From Spizellomyces punctatus DAOM BR117 (taxonomy: Eukaryota), in the NCBI GenBank assembly GCA_000182565.2, contig KQ257454.1: a stretch of 64,000 bases of DNA, one strand, 5' to 3'. The position numbers and the translations under genes are program-made. The notes below the pieces were generated by a model. The model was given only the letters and a program-made list of their open reading frames with translations, ran no database searches and was not told where the DNA came from. Position 1 is the first letter of the stretch, and each line of letters starts with the position of its first letter. This document shows, one piece after another, positions 1-64,000 of the stretch.

Positions 1-478
1 ACTTGTGCGCCAAAGGCATAGACTCCATTGATGACGCATTGGAATGGTGAGAGCCTATCGAGCCGACAGAAGTCCTTCTCATCCCAGGCGAACCCGGTGG
101 AGGGGAGTGATTCCCTTGTACGTTTGCCCTCTCTGCGTCTGGTCTTCTTTGCTGCTGCCAGTCTAGAATGAGACGCCTTTTCCGACTACTGTCAAAGCTC
201 ATCATGTGAGTCCGTGCAGGACCATGAATTCCGCGATCATTCTGTATGGTTGGAGAGTAAGTTATGTCAGATGCACTTACTTTGACAGACTATATGCTCG
301 TGTTACGTACCAGCATGGCCTCAAATGCACGCAATAGGTCCTGACTCTCCCGCTCACGGTCCTTTCCGCTGGCTCCGAAAATTCTGGACCCAATCTCCGC
401 CAGCTTATCTTTTGTTCGCTCCGACATGCTCGTATGGGAGGTTCGGCGGGTCTCTTTGAAGTCATTTGGCCGATACAT
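1..478 (-). CDS. 5' part of a probable formin-like protein (GTPase-binding-domain N-terminus); runs off the window start
   Basis: ATG at 478. Exon 478-311, GT-AG intron 310-242, then open to base 1. The join reads ...DLLRAFEAML|NDRGIHGPARTHMMSFDSSRKRRLILDWQQ, resembling the start of Drf GBD domains and the equivalent segment of the formin at 18-23 kb. Confidence 0.5.
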
Positions 479-650
479 TAAGTACAGAAGCCCTTCTGGG
501 CAGTCGTCCCGCTGAGCAGGAAAGTTTACGCTGCTGAAATGAAGACGTAAAATGAGGAGACATGAATGCAAGTGGACATGCGGGGATTCATGATATCTTT
601 CAGTGGCGCAGTTTTCAAGTGGCAGTACAACGATGTCATTATAAACAAAA

Positions 651-2708
651 TCAACGAGTGGCCTCCAAGAGATCGCGGGTCCATTTCGCACCTTCTTCAA
701 AATGAGTACCCAAGCCGACAAATCCCTCCATACATGTCCCCAAGCTCCCCAGCACATCGTCGGCTTCCGTCAGTAGGCCAAGTCGATGCAGATTAATGTA
801 ACCTGTTGCAGCTTGCCAAATGCAGATCCCAAACGTCCAGGGCTCCAGATTTTTAATGGTCGGATTGGTGGGTAAAATAACTTCAGCCAAAATGCGTACT
901 ATCTCCCGCGCTTCCTCCCGACATCCTACAACAGCAGCGCTTGCCTTCGCATATTCTAAACTCGTTGATGAGTGTACTGTGTCGATCATCGCCGGCCAGC
1001 GAAGGAGCAAACGAGAGGTGTGATATAACAGATGCACAGAGACCCAGAACCAGCTTTGCAAGGGCTTATCGGCGGTAAGATCAGGTATGAAGTACTTGCC
1101 AAGATGAGTTGCCCACGATGGCAGACCAGCAAACCAAGCGCGAAGCTCCTGATCTAAGCCCTGAAGCTGTGACTGGCGATCCGCATAACTTCCGACTTCC
1201 ATTGAATTCGGGTTTGGTAAATATAGCCAAGTTGGGAGTCGAATATTGTCCTGATGGCCACTCGGTATAGGGTCTGGAAGAATACGATCAAAAATGTCAT
1301 GCAGCTTGAGAAACGCAATATACGGATCAGTCATAATGTCGCGTATCGCATCCGGTTGTGGAGATTCCCCGGATTTGAGTACAGTTTGCCAGAGAAGCTC
1401 GGCAGAAGGTAACTGTACTCGAACAATCTCTAATGAAATCCGCCGCGGACGAAATCCCAGATTCGCCATCTGCCTTAATTCCCTGGTGAGCAACACTGAC
1501 TTAATCACATGTCACCGGGTATTGCTACATACCGGTCTCCATGAAAGCAGGCCCAGAATGTCCTTCGCCTCGTCTCCGTTACGACCCACGTTTGTGACGG
1601 GTCGATCTCCGGTTCCAGATGAAGGTCTAATGACAGCGCGATGCTAATTGCACTGTCCAAGTGCTGCACTCCAGTAAGAGCTGTAGTAGAGGAGTCAGGG
1701 GCCATGATCAACAATTTCCAGCGACAGGGAGTCACTACTCACTACGGCCCGAGGACAGAGCGTGCGCCTAATTGGGCAATTTTCAACCATCGCGCAAACT
1801 TTTAAGTGCAATTGAATGGCCTTATAGCATACCGATAGTAGTAACAAGGCATGGATTACTTCAATGTCAGCAGCAGCTTGGCTTTGATGCAACAATTGCT
1901 CAGCACGTTCATAGAATAAGTCGCCAGCCCTGTACTGAGGCCGTCCCGGGAAGAGGTTTGAATACTTTGCTCCAAGGGTATACACTGCATTCATTAGCAA
2001 CGGCGAGTGACTCCGTAGTTCTCGCATAAATGTACAGTGATGGAGAAAGTTGTGCGGCTGTACGTGGTAGTGGCATGCGATAAAGAGCTTATAAATAAGT
2101 GATTATGAGCATACTGTTCCTCATATGAGTATAGGTACGCGTTGCGTACATACCTCTACGAGTTCATCCAAGGCGGTCTGGGCAATGTTAGGCTCGTTGC
2201 TATAATCCTCCTCCTCAGCCAGCAGATCAGACAATGCTTGATCAGAGAGTTGCCCATTACCCTCGGCTAAATTGGACATTGCCGAAGAGTCGAGCGACAC
2301 AGAAGAACTTCCTGAACTCAAGTCCATCAATTCAGGCGTTACCGCAGTATTTTCGGTGGCACTCTGTGCTAATGCTCTCCTTGCAGTCTCCTGTTGATGT
2401 GCCAAAAGCAGGGCACCCGGATCAAGGCCATGTTCTCGAGCTAGCGTTTCCAAGTCTCTTAGCCTCGTTTGCAATAGATCTACATAGCGTGCACGAGGGC
2501 CCTTTTCCTTTGTTTCCGCTACGTTGTCTGTGGCCGTCTGCTGGTGTCCCGAGCTACGTGCTGACCAGCTGCAGCTCAGAGAGCTTCTTTCACACGTCCC
2601 GCAACTCGGCCGTACACCGTCGCATTTGTATTTACGTTTCCGACAAGGATCACAAGCTTGATACACCCGCTTTCGCTTTGGCACCTGATGCTCTTTTGAA
2701 GAGGACAT
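651..2708 (-). CDS. Zn(II)2Cys6 fungal transcription factor with fungal-specific middle homology region (multi-exon)
   Basis: ACDPCRKRKYKCDGVRPSCGTCERSSLSC binuclear cluster. Downstream exons carry 'SPLLMNAVYTLGAKY' and 'ETRRRTFWACFHGDR', typical of Fungal_trans. The 3' end at 651 is taken from the ORF stop. Confidence 0.9.
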
Positions 2709-2841
2709 CGTGGAAGATTGGCGCGGAGAGTCTCATTCAATACGACTGGCTCCACTGTTACTCTACTTTGGTTGGAACCAAACCCACACATTCGCGACAG
2801 ATTCAGACTTGCTCAATGCTCAGATCTACAGAAAATGTAAG

Positions 2842-4802
2842 ATGCAGCAAGCGCCTGACCTATTAATGACGACCGAACCAAGCGATCCCGGGCAGTCCTC
2901 CCTACTTGTGCGGAACGTACCGTTAGATGAACTACCAGTCGGGAAGGACATCACGGATTTCTTCGTTCGATTCGGTGCAAAAGACGTTCGGGTCTTAAGA
3001 GGAGGGAAAATGGTAGGTATGTGGTACGTCGGCAGTGAGTTTCACCAATAGATTGCGTTGGCTAAGTCATGTGTTATGCCGGCAGCGCAACTGTGCATTT
3101 GTTCGCTTCCCTTCGTCCGCTGAAGCTTCTGCCGCCTCGAGCAGGTTGCGAAGAATATCGCTCTTTGGTCGGAAGCTCAAAGTGGAATATGCACAAGCAT
3201 TGGATGGGTACGAAAAAATGCAAGATCCTGGTGTTATGGGCAACCCTTCTTGATTTCCTTCTCCTTAGATCGGCTCAGGAGGAAGCCAAGTGTGCATCAT
3301 CAAACACTGCTCCAGCACCGGTGACCATCGCACCACAGCTCGGGTGATGTCTCTACGATACATTTCCATAGATAGCACTGACAGAAAAGTCTAAACTTGC
3401 CCCTTTTGCAGGATTAACTGGTCTTCTTCCCCCAATCTGGTTTATCGCTACCCATCTCCTACTCCCGACATCCTCAGGAACATCATGCGTTCCATTGCTG
3501 CAGTGCCTAAACTTTATACGCAAGTTCTGCATTTGATGAATAAAATGAACTTACCACCGCCGTTTGAACACGTGGCTAAAGAGTCTTCCAAGGTAAGTAA
3601 CCTGTACTTACGGCCGATCGACCCAATCATGGGTGGTACTTACATCGCATCTCGGGCAGAAACTTGGACATTCGCAGCAATACCTGCGTGTAAGTACGAT
3701 ACAAGGCAAGAAGCGACCTCGTGATGAGCTTCTAGCAAGCGATGAATCTGAACTAGATTCTGAAGAGGACGTCAGACCGATCAAAATCAAAAGATCAGCT
3801 ATGGAAGGTCCTGCTCTCCAGCAGCATATGAAGCACGCTCCTTCCATGGAACTGGTCACACCTACACCGCCAATACTCCCAGTAGCGCACCGGGTCCCCT
3901 TCCAAAGCTCCGTCACAGTTGGAGCAAGTGCTCATCAATGGAACTTCTCCGTTCAGCCTCTCCCACCAGGAATGACGCGTTCCGCACTACCTGTGCCGTT
4001 ACTGGCCAATTCCGGTCCGAAAATTTACAGTCCCCGTCGACCTGTCCCCCCACCTCTCCTGAATTCGCCCCCCGGCCCACCGCTCACCTTCAATCGACAC
4101 CCGGTAACAATGTCGTCCGCGATGGTACTTCGTCCCCCTTCCCACCGAAGCCCCCCAGTTACCGAATCCGCCAACAGAGAGAGTGTCCCTGCATCAAAAG
4201 GGAACGAAATGCCTACGGTGCACCAAGATGTTATCTCCTTGGTGGAGCTGCAAACGCATCGCCTGTCCATTACGGGTATGAAAATCTTGTAATAGTAAGC
4301 TGTGACGACTATTATTTACCTGGCTTATTCTAGATCTTATGAAGATCCCATCTTTTTCCAAGTATACACGTGGTGATCCCTCACCTGTACTTTACGTTAA
4401 AAATCTTAACCACAAGAAAGTGTCGGAAGCGGATTTGCGACGAATATTTGGTCGATTTCATACGTCGCAAGATATTGAAAGGTATTGAATGCATATTCAA
4501 TGATATCAACCGCAATTGAATCATCAATTCCTTGGGCTCATGTGGCAAAACTATCATAACTCAGTCTGGACATCAAGCTTATGAAAGAGGGAAGAATGAA
4601 GGGGCAGGCTTTCGTCCGCTATACCAGTACCGACGCTGCGACTGAAGCCTTAGACAGCATACATGGCTTCGTTTTGCACGACAAACCGATGGTCATTGTG
4701 AGTAACTACCTCTTGTCAGGAAAAAATGCATTCACAGATTGAGTGACTCAACTGTTTTAGCAATACGGGCGGTCCGGAATAACTGAACACCACAGTCGAT
4801 GA
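2842..4802 (+). CDS. RNPC3: U11/U12 snRNP 65K protein (two RRMs), minor spliceosome
   Basis: N-terminal RRM, then 'YRYPSPTPDILRNIMRSIAAVPKLYTQVLHLMNKMNLPPPF' and 'ASDESELDSEED'. C-terminal RRM 'GDPSPVLYVKNL...KLMKEGRMKGQAF...HGFVLHDKPMVIQYGR'. All match remembered RNPC3 signatures. Confidence 0.88.
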
Positions 4803-4889
4803 CTTGCCGTCGTTTAGAATGTACATACGAGTCAGCTCGGCTCAAAAGTTAAATTATTTATGTTTTGCGATGTCCATGTAAACAACGTG

Positions 4890-6007
4890 TCAATACCCGA
4901 CGACGCATCTCGCCGCCTTGGCCAGATCTCTCCATACACATATCTGGCTGAACCCACTATTCTGCATAATTTGTGTCACGCGACTAGCTTGTTCGGACCC
5001 GATCTCCGTTACTAGTCTAGGTATAGGAACTCGACTGTCAGTCTCCGATGCAGGTTTCAAAAGCCACCTTTGCGCGACGAACGCTATTCGTTCATGAAAG
5101 GCTGTTCCATTATTATCTGCAATTAGTGCACAATGATCTTCCCACTCTTTCACATCTTCGTCCAACTCCAAAAATTCCTGTTTCGATACATAAGGCGGAT
5201 TGCTGACGATCATGTCGAACCGGCGACTGACATGGCCACCCAGATGTTGTACAACCCCATCGTCCCACACATCAACCCACTGCACATCCAGCAGGGAAGG
5301 AGAAATGTCTAATCTGCGTGCGTTCACGCGAGTAAGACGAAGTGCTGAAGCGGAGATATCGGCAGCCGTAACGTGCACGTCCCCAATACCCGAAAGGTGA
5401 TGCGCTAATGAGATTGCTATGCATCCAGTTCCTGTACATAGATCCAGAATACGGAATGGTTCCTTTTCATGGGATGATCGGGTGGCAATGTGAGGTTTGA
5501 GTGCATCTATCAACTTCATTGTCCATTCCTCAGTCTCCCATCTAAGAATAGACCCAAGAGAGACCGATGAGCTCCATACACAAATTACACAATTTCTCTT
5601 AACTAGTATCGCCTTCCTTCTCACCTCGATTCTTACCTTGGTATGAGCGTTGGTCTCCTCACTTTCAGTTCCAAGCCGCAGAAAGGCTGCGTACCCAACA
5701 GGTACTGGAGCGGTCTCTTTTTCTCTACTCTCTCGTATATCCACTGGTCAAGTCGGCGCTGTTCCTCCACTGTGCACAGCTCAGATAATGACCTTTCTAG
5801 GATGGTGGGGGCGAAAGTAGGAATAGGTGACGGTCGGGAAGGGCGTGGAAAGTAGTAGGCAGATCTTGACCTACGAGAGTGCAATTTTTCTACCATCCAC
5901 TTCAATTCACGAGCTGCAGCTTGGGAATCGTTGTCGCATGCTGGGAGAAGCCGAGTGACAAGGGAATTGTATAGCGCTCGACCAGGTTGGAGGCCGGACA
6001 CTGCCAT
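4890..6007 (-). CDS. HemK/PrmC-family N5-glutamine methyltransferase (release-factor methylase, probably mitochondrial MTQ1-like)
   Basis: PLQYLLGTQPF...RRPTLIPR|WETEEW, SAM motif ILDLCTGTGCIA, and SNPPY motif. One intron near 5540-5637. Confidence 0.9.
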
Positions 6008-6452
6008 GGTGTTCTTGCAGATCTGCCTATTAGTATCGTGCACGCGACATTTAAAAATGCGATCACAAAAAGATTGCTATCAATCTATGAAATACTGGCC
6101 AATGGAAAGCATGGTTTTATCCTCAAAAGAATGAAACAGGCATGGTCTACACGACGTTACCCATTCCCCCTCCGCAACCAGAGACATGAATGCCAGATTA
6201 TCTGTGCACGGTACTGAAGCCTGTCTCGATGTAGATACCTCTCCCAACAAGGTTTATCTCCAGCCCAGATACCCTCAATGTGATAGATAGGTCGTTTTAT
6301 TTATTGCCTGTCCACTGCTAGAGATTTCCGCTTGTGTTCGATCATTCCCAAAATGGACAGCGTTGCCGTGCGATATCTGGTTAATTTGCAAGTATTAGGC
6401 GGCTATGAGATATATTCATAACCGTGTTTGAGGCACGAGAACATTGGCGAGA

Positions 6453-7715
6453 ATGTTGCTCCACCCAATTCCGCTCAATGAAGCACTCGGCTGTATTGAC
6501 GGCAAGCAAGCCGTAATGATGTTTCAAGAGCCCTTGATACCTGGTATAATAAAAGCAAGGTTGGTTGCCAAGAGTTGTTAAGGAACCTTTCGCGAAATTG
6601 ACATGGATCTTCGGTATCAATATCAGACCCAACCGGTTCATTATGGAGGTGTCGTGCTGGCAACCTGCAGTCCTTTGAATTGCCTCATGCGTGGACCATT
6701 CAACATGTGCGTCACAGGTTGATATCCATGGTAGAGGAGTGTGCGATTGTCATTGCCCATGTCAGTTCGTGTTCATAGTCTATGTATGCTTGGAGTTGAA
6801 AACTGAAGCTGCAACATTCTAGGCACAGGCCGGATTGGTAACCTAAATTTCGGCAACACACCCTGCCTTGTGTCCAAGTCGAAACCTGGACAAAAGAGGA
6901 GAACCGAGTTCACTGTGGAAGCCATATCGACGCAGTCAATTTCGGAGCCCCTGTCAACCACAGAGTGGATCGGTATCAATCAATCACTATCGAACTCATA
7001 TGTGGAGTACTTTATGCGATTGGGAGCCTTTGACGAACTGGGTATTACGAAATCCTCAACGATTCGGAGAGAAGTGTCGGTTGGAGACAGTCGAATCGAT
7101 TTTGAGATCGATGAGACGACCTTTGTAGAGGTCAAGGTGAGCATTTTACTTTTGAATGTTGAAGCTCACCTCTGAGAACTGACCCGGTCCCAAGACGCCT
7201 TTAATTCATATACCAGGTACGGGGATAGGGGACTCAAAGCCATTGACAGCGTTTCATAGGTAAATTCGAAAAAAGTCTTGATGCGCAACATCTATAGGGT
7301 GAACTAACGCTTCTGTAATGCGACAGGATTGTTAAGGTCTGCCATTCCTTCGCATAAACATGCATATTCCATTTCTGATGCGTATTATTCAGCATTTTGA
7401 TGAATTAGCTAGCGCCGTCAAATCAGAATCCAGCACAGGTCACTTGAAGAGGGGCATATTTTTGTTCTGTTTTTTCTACGATGCGCCACCGTTTCAACGA
7501 CCTCCGGCTACGGTAAATATTGAGGCTATCACTCAGGCAGCGAAACGAGCGAAGGAAGCGGGGGTGCAGTTCTGGCAGGTAATTCCATATTCCTCGCAAA
7601 TGTAAACGTAGGCGACTAATCTGAATTGCCCTTACTGTTCTTTCAGGCTAATTTTAGGGTAACACCTGAGGGAATCCATTTTCTTAGAGTATTCCGACTG
7701 GAAAGCGACTATTAA
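6453..7715 (+). CDS. sfsA: SfsA-family (sugar fermentation stimulation) PD-(D/E)XK nuclease-like protein, 8 exons
   Basis: Exons 6453-6559, 6627-6648, 6718-6760, 6823-7136, 7195-7259, 7327-7336, 7393-7578, 7647-7715 join in frame via GT-AG introns. The product contains RPNRF, CHCPCTGRIG, IRREVSVGDSRIDF..FVEVK, RIVKHFDEL and AKEAGV, the SfsA motif order. Confidence 0.85.
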
Positions 7716-7858
7716 AGGGTAATGCTATGTAAACAGTCAATGGAGGGATATTCCATCAAACAATGAGCGCCACTGGACGTGGTGTCCCCGCGAGTTTCAT
7801 CGAAGATTGTGCAAGCGCATGAATAAATATCATTAAACCTCAATATCTACTGTACGAT

Positions 7859-9651
7859 CTACATTATTCTACATCTGCCTTGCGATGCATCCCGTTCGGC
7901 CTCATGTTCCACCCTTGTTAAAAGCCCTTGTGCTTCCTCAGCCAGCGGCCCGCCTCTTTTCACCGCTGCAACCAAATATGACCTAGCTAGGTTTAAATCT
8001 TTGTTAACCTTCCTGAAAAGATCTCCAGGTTGCCTCTTCAGTCCCTCTAGATACAATTTTCCCAAATTGACTTGCGAAATCTGAAGGCCCTGTTCTGCTG
8101 CCATTTTCCAATACTCGATGGCGTCCCAAATATCGCGTTTTATGTCGAACTCTTCGTTGCCTTGAAAATAAATGCTGGCAACATTGTGCTGCGCTATTGA
8201 CAACCCTGCATCACAACAATGAATAACAATTGATCTATGCATTGGAATCAAAAGGGACTTACCCTTGTTAGCCGCTTGCAGAAACAGCTCAAGCGCTTTC
8301 TTAGCATCGGGGCGTCCATCAGGTGATCCTTCTCCCGACGCATAGTGGGTCCCAAGCAGAAATGTAGCTTCGACCATCCCTGATGCGATGTAAGTTACTG
8401 GTACCTTGTGTAATCAGTCAGTTGAAGGTACCTTTCTCATGTGCGTGCTGCAGGTACTTCATCGCCTTGGGCACATTCTTAGGAACAACGGGGACGATAC
8501 CCTTCCCGTAAATAAAACCTACACTTGTTCATCTAACCCACCAAAAGGAGCGCTTTCAAAGTGGCATAGAGACCTAGCTGGCCATATGCTTGAGTAATTC
8601 CACTTGTAGCTGCGGATTCAAGCAACTTTATCCCTGAAGACACGTCAGATCCCGTAGAGATGTGACGTAGACCAAGGATGTACTGGGACAACCCGTGCTT
8701 TCGACTTGCTAAGGATCGCATGATTTGGAGAGCCTGCTTAACGTCCTTTTTGAATCCGGGAATATCTTGAACAGATCAGACACTTAATTAATGGTCTGGA
8801 CTGACTCGAGCATGCTACATATCAAATTACCTTTGGATAGAACTTGGGCATATTGATATTCTGCATCCATATCGCCGCACCGAGATGCGATTTCCAACAT
8901 CTTCCGTGCGAGGGGTAATCCATCTTAGATTCAATTAGTCTTCATCTGGCGTGGGAATGGAAGGGAAACACCGCCAGGCCAATTTTACAACTGATAGGTA
9001 CCTGGCGAATGTCGGGCTAACATAGTGCCCACCATCGTTAGATTTCGTACGTCCCTATTTGCAACTATATGACAACAACTGGATGGTTGAGCGCTGTATT
9101 CGATCTGCATTCCTCACCAACATAAAAATGCGTCCAAACCTACTCTCCATAAGCGTTCGCTCCAAGACAACAGTACTCCCAGCTGCATTATTTTTCCCAA
9201 AGTCTATGATTGCCGATACCAAGGCCACCTGTTGATGAGCAGGTATAGAGACCCGCTTGTCTTCATACAGCTTGTGCAAGATGGGCCACGGCGGTAGCAC
9301 CTCCTCAGGAACCAAGCTTTGCAAATCTGTCGGTGAAGTTCTTGTGCTGTGCGTCGGTACACCGGCATCCTTTACGGCACTCTCCAGAACTTCACCGTCT
9401 ATCGATATAGTGTCAAATACTCCCCCAACGGTTGGGGTACGAAGCCCGTTGCCCCTCATCGAAGGAATGGACGTGAAATGTCGCAGACCTGACCTGTTTG
9501 AATCGCGGGTCCATGAAGAGGATATAACAGGGACGGCACGCAACGCTGCTTGGTTCGAAGGAACCCCTTTTGTGTTGTTGGCCTTGCAAAAGACAGCCAC
9601 ATGCTGCTGCGCTCGTTGAGCCCGATATCTGGTGGATGAGTGGACGTTCAT
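7859..9651 (-). CDS. Sel1-like repeat protein, possible mitochondrial presequence
   Basis: Repeated SLR units, e.g. 'ATFLLGTHYASG..DAKKALELFLQAANKG', 'AQHNVASIYFQG...AIEYWKMAAEQG' and 'SQVNLGKLYLEG'. Arg/Ala/Ser-rich N-terminus. Confidence 0.85.
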
Positions 9652-11108
9652 GCCACCAATTTTCGAAATTTTCTCAGCACTTGGTGATCTGACAGTAAGG
9701 CATCCTGAACTTCACGATCGGCTTCATTCGATCCATAAATATCCCATTGGAAGTAATGTTTAACCACTTTAACCACTATTGTCATTGGGATATTTCAATT
9801 GCGGGAATCGATCATCTAACTCTGCCCGCGCTCACGGCGTACCCCCAATCAGTATTGGAACTCTGGCTCTAACCATCCTGTCTCTCACATGGCCGTTAAA
9901 CTCTCCTTAGTTCACTTCAACCATCTGAGGGTGACAACCGTAAGTTTTCATTCCATCGTATGCGGACAGCCATGGAAGTCTGGCATTCCCGCTTGTGCTT
10001 GACGCCATGTGTGGCGAACATTGGCCAGCTTGTTGACACAGACGGTCCATTCAATATTGTATGTTTCAACACATGTTCTGCAACTTCCTCCGTAAAATGT
10101 CACATTGGAAACACCTAAGGAAGCATGTTATCACACATGGTCCTTTTCAGAAGGACAGGCAGTCTACAGCGTCAAGCAATGAAGAGGGAAACTGGCCCAT
10201 TATCCTACCTATAAAGAGAGTCTTGACTCACTGCATGTGCTGTGGCAGTTTGATAGAATCTGTGCCAGCGGAATGGGATATTGGCACAGTTGCCAAAGGG
10301 TCAAAATTATGGACTGGTCCTAGAACAAGTGCCCAATATGTCCGCTAATGACTTTCTACACTTTTTGCTTGCTTTTCGGAAGATCTGGGATCACTAGATG
10401 TGTGCGCATCAATGACCACAGCCGCTTTTGTCCAATTGCGTGTCCTTTGCGAGATGACGACGTCGCTCGGATGTTAGGGAAATGCGCAGGCACTGCATCC
10501 GAAAACCTAATGAACTCATGCGCTCCTGACTCCAGTAACTGCATCTACAAGTATTGTATATCATGTAGCTGCCAGCGCAACTGTGGAGGCGAAGGTGCTT
10601 CACAACGCTTTATGACAAGCCTGTCCGAGTCGATGGAATGCAGCCATCACCTATATCACCTGTTCTCGAACGTCCTTTGTTCAATTATTCCACCACAAGA
10701 GATCTTCATGTTAGACGAAAACATTTTTCTTCCATCAATTATTTCCAGCAAGACTTGGAACTTCCTCATCTTGATCTGTTTATAATTCTCTGTATGCTTT
10801 AAGTTGGTCATATTTGTCAACCATAGGTCTGACAAAGATCCACTATCTTTAGTTTCTTGTCACCTCCCTCGTCTTACTTGGTACCCCGAAACCATCCAAG
10901 CAATATCAGCAGCATACAATGGATCACCTAGGTCAATTTCTATTTCGGTGGACGGTTTCCGGTCATGTATCGGGCAAATGCGCAAACATCAGAGCGTATA
11001 ACGTGAGGTAGATCTTTTGTTTCCAGTCTGAGGACGCGCTACTAAGCACGTTAACCAGACCCACCACATAGCAACCCATTGCTGGGCGGACGATCTTGCA
11101 CATGTAAA

Positions 11109-12149
11109 ATGACTACACATTTCCATACCCGACTTGGGTGCATAAGCTACCGTATTTTGACGTTATCAAAGCCGGTATGTTACGGAACTCCTAGACATTC
11201 ATTTGTTGCTACTGCAAGATTATATCAGGTAAGTAACACCATATCCGTCTGGCATAGCTCTCTTTGCTGATATCGTCCTGGGTCACATAGCAGCCAAGAA
11301 ATTTCAGTTCTAGGCGAACCTCTTCCTTATTTTCTTGTGGACCAACCAACACCTTTCCAGCAGTATCATGTACAGGACGCTCAGCAACTATAGGGCTTTC
11401 TTTGATAGAAGGCCGGAAGCCGATCCAAGCTCGTGCTCTACAAATGGCAGTTCTATCTCGTTTCTTCTCAACTAGCAACGTCTCCCGCTCGTATCCATCT
11501 CAGCAAGACCCTTCCGATGCCCGCTCCCGGTACCGACAAGAAAGAACTTTTGCCATGCATACTACAATGTATTACACCGCTGCGATTATCGTCTTCTTTA
11601 TTGGTGCATCGTACGCGGCTGTTCCCCTCTATAAGCTCATTTGCACCCAAACAGGGCTGGACGGCACTCCGCTCACTTCCCCTGGTCACAAGTTTGAGCC
11701 GGAATCTATGGTTCCTGTTCCAAACTCAAGGAAGGTGAAAATCAGATTTGCGTCATCAGTGTCCGACAGCATGCGTTGGTCGTTCGTTCCCGTTACCCAG
11801 GAAATCTCCGTTGTTCCGGGAGAAACTGCGTTGGCATTCTATACCGCGCACAACCCTACGGACGAGGATATTGTCGGTATATCCACGTATTCGGTGGTGC
11901 CCGCCAAAGCGGCACAATACTTCAATAAAATACAATGCTTTTGCTTTGAAGAGCAGAGATTGGAAGCGAATGAGGAAGTCGACATGCCTGTCTTCTTCTA
12001 CATTGATCCCGAATTCGCATACGACCCTTGGATGAAAGACGTGAGAACAATCACCTTGCATTACACATTCTTCAAAAGTAAGTTGGTCCGATCATTGCCA
12101 AGTTAGTTCGCCTTCTGATCGCAGGCTTTCTTCAGGTAAAAATCAATAA
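11109..12149 (+). CDS. COX11: Cytochrome c oxidase assembly copper chaperone
   Basis: SYAAVPLYKLIC TM segment, PGETALAFY, YFNKIQCFCFEEQRL and VDMPVFFYIDP. An upstream exon 11109-11228 (presequence-like) splices in frame to 11291. The last-exon acceptor is ambiguous (12124 or 12135). Confidence 0.95.
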
Positions 12150-12309
12150 AGGCACCAAATTGACCGCACATGGAGGCATGATGTGACTGTGAGATATGGT
12201 TCCCCTTAACATGGTATCTCCATGCGAATTGGCATCAGGGGACAGACATAGCATACACACAATATGATACAACAAGGAGCTTTGTACTTTATTTATTGCC
12301 ATTACCCAG

Positions 12310-15300
12310 TTAGTATCGTGGAGCGATTTCGTTACATTCTCGCGCTATGTGTCCTCCCTGTACTTCTCCATTAGAAAGATGTCTGGAAGTAATGTATTAT
12401 AAAAAACATACCCTGCCGCATTTGTAGCACCCGATTGGCTCTGATCGCGACGCAGGAGGTTCCCTTGTGTAGCAATATGATCGTGCCTTTCTCCACTGTT
12501 CGAACATTTCATCGCCGTCGCCAGATCGACCTGCTCCCAGACCCACAAACTTATCACCGGTCGCATCTACACGGATCGGCTCCGCGATCCCTTGTGCGCT
12601 AGCCCCTAGACCGGAACCTTCGCTCCATCCTGCAGGTGTCAAAAATTTCAGCCTAGTATAATCAGAGCTATCATGCGCAATTCCGCCGCTCACCAAGCTT
12701 TTTCATAAGTTTGTATCCAACATTTCGTTTACTTATCATGTAATCTTCTCGTGATGCCTCTGGCCGTGAAAATGGAGGACTCTCACTTCTCTTTCTACTC
12801 CCGGCACCGCTGCTACCCCAACGACTACTATCTTGAGGTCTTTTTCCTCGGACTGGAGTTCCGCTTTGCCTCCCACGTGGACTACGACTTCCGCTGTAAT
12901 CGCGATGATGCTGAGGTCGGTGGGTGTATTTCCCTGGTTTCCTGCTCCCACTGCGCGTCCGGCTGCGACTTCTGTCATCGCTACTTCCGCTGTCGGTAGA
13001 ATCAGGAGATCGAGATCTTGAGCTGCTGCTGCTGCTAGAACTGGTAGACTTCGATCGTTCCCGTCGGCTTGCTCGTCGTCTCCTGTCGTGACTTCTGCGT
13101 CGGTCATGGCTTCGACTTGTCGATCTTTCTGCCCGTGAGGAAGACTCTTGTCGGATTCGTCCCCGCCTAGAAGGGCTTCGTGACCTGTTTCGATTATCTT
13201 GTACTCGTTTTCGAGTCAATGAAGAATCGGCCCGTCCGTCGTGAGATTCATGTCTGCGCCTTGCATCTTCGACCTTCCGATACCAATCATCCAAGTACCC
13301 AATCTCCCATCCATCTTTATCAAACTGCAAGCCTGTATCAGATGAGTTCAGCTGATCGGCAGCCATTTCACCTGGTGCTTCCTCAAATCCATCCTTCTGC
13401 CGTTCTTGTTCGAGCTTCCTTCGTATGATATCCAATCCAGAATAAAATTCGTCTACTGCGGCGAGGAGATCAGGATTTGGGGGAGGGCGCTGTGAGAGTG
13501 CTCGTATTTTGCTGACTGCTATTTGTTCGTATGGCTTGTGATCAAGCTTGATTTTTCAAACCATGCCGGACCGCATAGGTAAGCAACCGTCGCATATAAC
13601 TAGGCCAAGCCAATCTACACCTGTGCGGTCATCATCGAGCACTCACCGATATAGCAGCTACCACCAGCCCAGCAGGCAGCTCATAGTACTTTGCATTGGT
13701 AGGAGGCGCCTGAATGGTCGTTGGCAACGACATGTTTACGCCCGCGGTGAGCGATTTCCGGAAAGATGGATGAGATTCTGGTGCAGACGCCGGTGCAGAG
13801 TTTCCGATTTTTGGTGCTTCATGAGAAAGGAAAGAGCTGTGCGATACAGTACAACTAGGTTCCCGCCTTACGTCCCTGTTCACATTCAACCCGATAGGTG
13901 CGACGTGTGGGAGATTCAAAAGCGGCGCTGATGGAATTGGTTGTGCTGTCTGTATTACGCCTTGAAAGGTCGTTCGAGGCTGTGCCTCTTGGGACAGGAG
14001 ATTGGATGGATCTTGTGGAACAGCCGGGAGTGCAGCATTTTCCGTATTTGCCATAGCGTGAGGAGGTCTCCCAGGCTTTCCCAAGTGAGACCGGAGACCG
14101 TCTATGACAGTTTGACCGAAGAATCTTTTATCAGACCAGATGGTCAAAACCTGAGCGTCGATCCAATTAATACGTCACTCTGAGTTTCACAGAAGGCGAC
14201 AGCGTCTACCTTCAGAACTTTCTCTTCCTTTTTCTTGATCCCAGTAGCTGCCATATAAGTGTGACTAAGCATAGGTCCAAGATGTGGCAGAAAGCTATCT
14301 CCTATCCATTCTTGATGTCGTTTTCGGCTAGATGGTGAATACTAGTCAATCCATGTTCTCCTCCCAAGGAAAAATGGTTCTCCATGTTACATACCCGTGA
14401 TAGAGGACATCGTTCACAAGGTAAACCAAATGAAGCCGACTCTCAAATGCTGTGTTTACCTCCGATATGGCCTCCAGGAGTTGGGCTAATAGACTCACAT
14501 GAGAAGCCGTAGTGCAATGCTCAAAGATCCACGCTTTCCCTGCATGGATGTTCGTCTGGGAGCAATCCTTCATCAAGACATCTAGTAATCCACAATACTT
14601 GATCACCTCGTCTCTATTTGAGAGTGAGGTTGCTAAGGCGTCACGGGCAGAGCAGACTTTGTCCATGGCTGTTTGAAGTGGATTCAAAATAGGGGCTGAC
14701 ATAGGTACGACAGCCGGTGTTAACCCCAATGCAGAGAAGAGCTGCTGGGTTAATATTGGGTCAAGTTGGGCTGGTGGAAGTGGGGCTACTTGAAAGGCTG
14801 CACCATGGTCGGTAGATGTGCTTGTTAAACCGCCCGTATCTATCTGTGCGACAGAAACAGGTATTTGCGGACTCGCACCGTGCGAAGGCAACAGTCCTGT
14901 AGCTTAAATGTCAGCAGGTCCAGTAATCGATCCACTCATTAGCACGGTTCCCTACCAGGTTTCTTAAACTGTTGGACCTTCCACTGAAAATATGGGTAAT
15001 TTGCATCTTCTGGCCACAGAAAGCGATATCTTGGATTGTGCTTCTGGCGCTCTTTGGTGATCTCGAGAAACTCTGGACAATCAGTAAGTTGAGGTATCTC
15101 CTAAGTTGTGCATTATGCTACGAAGTAACCTACCCTGACCATTCCTAGCAACATACTCTGCCATTTTGTCTAGTATCGAGACATCGACGCCTGTCGACCG
15201 AGGGAGAGAAGGATGAGCGGCTGTACTTCGCTGGATAGTTTTGCATTCCGCGCAATCATACCAGGTGGCACCGATGGCAGGAGACTCTGCTGCTGCCAGG

Positions 15301-15316
15301 ACGCTCCTGAAGCCAT
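12310..15316 (-). CDS. CHERP: CHERP-like splicing factor: SURP + CID + RS-rich + G-patch + C-terminal CCHC knuckle
   Basis: SURP 'LDKMAEYVARNG', CID 'RLHLVYLVNDVLYH', 'YYELPAGL', RS tract, G-patch 'NVGYKLMKKL|GWSEGSGLG..QGIAEPI', 'FEQWRKARSY' and terminal CYKCGRGGHIAREC. Confidence 0.8.
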
Positions 15317-16189
15317 AACCTACTGTACTGAAAATTAGGTGAAGTCGAGAGCGTTTCCTAAGTTGGATGGCTATTGAATTCTTTGGTTTGACAATACGGG
15401 TGGAACTGATTGGAACCATTAAAATTCCACATTGGACTCGAATTCTGTTTACCGTCGTTATTGTATTAGTGTGGAGGCGATTGAAAATGGCACTAGAACT
15501 CATTATTATCCGGATTAATCCGGTTAGTCACATCGCATAATCAGCACCCTCTCTATCGCTCAAACTGGTGAGGCATGCTAATGTTCTCCAAACTGCGGTG
15601 TGGCATGCATGTAATGTTTTTTTTTTTTTTAAACTGTGGTGAGGCGCATGCCAAAGGTCTATAAAAGGGGACCTGCTCCCTCTTCCCTCTTTACCCATCC
15701 TCGACTCAAAGCATCTGCCCAACAAGTCTCAGTCCATCATCATGAGAATGCCGCTCTGGTGCCGAGGACCTCGCCCTCCCAACAAAAACAAAAACAACAT
15801 AACCCCTTGCAAACGCTGCTACTACTATACTGCTACGATTGCAGGTATGCATTATCTTTGTATTTTCCCACGCGTATTCCCAGTCTAATTATTCTGATCT
15901 ACCTTAGTACCTCCGACTAAAGAATTTCGGAATCAGGCTTAGTTACCCGGTTAGAACAACCGTAATGTATTGCATGTGTAATTGGGCCTAGTAGTAGTTA
16001 GCTTTTCACGTACCCCAGTTCAACCCAGGCTGGAACCTGTAGCGAGTTAGGATAGGGGTGGGACTCGTTTGCAGGATAGGTTATGAAGGGTTGGACAGGC
16101 TGGCTAATTGTAAATTAGAACCGGCTGTAGTGGGTTGGAGGGAGAATTTGTCCTTAGAGACATTTTCTACCACCTGCACACTAACAAAG

Positions 16190-17631
16190 CTATTTGAATA
16201 CATCGGCCAATGGGTCCTCCGGAAGTTTACTATTCCGCTGCTTCTCCTCCTTCTTTTTACCAGCCTCCACCCGTCTCCTATACTCCTGTGACAATTCATG
16301 CTTCCTGGTCCTTCTAATCTCGTTAGGACTCACAAATTCCCGATTCTCAAATAGAGTAGATCCTCCAAAGCTCCCATCAAACACCCTCATGACGCTTAAG
16401 ACGAACCGTGGCCCTATTTCAATCAAGGATATTTCCTTCTCTTTCGTTCTTTCAGCCGCCTTTTCAACGATCTGCATGGATGTTGATCAGAGGACGGAAG
16501 TGCAGTTCTGCACCTGCACACACTGTCTTACCTGATAATTTCGGAACCATATCTTGTCATCAGCGATTGAAAAGCTTAGCACATGGTCGATAAACGGCTT
16601 CAACTTCCGCGATGTCCGCGGGCTCCCGAATGTCTACAGCAACAAGGATGAGAAGGTTGAACCGACTATTGCAGTAGGAGAAAGAGCGCTATAGGCACCT
16701 GAGTGAACATCTCTTTCAGAAGTTGGTAATGTGGTTGGTCATCGAAGTTCTTATCAAAAGACAAGATTGGTCGCGATCCTTTGAGACAATTTCCTGTCAT
16801 CCGCAGTTCGTCCATAGTGTGTACTGAAATTGCATCAGTTAAAAAATCAGTGATGAAACTCAAGCGTCCCATGGTACGACGAGATTACCATTTTGCACAT
16901 GAAACTTAACACTAGGTCCGTTTGGAGTCTTCGACATCCACATATACAAATCCGTGTGCTTGCGGATCTCAAAGTAGAGGCAGTTATTGCAATTGCTCAG
17001 TTCGGCAAGCTCGTTCAGTACGTTGAGTTGATGCTTGGAGTCCAGTTTTGACTCTGGCACCAACAAAGCCAAATCAGTAAAAATCTATGTGTTAAGGTAA
17101 TGAACGGTGCTCAGATCTTCAAATGATACCTTTCTTTGAGTGTGGCATAAGAGTACCAAGATCCTTCAGGAGGTGCCGGTATCTATTAAGCTAAATTAGC
17201 GGCTTCTCCCACTGACCCACCTCCATTAATATGTACCTTTCCGTTATCCCTCGAGACGATAGTAGTAACACCCGTTGCTTATTCTTCCTGAATGCGGGTT
17301 TACTGTTCTTTTGGACACCCTCCTGTGTTTCCCCTTGATCTATATCCTCCTCGTCCTCGTCCTCGTTCTCCTCCTCCTGCTCTTCTATATCGCTACCCTC
17401 CTCCTCGGCGTCTTCCTCTTCAGCAGCTTCGGCTCTCAAGAGTAGCTCCTTTCTCCCCATAGTTGCCAAAGAGACAGCCCCTTCTCCGTCTGACCCTTCG
17501 TCAGAAGAATCGAAGTCAACGTCGTCCACATCGTCGTCTGATGCTCCTCCAAGTTCTACAGAAACAATTTCGGGTCGCTTACGCGGAGCCTCCTCTTGGT
17601 CGTCGCGAGTGCGTTTGTTACGGGGCGCCAT
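16190..17631 (-). CDS. BRX1: Ribosome biogenesis protein Brx1 (Brix domain)
   Basis: NKQRVLLLSSRGI, LNELAELSNCNNCLYFE, KTPNGPSVKFHVQN, MTGNCLKGSRPILSFD and EIGPRFVL. Confidence 0.95.
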
Positions 17632-18195
17632 AGTGGTGGGTAATTGAATTCACAGCGACGGGTAGAATGGAAATTGGAAGTTTGATGGTCAAAAACAATT
17701 AAATGGACATAGTCTGAAGTCACTGTGCCTTATACGCGCCACATGTAAGGCATGGCGCAGGATCGGATGACTAAGCTTCGATCAAAAGTCTATCCTGTGT
17801 GTAAACGGACCATTCTTGAACTTGTCCAGCTCTGGGTATTTGACGAGTCTTCAGATTAACGAGTGGTAAGACCTCTACCAAATCAACTTTTGACCAGGGA
17901 AGCAGCCTACCCTCTAGAGACAAATCGTCTACTGGCATAACAAGGGGGAAGGGCAGAGGAGTTGATCTGTCCACCGGCATAGCCAATATTTTTAATGATT
18001 GATCTGAGGCGATGGGATTTACATAAAGATAGGCTGTATTTCTCAGACACACCCAAATGCTTACTGCCGAGAGTGGCAGGAATTGATGGGTGCCTCACCT
18101 CCCATATATGATTGCAGACTGAGAGCTCATATTTGGAGAATTGTAGGTGGAAATACGATGGAATCAGAGCTCGCATAAATAAATAAAGTACAAAG

Positions 18196-21100
18196 CTAGC
18201 CCTCAATCGTCTGATCCTCGCCCTTTAACGACACCAACAGCTCTAGTGCCTTATTTCCAATACTCGAAGTAGATGCTTGTCTTGATGATGCTCTTTCCGC
18301 AAGAGCAGCTGTTTGAGGAAGACGTGGCTTGGGGCGACCTCCACCCCCCGGGATATTCCCCCGCTTCAAAGATTCCAAGAGATCGTCCATCGCCAATCCG
18401 CCGCCGGAGTCGCCCGTTGGTAACATTAGTGTTGGCATCTTGAATGGCTCGATCTCATGTCGCTTGCGTCGCATTGCTTCCCGTTCCTGAGTTCAATGCC
18501 TTAGATTCATACTGGGGAAGTGTATGGGACCGTGCTCAATAGACTACGCACCTCTTGTGCCTTCCTTCGCTTCTCCAGCAATTCCTCCCGTTCCCTTTCT
18601 TTCTTGCTTTCCGCAAGCGCAATCTGATAACCATAGGAGTTATATGCTAGCGTGGTGCTTCTAACTATGCATTTGTCTTACAGCGAACGAGTCCAAAAAT
18701 GTCGTAAAGAGAGTAAAGAACTCCTCAGGCGATGTCTTGGCTGTTTCCTCTCCATATAGAATGACAGTGCTTTCAAACAGTGCAAGCAGCTTTCGATGGC
18801 GCTCATCAAGATGACTAAACTTAGTGCTCGCGTCCTCCAGAAATGAATCCATAACATCCGCAAAGCGATCTTTGGGATTCACAAGCCGACCATCGATTGA
18901 AGCACGAGTTTGTGCTTTCTGGAATTCAACTTCAGTACGGACCATTCCTAGTGCACGCCGCATTTCTTCCAGATCCTCTTGCATTGTTGGAAACGACACT
19001 ATAAATGAACAATGAGTCAGAGCTTTCCTCCACGTTTCGCAGACTATCGACATACCGCGTGCAGCAGGGTAGACGTCTTTCAAGTCATTTATGAAGGACT
19101 TGAATTGAGGGAACTTTGCATCGACTGTCCCAGCTATGAAATGAAGGAGTGATACTTTGCTAGTGGCTTTTGTATTTACAAGCTTTAGATCTTTATTAGA
19201 AGACCTGGTTGAGACTTGTGGCAGATTTGGATGACAGAAGCAAACCTTGTTGAGACTTCCAATTCTGAAACCATGGACCTGCCCAATAAAACTGCCGCTG
19301 TTCAAGTAATTTCCTATAGTTAAAATAAACTAGAAAAACAATGATGTTAGCTCATCGGTCGCAAATGAGGGCAATTTTCAGCTTACCTCGAGTAATCCGG
19401 TCCATGCCTCGGATGTTTGAAGCGCGGTCAACGCAGATGAACAGACGGAAATGTCCTATTGAAGATGTATAAGTACTCACAACATGTCCTTTGTTTCTAT
19501 CAGCATTGGTCATACCTGCTCAATCGCCGCATGACGCTCGGGAAACCCTCCGCTGAACTGAAGAGCACGTAAACGTTCCTCATATCGGTCAATTTTCAGT
19601 AGCTTAAAAAGTAGCTCTTATTAGTGTCACATGTTTCGAAGAACAGCTTTCCTGTATGATGGGTACCTCCTTTAGAAAAGCTTCTGCCTGTCGAAGTGGG
19701 CGCCCTTCTTCTCGATAGTCTTTCAGTACGGCTATCTGAATTCGGCGACTATCAGTGCTCGCCACCAGATTTCAAGCACGTATTGTTGGCAATACCTCGT
19801 CTCTCGTTGGCAAGTGCTCAATCATGTGCTTTGCCACGGTTTCGGTGATGATGGTTTGATCAGCGCCGAGGATGGCATCACGCAATTCCTCCAAGTTGTA
19901 CTTCTTCAACTTTGCCAAAAAGATCACTGCCGACGAAGGTTTGATTAGTGCATAGACCCGGATATGAGGGTGGGTCCAACTTACTTATATTCTGCGCTTT
20001 CTTCCCATCAATTAATTCGACATGCTGTACGATGGGTGTGTTTGGTACAGACCCATCAACATCACCACCTGCAGTATTTCTCATCTTGCCAGATTTTAAG
20101 GCAAAGAGTGTCTCCGCTTCACGGAACACCCCTAATTTTTCAGCGATCTTTTCGAGGTCCGAACTATTAGGCTCTTCATTATCGTCCAGCTTTGTTTTCA
20201 ACGCCAGCTTCTTTGCCCATATGGTTTGTGACACTTCGCTCTCCGGGACCTTGTCCCATTGAAATCGCCGAACTTGGACTGAAGGTCGATACTTTTGTGG
20301 TCTCTTCGGTATTCCTCCTGCAATTTGCAAATACAGAGGTAAACAAAGTCCGGGGAGAAGAGATAGATTAGATTTTGGGTACCTATCACAAACCCTCCTG
20401 AGCCTGGTGGAGGAGGAGGACCCCCAGCTCCCGGCGGCGGAGGTGGTGGGCCTCCGAATGCTGGTGGTGGTGGCACTCCTGGGGGAGGTAAAGGGGGAGA
20501 TGCTGTTGATACGGTTGGATGTAGTGATGGAGCAGGTACTGTTAAGGTTGGCGCCAAACTGGCGTCGCTGGGGGTAGAGGACAGTGGGGCCGGAATCAAG
20601 GATGCTTCACTGGTTGTCGTGGATATCACAGCTGTTCCGGAAGCATTTTGCACCTCTTCCGACGAAGTATGGCATTTGCCACCAGTTAAATCAGTGCGAG
20701 AGCCATACGCCGAATCCGTGCCTTGAAGATCCTGTCCATAGCTTGCAATGGCTTGCAATATATCATCCAATTCCTTTATAAAACAAAAGGATTCAACGAT
20801 GATCGTACGGCCCGCTCGTTGCCTTCCTAAATACATACCTTCTGATGCATTGCCAGCGCTTGATTATGTTTTTCGTAAACCTCATCCAACTGGTGTTGCA
20901 ACGCTAATATGGCGTCATCTGCTGGTTTTTTGGCATCGCCCTGACGATCTTCAACAAAGTCAGACTTTCATAACTGGTTGAGATCCTCCAGTATTGACGC
21001 AACTCCTACCTCCTTTATCATCATGTCCAGCGTCTCGAGAACATCCCATCTGGTCCAACCTTGTTCGTAACACTTCATTTTCTTCCGCCAGTTGTTCAGA

Positions 21101-23300
21101 AATTCCTTCCATTGCATCTTCCACGGATATCCGATACATATCAGTGAAGCTTGGGTCGATTCCATTCCGATCGAGAACAACTTGGGCAATCATGAGATCC
21201 AATAATCGAAGTACCTTGGTACTTTATCCATTTGATCATTCCCTGTAAGTTGATGAATTCCTTCAAAAAATACATGCAAGGGTAACATACCGTGATACCC
21301 CATCAATCAATCGAGTCGGGATCAGTAAGTGTTGAAGGATGGATGTTATATAGCCTCGACCACCTTCTGTTTCGCGAAATGAGCCAAGCAATGTTTCAAG
21401 CAGCTGTTGCGGGTTCTCCATATCAATGCCCATTATATCGCCAATGTCATCTGCAAACTCCTGATGGTCAGCCGCTGCCCGATACTCAAATGCATCCACA
21501 TGTGTGAGGATCTCAGCAAATTCTGCCGGTGCCCATGTACGCAGTCGCTGTTTGTTTGTATGAGAGGGACTCGTCAACAACAGAAGGGAAGGTTGCGCTA
21601 CAGAAAAGCACTTACTTTTAGTACACGACTAAAACCTGATGCTAGTAGCTCATTTCTCAAGTGAATTCTGTACTCCAGCTCTTGAGGTATGTCCACTACT
21701 AACCGAAGTAATGTCACTGCCGATATCTGGGAGGAACGCATTTCCATGCCCGGTCAGCCCGAAGCAAGCATGTGATAACTCATTTAGTCTAATTTACCAG
21801 AAAGTCCTTTATGTCTTTCTGCATCTGCTCCCTATTCTTGTCCCCGAAATGTACAATCGTGTCCTTCACATCAGTTTTTGCCCCAACTGTCGTTCCAAAC
21901 ACTCCTCGTGTGTTGATCAAACTCTCCAAGGCCCGTACCAGTCGCTCGAAAGTATGCAGATCATCTCGGGAAGAACGGAAGTAATCGAACGCTCTCATAA
22001 CTAAACGATGACCTCTTGGATACTCGAGGGTGACTAACGCCAAAAGAAAATCTGCTGCCGACGTCCGGGCAGGGAGTAGGGGAGAATCGAGAGATAAGAT
22101 GAGGATGTTTAGGTAGCTTGGATTGCTTAAGAGCTCTGTAACGCCTCTCTGTACGATCATTTTAGATAACGGTTGACGATGCTCTTTCCCTACGGTAATT
22201 GACATTCTTTACATTGTGGTTTACGAGAATCTTCAGTATCTTGAGGACTTCTGATTCGGTTTCGTAGTGCTTGAGCTTCCTATATGAACACTTTCAGTCT
22301 AATGCAGCACAGAACCCTTGTTTCCTCTGTTCATCCACACACCTGTCTGGTTTTCTATGCATCGCCTCGAGCAAGCTGAACAACACACGAAACCCACCCT
22401 GCTCCATAAAGTCCAAAAGCCAACTTCATATGCTGTTGATTCAGTACTGCTACTGCATGCAATGGACGCAACCGCTGAACCCACCTTACGGTCTGACAAG
22501 AGCATTGGACTTTGAGTTCAGCAAGAACATCTCGTAAATGATGCTGCTTTCCACCGCTCCCGGTCATGGATCGAGTTACAAGCCCGACAAGCTGGCTGGT
22601 GCGATTCTTGTGATGAAGCGTGGTCACCGCGGCATTCTGAATGAATTCTATGTAGTATGATGGTCCCTTGTCTCCATCAGTAGCCGTTTTAGATTCCTGC
22701 TTTGCCTAATGCGGGCGTGAGACAAGGCCTCGTAAAACTGACACATATATTGATTACCAAAAGCTGTCTAATAAGCTGTAATTTTTTCTCTTTGCTCAGT
22801 CGTCGCATGGCCTCTCGCTGGTTTTCACCCAAATCACTATGCTCCTGCAAGGTGGATATCATCAAAGCTGTCTTGTATACATCCCACTTTGAAAGATAAC
22901 CACGTACCGCATCTAGCGCCAGCTCAAATATTTCGTCCACAGTCTGTGCATCCATTGTCCTATCAGCAAGTCCAGAGGCATTCAACTGGTACATCCTCTC
23001 CTGCAACATTAGAAGAGCACTTCTGGCATCTGGGTAGTCATACACCGATGAAGCTGTATCCATCATATCGAGTGCCTCTCCAGAGCTGGTGTGCTTTTCT
23101 GGAAAGAACAAACTGCTCGTAGATTTCACCATACTGACACTCCGACGGCGGCCCCATCGACGGCGCCAGCTTCCCTTCAGGGCCTCATCGGGGAGGGTTC
23201 GCAGCGAAGACACAGAAGAGATACTGCCAGAACGAGACATTGTTGGGTTTGATCCGCTGCCCATTCCTCCATTTTCCGGCGTTCCCGATCCGGAACTCAT
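18196..23300 (-). CDS. Diaphanous-related formin (GBD/FH3, FH1, FH2, DAD)
   Basis: GBD 'IFELAL..QREAMRRLSKEKKLQLI', proline-rich FH1 near 20400-20500, FH2 'RRFQWDK', 'GNYLN...GFRIGSLNK' and 'YGEE...PEEFF', and DAD 'MDDLLESLKRG'. Many short introns. Confidence 0.92.
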
Positions 23301-23625
23301 CTCTTAAATTATATTATCTGATCTTGAAGAACCTTCTTATCAAGATATGGAAAAGTCGTCCGATATACAGTTCTTCCTTTTTACCCTATTGCCAGCAGTA
23401 GAGTGGGAAGAGTAGACAATTGAAATAATCAATGATGGAGAATGAGCAACTGGACTTGAGTCTATAACGCTTATGGATTGAGGTAAGTGTTCCTGCGATC
23501 TCCACCCAGTTGGTTGCTGACTAATTGCTTACCTTAGATGACGCGGTGAGGATCCATGCTGCATGGCAAAAATAAATGACCATGAAGCTGTTTTGCCGGT
23601 TTTCGTCAATCCGCATCCAATCACA

Positions 23626-25316
23626 ATGTCTGCCTCGAAGATAGACTTGAACAATCTTACAGATGACCAGAAGACACAAGCTATCAAGGAGTTTCGAGCT
23701 CTTTTGGGTTCGGAAAGCCCAAAGCATGACGATAACGTATGTTGGGTCTTACACTGCGGCCCGGCAGCACATTCACTCACGATTACCTTGAATTTCGCGA
23801 ACAGACACTCCTCCGCTTTCTAATTGCCCGCCAGCTGAATGCCCAGAAGGCTCATGAAATGCTCAATGGCTATTTCGAGTGGCGCGAGAAAGAAGGGATC
23901 GATCGACTACCGGTACCAGGAGTCAACGGCAATCCCGTCATGCAGAACGTGCGCGGCTTTCGATCTGTACCCGACGCTAATTGGGATATGAGCGTCGAAG
24001 GCATGCCGGAAGACTTCAAAAAGTTTTATTCATGCATGGGTATATATTGGTGTACATTTCATTCCGGTTCTCAGAGCTGAAGATTACTCCTGTATCAGGC
24101 GGCGGATGCTTCCACAAAGTTGACAAGGAAGGAACGCCAGTTTTTATCGAGCGGACGGTAAGGAGAATCTCCTGTACGTTCATTTGTGAAAAGCCCGGAG
24201 ACGGTGGTCTGACACAGGACGTTGTAGGGATACCATGATGTCAAGGGTCTAGCAGTGAAATGCAGTCCAGCTGTAATGCTTGATTGGCATATACGAAATA
24301 ATGAGCAAGTAGTTCATCTGAAGTTTGGCACTAAGGTTTATTCTGTTCTAACACTCATGATCAACAGATTTGTCTTCAATGTGCTGATGCCCGAATGTAC
24401 CCAGAGGGCGGGGAAAACGATTGAGAAACACACTGTGATCTTTGATTGCACAGGCTTGGGTATCTGGCAATTTGACATGACCGGGCTCAATCTGTTGAGG
24501 GCCGTGTCGGATCTTGATTCTAGAGTTTATCCGGAGCGACTGGGCAAGCTGTTCATCGTCAACACACCAGGTAGGGCGTCATTTTACCCAATAACAATGG
24601 ACTGTCGTGCGTTAACGCGCTGTAATCATTTATAAGGGATATTTGCAAGAGCGTGGAACATTATAAAGCGGTGGTTAGACAAACGAATTCTAGAGAAAAT
24701 CTTCATATGTGGTTCGGACTACAAAGACGTCCTGCTCCAGCACGTCGATGCTGAAAATCTGCCAGACTTTCTTGGGGGCAAGTGCACCTGTAGTCATATG
24801 CCCGGAGGATGTGTGCCTTCTCCATACCTCGAAAGTAGAAACGCAAAAGGAGCCGGGGACAACTTTCAGTTCAGTACATCACTCGGATCGTCCAGCCACG
24901 AATATGAGATTACAGTACCAAAGGAAGAAGTTGAGGGGGCAAGTCAAGCGAAGCTTTTCTACAAGTTTCGTACGACCAAGCGCGCGGTGCATTTTGAAAT
25001 TCGACACCGCAAGGAAGATTGTGCAGATGAACGGGTAATTGTGCCTTCAACAAGCCGCGACAGCCATAAAGAAATTGTACAATCGGACATGAACGTGGAA
25101 CCCGGTACCTACGTGTTTTCCTGGCAAAAACCTGCGGGTGGATTCTCTTTGTTTAATTCATTAGCCTTGGATTATTCAATTGACCTGACCGTGGAGGATG
25201 GGGAAGAATTCGTTACGGAGCATGTAACAGTCCATGAAGCCGATGAAAAACCAGGATCAGACAGTGATGATGTTGTGGAGACAGCGGAGGGTGTGGGTCG
25301 CTTAAGTGTATCTTAG
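23626..25316 (+). CDS. SEC14-like CRAL-TRIO lipid-binding protein with C-terminal GOLD-like domain
   Basis: TLLRFLIARQLN, FHKVDKEGTPVFIER, YPERLGKLFIVN and NLPDFLGGKC. The beta-rich C-terminus includes 'EPGTYVFSW'. Confidence 0.9.
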
Positions 25317-25567
25317 ATCGGATGAGGTCCTTTTTGTAAAGATCAATGTAGATAATTTACACTCTTTCGCTAAGCCACTGAGCTTTGGAGGACCCCAGTC
25401 GCGATCCAGCATGTCACCAGCTGGCATGTTGCAGAGTGAACGATTACCATTGGGTTAGTGATCAGCCATACATACAAGGGTATTGAAAGGCTCTCGCAAA
25501 ACGCCTACGTCTCAGTACACTGCAGTCTACCTCTGCGTCCCCGCATGCATTAAGATATTCTGGAGAA

Positions 25568-26058
25568 ATGGAATCGAAGTTGGACACAGCCTTGGACTCA
25601 GCGTATGAATCTGTCGTTTCACTGGCTGCCACATTCGGGGCAAACCCCAGGCTCACAAGTACAGCTCGTCTTTCTAGCAACCAAACGGAATCTGTAACAG
25701 GTATTCTGCTTGTGGATTCAGAAGGCCTTTGTCTTTCAGGTGAGTTGGAAGCTGGCTTTATTTATCCAGTCTTCGAAAACTAACCCTTCATTCAGCAAAG
25801 GGTGTGGCACCTCCGTTGGCTGCAGGGTACATTGCCTCAATAGCGCTTCGTGCATCTCGTCTCGCTCAACATCATAGCTCGAATACGGAGAAAGACGATA
25901 GTCTTCCAACGGTGTGCATTGAATCGAGTGCCATGTGAGTGTTGTGTGTGGATATGTTCAAGATGGCTCTCGGTTGAACCTCATTTTATCAATTGCGTAG
26001 GAATATTCTCATACGACAGGATGATGAGATGACTTTGGCAGTCTATAAAACTGCATGA
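25568..26058 (+). CDS. LAMTOR5: Ragulator complex subunit LAMTOR5 (HBXIP)-like roadblock protein
   Basis: The spliced product GILLVDSEGLCLSAKG...AGYIASIA...PTVCIES..NILIRQDDEMTLAVYK matches the remembered LAMTOR5 pattern. About 95 aa. Confidence 0.75.
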
Positions 26059-26547
26059 GGGATGCATATTGACTGTGTACATATTGGTTTTTATATATAT
26101 GCAAAATTCAGGACATCAAGCAGATGGTTCATGTTCCTTCGTCTCCTGGACAATGTATTATTACGTCCTTCTCGGCGTCTTACTGTCTGTAGCAGACGAG
26201 GAAATGTAATTACTGGGAAAACCTTATATAAAGTTGCAGCCAACCTTGGAGATATCGAGTGGCATTGAATGTCGAAACCCAAATTCCACATCTATCACAA
26301 CGGCCGTTAGTGCTGCTTATCCCTTAAATTTAGGGATAAATAGACCTGTTTATTTACGATATCCTCTTTTACAGGATCGCGGGCTTATGTAAGCTACGCC
26401 AAATCGAGAATCGGATTCGGCCGTGAAATCAACCTTCAAGTAGTCCAAACAAGTAGAGATTCCTTTTATCGTGTTACTAGTGTGTATAGACTTCGACAGC
26501 ACCAGAAAAAACGGTCTCTTTATTCTTGCCCGTTGTTGAGTGAACAA

Positions 26548-28088
26548 ATGAACGAGCTAGGTGGGCTTGTTATCATTGCAAATTGTACCATCTGACCGTA
26601 CCATTTGACATTTTTGTTCGCGGCGGGTTAAACACGATTTGAAGATCTTCTTTTGAAAGAGCTAGACGCAGTAGGATCCGCGCGAGCGTCTACGGTGCAT
26701 GCTCTGGGTTCCCCTGGTGACCAGCCCGCCCCTTTTGGAGGAAAGCCTAGTACGTCGGTTATATTATGTGGGGAATTCTGTATCCTTTTTTGATGATATC
26801 TGCTAGAGGATGTAGTGACCCTCACCAAAACCGTTGAGAAACGGGGAGCTGGTATAAAGGAGCTAGACAGCCTTGTGAGAGATCTCACAGATCTCAAAGG
26901 GCTCGTAAGTAGCTCCAATGAGGCTTTAGCAGGACCGGGCGCCGAAATGCATCCTTCCCCACTACCGCCAAATCGCCCGCCTCAGCAATCTCCGCCATCA
27001 CGGCATCTACCCGTCCCTGCCCAAGTCAACGATTCGGTAAGAAGACCTTCTGAAGTCGCAGGTCAACTGGAACGATTGATGGGAGACTTGTCACTGGAGG
27101 CAGCAGGTGGAGATGATGGAGAGTCAATCTCTTCTGATAGGACAGATGGGAGTTTGGATGCTCTCGGAGGACCTAGTGCCGATATCACCAATCATAGTGA
27201 AGGAGATCGAGCAGAGCCGCAAGAACGCAGTCCCGAGCATTCACGAAGTACCACGGCGCCATCCTATGATGCACCACCAACGCCTTTTTCCCAACCTCCA
27301 TCTTCACATGCCCAACTGTCAGATAGTGCGCAGGGATCGCTTCCACAACCTGATTTTCAGCCCGGGAGTGGCCCAACTTCCAATTTTGTATCGAACACCG
27401 TGTCCAAGTTTTGTGTAGTGTGCCACAAGCCGTTGTCTGGCCCCGTCGTCAATGCAATGGGCCGAACGTACCATCCGGAGCATTTTACGTGCTTCTCCTG
27501 CAATCGGCAATTAGGGCACGGTCGCTTTTTTGAAAAGGCAGGAGAAGCGTATTGTGACTCCTGTTGGCAGATGAACCTTCCTAAATGCGCGTACTGTTCC
27601 GGCCGTATCATGGAGGTACAAATGAGACTGGTTACATGCTCTTTGGCCGTATTTTCTCATCTATCCGTCATATCAGCGCTGCATAACTGCCCTCGGCCAG
27701 CATTGGCACCCACATCATTTCTTCTGCGCACAATGTGGTAAGCTTTTCCCCCCAGGAGCCGGATTCTTGGAAAAGGATGGGATGGCGTACTGTGAGGAAG
27801 ACTATTTCAACCTCTTTGCAATGCGATGTGGGGGCTGTGGAAAGGGAATTATTGGAGAGTTTGTGTCCGCCTGTGGAAAGGAGTGGCATATGGGATGTTT
27901 CGTGTGTGCGGTATGTTCTCAAGTTGTTCGCAATTTATTATAAGGAGCTGAATGCTGATCCTTTGCAAACATTTTCCATCTTCCAGGACTGTAAGCAACC
28001 GTTCCCAACGGGGACATTCTATGAGCAACATGGCCAACCGTACTGTGCGACACATCATGCATTGCGACGGGCTCATCAGATGGGATAA
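26548..28088 (+). CDS. Paxillin-like protein: N-terminal LD motifs + four LIM domains
   Basis: The 13-nt exon 1 spliced to 26645 gives MNELDLLLKEL. Further LD-like motifs are ELDSLVRDL and QLERLMGDL. Four CxxC..HxxC/HF..CxxC LIM units lie at 27411-28060. Confidence 0.85.
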
Positions 28089-28557
28089 AGCGATTCCATC
28101 GATCGCGTGTCATTTAGCGCTGGCTGTCAAAAGACCATTTCTATAAGAGGTCTAGCGACATGGTAACTGCCGCAGGTAAGGTGTGGCATTCGGAATGCTT
28201 TTACCTGCAGCTACTGCTCGCGAAAGCTGGACCCTAAAGGGGAAACGATAGTGACGGCAGTGCATGGAAGGAGAAGGACGGTCGATGTTATTGTACCGCA
28301 TGTTTGCGGGTAGTGAGATAATCTTGGCCCTATGCCTCCTTCCACCCAAGGCCCTTTGCATAAAATCAAGTCGAGTGCATTTTACACTAGTATTGATAAT
28401 ATCACATTCATTCCATGCACACTCCGTCATTGCGCAAAACTCAACTTAATGGCTGAAACCCCATTAAAATAATATTGTACAACAAATTACATTGAGCAGA
28501 CAGAGCAGCACCGTACCCCACCGCACCGGCGCATCTAAACAGGTAAGAAATGGACGC

Positions 28558-29123
28558 TTAAGCCTGGGTGGCGCGGATGATCTGAGCAGCGATACGGTCC
28601 AAATCCTTCTGACCATCCTGGGAGATACGACGACCACTGTTGCGCAAGTCGAGTTAGTTGCTCGTTGAAAACAGCAATGTCCATTCCAATGCTTACCCGT
28701 TGGGGTCCTTCTCGAGCACCTTGATCTTCTCAAGAGACTGCATGACCTTGCGAGCAATTGATCCAGAGCTGCTAGAGTGGTGGTGAGGACGGTTACCACG
28801 GTTCTGACGACCACCGTAGTTCTTCTTCAATCCACCGACACCGACACCGTTGCGGAGGTAGACGTGACGAGCAACCGAGGCTAAGGACCGAAAGTTTCAA
28901 TTGTCTGCCTTACGAATGACCTGGAATGGCAGTGACATTACATACCAGCACGGATGTAGTACCAGTCCTGGTCGTAAGGAGCGAGTTCCTTGTATGTGCC
29001 GGTCTTGACAAGGTCAACCCATTTTGGCACCTCCAGCTTTCCTGTCCGCTTGAGATAGGCAGCGTAGGCCTTGACAAAGTCGTGGGCGCTAACGTCCTTG
29101 ACGGTGACACCTCCACTGGACAT
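28558..29123 (-). CDS. RPS19: 40S ribosomal protein S19 (eS19)
   Basis: [52 protein letters not shown], and C-terminal [18 protein letters not shown]. Confidence 0.98.
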
Positions 29124-29795
29124 TGTTAAAATGTGGAGATTTGTGCTGCAACCGAGAGAGAGGGAAGGTCAAAACGTCCAGCGGAGGAAGCGTAATAATT
29201 GGGACAGAAAAATGATAGTCATGTGATTTGTATCACAGCATTAGTCACGTGTTTATTGACGAGACGACCGCCACGGCTGCCACGTAGGATATTGATCGCC
29301 TTATTCGCAAGTAAACCTGCAATCAGCTTTGCATCGGATGCCACTGGACATGACGACTGCAAGGGTAAAAGCGTATAAAGTAAACAAAAAAATTCAGTTG
29401 TTTTCCACACAAAGGTGGAGGCCACAACGAAGATAAATGACCCAGTGGGGTCAATCCCGTCTCTGTCCGAGGGGTTGCCAACTATCTCTCCTTCGCATAA
29501 ACAGATGTGCTTTTGTAACGCCTTTCAAGATTTATATACTGATCTAATAAATATTTCTTTGCGACTGCGGGTTCAATGTTTCAGAAACATGTGACTGAAC
29601 GCGTTGTCCGTCCATGTCCGAAGTCCGATTTGCGATGTCCCCAAATCTGAGCGTGTCGCTTGCAAGTTGGTTCGTCGCTTTGTCGTTACTAGTAGCGAGC
29701 ATTTGATACCTCTGTTCTGGCAGCTTCTCGGAGACCAAACACCAAGGCTCAAGTCTTATCATCAGACTCAGCTATTAGGTCCAAATAGCGACAGG

Positions 29796-32057
29796 ATGGT
29801 TACGCCTACCCGAAAGCGATCCCGCAATGCTATAGAGGCAGAGGAAGAGAACCTTTGTGAAGGTAGACCATCTTATGTCTAGGAAGAGTGCCCTCCTTGA
29901 CACTCACGCTTCTACAAACAAAGCAGGTACCCCAAAACGCACACTGCGTTCGCGGACAGCACTCGGCTCAGCCTCGGGTAATGTCGAGATCGTCATACCG
30001 CCTTCGCCCAAACCCGGCCGAAAACCGCTTTCCAGGACCGCGCCCAGCACTCCAAGTCGTACCGGCAAGAAGGAGGTTCTTAATCAAAATGCCATTGCAG
30101 AGTCTCGATCAAATAAAGGTGGCGATGGCTTATCTGCATATGTCAACCGGCAGCTCAATAAACTCACCCGCTTCTCGTGAACCAGCCTCTACTCCTTCGA
30201 AATCCGCCAGAAGTACTCCCTTGAAGCAACTATCACCGCAGACGCCGTCTTCCCGCTGGTCTAAGCGGCCCAACTGCACGCCTGGGACACCCCGTACACC
30301 GACCATGGTCTACCAAGATGCGAAAGCGCTCTTCCGGCGCTGCAATACGCCATCACGCCTAGTTGGTCGTGAAACGGAAAGACGCACCATACAAACGTTT
30401 TGGGAAGATCATGTCATTAAAGGGAATCCTGGATCTCTCTACATATCCGGTTGTCCTGGAACGGGAAAAACCGCGCTTTTGGAAGAGATTGTTAACCGTA
30501 TGGAGGAACGGGTTGATGAAGTAAGGAAACCGTTGATTCTAGGCTTCTTTCACACCCCGGAGTACTCATGACTTTTTTTAGGCACGCCATGCTCTGCGTA
30601 TTGTAAAGCTTAACTGCATGTCGGTGAAGGATCCCAAAATGATATACCCAAAACTCCTAGCAGAGATCAGAGGCGAGCAGACCAAGGCAAAGGATGCAGT
30701 CAAGTTCTTGGAAAGTATCTTCATTCCTGAGGCATCAAAGGGAAGCTCGCGGACCTTCTTGTGAGTTTGATTTTCTTTCACGTGTACAAAACAAGGAATC
30801 CTAACAGTTGTTCCTAGCGTGGTCATCATGGATGAGATCGATTCCCTTATCACCAAAGACCAGGAGATACTGTATAAATTATTCGAATGGCCGGCACTTC
30901 CTGGATCACGCCTGGTTCTCATCGGAATCGCGAATGCGCTAGATTTGACCGAGCGGTTTTTACCGCGACTAAAGGCAAAGAACTGTATGTACTTTTTCTC
31001 CATTACCCTTGATATGAAAAACTCGGCGATCCTAAGTTTAATTTGCCAATCGATAACTGCAGGCCAGCCACAGCTATTAAACTTTAATCCCTACGAGATC
31101 AAAGATATTACCGAAATTATCAAGCAGCGCCTAAAATGCTTGGAGGATGTAGATGATGAAACATTGAGAGAGAACATGCCTTCACCATTCAAGTCGGCGA
31201 TCTCAGCCGCGAAAGGTAATGCTCCATTAATGCACCCCATGGCCATTGAACTATGTGCTCGAAAAATGGCTGGAACTGGAGACCTGCGAAAAGCACTGGA
31301 TGTTTGCCGGTGAGTTGACATGAATGTTTACATGCAGGGACCATGTACTCAACATTCATCGTGTGTTAGTCACGCCATTGAACTCGTAGAAGCTGAGACA
31401 AGAAGGAAGGTTCTGGCAGATAGCCTGCCCACTGCGGCACCACCTTCTCCCTCGCCAAGGCGAGCACCGGGAGCTGGTAGCATGCTTCTTCCGAATTCCG
31501 GAATAGGTTTGAGCTCCCCAATAGATAGTCTCGACGCCTTACCTAAAGTGACGGTTAAACACATCCTGTCCGCGACCAATATGGTGTTTGGCTCTCCAAA
31601 TGTGAACCGAGTCAAAAGTCTTAGCCTGCAGCTCAAAATGGTTCTATGCACACTAGCGGTGATGGCCCGGCAGAAGAAGGGGGACATGTCTTTGATAAAG
31701 GTTGGTACATTACGTCTGTTTCCTACTTAAGATGCTGGAATGTGCTCATCGTTGGAGCAACATCTGTAGCTCCATGAAACGTACGTGCAACTTTGCAAGA
31801 ACCGTCGCACACAATTGATACCTGTGACGAAGACCGAACTGCAGGATTTGGTGACAAACCTGGAGACTGCCGGGTTAATCACGATGGTCACTAAGCGGGG
31901 TGGGGGGAAACGTGATGGTTTTGGAGGTACATTGGGCGAGAAGCGCACGAGCCAGAATGTCGAACTCTGTGTTCGCCCAGAAGAAATTGAAAGTGCTGTA
32001 GCAGATCTACCGATTCTGGTAAATCTATTGAGATTGGACGGAGCTGCCAAAGTGTAG
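29796..32057 (+). CDS. CDC6: Replication licensing AAA+ ATPase Cdc6/Cdc18
   Basis: SP/TP-rich N-terminus, SLYISGCPGTGKT (Walker A), MDEIDSL (Walker B), LIGIANALDLTERFLPRL and GDLRKALDVCR. Confidence 0.95.
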
Positions 32058-32187
32058 GGCATTTGTCGATAGCCTTAAGAACATAATGTGAATAAAATAT
32101 ATCTATCGCGCCACCACTATTGGCCATTTGAACTATCTACAGTGACTATAAGACATCTAAAGTAGCAGAAATCTACGACAGCACGAT

Positions 32188-33818
32188 CTATTTCGGCTTT
32201 TCGTTCCTCACATTCTGATCTACCAAGATTGTTGTCGAATCGGGTTTCTCGTTACGCTTGTTCTTTCTTTTAAACGGTCGCTTTTCTGCGTCCATCCACG
32301 TCGCAACTTTGCGAACATTGTAACACCTGAAAAACACTCGTCCGATCACGTAGTAGACCACCAGCCACACGATGACCGCAGCGAGACCCACCCACATAAA
32401 CCAAGGCTTCGCGATGAGTTTATCCGATTTGACCCATGGACAGCTTTTCAAGTTGCAAAAGTTTGATTCTTCGGTGCACAGTGCATGCTTTGCTTGTGCT
32501 GGTTTGGCTACTCCAAGCGTCTGCTGAGCGATTTGGTGTAGAGCTAAAGGATTGGTGGATGGAAGGTCAGCCCCCAAGGAGGAGAGTGCGAAGCCTGCCA
32601 AGGTTCGTTGTTGGATGTACGTTGATTTGGCGCGAACGGTGTCCGGAATCTCGGTTACAATTAGCGTATTTGTTTGTGGATTGTAAAGCGATCCTCCAAC
32701 GCGTTGGGAATCAAAGGCTTCCTGATATCCGCTGGATTTCCCAGTATTGATAATATCTCTGTATGACACGGACTCTTTGTTTCGCACTTTGAAGGCAGAG
32801 TACACGCCCGTTGAATTCGTAACGTTAGAAATCGTAGGGGCAACATCTTCGAACATGTCTGCCATTGTATTGATGCCGAGAAAGGTGCGGTCGATGGGTA
32901 GTGCTTGCCCATACCCTGCAAGAGCAGCATCCATGCCATCCTTGATGGGATCTGTGGGAAGATTGAAGAGATTTCCTTCGTACTGGGTCCAGGCCGTTGG
33001 AGCTTCACGGTAGGGCATTATGTTTATTCTAAAAAAAGGGGTTACATTCGACGTCCTGATACGAAGCACCAATCTTTTCCTACGTACTGTTGTGCCAAAT
33101 TGGCGAGTCCTTGGATTTGCGCCACGGTGGCGTTGATCAATCCAGGGGAAACTGCTGGGAGGGATATAGAAAGTGCATACCCCATTGGAGAATTGAGTTG
33201 AGTCCAATAACTTCGCAATTCTTGCAAGAGCAGCAGGTAGTTGTCCCAGTCGCCAGCTGCACGCAGATACGTCAGCACGCGCAATCAAACTGTAATTCCC
33301 TTTCTCGAGATGCACTTACAAGACTTTGGATACTCCCAGCTAATATGAATCCCCTCGAAGCCGTGCATCCTCATGAAATTGGTTGCGTTTCGCGCAAACG
33401 CAATTCTTGACGCATTTGACGCAGCCAAAGTCGACAGAGCCCAGCTTTCCTTGGGTCCGCCAAATCCCAACTCAGTTATAACGTCCGGATACTTCAGCTT
33501 GAATTTAATCACTTCTCCGACACCTCCAAACACACAGCATTCGCAGGCTGGCTCATCGTTTCCATGTAGCAATTCCGTAGCAATGGTTTTGTTCCCCCAA
33601 TAAACAAAGCCTTTCTCGTCCGTTGCAGCATATCCATATATAAGGGTAGATAAGTATGAACCGTCGTACTCAGAAAGCTCGCCCAGGGCGGAGGGAGAAG
33701 CTGTAGGTCGATAATATGCTGTCAAACGTGGGGCCCCCAGAGCCTGTGACGCGCAGACGACAACCAGCAAGAGAAAGACTCCTACAGCGCTTGGCATTGC
33801 ACGGAAAATACCCAGCAT
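32188..33818 (-). CDS. GH18 chitinase-like protein with signal peptide and C-terminal transmembrane helix; degenerate catalytic motif
   Basis: Hydrophobic N-terminus, 'RIAFARNATNFMRMHGFEGIHISWEYP', 'NYLLLLQELR', 'INIMPY' and TM 'WFMWVGLAAVIVWLVVYYVIG' followed by a basic tail. Two introns near 33260-33319 and 33030-33085. Confidence 0.8.
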
Positions 33819-33951
33819 CGCCTTTAAAAGGCGACTAGCAACGACTCGACAAAACGCAGATGGCAGGTTTGCGCGGCGGCGCCAGAAACTTATTCTCCAA
33901 TGACAGTCCCGACTCGCGCTGCCATAGCAACAACAGCTGTTATGTCACATT

Positions 33952-33961
33952 GTCACGTGAT
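33952..33961. promoter_or_regulatory. GTCACGTGAT E-box (bHLH site) in the GH18/NOP16 divergent promoter; representative of a recurrent motif
   Basis: CACGTG also occurs at 29246, 43822, 50122, 52321, 55335 and 58241, each within about 160 bp of a start codon. Confidence 0.5.
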
Positions 33962-34039
33962 AGATCTTGCTTAGTCATAATTCTTTTTGCTTTTGCTTTG
34001 GGTTTTGCGAGCAGTAGTTTCTTGGATATCATTGTCGCA

Positions 34040-34717
34040 ATGGCCCGTCCTCGCGTACGAAGAAGCACTAAGAACCCTTCTGTCAAGGTCTCGCGAAAGC
34101 AAAAGAACCCGTACAACATATCCTTTGCTGGTGCACACCCGCTTGTTCGCAAAAATTGGGACAAGAACCTTACCCTAAAACAGAACTATGAGCGAATGGG
34201 TCTGATTTCGGCACTTAACGGGGCAGCTGGTGGAACTGAACACGAAGCCGAAGCAAGAGCCCGGGAGGAACGGGAGCTGCAGAAGGCAAAGGAAGAGGTG
34301 GAGTGGAGGCGAATAGATGACGTGCCAGCGAAACCCGTTGAACAGGATTCAGCACAAGAAGAAAACTTTGACGTTGAAGTGAATGGCCCGGTGGAGGTTG
34401 ACCCGCGTGTAAGGCAGCTTGGGTCAAAACCTGGCTTGAAGCGACGCGCTGCTCCAACAAGGGGAGAAGCATCAGCGAAAAGTGCAGTAGTGGAGGCGAT
34501 GGAGGCGGAGGCTCGGGATATCGTGAAACTGGAGCGACACGCATCTGAGCAAGAAGGCAAGGTGTTTGGGGACTTGATGCGGAAGCACGGACGAGATTAT
34601 GAAGCCATGAGTAGGGATATCAAGTTGAACCGATATCAACTCTCAGCGGGACAGCTGAGAAAACGAATTGAAAGATTGATCAATAAGGGCTCAAAGGGGC
34701 CATCATCAGAGGCATAG
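34040..34717 (+). CDS. NOP16: Nucleolar protein 16
   Basis: MARPR..., NWDKNLTLKQNYERMGL and KHGRDYEAMSRDIKLNRYQLSAGQLRKRI. Confidence 0.93.
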   Translation: MARPRVRRSTKNPSVKVSRKQKNPYNISFAGAHPLVRKNWDKNLTLKQNYERMGLISALNGAAGGTEHEAEARAREERELQKAKEEVEWRRIDDVPAKPVEQDSAQEENFDVEVNGPVEVDPRVRQLGSKPGLKRRAAPTRGEASAKSAVVEAMEAEARDIVKLERHASEQEGKVFGDLMRKHGRDYEAMSRDIKLNRYQLSAGQLRKRIERLINKGSKGPSSEA

Positions 34718-34802
34718 AGGCGTCCGCATTTCGTATATAGTTTTTTGCCATTTTGATTTATGTAATATATATACAGTCTTTGAACACGTATTGTAGAATG
34801 TA

Positions 34803-36313
34803 TCAATCAGCTGAACGCCGTTTATATGGCAAGAACCGTCGCTCCTTGGCAGCATTCTTTTTCCGTCGCTTTTCTAACAGTTTGTCCACATCCTTTCCTT
34901 TCATCGATTGGTATTTCTCTACCAATTCCAGCTTCTTGATGTCGGCTATATGTGGAGTACCAGGAATGAATGGATATTCAGATCGAAACGCATGATAAAG
35001 GAAATCTTACACTTCTTTAGTTGCCACGGTTTCTTTCCCAGCTTTACGAGATCTTCTTCTGTTTTTCTCCAATTTCGAAGAATCTCCTTTCGCTTATCCT
35101 TTTGCTTTTGCGTTTGCAAACGTGATTGCTGCAATTGGAAAGCGGAATCAGCAAGCATTGTTGGCGATCTGGCATGTTGGTTTTCCAGAACATACCATGC
35201 TGGTGAGTGTCTTGTGTAGCTGCTCTTTCACCTCTGGGTCTTTCTCAGTCACTATACGCTTTTTGAGCATCTCTACCTCGTGCTGTTCGTAATCGCGGAT
35301 AAATCCGTATGATTGCTGAAACAGCCCGTCGTTTAACTTGCCCGCAAGTGGATCAAACCTAGGATCTCGCGATTTCTGAAAGCAGAAAAGACAGATGAGT
35401 ACAGATACTCACCCGAAAGTTAGGATGCTAGTCCTCCCCGTTTGAGTCACACCGACCTTCTTTGGTAGCTCCACAACTTCACGTCTTCTGGTTACTGCTC
35501 GCTTCGATGTAACCTCTACCGGGGCATTCTTGTTTAATCGCTTTGGTGGCTTCTTCCCCTTCCCGTCATGTTTGCTTGCCTTCAATGCACCCTTCGTTGT
35601 CTTTGCCGAATTACCGTGGGACGTTGTATCCGCTGGTTCACCATCTTCATCTGAGGTATCTTCCGTAGTGGATCTCCGATTAGCACGGTAATTGGCATGA
35701 AATCTTTTCAAGCCAACTTTCTGCTGTATTTCGATCAGCTGGTCAAAGGGGACGTCGGCAAGTTCACGCTTTATTCGCATCTACATGGGAGTGGGTGATT
35801 CAGGACGATTGTTTGAGACGTCCGTTCAGTCATTTGCTATGCCAAGCATACCAGCTGCTCTTCTGCATCGCTTTCATTGTCCTCTTCCCTACCATCACTT
35901 TCATCTTCATCTGATGTATTCTCTGCCTCGTCATAAGATGATCCATCCCCTTCATCTTCATCCACGTCGTCTCCGGCAGAGCTTGAGCCTTCGTCCTGCT
36001 CAACAGGGTCGTCTATATCCACAGACGTTGCATCCTCTCCTTCCTCGAATACGTCGTCCTGAACAGGAAGCGTGAGGAAGCGCTCAAGTAGTAAATGTTA
36101 AAAGTCAAAGTCAAGATCTACCTCGTTGTCGCTTTCCTCTACATTGTCGAAGGCTTGCATTCGACGCAACACCCGGCTCATGTCTTCGTCCTCGCTCTCA
36201 TGTGCATATTCTCGTAGTCCATTCGATGGCCTCCCGCTCCCATGTGGCTGTCTTCCTCTCGAAGCCGAGTTGGAACCCTTCCGGGACGCTACAAATTTGG
36301 ACGACGGCGGCAT
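34803..36313 (-). CDS. RRP36: rRNA biogenesis protein Rrp36 (DUF947)
   Basis: Acidic N-terminus, NKNAPVEVTSKRAV, RDPRFDPLAG, FQQSYGFI, GKKPWQLKK and C-terminal KRRKKNAAKERRFLP. Confidence 0.92.
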
Positions 36314-36523
36314 TTTTAAAACTTCTTACAAGTCTGATCATTGCTGACCTCGGAGTTCCATTATTTATTTTTGGCTGGAATGACATTCGAATTTCCGTTG
36401 ACGACAGCACAACACGCGATGAAGAATTTGTGCTTGAAATCGTCCGTCAACTGCCCTTGCAAAGGATTGTTTAATCCTCATTTATATTTCATCCGCAAAC
36501 ATCCTTTATACCCTCACGACAAA

Positions 36524-37152
36524 ATGTCCGAAGTGAAAACATACGACTGGAGCGACATCTCCTCACACAATACCCGTGACAACCTTTGGATGGTCATTGA
36601 GGGGAAAGTGTACGATGTAACAAAGTTCTTGGACGAGCACCCAGGTGGCGAAGAGGTTATGGTGGAGCAGGGTGGTAAGGATCATCAGAGATGCCTTGAC
36701 GCATTTATTAGATTGGCGTTATCTAACTGGGGTCTCTTCAGGCCAAGATGCAACAGAGGCCTTTGATGAGATTGGGCACTCTGACGATGCTCGTGATCTT
36801 TTGAAGACCATGTACCTTGGAGATCTTAAGCCATCGGTAAGCACATTCTTTCTACGATTACTTTTTTCTACGATTGGTGGCCTCATAATAGATCTTTTGT
36901 GGTGCAGGCAGGAAAGGCGGACAAGGCTGCATCCAAGGTGGCGGCAGCTGGTCAGGCCACTAAGGACGCGGTAAAACAGAGCGCTGGAGGATCTAGCTCG
37001 TAAGTCCTATTTTAATTCAAGTGCGATATTTGTGCAATCAATTCTGGTAATTTAACATTATTTTTCTTTATAATAGAATCTTCTTTGCATTGGTACCCGT
37101 GGTTGTCGTGGTCGCCTTCGCAGTGTACAAATTTTTGGAGAAGCAGCACTAG
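36524..37152 (+). CDS. CYB5: Cytochrome b5 (tail-anchored)
   Basis: WMVIEGKVYDVTKFLDEHPGGEEV, DATEAFDEIGHS and a hydrophobic C-terminal anchor LVPVVVVVAFAVYKF. Confidence 0.95.
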
Positions 37153-37376
37153 ATCGATCGGCTTAACATAGAGTATTGATAGGCGTACACTTGACGACGA
37201 GCAGCCGTCACTAGTAGTGGTGTGACATATCGGTTGGAAGCTCGTAGCTTCTCTCATTCAAATCAAATATTGTTGACACATATGTCTGACGTACCCTTGA
37301 GACAATGTTCAATTTATCCTATACAGAGATTCTAAATAGTAACAAGACATCCAAATGTCTGCTAAATCCACTGTCC

Positions 37377-39844
37377 TCAGAGGGGCTCATCATCCGGCTC
37401 TTGTATGACTAACTTATCGCTTCCCACACATTCCACCACGTTCCCATTCGCCATCAATGCAGCCTCTTCGTTCTCGGTCACATCTTCGATTGTTAGCTTA
37501 GGCAAGTTCAAGAATGTCTTGGGAGCTGACGTTGAGTAACTGAGTGAAGCTATCGTAGTAGTAACAGGCAGAGCAGTTAGGTCGTCTTCTGGGTCAGTGC
37601 CATCTATGAGACTTCCTTCACTCTCAGCAGCTCTCGTCTGCAGGGATTTTTGGACTGTACTGTCGTCATGCGCGGGCTTGCTCGTGGCGCTCTCGTCGTT
37701 CTTGGACGGGCTACCACCCTGTTCGACATCAAGTGCAGAAGGATCAAGCTCATGCCGATACTTTCCCAGTAAAAGACGTTCCATGTATGTTAACCCATTC
37801 GTGGACTGGGCGAATGCGCTTTCAGCGGCCTCTGCTGCTCGCGATGGTAAAATACGCGCAGGTGTTTCCGTGGCGGTAGATATCGAAGAAGGACCTAGTT
37901 CGACACGGACGACGAGGATATCAGTCGCGATCGATTAGGCACTGACCTGGAGGATCTCCGTACCTTCGTTGCTTTCGGTTGCGGCTCGCTTACCAGCGAC
38001 ATTAATGTACTCTTCATCACCTTCCTGAACGCCCCTCCACCGGTTTAGTGCAGCCAGAAACGAACGATGAGACTCACTCTCGTCGTAACCACCGTCCAAA
38101 AGGGATGTTTGATGGCTATCCAAAGTAGGAGGTTCCACGGTCGCATCAAAGCGACTCTTTGATGGAGATATGTCAGTGTCTGGAGCAGATGTTTGTACAA
38201 GTGAATTTGAAATTCCCGAATCTGAAGCGTAGCGGGAAGTGACCCCGGTTGCATTGCCGCCTCCACCAATCCCTAGCGCTGCTCCTAATGTTGTTGTTAA
38301 ACTGGAAATTGACTTGCCAATAGTTGCAAGAGATCCAGCACGTGGTCGCGAATGAGCTGGACTGCTTCTTTCATTGTGCGTGGGCAGAAAGAGGTCATCA
38401 TCGTTTGGAACTCGACCTTGCTTCGCAGGATTATTCCCTGCAGACCCTTTGATAACGCGTACCGGAGATACACTGGCACGTCTGTTGCCTGATATGCCCG
38501 ATGGTGATAAGGATTTCGGATTGTTCTGTATTGTCTCCTTTCGCCACTCCTCCAAAGCCTGAACAAATGACTTGTGCGATGCTTCCTCGTCAAAAGATCC
38601 ATCCAAAAGACTATCTGTACTGCTATGATCTAACAGAACCGAATCGGCTGCTGGTGGCGAGCTTCCAAACGAAACCGTTACATCATTGCGTCCTTCCTCA
38701 ACGGCAGAAAAAAGATCATCTCTCGCCGAATCACTATCTCTTGGTGGAGTAGGCGGGATTGCGATGACTGTTGTGTCCGAGCCACGTCGCGCCGAGGTGT
38801 AATGCTCCGAGGAGCGCCGCGAAGAGACGTATCCCTCGGACTGGCGCCTGGGTGATGTTGGGGCTGTTAGAAGCGGATTCGCGTTTCGTGGTAATGTCGA
38901 TGGTGGGCCGGGGGATGGAGGCACACCGTAATGACCTAAAGCAGAGGGGACACGCCACTGTAAAGCAAGTTACAAAGGTGTTGCTAGCACCAACGCCATA
39001 TCAAACACGATGTTACCATTCTCGGTGGTCGCGCGTTTTGCATACCGGTCGGCGGGGGAGATGGTTGCGGTGGTGGTTGCGGTTTTATTTGATATGTCGG
39101 AGGAGTAGCCTCTGATCCTCGTCGGTTTTTGGTTTCCATTGGCTGTTCACGAGGTTGTGTGGCCAAGGCACTTGGAGAAGCCTGTGACACGCTTTTGATA
39201 GCGGTGTCCAGATGTTTACGGCGCTCATCAGCTTTGTTAGGGAATGAAACTATTCAGCGATAGAAAGGTGACGTAGATATATGACTATGAATAAACACCT
39301 TCTCGCCCGATACCGGCATAGCGTGATCGCTGTTCATGTTAATATAGCGAGACCGTGAGTTATCCGCCGATCCGATAGATGGGAAGGCGAACGCACCTGT
39401 AACGCAGCGTTTTTCTTGGCCAAAACGTCGGCGGCATATGAGTTCAACGTTCCTTTCTGAAGCTGTCCGGCCCGCCATACAGAGTTTTTATTTGCCGAGC
39501 TGTATAAGGGATCAATAAATGGCTGAGCTTAAACTGATAAGCTTTGCGGATGATGTGCTTGATCATACGCTCTTTTCTCTTTCTGTCGTGCTAATGTTTC
39601 CCTCAATGCATTCAACCGCTCCTCCATTCGCTGATTATCAAGTTCCAGCCTCTCAATCTCCGTCAACCTATGTGAGAAATCAGCAATTGGTGATCATTAT
39701 AGAATTGCGTATGTTTCGATCATCCCATTTTCAATCATACTTTTTCTTCTTTCCTGAGCCATTCCTCACGGGATCATCAGTATGATGGAATATCTCTCTT
39801 GGGCTCTGCGCAGCCTCAGACATTGATGGTATGGAAGGTTCCAT
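37377..39844 (-). CDS. ZBBX-like cilia-associated protein (no B-box seen)
   Basis: Hand-spliced from ATG 39844: coiled coil 'RLELDNQRMEERLNALRETLARQKEKR', 'SVWRAGQ', two copies of LLDG(S/G)(F/Y)DE..SH.SF..AL..WR, and 'LTYMERLLLGKYR'. These recall ZBBX conserved blocks in the same order. Confidence 0.65.
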
Positions 39845-40859
39845 GGGTATCGAGTCAACGATAATTTATTTAGCGCACCCTTTGTTTATCAAACGGCGAG
39901 GGAGGCAAGCGCACGGCGACACAGCGTCCTCGAAAAAAACAGTTTGTACGGTTCTGCTATGGCGGAACCAGCGGATTAAGGTTGATGGGCTGGCGACCTT
40001 GGAACAGTCACAGTCACCGAAAAGGAAGTGCTGCCCTAGTGGTGGGTGAGCTTTTCGTCGCGTCGCGTGGTTATTGCTTGGCTCATCCGGACCCACATAG
40101 ACCATATAAGGTTAGATTATATGGCACAGTCATTATTCCTCAGATGCAGTTTGGGATGTGAGATGGTTTGGAGGAGCTTCCACATATTCACGGACAGACA
40201 TGACTTTATATTCTTCATGCTTGAAGCTCCAAAGTGGTAGTAGGAGTTATAGCTGTGCATAGAAATAATAATGCTACAGATATCTAGATATTGCCAGCAG
40301 GGAGATCCATCTCAGAGTTTTCCATCGCATGCTCTATGGGCGTTAAAAGTGCACGATCCCTCAAGCCATCGGTGAAAGGAAAATAAAAAAGGCAAACTGC
40401 CTGGCAGTGCCTGCTAGTCTGAATAAACAAATCGCAACAAACTGTCGTTGCAAGCTCCGCTCGTTAATGAAATCCACAGCCACTGAAACCACTTTTGTGT
40501 AACTCCACGGTCTTGGAACCTTGTGATCTTGGAATACGAAATCGAATACAAGGCCATCGAACTGGATTTTTTCGCACTTTCAGCTTGCATTTGGGACAAG
40601 CTCTTTGAACATTTGCTCATTTGTTGGGAGTTCAAACCAGAGGCGACTGGTTGTTTGAATAACCACCCCTGGGCACAACGGAGCTATAAAAAGAAGCATT
40701 TGCTCGTTTGCCAGATTCAACCCTGTCTGCGCTTCATTAGCAATACCTGCTTGGTAGCTTCCAGACAAGTTTGAAAGTTTAAAAATCTTTTTCTTGCTAT
40801 CCTTTCTGCCTCGCACTTCAAAGCCGCCACTCACCAGCACACCAAACGCACTGCCCACT

Positions 40860-42085
40860 ATGCACTCTCTCGCACCACATCATGGCCAGCCCTTCCTGTA
40901 CCAAAATCTGCCTCCAAATGCCTCTCTTCACGGAATGAATCCACTCAGCGTGACTGCCCCCAGTCATGCTGCTGTAACAGCGGGAATGGGATATGGCGCA
41001 AATCCTGCAACAGCCGGCGACCTCAAGTTTGCTCAACAACAGCAACAACAACACCAACAGCAGTTGGACGAGGAGGAAGTTTATCAGCTAATATTGGATT
41101 TGACGAATCCTGCGACCAGAGAGCAGGCACTATTGGAGCTGAGCAAGAAGAGGGAAGCATACGAGGATCTTGCGCCGATACTGTGGCATTCGTTTGGCGT
41201 TATGGCGGCTCTGTTGCAAGAGATCGTGTCGGTATATCCAATGCTTATGCCTCCTACGCTGACCGGACATGCTTCAAATCGAGTATGCAATGCGTTGGCC
41301 TTGTTGCAGTGTGTTGCCAGTCATAATGAGACGCGAGGACTCTTTCTGAATGGTATTTGTCACTGCGTCTATTCTCAAAGAAAGCTTCCTAATTTCCTTT
41401 CAGCGCATATACCCTTGTTTCTCTACCCCTTCCTTAATACTACCAGCAAGACGCGGCCTTTTGAGTATCTTCGTCTTACAAGTTTGGGAGTAATCGGAGC
41501 GCTTGTAAAGGTATGACTAGGCCATCATTAATAGTATGACAAGCGGACATAGATGCTGATAGATTTCGCCAATTCTTTCATTTCAGCAAAATGATAATTC
41601 AGAAGTGATCAATTTCCTGCTGTCCACGGAAATCATTCCTCTCTGTCTTCGGATTATGGAAACGGGCAGTGAATTGTCCAAGACCGTAGCCATATTCATT
41701 GTGCAGAAGATCCTTTTGGACGACATGGGCTTGAACTATATTTGTCAGACGTATGAACGCTTCTACGCTGTTGGTACCGTCCTATCAAACATGGTGAATC
41801 AGCTGGTGGGGCAACAATCCATCAGGCTGTTGAAGCACGTCATTCGGTGCTATTTGAGGCTGTCGGACAATCCGCGTGCGAGAGAGGCCTTGCGCCAGTG
41901 CTTGCCCGAACCTTTAAGAGATGCAACGTTTTCCCAAATCCTGAAAGACGATATAACCACGAAGCGGTAAGGCATTTTCACCCTGATATTCGAAACGTTG
42001 ACCAGCCGGTAAATAACATGCTTTCTATCGGACTTGTAGATGCCTGGCAACCTTATTGCTGAACCTCTCCGATAATGTGGCCTGA
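40860..42085 (+). CDS. CNOT9: CCR4-NOT subunit 9 (Rcd1/Caf40)
   Basis: [49 protein letters not shown] and [17 protein letters not shown]. Confidence 0.97.
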
Positions 42086-42530
42086 CGGACGTCCCCTGCT
42101 GGCACCATGAGCGTGGATGGAGCCCATAGGCAGTTGATGGATACCCCGATACACTGATAGAAAGACGATGGTCAAGAACAAGTTCATCTGATACCGGATA
42201 TGTGAGGGGCAATTGTATAGTTTTCGACGGTTGACTGGAGCTTCAGCCCCAGAGTGTTGGCCTTTTTTATGTTACTTTTGTGTGGTGTGTGGATGATTTT
42301 GATTCTTTTTTTTGGGGCTGGGGCATTTTGTACTTTGTGGAGGAGCTGGAAAGTATTTAATATGTCATTTTTATTTTGCAAGTTGGCTTTGAACTCTCGA
42401 CGATCACTGGCATGCGACATAGCAGCATGATTTCGTCGACAACCCCTTGTTGCTATAGTAACAGTGAACGCTGTGAGCATTCCACAAGCCAGTCATCTTC
42501 TACTAGCCTTCATCTACCTTCTTGTAAAAT

Positions 42531-43113
42531 ATGACTGATAGAGTAGGGCGGTGGTGATGTCCTGCATTTTCCAGCTCCTTACTGACGGTTGTTCTATTCA
42601 ATAGGGCCGAGGTGGAGCGCGGGGACGCGGAAACGGCAGGGGCGGTGCTGGAGGTCGTGGAGGAGGTCCTGGGCGCGGCGGAGGCCCCGGAAAGAAGGAA
42701 TCTATCTTAGACCTGCAAAAGTACATGAATAAGAAGGTTCATGTCAAGTATACCGGTGGAAGAGAAGGTAACTCACATTTATGTGGAAGATCATTCAGTT
42801 CACAGACAGCAACGCAGGCAAACTTATATTTGTTAATTGCAGTCATAGGGACGTTGAAGGGATTCGATCAGCTTTTGAACCTTGTATTGGACGACACGGA
42901 AGAGTTTATTCGAGGTATGTGTAATCGCACTGTCCCTCTTCATTGTAAACTTTTCCCGGCTTAAGGTGCACCGTTGTAGATCCGGAAGACAGTTTTCGTG
43001 TAACTGAGCGAAAACGACCGCTGGGTTTGGTGGTGTGCCGTGGGACGGCCGTTATTGTTATATCTCCGTTTGATGGAACAGAAGAGATTGCGAATCCTTT
43101 TGCGCAGGAGTAG
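42531..43113 (+). CDS. LSM7: U6 snRNA-associated Sm-like protein Lsm7
   Basis: RG-rich N-terminus, KKESILDLQKYMNKKVHVKYTGGRE, GTLKGFDQLLNLVLDD and LGLVVCRGT...GTEEIANPF. Confidence 0.95.
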
Positions 43114-43896
43114 GGTGTACATTACTACAACGCCGATTATCAACACTACTCTTGAACGCCTTTACTATCTCTGATTGATGGAATGGTGGATTTGTACGCT
43201 GATTAGAAGAGAACGACGCGCTGCCGATGGAGAATTGTGGATTTTATGTATGGGTGCCCCGCCTGTTTATGCTACATTTCGGTTGCTGCGATAATGTGTA
43301 TCTTCTGGAAGATCTGATCGGGAGGAAGCTGTACGCCCCTCATTGTTCAATACGAAATCTTCTGCTGAATGCCTCGCGTAGTCTTTGTACCAACTTGTCA
43401 ATTCGTCAAATAATGTCTTTGTCCCCCAGCGGGTCGGTGCTGCACGAGGCCATCTATATGCACTTAATGACAAAAGTGCTCGCTATGGAGGAACCATGCT
43501 AACCTGTGCCTTTCATGCTCGCGGCTGTGAAGTCCAAACGTTCAGAGCCGACAAACTTTTGGCACTGATAGAGATTAGTAACATGATAACATTCAACATA
43601 TATGAAATAAGCCGATTGCAGTGGATGACTGACTCCAAAACGTCTTTCATACATTACATGGGCGTGCTAAGAGCAACAACGGAAGTCTCACTACTAAAAG
43701 AATACACAACATATTTATAATGTACCTATTGCATGGACGATTGCATGCATATATCGGTGTATTGGGGCCCCACCTTCCAGTTGTTACATTGAAGTTAAAA
43801 GGGTGCACGCAGCTAAGCACTCACGTGAAAACGCGGAGTTCCAAGCAGGTGCCCAGCTTCATAGTCTTCATGTCAAACCCAGGCAGGTAGATAATA

Positions 43897-45603
43897 ATGC
43901 CCGCCACTCAAGTGCAAGACTCTGCTCGCAAACGAGTAGTAATTCAGGCACCAGAGAAGACGCCCACCGCTCCTTCCAGTGGATCTGTTAATGGCCCTCA
44001 GGCACTGCGAGAGCGTCGCTCCATCTTGCCTGAAGAGCTGAAAGACTTTGATGGTCTTGCCCTCGGGCGGGACGAAAGCGAGCAGGTCATTGAATGCATT
44101 CAGAACCAAGATTTTGAAGGGGCTGTGTAAGTTCGTTCGTCATTATAGCAACCCATCCTCGAGTTAACACTTTGCTGGAAGCACGATCATCCGAAGCGCC
44201 TTCGTTCTACGTCCTCCACCTCCACCGCCATCACACATCCTACATGTTCCATCCTCTGCGATCAAATATCAACCAGATCGGGAGGAAGAGGATGCCACCT
44301 TCCGCGATGTAATTCTGTCAAAATACTACACGGAGGCATGCAGTTTTGCAGTATCGGTCGGATTCACCAGTTGGCAGCTCGCTGTGTGGATCACTTTGTT
44401 TTCAGAGGGACATAAGGAAAATCTGGGTAATTGTAACTGCATTTTATGCGAGAACCGGATGAAAATATGGCTGAAACAAATCCTGACTTTGTACAGCGCA
44501 GATAAGAGAACTGGATGGGTCAGCGCATCGCTTGTCGTGTTTGGAGATATTCAGTAATCTCCTAATGGATTACAACTATAAGAGATTGCGTCGACAAGCA
44601 TTCACCAAGCAGGAGATGATAATGTTGATCGATTACTTCACCCAAAGGTAAATGGTAGTTCAGGGACAAGCTCGAGAAGGGACTAGAAAGATGGCATAAA
44701 TGACGCTGCCTCCTAAAAAGCTACGCCCAGCATATGCGACTCATCACCCATGTATTCACCCAACTTCAAGATATCGAAATTACGTATATTCACACCCATT
44801 TGGAAGAACCCAATCAAATAACATCACCAAACGGTGGATATACCAAACTGGTTCTGCCACCGTTGAAAGAAGGTATTCCGGCAGAGAAGTGGGATGACTG
44901 GTGCCGCGCCGAAGAAGAACGCAAGCGGCTAGAGAGAGAGAAGGAAGAAGTGAGTGTTCAATTGAAGAAAATTTGGCAAAGGCAGGTTACCGAGCTCTTT
45001 ACTTGTATCAGGAGGCTGCTGAGACAGCGCGAAAACTGGCCGAAGCAGAGGCTAAGGCTGCCGCGGATGCGTCTGTTATTGAAGAAGTAAAAGGTGAGGC
45101 AATAGGTAACTTTCAACTCAAGGAATGCCACTAAATCATGTGCAGACACACAGAAAGCAGCTTCCATCCTCCAGCGACTTGTACTACCCCCTCCACCCAT
45201 TCCGTCCCCCTTATCACTATTCCCCGAACGTGTTGTTTCAACCAAAGTAGCTGATCCACAAATCGTACAAGCGCTGGCAGATCCTAACCCTCCTGTCATG
45301 ATGATGCCCAATGAATCCGCGAAGAGTCATGCACTGAATCCAGCTGCCATAGGCGCGATCCTCTCTTCTACAATTGATGAACACATTTCCATCTTGGCAT
45401 CATATCTAGAGAAGCAAATGAGCCATCAAATAGGCGAAATGCAAGCGATAATAGAAAAGCGCGAAAAGGAAAAAAAGGGCAAGGAGGAGGATGATAAGAA
45501 GGAGAAACAGGAGCGTACTGTAACGGCGGGAAAGAAGGGAGCTGACAAGAAAAGTGCAGGCAATGCTAGGGATGTCAGAAAGCCTTCTGGAAAGGCACGA
45601 TAG
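43897..45603 (+). CDS. CLAMP (flagellar C1a-32) domain protein, CFAP119/CABCOCO1/C8orf74-like
   Basis: Spliced exons give 'FRDVILSKYYTEACSFAVSVGFTSWQLAVWITL', 'FTKQEMIMLIDYFTQSYAQHMRLITHVFT' and 'LPPLKEG', followed by a coiled coil. The pattern is recalled from the CLAMP family. Confidence 0.6.
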
Positions 45604-45667
45604 GGAGAATTCCGGGATACTTAATTTATTCTCCATGTAATTAACTGCAACTAAATTTCAACCTTAT

Positions 45668-47219
45668 TTACAAGTCATCGTCACTGCCCATTAATTCAGC
45701 AAGTTCTCTCTCCTCCTCATCAGTCAACTTTACGCTCTTTGAGGATTTCTTCTGAAGTTTCACAGGTTCAATGGGGATATCCTCAACTATTGGCTCTGGA
45801 CCCCCTTTGAAGTCTTGTTCTAGGCATTTCCATTAGATCACTAAAGCGATTCAACAAGATGTATAAATTGAATGCCACACACCAGTTATGCTCCAACTTC
45901 GTATGGTGCCATCTAGCGACGCAGACCATAATGTTGACCCCTGGCGTTTAATGTCCGATACCTCCCCATAGTGTCCAGACAACGTTCTTACACATTTCTC
46001 GCTCTGATTAAAGCCAAACCCAAAAATTATGGATTTGCCTGCTAATCGGGAAAGACCTAAGCCACTCACTGCAACATCCCACAAGCGTACGTTCTCATCT
46101 CTCGAGCCTGTGGCCAAATGAGCACCACCTGGGAAAACCGCCAGCGAACGAACAAAGTCTGGATGTTCAAAACTTGAATCCGGAAGATTTGTCTAGATTC
46201 AATGAATAAGAGAGTTCCAGTATGATATGGACGTAGTCAATGGCTTCACCTCAAGATCCCATCGTTTGGCGGTTTTATCAGCCGAGGCTATCTCACGGAT
46301 GGAATGTCAGTCATTAACCGTAAAGAGATGTGTCCGAAAACCTACCGGACAAACTACGAACCTGACCACAAAGATCCTTCCTGAAGAACTAAGGCATAAA
46401 CCGATGTAAGATGACCCGATAAGGTTGCCAGAACCTGACCCGTCGTTGTATCCCATTTCTTGATGGTCGTATCTGACGAGGCAGAAAATAGTATCCTTCC
46501 ATCCTCGGTCAAAACAATGTCTTCTACAGCACGAGTGTGCTCCTTAAAGACGCGTAGACATTCGCCGGTTTCCAAGTCCCATTGCCTTATTGTACTGTCA
46601 CTGGATGCACTGTAAAGCCGATTTCCAAAGATTACTATTCGTTTGACAAAGTCAGAATGCCCGTTGAATGTAAGAATAGTTGTCGCAGTCTTCAACAATA
46701 ACATCATGATATGTAATTGAGTGGCTGTGATACCAAACGGCGGTCAATGTCTAAGCGTTACAAACCTTGGTATCCCATTTTCGAATCGTCTTATCCCAAG
46801 ATCCGGTAACTATAAAGACATCCTCATCCTGTTCGTCGTATCCAACAGCTACTGATGTTACAGGACCTGTGTGACCTTTAAAGACATTCAGGCTCGTGCC
46901 AGTCTAAAGTGATCCCGCGCGAGGTTAGGTCGTGATATGCCACCACCATCAACGGTAAGCGGACCTTTAAGTCAATCTTCCTTGCTACATGGCCAGATTC
47001 CGCCACGTATGCCTGCGTCGTGCCATTCTTGACAAGTGCGAAAGAAAGTACCTTGGATGGCATCGCAATGGGCTGTCCGGCTGCATTTTTGCCTGAACTT
47101 TGTGCTTTCTTCAGTTGTCTCGTTCGTTCCAGCTCTATATCGCGATCTGACTGGAAAAAGTTTCCCGAGTCATTAGATATATTTGGCCCAACGGATGGAT
47201 CCATTGGGGTTTGCAACAT
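45668..47219 (-). CDS. WD40-repeat protein
   Basis: Repeated GH...S.S.D.TI..WD units, e.g. GHSDFVK..SASSDSTIRQWD, GHLTSVY..WSGS and ATGSRDENVRLWD. Confidence 0.9.
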
Positions 47220-47377
47220 GGTTCGAAATTCTGGGTGATCTCAGTTGTCGCCAACAAGTCTTACGTTGGTCAGGACGCGTCTGCATGAAACGTTGCCAAG
47301 CGGCACAGTAGCGTAATCAAACCGCAGCTTCCAAATGGATAGTTCTCTGGTTGAGGGCTGGTTCCTCTGATCTCTTA

Positions 47378-49953
47378 ATGGCAAATCAACAAGAAGATGA
47401 GGCCTTCAACAAACCCGCGCAGGAGGAGGGAACTCTTGGAGCCCACACAACAGGAAATGGCGATTTCCCCATTACTACTCTCTGTACCGTATGCGGACGA
47501 CCGGCCCGCTACATGTGTTCCCTTTGTGGTGCCCAAGCCCAGGTGTACTACTGCGACCCTTCTTGTCAGACCTTTGACTGGAACTCTGGGCACAAAGCTG
47601 TCTGCGCAGGAATGCATAACAATGGAGCGGCAGCCGTGCGCGAGACCACGTTGCCCAATACCTCACCGGCTGTATCGTCGGCAGTCTCTCTCGCGAATGC
47701 CTCCTCTATGGCGTCGCTGGATAACACAGGCCGGGGAAGAGTACGACAGAGAAGAAGAAGAGTGCGTGGAAGAGGGAACGTGGCCCAAGTGATCAATGCT
47801 GAAAGTGGGTACTTGCCATGGGATCAAGCGCATTCTTTGGAATTAGGTCCAACTGGTTTCTTCTCTGGCAGCACACTTTATTGATCGAATAAAAGGCTTC
47901 TTCTCGAGAGGTTCTTCTCAACATCAATCTACAGTAAGGCCTTGAGCATTATTATTCTCTTCATTTAGATAGTTGTACGTTTTTGTTCAAATTCGGGTTC
48001 GTTGTTTTCAGCACTCGATTCAGTCGATACCACCAACAATACCAACCCCCACAACGCTTCGCACCCCCGACTCGCACATTGTGGTACCCCCACGAACTTC
48101 ATCATCCGTAGAAAATCAAGAGCATCCTATCATGGAACCACTAACCGAAGAGGAAAAACTAGAAGATTTGAAGTTTTACATGGAGCAAGTTTATCTCATC
48201 ATCAAGCCCGTCTTATGCTGCATCGCCCTTTCAATTCTATGGGTGAAGCTTACAACGGAATCGAGTCCTAATTTTAGTACTGGGTACGATGAAGATGGGC
48301 TGCGTAGATATCGTTTTGACGCAACTCATCATTGCGTACGTTCGTTTTGACAGAATTGGCGAAACGGCAGCGCCTCCTAGCACTGTCGGAAGCACATTTG
48401 GCTCTGACGACAAAGGAAATACCAGCGCCTTCATTAATGCACTGATTATTTTGGGTCAAATCGTCGGTGCAACCATCGTGGTAGTTGTACTATTTTATTT
48501 CAATTGCATGAAGGTAGGTTATAAGATTATGATGTATTTTATGCCTCGCCGCTCACACCTTTTCCTGATATTGTGAAGATCCTCTTTGGATTTTTCATAC
48601 TGGTGGTTACGGCACTATTAGGCACTTTTGGCTGGACCCTCGGATCCGAGCTATTGATTAGCCATAATCTCGCTCTCGATCAAGTCACATTTTGGTTTTT
48701 TATATGGAATATGACGGCCGTTGGAGTTTTGATGATTTTTTACAAGGGACCTTTGTTTCTTCAGCAAGTTTACTTAGTTTTGATGAGTAGTATGATGGTG
48801 AGTAAGGGAAATTACATCAACGTGATACATGTTGGCATCCACTTATTTTACTCCCACTAGGCGTATACCTTAACGAAACTACCGGCACTCACAGCTTGGA
48901 TATTGTTGGCACTGTTGGCCGTGTGGGGTGTGTGCGCTGTACTTGAACATTGCAGTGTCCCGTTTTACCAACTGACGCATGCATGACTAGATTTAATTGC
49001 GGTCTTGTGTCCCTTTGGTCCCCTTCGCATTCTTGTCGAAACCTCACAAAATGAAGAGCGCGAGATTCCGGCACTATTATATACTGGTATGCAGGGTCTG
49101 GTAGAGTAGATTATTTCTGGATCTTGTTCTTACTGAGCTCTCCATTTGAAGTGATGGTATGGATGATGGCTACTCCAGGGGAGCCGCCATCGTCAACTCG
49201 TGACCAATCCCGAGTTAGCGACCCGGCCATCATCGCGCCTGCACCCGCATATACACCCAACGCTCGATGGTCACGAGGAGTAGAAAGTGCGGTGTCGTCG
49301 TGGACCCCACTCAGTGAATACGGGGATGAACGACATTTGACAGATTCCTCAGGTCAAGATGTCGAGCTGGATGTTCGTAACTCTACCGGGACGGAGATGA
49401 TAGGGGTGAATAATGAGGTTGCTAGGGGACATCAAGGCAATACGCCCATGCCACCGACGATTCCAGCAGCGCTACCATCACAAGGATGCAGGGTGACAGA
49501 TGGAGAGAGCAGAGCGCCGAACGACTCGGAGGAGGAGGAGGAAGAGGCGGCGAGAGGGGGACTGAAACTCGGACTGGGCGATTTTGTGTTTTATAGTGTC
49601 TTGGTCGCTAGAGCAGGTAAGAGATTTCCTATTGGAGCCACGGTTCTTGTTGAGCACTAACTAAGCGTTGATCCTTTGCAGCGCTATTTGACTGGATAAC
49701 GACTGTAACTTGTACAGTCGCAGTCCTGACTGGGCTAAACATGACCATCTTTCTTCTGGCCCTGTACCAAAAGGCTTTGCCAGCGCTCCCAATCAGTATC
49801 GCATTCGGTATCCTCTTCTACTTTGTCAGCTCTGTCACCCTGACACCCTTTACGAATGAGCTGGTTCGGAGGCAGGACAAGATCTTCATTGAAGGAGCTG
49901 ATACATGGCTTTGGGTCGGTAAAAATGGGGGCGGCGGGATGATCTATGTATGA
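47378..49953 (+). CDS. Presenilin (GxGD aspartyl protease, gamma-secretase catalytic subunit) with N-terminal MYND zinc finger
   Basis: [41 protein letters not shown] and [10 protein letters not shown]. Exon 1 encodes [28 protein letters not shown]. Confidence 0.85.
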
Positions 49954-50278
49954 TAGCACTATTTTTGGAGCGTATTTGATGTTTCTTTGTTCTATTCCCT
50001 GTCGATACACGACGGGGATACTTTCTGTACCATATGGCAATACGTAATTTTATATATCGAGGCTCGGCCCAAACCTCACAATTTTTGTGTCCGCCAACTG
50101 ATTGAACGACATTTTTAAGGTCACGTGATAAGTCGGAATTTATTGCTGACTCACCCGTCAAGATTGCAGTTTGAACTGCTTTTTCTTTTGTGGTTTCAAC
50201 CTCACCCCGCCAGCATAATCTTACCAGAAGTGTCAAGTTCTGGGCCAGTTTCTTCACCTGCCTCCAGTTTTTTTAAGA

Positions 50279-52127
50279 ATGCAGAGCCACCTTCCTCTGC
50301 GTCTATGGCGCCTTTCTGGAGGTCGGCTCTTGGCCTTCCCTAAGGGAAGTCTGGTGCGGGGAGCGCTCCAGCAACCCTGTAGCAGTAAAGCGCTCATCCG
50401 GCTTTTCCATGCCAAGGTTCCTGCCCTGGGTGCACCCCATGCGGTCTTGAGAGAAGATGATGTGATTGATGCAGTGAATTCATTCGGCTCTGTTTCTTAC
50501 ACCGTGGGTAAGACGGAGAGGAGCACCGAACGAGAACCGAAGGCAGCTGAAGGTACATTTGCGTCTGTTCCGGCGCTCTCTGCCCCCACTTTGAAGGCTC
50601 TCCACAGTGACTTCAAGTACACTTCAATGTCACCTGTTCAGAAAGCCGTTCTCTCACTGCTACCAACTGAGAAGGACTTGCTTGTGCGAGCCAAGACTGG
50701 AACCGGGAAGACCTTGGCTTTCTTGATCGCGGCTCTTGAGTCTGCGATTGCGAGACGGCAGGGACGGCGATTTAATGAGAAAAGTATCACGGTACTAGTA
50801 TTGTCACCGACAAGAGAGTTGGCCTTGCAGATTACGGATGAGGCGAAGAGGTTGCTGGGCCCCCATCGGTACCGCGTCGCTACGGCTGTTGGTGGACCTG
50901 GGAGGAATAGATTTATATCCCTGATAAAATCTCGCCAGAGGACTGATGTGTTGATCGCCACTCCTGGGAGGCTGTTGGACATGTTGGAAAATGTTCCTGA
51001 ATTTCAAAGCAAATGCGAAGGGTTGGAAACGGTGAGTTTAGATTTTTGCTGATGATTTATAGTGTTATCGTGTAGGCTAATGTGCTATGGTGTTGTTGGA
51101 CAGCTTATCTTTGACGAAGCGGATCAACTATTAGAAATGGGCTTCCGAGATTCGATCAGTGCCATCGTGGAGAAGTTGCCGTCTCAAAGGCAAACGTTCA
51201 TGTTCTCAGCAACTTTATCGTCCGGCATTCAAGCCATCGCCAAGAAGACGCTGCAGCCTGGGTATGACTATATTGACACTGTTCCCGCAAACGAAACCCC
51301 AACACACCTCAAAGTTCGTCAAACGTACGCAATATTACCATATTCTCAGCAACTCTCCGTTCTTTATGACATCATCCAGCAACATCGCCAGTCGAATCCT
51401 GCCGCCAAAATTATCGTTTTCTTCCCAACCACTAAAGTTGTCTCTTACCTTGCCGGTGTATTTAATGATATCCCTGGAATGGACGTTATGGAAATTCACT
51501 CAAAGCTTACGCAAGTGCACCGGACACGTGTTGCGCAACGATTCCGACGTGCCCATTCCGCCGTTCTATTTACGTCTGATGTGTCAGCGAGAGGAGTGGA
51601 TTACCCTGGTGTAACTTTGGTGGTACAAATGGGAATGCCAACTTCATCTGATCAGTACATTCACCGGGTTGGACGAACCGGGCGAGCTGGTGCTTCTGGC
51701 GAGGGTATCATTATCCTTAGCCCTTATGAGAAACGGTTTCTGGACAGTTTGAAAGATGTGCCGATCAAACAGGACATGCGATACGGTCCGCAGGCACCGG
51801 CTGCCAGGAATGAAGAGGTCAAACAGTTATTGGAAGATGCCATGAGGCATGCGCCCAAGGAGGCGGCAATGGAATGTTACTCGGCCTACATTGGCTTCCG
51901 TATGTTGACATGTTGAAATTTTGTTGATCACGCAGTCACTAATTTTTATTTTGCGTTTAGATAAACAAAACGGTGCACTCCTCGGTATCTCAAAGGAGAC
52001 GATGATTAAGGGAGCCAACGACTTTGCTACTGGTATGCTGGGTTTGGCGAGCCCTCCCAGTATTGGAAGGAGTTTCGCAGCGAATCTGGGGATTTTGCGT
52101 GTCAGGGGCGTCAACTTGCGCGAGTAG
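50279..52127 (+). CDS. DEAD-box RNA helicase, Mss116/CYT-19-like (presequence-like N-terminus)
   Basis: AKTGTGKT, SPTRELA, TPGRL, DEAD, SAT, ARGVDYP and YIHRVGRTGRAG. Confidence 0.9.
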
Positions 52128-52437
52128 ATGGCCACAGGCCGCCTTTGTGTATAGAAATCACCATTTTTTTGTAGTCAACGTCTTCTACATTATTTATATA
52201 TTTATATATTGTTTAGCGTTATAGAGCGATAGGAATATACGACTTGTATTTTGTGCAAATACGACTTTTGACCTTTGAGTCTGGCGGTTCGACAAAATTT
52301 GAGTGTAACACATCCGCGCACACGTGATTTTGTACCCATGTTGTGGTTCATGTGGCCACGATTTGGACAACCTTTTGTTCCAGGCAGCTTTCGTTCCCGT
52401 CTCGACTCCCGCAATTTTAGGTATCGCCCCGTCTACC

Positions 52438-54323
52438 ATGAGACCCGCTCTTCGTCCAGTATTGAGCAGCTTGGCTCGCCGCACCTCGACCAACAATATT
52501 GTTGGTGGGCTGTCTGCCTCGTTTGCACTTCAACGTTCACAGGTGGGGGTAACACTTTCTTTCGGAGCATGACCTTGAGAACGAATACTCAGCCGCCAGT
52601 CGTTTTATCACAGGGGTTGTCTACAGCTACCCGTCCCCTCCTTCAAGCGTCGGCAGCAGCAACCGCACCTTCCGCTCCTTCGTCACCGCAAACTAGAGTT
52701 CTCTTCCCTGGAGCAACGGACTCGCACTACACGGAGCAACTGCAATTTGTGCGGGACTATCCGTCGCTTCCGACGTATCGGGTCTTGGATCTGGAAGGAA
52801 ATGTTTTGAATCCTTCTGAGGATCCACAGGTATGAAGGCCTCATATTCATATGACTGGTGAGCTCATTGCCTGATGTTTTCTTTTGGTATAGTTGTCCAA
52901 GGAAGAATGTCTAAAGATGTACACATCCATGTTGACTCTCAACTCTATGGATCTCATCTTGTATGAGGCTCAGCGACAAGGACGTATTTCGTTTTATATG
53001 ACGAGTTATGGAGAGGAGGCGACGCATATGGGTAGTGCTGCTGCTCTCACATTGGATGATATTGTTTACGGGTAGAGTGACTTGGGTTATCGTTACCCAT
53101 TCTGTGCCTTGTTACTCATGGCCATCGTGTAGACAATACCGGGAAGCTGGGGTACTTCTCTACCGCGGGTTCACCATTGAGCAATTTATGAACCAATGCT
53201 ATTCCAATGAGCTTGACCTCGGAAAGGGTCGGCAGATGCCCGTGCACTATGGTAGCAAGGCCCTCAACTTTCAGACCATCTCGTCTCCACTCGGTACGCA
53301 GCTTCCACAGGCCGCTGGATCGGCCTATGCGCTCAAACGGACTGGAAAGGACGCATGTGTGATTTGCTTCTTTGGAGAAGGGGCGGCATCCGAGGGGGAT
53401 TTTCACGCTGCTTTGAATATTGCTGCTACGACTGAGAGTCCAGTTTTGTTTTTCTGGTACGTTGATGTTTTTCGTATCGGTTATGTAGAGATGCTGATAT
53501 CATGTACATATAGCCGTAACAATGGTTATGCGATTTCAACGCCTGCAAAAGAGCAGTACCGTGGTGATGGGATCGGTAAGCCATTCGTTATCGTCTTGTA
53601 TTATCTGGGGTTGTGATTTCATGTGCTGTGTAGCCTCTAGAGGTCACGGATACGGAATGGACACTGTCCGTGTAGATGGTAACGATGCGCTGGTACGTCA
53701 GAGTGCTCGCCCTGCCAGTGAGCGGGATGTGTGATAGATTAACTCTTTTATGCTTTTTCAGGCGGTGTACAACGTAGTTAAAGAAGCTCGCCGACGAGCA
53801 ATTACCGAAGAGCGACCCATCCTCATCGAAGCGTTGACCTACCGGTGCGTTTAGACCATATCCTTTGTCTACCTTCATCCAGGTTTCTTATTGCCTTTAT
53901 CGCATGCAGAGTTGGACACCACAGTACATCCGATGATTCATCTGCCTATCGGTCGAAAACGGTTAGTGGCAAGACAAAAACCCAAAAGAAAAGATGTCGT
54001 CATGACTAACCCGATACATTGTATAATAGGAGGTATCTGACTGGATGAAGCAAGACAGCCCCATTGTCCGATTCCGCAAGTACATTGAAAACAAGGGCTG
54101 GTGGAACGAAGAGCAAGAACAATCCTTCCGTAAAACCATCCGAAGCAAGATCCTCAAGGAATTTGCTGCTGCAGAAAAAGTAAAGAAACCTTCCTTGGAG
54201 CATTTGTTTACCGACGTGTACGCTGGAGAACAACCGTGGAATTTGAAGGAGCAGGAACAGGAGCTGCATAGGCTGATTGAAAAATTCCCTGCTCATTATG
54301 ATACGAATGGGCATGCCAAATAG
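52438..54323 (+). CDS. BCKDHA: Branched-chain 2-oxoacid dehydrogenase E1 alpha subunit
   Basis: [48 protein letters not shown] and [12 protein letters not shown]. Confidence 0.96.
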
Positions 54324-54655
54324 GCTTGTGATCTTTGGGTGTGGTAGAGCTCTATATAGATCTGTGGGGACTCCTTGTATTTTTTCGAGAAATGTCTTTT
54401 TGAAGTTTTGGTTTTTGCGGTAGCTACCGGACGTTCTAGTCAAATAGATTTTCGCACGCGCTCTTAAAATCAAGTGGAAGGTTGAGGGATTCTCAGGCGA
54501 GTCCGTGTATAACCGCATTCTTTCATATCTCAGCTGCACCCTACTCAAGTCCACAGAAAAACTGGCCGCAACTCGTTCTAAATCTGAGGTTTTCCCCCCT
54601 ATATTTACAAGCGACATCCACAAGCTAATAGACATAAAACTATTTAACAAAAGTA

Positions 54656-55243
54656 TCAGCTTCCTGAAGCACACCCTCGGCACCTAAAAAACGACCACAA
54701 ATCAGCATCCTGAACAAAAGCAATAAATAAATTCACACATGAGGCACCCACCCGCAATGCAAACACTCTATAACACGTTCCTCACTCAACTTGTCTTTTG
54801 GCACCCGACAAATACACATGGTCCCATAATTCGTGTCCTTGGGCTGTATACACCGCAAACAGCACAACTTTTCATAGCCGACCTTTTTCCACTTTGCAAT
54901 CAAGGCACCATCAGCGTATCCCTCTTTTAAGCAATAATCGTAGAGTTCGCGGGAGATGGCTTTTCGGCGGTAGAACATGTCGTAAATATATCTGGAGCGT
55001 TGGTGGTGGAGCCGAAAGACTGGCCAGAGGGATTCTGATTTCCGTTTGCCTTCGTGTCCTTCGTTTTCGGCTGGTTTGCAAAAAAAGGAAGAGTGTTTGT
55101 TAGGGTTTATTAGAGTGTTAAAGGTTTTGTTTGCATGCACAAGACAAACCTTCTCTCATTTTCTGTTGGAGCTCTGTGAGAGTGGGTTCGACAAGGTCCC
55201 AGCCCTCTGGAGGTGGTTTCCGTCCTCGCTTGATTTTCGGCAT
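54656..55243 (-). CDS. BUD31: Splicing factor Bud31/G10/Cwc14
   Basis: [46 protein letters not shown] and ECLHCGCRGCAS. Confidence 0.97.
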
Positions 55244-55430
55244 GTTGATAATACGATTTGCGTTTGCGAGGAAATTGTAAAGATCAACAGTGGGGGGGAG
55301 TCATGTCCAGATCGTTGTGTGAGCTCATGCTGAACACGTGATATCTTAACGTTGCTATGGAATTGAGGAAGGTCGTCGTTGAACTCGAGCAATTGAGAAT
55401 TGGGGGTGATCGCTTGGGGGTAAGCACAAC

Positions 55431-56577
55431 ATGGTAGCATCACCACTATTACGAACTGTCTTTCCGTTTCGGAGTTATGGGTGCACTTTGTCTCCAGTTT
55501 ATCAGGTATGTGTGTGGAAGCAGTATGATATACCTAATGTGTTTTTGTCTATAATGTTCTTGCAATAGACTGTGAGACGACAGCTTGCCACCACCGCATC
55601 CACAGCCGTCGTAACTACCGTTCACCTCCCCACCGCTTCCGGGCAAGAGATCCCTGCGTTACTTCACCCGTTGACGCCAGTAATTCGCGGTGCGGACCGG
55701 GTGCGAGAAGAACATGTCGAGCGGTATACAGACAAAGAAAGTAAGTTTGGCATAATTACAAAGGTTGGAATAACTACTTGATAAATGTTCTGATACGAAA
55801 TGTTTGACTCAGACCATTACTGGAAATCCCCCACCGTCCAAGCCTTTCTCAACTCCTTTGCCTCAGGAGAACCCATAGGTCTCATTGAACTCGACCGAAC
55901 CGTCTTTGGGGCTACACCGCGCTCGGATTTGTTAGCTCGCGCCGTGCGATACGAAGAGAGTTGGTGGGCGGCGGGTACAGAGAGTACAAAGGCGTTGGGA
56001 CAGGTTCGAGGGTCGACACGAAAACCGTTTCCACAAAAGGGTCGAGGAAAGGCTCGTGTTGGGACTATTCGGGCCCCGCAATGGCGTGGAGGTAACAAGT
56101 CTGGCGTTTTGTTGAATCAAGTTTACAAGATGTTAATGAGCTTGATATTTAGGATACCGTGTTCACGGTCCCCGTCCACACGACAAATCTACCGACATTC
56201 CCCGCAACGTATACGATCAAGCCATCCGGTCCGCTCTCTCCGCCAAATTCGCTCAAGACCAACTCCACATTGTCGATAGTCTGTCCATGTCCACAGACAA
56301 AAAGATTGCGCTCTTTGAGCGTCTCCATGCATTGTCATTAAATGGGAAACGTGTCTACTTTATGTACGGAAACGAGGAACCGGAAGTAGAGTTGATTCAG
56401 GCTGCCAACAAGTTTAAGAAGCGGGCTGCGGTGCATGATAAGGGGTTACCGGCGGAGAAGGCGTTATTGGTGACGAGTGCGAGACAGGTTGCTGTTAGCC
56501 CTGTTTTGGAGAATGAGTATTTGGTGTTGGATAAGATGGCTGTTGAGGTTCTGGAGGAAATGTATCATGTGGATTGA
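55431..56577 (+). CDS. Mitochondrial ribosomal protein uL4m
   Basis: GTESTKALGQVRGSTRKPFPQKGRGKARVGTIRAPQWRGG..VHGP. A presequence-like exon 1 (55431-55505) splices in frame. Confidence 0.92.
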
Positions 56578-56780
56578 TGTGGCATCTGGGTGTGCATGTT
56601 GCCTAGGTCGTGTTGTTTACATTGTTGGGTAGCATTTATTTAATAATGCATTCTTTTTACTACACTATAATGCCGTGTCTGGGTGAGGCGTTCAAGAGGG
56701 ATGAGATTGGGTATCAATATGCCAAGAGTTTGATTATCTTATTGTGTCAGTGACTATGTACATGATGCGTATTGGGGTTG

Positions 56781-58160
56781 TTATGGCTTTTGTCGTTTGG
56801 CAGCTGGGTCCAAGGTATCCACAGGTTCCTCTTCCTCGACTTTTCGCTTTACTTTCTCTTGCAGATCCTCCAAAGTGTGCTCTGGCCCCGGTACGTCAAC
56901 TACATTCCTCTCTCCATTCGCTTTATGATGTTGGGAGACGTGCTCCCCCATTCCCGTCTCTTGATCTTCAATTCCCTTTCCATTCTCATGGGAATCTCCA
57001 AGGTCCTGTTCTTCAGTCTCGTCAAAATCCGATTCCCCTTCGTGTACACCGTCATGCACATCATCATCATCGTCGTCTTGTTTGGCATGGACGTTCTTCC
57101 GCTGTGGTAATACAGCCAAAAACGATTGTTGCCAGTCTCTCGTCTCAAGCCACTTTATCATAATTTCAAACACTGGAAACGCACAAAAGAATCAATACAG
57201 GATGTTGAAATTGTCGAGTTTGGGCATGCGTTACCATGATTGATTGTAAGGACTTTACGGGACTGCATGGCAACGTAGTGGTCAAGTGGGAGTTTGGCTG
57301 TTGCGAGGCCGTACGCTTTGGCTTGTTCGTAACAGAGACCCTATTACGAACCCCCAATTGCGTTTTAGAATGGTATCATGGATATTGGTTTGTGTTTGGA
57401 AACTTACCTTGTACCGATTCTTATCTACAATCCCACCAATCACGTACGTTTTTGTTTCATCTAGCTCGGTGAGGGTGGTTGAAGCGTCGGCAGTCAGGTA
57501 GACGATATTAGAGGGATCAGAGAGAGTCGTAAATGTATCCTCTGTGTAAAGAATGGGGCATTTTCCTTCTACCCAGCGTTCAAAGTCTCTGTATTTGATG
57601 GAGAGGGCTTGTTTGACTTGACCGGTAAAGGAGGTGAAGGCGAGGTGAACGGGTTTTGTACTGGCTTTGTTGGCTGCGTAGCATCGGGCGATTTGGCGGG
57701 CTGTACTGTCGATTTCCTATTTTTTTTTTTTTTTGTGGGTGTGAGGGGTTATGTGTAAATCTGAGGAAATTCACAAACCTTTTTGATCATTTTGTCTTCA
57801 AAGGAGAGGTCAATGGCTATGGTCATGGGTGAAGGGTCTTGGTGGGGTGGACGCCGAGGTTTGGGTTGCAAGAGACCTAACAAGGAGGTTGTCAATAACA
57901 AAAAGATGAGCAAAAAACCGAATACTGCAGGAATCCTTACCCTGCTTAATCTTTTCTTTTCGCATCTGTTTAACTTGCGCTCGTTTCTGTTTACGTATTT
58001 CTAACCGTTCTTCTTTCATTGCATCCCATTTGGCTTGTTTGGCAGCTCGTTTTTGGGCTCTTTTGGAGAGTGGGGTTGGCGTATTTGGTTCATTTTTGAC
58101 AGTTGCTGGAGATGTGGGTAGGTCGGGTCTGGGTGCAAGGTCCTGCTCAGTGGCCTCCAT
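56781..58160 (-). CDS. TRM10: tRNA (guanine-N1)-methyltransferase Trm10 (SPOUT)
   Basis: LSKRAQKR..KWDAMK, 'IAIDLSFEDKM', 'VYLTADASTTLTELDETKTYVIGGIVDKNRYK' and 'WQQSFLAVLPQRK'. Confidence 0.92.
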
Positions 58161-58339
58161 GATACAAATGGTATTTGACGAAAGAAAGGAAACTGTTGCA
58201 AATACCATTGTGAGCGAGAAATGCACAAAAGCGATATACACACGTGACTGCTGCGCACGGACAGCGGACACACAAGTTTGGGACGTACAGTTTCTTTCTA
58301 ACGCGAGCATTGTTTTTTTGGGGGGACGATTGGGATGTC

Positions 58340-59731
58340 ATGATTCGGTTTACGATCATCTCCCGTGCAGGCGATGGCTTACCTCTAGTCGCAACCATGG
58401 AGTCCCAGCGCGTAAGCCATCATTTCGTTCACCAGTATACATGTTCACAAAACTGATTTGGTGCTTTTCTTTGGTAGGAAGAGGACCAGATATCTGGATA
58501 CAAAAAGTTATCAAAAACAATTATAAAATGCCTTGCACCTGATGCGCATGATACTGCGTATCTCCAAGTAGAAGCATCATCCATAACAACAGACGAATAT
58601 ACATTCCAGTATGTAAAAAACGACCTTGTTTTCACAACTTTAAAAAAAACACTTTACTTAATATTTTGGTTGATAGCTACGAAATTCATTCCGGCGTCAT
58701 ATTCCTCACACTGACAGATAAATCCTTTCCAAGACTATTAGCATTCTCCTACCTGAACGAACTCATTAAAGCCTTTTTCGATGAGATGTCTTCATCGTCG
58801 TCATTTGGACAACGCTCCGTTCAAGCTGTTCAAAGACCGTATTCGTTTATTCGATTCGGTAGAATCAATTTTCTGCTGTTTCTTTTGTACGGTTTTTTGA
58901 ATATTTTTGTTGTTCTAGAACCCGTGATACAGGGTATCAAGAAACGGTATGCGAATACGCGACAGTTGAGGACACAAGAGGATTTGGTGGAATTGTCCGG
59001 GAGGATACAATCCATTCCAATCTATTCCGCTCGTGATGTTTTGGGAGTTTCTGGTACTATACTCCATGCCATTTTATTGCCAACCACGTTATATCTGATC
59101 ATAGTATTTTTATAGGTCCCGTAATGGGTATCCCACCCCTCCCATCCCTAGCACACCTGAAACCCCCAGCACCCCCATCCTCCACCCGTCAATGGGTTCG
59201 TCTATGTATCCTCGCTATAGATATTTTGTATCTACTGTTATGGTGGACGAGTTGGGTGGGCGGTGGGACGGTGACGGATGGGTTTGGACGAGTGGAAGGG
59301 CCTCGAGGGGTGGAACGGGGGTTGGTGTTGGTGATTGGAGTTACGAGTCCAGTTTTATTGATTCAGGTAAGATAGTATATTGTTTTTTTTTTTTTTTGGT
59401 AATGTTTTTTTGTTGAACTGTTGGATAGGCTTACAAGCATCATAACAACATACGAACCCACTCGCATCTCGTCGATAACGTTAGTACACTCCACGCCCTA
59501 ACAACACTATTCCAAATCCTTGTTGTGTCATTTTGTAAACGGAATGTCGGACCACGGAATACGGGGGCGCCACTCCAGGTTGCTGCGGGGTGGTTCGCAG
59601 GATGGTGTCTCCCCGTACCGGTTGTAGCAATTAAAGTCGTTTACGTGCTTTTGGTGACGAGGGAGGTGGGATTGACGGTTAGTAGGTGGGTGAGGAGGTG
59701 GAGGGATACCAAGCGAGGACACCGGGATTAG
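58340..59731 (+). CDS. Sec22-family longin protein with multiple C-terminal TM segments and no evident SNARE motif (SEC22A/C-like)
   Basis: IISRAGDGLPLVAT, DKSFPRLLAFSYLNEL, RPYSFIRF and IQGIKKRY, followed by hydrophobic segments rather than an R-SNARE heptad. Confidence 0.75.
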
Positions 59732-60115
59732 AGTTTTGTTTTTGGCCATGGACATGGTGGAATAGGAGGGGGCCACTCCAGGTTGCTGCGGGGTGGTTCG
59801 CAGGATGGTGTCTCCCCGTACCGGTTGTAGCAATTAAAGTCGTTTACGTGCTTTTGGTGACGAGGGAGGTGGGATTGACGGTTAGTAGGTGGGTGAGGAG
59901 GTGGAGGGATACCAAGCGAGGACACCGGGATTAGAGTTTTGTTTTTGGCAATGGAATGGTGGAATAGGAGGGGGCGTCTCCAGGTTACTGCAGGGTTTGC
60001 AGGATGGTGTTTCCCTGTACCGGGTATGCTGAAAGTCTTGTGTGCTTTTGGAGATGAGAAAGGTGGGGCTGGTGGTTAGCAGGTGGAGTGGAGGGATACC
60101 AAGTTAGGACATTGG
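59570..60115 (+). repeat. Tandem triplication of a ~203-bp unit spanning the Sec22-like stop codon
   Basis: CACTCCAGGTTGCTGCGGGG... starts at 59571 and 59774 (near-identical, period 203). A third, diverged and partial copy starts near 59976. Confidence 0.95.
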
Positions 60116-60268
60116 GGAAAGTACATATGATTTTGCATATATATTATTTTTATACGACAAGTGTGTTTGTTTTTTACTATTTTAATTGTCCAATGTTTTG
60201 TAAAAGGTCTCTTTGGTCCCTAGATATCCTATCCACTCTACATATACACGACACATAACTAAAAACAG

Positions 60269-61851
60269 CTAAACAGCAACAGGATCATCCTTCCGGGCAT
60301 GTTCAGGAACGGTATGCTTGGTTCCCCGAACACCATCAACAGCATCCATAAAAGCCTTGATAAGCCTCCGACTCCGGAGATCACCCAAAGGCTGCAACTT
60401 GACCGAATTCATCACATACCCAATAGCCAATTTTTCTTTTTGGTTCCACCAAATCATACTTCCGCCTGCACCTGCCCATCCGGTCCATGTTTGTCCTTGG
60501 ATGAGGGTGTCGAGTTGACCCCATCCGCCTGTCGTGAATTGAATCGTCTTGTTCAGGACTTGGTCGGTGGATAATGGAAGGGGTTCAAGGGCTTTCGAAA
60601 GGGTTGATGAGGAAATGACGGTTGTACCGGTAAGTGGATCCACACCTCCATTGGCCATAATGGCCGCAAAACGAGATAACCCCTTCGCATTAGTCATACC
60701 GCTAAAACTCCCACTTTCACCATGCCAAATATCAGGTTTATTATATCCCGCCGGCCAAATCTCCCACCACCCAAATGTAGGGCCACTCGCCATTAAAGCG
60801 CGGTGTTGCAAACTGGATGGATTGAGTTGGGCTTGGAGGAGTAATTCGGGGATGGGTTCTTTTTGCCAGGATTTGGGAGTGAGGATGTGGTAGAGGAGGT
60901 AAAAAGGTGTGAGGCCGTTCAGAGGGGAAACGAGGTGGTCGTATGATGGGTCCAGACCTAGGTGATAGGAAATATTGAGAGGGGTAGCTAGTTCTTGGCG
61001 GATGTAGGTACCGAGGGAACGATGTAAAGGATCCGCTCGTCGAACGAGTTCATTAATGTACCATCCGCGTGTAGTGGCGTGATACCCAACCGTTGGCTTT
61101 CCACCAAAATTATGGGGCTGGGATGCAATTTTCTCTGCCAATGCATCCAGGTCGAGAATATCGGATGGTGATGGGGCGCGTGAAGCGTCTAGGAAGGATA
61201 CCCCTGCGCGATGACCCATAAGGTCCGCTACCGTGACGTTTTCCTTGTTGCCTTGTGCGAATTCTGGCCAGTATTTTGCGATGCGGTCCGTGTAGGAAAG
61301 GTGGCCCTGTGATATGAGGTGTGCAATGGCGATACCTGTCTAATGTAAAGTAACGTGAGTTGGATTGCAATCGCGTTTTTTATCATGAGGATGAACATGC
61401 GAGGTTTACCACTGCTTTGCTACTTGAAAAGACGAGATTCAGGGAATCCTCCGTATAAGGCTTTTTAATGTCGTAGTCTCTATCAAAGAACCCTCCAACA
61501 AGTTCCACAACCGGTTTCCCATCCACTAATACAAACGTAAATATTAATCTACATGTCCTAAAAGAAAAATTCAAAAAGATACTCACTCCAAGCATAAAAC
61601 CCAGCACCCACTTCCTCCCCCTCTTTAAAATTCCTCTCAAAAGCCTCTCGCACACCCTCAAACCCCCGTTCCACCCGCCCAGAAATCGGGTACTCTGGGC
61701 AATTCAAGTTGAATAATGCGCATGTGTGCGGGTGGTAAGGGCCCGTCGTGACATGACGGTACAAGAGGCCTAGAGAAATGGACAAGAGGAGGGGGAGTTG
61801 GGAGCGGAGGGATAGTCCTCCTTTTTTGGGGTTGGGGGTTTTGGAGGGCAT
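60269..61851 (-). CDS. Beta-lactamase-like serine hydrolase (class C/EstB type) with N-terminal membrane anchor
   Basis: GFEGVREAFERNF..GEEVGA, FSSSK (SxxK), YWPEFAQGNKENVTVADLMGHRAG, GYHATTRGW and GWAGAGGS. Confidence 0.9.
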
Positions 61852-62432
61852 GTTTTGCAAAAGGTCCTGGGGGATGTGAATTGCAAATGTGGGTTTTTAT
61901 GGTTTTTCGGCCATTCGGTCTCGGTGTTCCGCTTCGGGCTTAGTCACGCGATGACGATCGAGGTCGTTTTACCTGTTTAGTTTGATGAAAAGGTTTTTTG
62001 GCGATAGGAGTTGGACAGAGGGGCCGATTATGAAAAAAAGGGTTTGCCGAAATTCTGAATAATGTGTTGCTTTTTTGGCAAGTTTATGGTTGAAAGATTG
62101 ATGAGGAGGTTGATTGTAACTTTTATCCAACTCGCCTGCTAGTCGCTTGTGAAGGGATGTCCGGCCGTGGGCCATGCCCAGGGTTAAAAACAAGAATGCT
62201 CATGAAAGGCATCAGCAGAAAAGTTACCCCATCACCAAACCACCTTTTCAACATCCTCTACGTTTTAAACCCCATCATCAAAACCCCTCCACCACCAACC
62301 AAAATCCCACTAGACGACTTGTTACTTTTCAAACGGAACCCTTACCTTTCTCGATCAACGCGTCACACAACTTGTTACCATAGCCACAGACTTACCACAT
62401 CCCCCCGACCACAAACCACACAAAACATAATC

Positions 62433-63676
62433 ATGCATCCCACTCGTATCCTCCACCGCGCAGCATTACCACGCACAAAACCCGCCTTACTCCTCGCAAC
62501 CAAATGGAACGAAAAGCACGGTAAGCCAACACTCACCTCATCTCATCATACATGTTCTAATGAGATTTTCCATGTGTAGATCCGACGGGATGGTGGATAT
62601 CCGAGAAATACGATGGCGTCCGAGCGTACTGGGATAGCAAAGCCCAGAAAATGGTGTCGAGATTAGGAAATGTTTTTGGTGTTCCGGAATGGTTTACGCG
62701 TGGTAAGCTTAAAGTTGCGAAAATCATTATACTAAAGTTAATAATGTTGTGGGTTGGTAATGTAGATTTGCCGAAAGATATGGATTTAGATGGAGAGTTG
62801 TGGGGAGGCTACGGAGCATTCTCGCGAACCGTTTCAGTCGTCAAGACACTCAAACAAAATCAAATGACACTACCCACATGGTCTTGTCTTACCTACCAAA
62901 TCTTTGACACCCCAACCAAAGACCCTTTTGAAACCCGACTCGTACTTTTAAAAAAGTACATGGCGAATATACATGCTCGGCATCTTTGTCTTGTTGATTA
63001 TCGACAATGTACGTCTCGTGAGGATTTACGGGAGGAATTGGAGCGTGTGGAGAGGAGGGGTGGGGAGGGGATCATGTTGCGGAGGGCTGGGAGTTTGTAT
63101 ATTGGGAAACGGGATGCGAGTTTGAGGAAATTGAAAAAGGGGTTGGATGCGGAGTGTGTTGTTGTTGGGTATGAGGAAGGTAAGGGGAGGAATGAGGGGG
63201 TTGTGGGGTCGCTCAAGGTATGTCTTGAACCTTTTTTTGCAAGGTGGTTGTGGTGTTGATGTCGGGGTTTCTAGTGCCGGTTGGAGAATGACAAGGTGTT
63301 TTGGCTTGGGTCGGGGCTGACGGATGAGGATCGGAAGTGTCCGCCTCCGATTGGGTCGGTTGTAACGTTTCGGTTTATGGAGTGGACAAAGGAGGGTATA
63401 CCCCGGCACCCCAGTTTTGTTGGTGTGCGGATAGATTATGATCCAGATGCCGGCACGGACACCAGTATGGATGCCGCCATGGATGTCGGCACGAATGTGG
63501 AAATGGACACGATCGCAAGTGCAAGCGTAAACACGGAGCAAAGCACACGACATGTGCAAGTGGACACAAACGCCAATGCAAACGAAGACAGACCACCAGA
63601 ACCAGAAGCAAAAACAAGAATCCCTGCCACTATGTCAATGACCAGTACGCACTTCAAGTCCACTAGTATGAATTAG
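62433..63676 (+). CDS. Minimal ATP-dependent DNA ligase (adenylation + OB domain; bacterial LigE-type)
   Basis: WWISEKYDGVRAYWD (motif I), LDGELW (III), EGIMLR (IV), LRKLKK (V) and OB 'GSGLTDEDR..PPPIGSVVTFRF..T..GIPRHPSF'. Three short introns. Confidence 0.9.
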
Positions 63677-64000
63677 ATACAAAAACCAAAAAGTAACATG
63701 TCTTGTTTTACAGGGAATTGGGCATGACATAAAATGCCCAGGCAATGACAATGTAGGCACCGAGAAGCATGACGCCTTCCAACCAATTGGTCTGACCGTC
63801 CGAAATAACCGAATTGACGACAAAGATTGAAACCTACAAAAGAAAGGTTCAACTCTGGAGCAACAGAGACCATTCAAAGCGTCATCAAAAGGTACGCACA
63901 AACATGACACTGGTCTCAAAGGCCGAAAAAGCCAAGGAAAGCGGTTGATTCCATATCCACCCGAAAATGACACAAATGGGCGTAACGAGCAAGGCAATCT

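What the first reader, a model, noticed from the sequence alone, without database searches (positions are those of the whole stretch)
6453..7715. Prokaryote-type SfsA nuclease gene domesticated with seven spliceosomal introns
Seen: eight exons reconstruct a ~245-aa protein with SfsA N-terminal OB motifs (RPNRF, HCPCTGRIG) and an apparently intact PD-(D/E)XK core (RE..GDSRIDF...FVEVK, KH..EL). Known: SfsA is a mainly bacterial/archaeal DNA/RNA-binding nuclease-like family of unclear function. Inference: an old horizontal transfer, possibly from an endosymbiont, kept functional in a fungus. Its eukaryotic role (organellar DNA metabolism, repair or defence) is unknown.
Basis: partly seen in the sequence, partly recalled or inferred. 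Interest (0 to 1): 0.78.

Follow-up and report, generated by a model that had tools for sequence, protein, structure and literature searches.

The report
Intron-rich SfsA nuclease gene in chytrid
This is a real, expressed, intron-containing gene for an SfsA-type nuclease-like protein in a chytrid fungus, and it is an old gene shared with other early-diverging fungi and several protists, so it is not a private bacterial import.

Summary
On the + strand, 6453-7715, eight exons separated by seven GT-AG introns of 56-69 nt (one exon is 10 nt) give a 271-aa protein. It aligns end to end with SfsA proteins and keeps the E/D/E-x-K nuclease residues. The window matches Spizellomyces punctatus DAOM BR117, and the gene is already annotated there as SPPG_03519. 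The public 226-aa model has a wrong 5' end and lacks half of the OB domain. RNA data show a poly(A) end near 7843 and one spliced contig across intron 7. The closest relatives are orthologues in eight other named fungal species; with S. punctatus these span four phyla. They form one clade (100/96) whose inner groups follow fungal taxonomy. Related genes occur in Mastigamoeba, Plasmodiophora and a thraustochytrid. The nearest prokaryotes are archaea and Firmicutes, not organelle ancestors. A single eukaryotic origin is neither shown nor rejected. The function is inferred: a metal-dependent nuclease acting on DNA, probably not organellar.

The parts
6453..6559 (+). Exon 1. It holds the first in-frame ATG, a 21-aa extension ahead of the point where prokaryotic SfsA proteins start, and the start of the OB domain.
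   Evidence: The extension has 1 K+R and 2 D+E. Missing from the public model P0199.
6560..6626 (+). Intron 1 (67 nt, GT..AG, phase 2)
   Evidence: Supported by homology only: it joins K-A-R to P-N-R-F in frame.
6627..6648 (+). Exon 2 (22 nt), carrying the RPNRF motif
6649..6717 (+). Intron 2 (69 nt, GT..AG, phase 0)
   Evidence: Supported by homology only.
6718..6760 (+). Exon 3 (43 nt), ending inside the CHCPC motif
   Evidence: The public model starts at an ATG here in another frame.
6761..6822 (+). Intron 3 (62 nt, GT..AG, phase 1)
   Evidence: Supported by homology only: it restores HCPCTGRIG.
6823..7136 (+). Exon 4 (314 nt). It holds the end of the OB domain, FTVEAIS, WIGINQ, and the catalytic residues E141, D150, E160 and K162.
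   Evidence: Pfam SfsA 27.0 bits on this exon alone. Invariant columns in 67 sequences.
7137..7194 (+). Intron 4 (58 nt, GT..AG, phase 0; CTGAC near its 3' end)
   Evidence: Agrees with public models P0199 and P0001.
7195..7259 (+). Exon 5 (65 nt)
7260..7326 (+). Intron 5 (67 nt, GT..AG, phase 2; CTAAC near its 3' end)
   Evidence: Agrees with the public models.
7327..7336 (+). Exon 6, a 10-nt micro-exon that completes R and encodes I-V-K ahead of HFDEL
   Evidence: The residues are present in P0199 and P0001 and conserved as R-[LI]-V-K-H-F in the orthologues.
7337..7392 (+). Intron 6 (56 nt, GT..AG, phase 0)
   Evidence: Agrees with the public models.
7393..7578 (+). Exon 7 (186 nt), carrying the conserved K-H and YDAPPF and ending at FWQ
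   Evidence: RNA read depth 12.9 in bin 7488-7541.
7579..7646 (+). Intron 7 (68 nt, GT..AG, phase 0)
   Evidence: Contig of run X1 joins 7412-7575 to 7644-7735, skipping 68 nt, GT..AG with the cut shifted by 3, 0 other letters. Depth in run X4 dips to 2.78 over it.
7647..7715 (+). Exon 8 coding part, ending in the fungal-type tail E-S-D-Y and TAA
7716..7843 (+). 3' untranslated region up to a poly(A) addition site
   Evidence: Six reads of run X4 carry a loose run of A behind 7843. Plus-strand depth continues to that point.

Best explanation
This is the S. punctatus orthologue (SPPG_03519) of an SfsA gene inherited vertically in Fungi, at least since the common ancestor of Chytridiomycota, Monoblepharomycota, Zoopagomycota and Mucoromycota. 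It belongs to an SfsA subfamily marked by FTVEAIS and WIGINQ. That subfamily is otherwise found mainly in archaea (DPANN groups, Nitrososphaerota, Methanocellaceae, Thermoplasmatota) and in Bacillota and Actinomycetota. Its ultimate origin is prokaryote-like, but the acquisition is far older than this fungus. Shown here: the gene structure, the family membership, the SfsA fold, the conserved active-site residues, transcription with a poly(A) end, and the fungal clade. Inferred mechanism: the N-terminal OB fold holds nucleic acid, and the C-terminal PD-(D/E)XK domain (E141, D150, E160, K162) cleaves a phosphodiester bond with a divalent metal. The substrate is most likely DNA, in repair or processing. 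The site is probably the nucleus or cytosol, not an organelle, because the N-terminus does not look like a presequence.
For: Gene model and motifs. Identity with SPPG_03519 is 100% over 213 aa.

Family membership: Pfam SfsA 50.1 bits against a cut-off of 22.8. The full-length profile match is 338.6 bits.

Fold: the AlphaFold2 model of P0199 has pLDDT 90.3 and pTM 0.87. Its only 2 Foldseek PDB matches at E <= 0.001 are E. coli SfsA 4dap (1.5e-8) and P. furiosus SfsA with DNA 4dav_A (5e-7).

Active site: the only four invariant columns in 67 aligned sequences are E96, D105, E115 and K117 of P0199. These are E141, D150, E160 and K162 of the 271-aa model.

Expression: plus-strand RNA reads, a poly(A) end at 7843 and one spliced contig over intron 7.

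Fungal descent: 7 of the 10 best-scoring representatives looked up carry organism names, and all 7 are fungi. The fungal clade has support 100/96. Inside it, the chytrids group at 87/84, Endogonales at 89/89 and Zoopagales at 99/91. The same clade appears in the 225-row FastTree (98) and the 95-row quick tree (98). The orthologues share fungal-only traits: CHCPCTGRIGD and a tail ending D-[DQ]-Y or E-Y.

Composition: G+C of 6001-8000 is 0.454, against 0.454-0.498 across the window's bins, so it is not an outlier.

DNA link: the title of 4dav; an Atlas cluster of 164 HhH-GPD+SfsA fusions; a WYL-type regulator beside sfsA in 8 of 80 prokaryotic loci; and E. coli SfsA binding DNA non-specifically, as quoted in passages of PMC1189080.
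Against: No nuclease activity has been shown for any SfsA in the passages I read. PMC1189080 itself allows a non-DNA substrate.

Pfam SfsA_N stays under its cut-off on the pieces I could hand in: 20.2 and 21.5 bits against 25.

Introns 1-6 have no RNA junction. RNA depth over the 5' two thirds of the gene is below 1.

The window protein is more similar to prokaryotic sequences (42-46% identity) than to the protist ones (34-37%).

Gonapodya falls beside Zoopagales instead of the chytrids, though weakly (87/19). The bootstrap of that tree had not settled (correlation 0.977).

The fungal sample is thin. The two Mucoromycota species are both Endogonales. Presence or absence in Dikarya was not tested.

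The localisation rests only on the residue make-up of 21 residues and on a recalled rule about presequences.
Confidence: 0.75

Rival explanations
1. The gene is an ancient eukaryotic gene, present by the last common ancestor of Fungi, Amoebozoa and SAR. It was either inherited from the archaeal side or acquired very early, and was then lost in most lineages.
For: Named eukaryotic holders span Fungi, Amoebozoa (Mastigamoeba), Rhizaria (Plasmodiophora) and Stramenopiles (Hondaea), plus one MMETSP transcript. In the best careful tree the 12 named eukaryotic rows already lie on one side of a single branch against the 25 named prokaryotic rows. The subfamily is rich in archaea.
Against: The branch separating eukaryotes has support of only 16/71.6. 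The tree backbone is a polytomy. The window protein is closer to prokaryotic than to protist sequences. No record among the 80 listed loci is titled as an Asgard archaeon. SfsA clearly entered eukaryote-type proteins more than once: a bromodomain fusion is nested among Bacillota.
Confidence: 0.25
2. The gene is a recent, lineage-specific horizontal transfer into Spizellomyces from a bacterium, an archaeon or an endosymbiont.
For: The family is mainly prokaryotic. Identity to Patescibacteria, Methanocella-like and Micrarchaeota proteins is 45-46% over about 250 aa. In the first tree, built without other fungi, Spizellomyces stood alone on a long stem of 1.21.
Against: Orthologues are present in eight other named fungal species. 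With Spizellomyces they form a clade with support 100/96. The gene has seven introns and host-like G+C. None of the 80 listed loci is alphaproteobacterial or cyanobacterial.
Confidence: 0.03
3. The gene spread among eukaryotes through giant viruses (Nucleocytoviricota), which carried it between hosts.
For: An Atlas cluster of 58 SfsA proteins is labelled Nucleocytoviricota. Two viral contigs of 222 kb and 325 kb encode SfsA. One passage in PMC11745019 reports SfsA genes in giant-virus bins.
Against: Neither viral sequence joins the fungi. L082 sits with P0128 and P0196 (82), and L083 with P0333 and P0240 (99). Only 2 of 82 pattern matches in viral contigs encoded a relative.
Confidence: 0.05
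4. The locus is an assembly contaminant or a decaying pseudogene.
For: None beyond the prokaryotic look of the family.
Against: The frame is open after splicing and the catalytic residues are intact. Identity to the Spizellomyces sp. 'palustris' protein is 96%. The cluster listing gives 1,543,596 bases as the longest contig for P0199. A Sel1-repeat gene lies next to it. Polyadenylated RNA reads are present.
Confidence: 0.01

Closest known systems
E. coli SfsA (sugar fermentation stimulation protein A; PDB 4dap)
   Same: Both have an OB domain followed by a PD-(D/E)XK domain, the same E, D and E-V-K residues and K-H. 4dap is the top Foldseek match, E 1.5e-8, TM 0.61.
   Different: Identity is only 24%. 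E. coli lacks the FTVEAIS and WIGINQ signatures. It is an intronless bacterial gene lying beside dksA and thpR.
Pyrococcus furiosus SfsA (PDB 4da2 and 4dav, the latter with DNA)
   Same: Same fold: 4dav_A has E 5e-7 and TM 0.59. The sequence profile also matches.
   Different: The sequence relation is distant (35.3 bits to the profile). I read only the entry titles and saw no paper on its activity.
Archaeal and Bacillota SfsA of the FTVEAIS/WIGINQ subfamily (for example Methanocella, Micrarchaeota, Woesearchaeota, Patescibacteria, Clostridium)
   Same: Identity is 37-46% over the whole length, with the same length class and motifs.
   Different: These have no introns, no 21-aa N-terminal extension and no fungal D-Y tail. 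In 11 of 80 loci the gene lies next to an ODP metallo-beta-lactamase-fold gene.
Nuclear SfsA genes of algae (Table 4 of PMC4827209; Cyanidioschyzon HGT candidate in PMC6629376)
   Same: These are SfsA-family genes in eukaryotic nuclear genomes, read there as endosymbiotic or horizontal transfers (passages seen).
   Different: I had no algal sequences, so I cannot say whether they belong to the same subfamily. Those papers treat SfsA as a cyanobacterial-type transcription factor. Fungi have no plastid history.
Orthologues in other early-diverging fungi (Gonapodya KXS12974.1, Endogone RUS16968.1, Syncephalis KAI8054032.1, Bifiguratus OZJ02533.1, Thamnocephalis RKP08291.1, Borealophlyctis KAJ3284107.1)
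   Same: Identity is 44-51%. They share the CHCPCTGRIGD motif, the FMYDAPPF-[KR]-RP-x-AT motif and the C-terminal D-Y, and form one clade.
   Different: Several carry long low-complexity, K/R-rich inserts and longer N-terminal extensions that S. punctatus lacks. All are annotated only as hypothetical proteins.

Membership tests
SfsA (Pfam PF03749 / COG1489) | C-terminal SfsA RE domain scoring above Pfam's gathering score | tested here: met
   P0199, the public protein of this gene, scores 50.1 bits against 22.8 over profile positions 2-138 of 138. Exon 4 alone scores 27.0 bits.
SfsA (Pfam PF03749 / COG1489) | N-terminal SfsA_N OB domain (PF17746) scoring above the gathering score | tested here: inconclusive
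The spliced product, which restores RPNRF and HCPCTGRIG, aligns from residue 22 to position 5 of a homologue profile, but it was not scored against Pfam. Relatives P0128 (51.6 bits) and P0147 (35.4 bits) pass.
SfsA (Pfam PF03749 / COG1489) | PD-(D/E)XK catalytic residues in the ID...EVK form described by Kosinski et al. 2005 (PMC1189080) | tested here: met
   E141, D150 (in R-I-D-F), E160 and K162 (in F-V-E-V-K) are present. They are the only invariant columns in 67 aligned sequences. The motif description is quoted from a passage seen.
SfsA (Pfam PF03749 / COG1489) | Fold like the solved SfsA structures | tested here: met
   The AlphaFold2 model has pLDDT 90.3. Of at least 500 Foldseek PDB matches at E <= 10, the only 2 at E <= 0.001 are 4dap and 4dav_A, both with probability 1.00. 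The model lacks the first OB strands because P0199 is truncated.
SfsA (Pfam PF03749 / COG1489) | Binds nucleic acid; nuclease activity | not testable with these tools
   No assay was possible. There are only indirect hints: the title of 4dav and the fusion partners.
Horizontally transferred gene specific to this fungus | Absent from related fungi, and nested with support inside a prokaryotic clade | tested here: not met
   Orthologues are present in eight other named fungal species, giving four phyla with S. punctatus. The fungal clade has support 100/96 and is not nested in any supported prokaryotic clade.

The most novel reading that the evidence does not exclude
SfsA of this subfamily was already present in the last common ancestor of Fungi, Amoebozoa and SAR, and is therefore a relic of the archaeal-type nucleic-acid toolkit of early eukaryotes. 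It survives as a nuclear DNA-processing nuclease in early-diverging fungi and a few protists, and was lost in Dikarya, animals and plants.
Probability: 0.2. Interest if true: 0.55.

Novelty: new member of a known kind. Interest (0 to 1): 0.35.

Why it matters
SfsA is a widespread two-domain protein with solved structures and no agreed function. A conserved, intron-bearing orthologue group in culturable early-diverging fungi gives a eukaryotic setting in which to test what the protein does. I recall that S. punctatus can be transformed; no call here checked this. The case also warns against reading a prokaryote-looking gene in one fungal genome as a private transfer: sampling the neighbouring phyla turned it into an old fungal gene. 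On the practical side, the public model SPPG_03519 needs a corrected 5' end, which restores the OB domain. Four literature searches listed no paper on fungal SfsA among the rows shown. I could not open supplementary tables of fungal gene-family surveys, which may list this family.

Tried and rejected
RNA runs: no RNA holder was listed. Raw-read run X4 and three contig runs were laid instead. X2 and X3 turned out to be unspliced DNA contigs.

Own genome: none is held, so paralogues could not be sought.

Pfam on single small exons gave nothing for 4 of 5 pieces.

First tree (108 rows): it lacked the other fungi and left Spizellomyces alone on a long stem. I do not rely on it.

Careful tree on 95 rows: not finished after three runs, so only its quick version was seen. 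I cut the set by hand to 55 rows to finish a careful search.

Rows dropped before the trees: L002, L010, L042, L061 and L078 (partial or doubtful starts); representatives under 190 aa; and P0001, which is partial and near-identical to the window, from the 95- and 55-row sets.

E. coli as outgroup gave a very long branch (9.09, 3.64), so no root is claimed.

Giant-virus route: the two viral sequences found do not join the fungi.

Gene neighbourhood: 80 prokaryotic loci were compared. Conservation was found only among Bacillota-type loci (an ODP gene in 11 of 80, a WYL regulator in 8 of 80), and in no more than 3 archaeal loci for any neighbour. This is weak guidance for the fungal protein.

Not possible with the data held: intron-position comparison among fungi, dN/dS against S. 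'palustris', and a search of Dikarya or Asgard genomes.

Full report
**1. What is in the sequence**

Reading 5900-8300 and its frames shows short open stretches on the + strand bounded by GT and AG. Joining 6453-6559, 6627-6648, 6718-6760, 6823-7136, 7195-7259, 7327-7336, 7393-7578 and 7647-7715 gives an 816-nt frame of 271 codons plus TAA. There are seven GT..AG introns of 56-69 nt, with phases 2,0,1,0,2,0,0. Exon 6 is only 10 nt long. Branch-point-like CTGAC, CTAAC and CTAAT sit near the 3' ends of introns 4, 5 and 7 (the intron ends are printed). The first ATG follows an in-frame stop (frame 6432-6581).

**2. Is it SfsA?**

Of five single pieces given to Pfam, only exon 4 matched. It scored SfsA 27.0 bits (cut-off 22.8) and SfsA_N 20.2 bits (below its cut-off of 25).

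The gene is already in the public record. P0199 is SPPG_03519 of Spizellomyces punctatus DAOM BR117 (XP_016609765.1, 226 aa). It is 100% identical to my model over 213 aa. Its first 13 residues come from an ATG inside exon 3 read in another frame, and exons 1-2 are missing. P0199 scores SfsA 50.1 bits over the whole profile.

The spliced product matches a profile of six homologues at 338.6 bits, from residue 22 to residue 270. An AlphaFold2 model of P0199 (pLDDT 90.3, pTM 0.87) has only two Foldseek PDB matches at E <= 0.001. These are E. coli SfsA 4dap and P. furiosus SfsA with DNA 4dav_A.

In a 67-sequence alignment the only invariant columns are E96, D105, E115 and K117 of P0199. These are E141, D150, E160 and K162 of the full model, which is the ID...EVK nuclease motif described for SfsA (passage of PMC1189080).

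**3. Expression**

No run on record as RNA held the stretch. I laid four runs.

- A raw-read RNA run of the same species label gave 121 reads. Nearly all were on the + strand over 7434-7865, with bin depths up to 18.3.
- Depth dips to 2.78 over intron 7.
- Six reads end in a run of A behind 7843.
- A 255-nt contig of another run (its RNA nature is a guess) joins 7412-7575 to 7644-7735 with no other letters, which removes intron 7.
- Two further runs hold unspliced DNA.

Introns 4-7 also agree with two public models. Introns 1-3 rest on the in-frame restoration of RPNRF and HCPCTGRIG.

**4. Relatives**

Word-based searches with exon 4 and with profiles returned mostly archaeal proteins (Woesearchaeota, Micrarchaeota, Altiarchaeota, Nanoarchaeota, Methanocella, Methanomethylophilaceae, Nitrososphaerales) and some Patescibacteria. 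They also returned three named eukaryotes: Spizellomyces sp. 'palustris', Plasmodiophora brassicae and Hondaea fermentalgiana.

A scan of one genome per prokaryotic species found 197 relatives. The 80 listed are archaea, Bacillota, Actinomycetota and a few others. None is titled as an alphaproteobacterium, a cyanobacterium or an Asgard archaeon.

An exhaustive HMMER search with P0199 found 283 representatives at E <= 0.001. I looked up names for 20 of them.

- Of the first ten, seven carry organism names, and all seven are fungi: Syncephalis plumigaleata, S. fuscata, Thamnocephalis sphaerospora, Endogone sp., Bifiguratus adelaidae, Gonapodya prolifera and Borealophlyctis nickersoniae.
- Of the second ten, one is Mastigamoeba balamuthi and one is an MMETSP transcript.

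By NCBI taxonomy these fungi, together with S. punctatus, fall in Chytridiomycota, Monoblepharomycota, Zoopagomycota and Mucoromycota. Both Mucoromycota species are Endogonales.

**5. Trees**

The fungal clade appears in every tree that includes the other fungi.

| Tree | Rows | Fungal clade | Support |
|---|---|---|---|
| FastTree | 225 | 11 rows | 98 |
| Quick IQ-TREE | 95 | 10 rows | 98 |
| Careful IQ-TREE (LG+C20+F+G4 by PMSF, 255 columns) | 55 | 10 rows | 100/96 |

In the careful tree, Spizellomyces + Borealophlyctis + P0205 group at 87/84, Endogone + Bifiguratus at 89/89, and the Zoopagales at 99/91. Gonapodya is only weakly placed (87/19). The bootstrap had not settled (correlation 0.977).

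The backbone is a polytomy of five groups:

- the fungi;
- a protist group with Plasmodiophora, Hondaea and the MMETSP row (83/90);
- a Mastigamoeba group;
- a mainly bacterial clade;
- a mainly archaeal clade.

In that tree the 12 named eukaryotic rows already lie on one side of a branch against the 25 named prokaryotic rows, with support 16/71.6. A single eukaryotic origin is therefore neither shown nor rejected. Pairwise, the window protein is 42-46% identical to prokaryotic members and 34-37% to the protist ones.

The fungal proteins share traits that the others lack: CHCPCTGRIGD, FMYDAPPF-[KR]-RP, and a tail ending in D-Y or E-Y.

**6. Other routes into eukaryotes**

- Two viral contigs of 222 and 325 kb encode SfsA but do not join the fungi.
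- A 409-aa protein with a bromodomain fused to SfsA is nested among Bacillota and is 62% identical to a Selenomonas ruminantium sequence. This shows a separate, later entry of SfsA into a eukaryote-type protein.
- Passages of two papers report nuclear SfsA genes in algae and a Cyanidioschyzon transfer candidate.

**7. How it probably works**

The shown facts are the two-domain fold, the intact metal-binding and catalytic residues, and transcription. The rest is inference.

The OB domain would hold nucleic acid and the PD-(D/E)XK site would cut it. Four hints point to DNA:

- a solved SfsA-DNA complex, known to me from the entry title only;
- an Atlas cluster of 164 proteins that fuse a HhH-GPD base-excision domain to SfsA;
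- WYL-type regulators beside sfsA in 8 of 80 prokaryotic loci, and an ODP metallo-beta-lactamase-fold gene in 11 of 80;
- the reported non-specific DNA binding of the E. coli protein (passage).

My reading that WYL regulators often control DNA-damage or defence genes is recalled, not tested here.

The 21-residue N-terminal extension has 1 basic and 2 acidic residues. By a recalled rule of thumb, this does not look like a mitochondrial presequence. Several orthologues carry K/R-rich inserts that could be nuclear signals. This is a guess.

**8. Verdict**

The interpretation needs correcting: this is an old fungal gene, possibly an old eukaryotic one, and not a transfer kept in one fungus or a gift from an endosymbiont. 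It is a new, unstudied eukaryotic branch of a known family and is already annotated as a hypothetical protein. Four literature searches listed no paper on fungal SfsA among the rows shown.

Noticed in passing
window 6453-6822 (+): The public gene model SPPG_03519 (P0199, 226 aa) begins at an ATG inside exon 3 read in a different frame (first 13 residues). It omits exons 1-2, so it loses RPNRF and half of the OB domain. The model of Spizellomyces sp. 'palustris' (P0001, 194 aa) is truncated even further.
   Followed up: yes
window 7327-7336 (+): This is a 10-nt micro-exon between two ordinary short introns. It is needed to keep the frame and the conserved R-I-V-K-H-F stretch.
   Followed up: partly
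window 7812-7900, and 7859-8413 (-): A Sel1-repeat gene (Pfam 57.2 bits) lies convergent to the SfsA gene. Minus-strand RNA depth rises (12.2, then 18.6) exactly where plus-strand depth ends near the poly(A) site at 7843. The two 3' ends therefore meet within a few tens of bases.
   Followed up: no
protein P0212 (409 aa, unnamed source): This is a Bromodomain + SfsA_N + SfsA fusion. Its SfsA part is nested among Bacillota sequences and is 62% identical to a Selenomonas ruminantium protein (L071). It looks like a separate, more recent capture of SfsA by a eukaryote-type chromatin-reader protein.
   Followed up: partly
protein P0220 (535 aa); Atlas clusters: There are other SfsA fusions: SfsA + radical SAM (P0220), HhH-GPD + SfsA (cluster of 164), SfsA + YjeF_N (cluster of 65), and a cluster of 58 SfsA proteins labelled Nucleocytoviricota.
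   Followed up: no
loci L017, L022, L042, L051, L054, L063, L067, L069, L070, L071 and L025: In Bacillota-type loci, sfsA is preceded on the same strand by an ODP-family metallo-beta-lactamase-fold gene (11 of 80 loci). In 8 of 80 loci it is accompanied by an HTH_11-WYL-WCX regulator, mostly divergent. Among archaeal loci no neighbour recurred in more than 3.
   Followed up: partly
L082 2001-2543 and L083 2001-2522 (viral contigs): Two virus-labelled contigs of 222 kb and 325 kb (locus G+C 0.377 and 0.28) each encode a full-length SfsA. One groups with unnamed proteins P0128 and P0196, the other with P0333 and P0240.
   Followed up: partly
L081 (E. coli K-12 160782-161486): E. coli sfsA lies between dksA and thpR (RNA 2',3'-cyclic phosphodiesterase), near pcnB. 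This is an RNA-metabolism neighbourhood that differs from the neighbourhood of the subfamily studied here.
   Followed up: no
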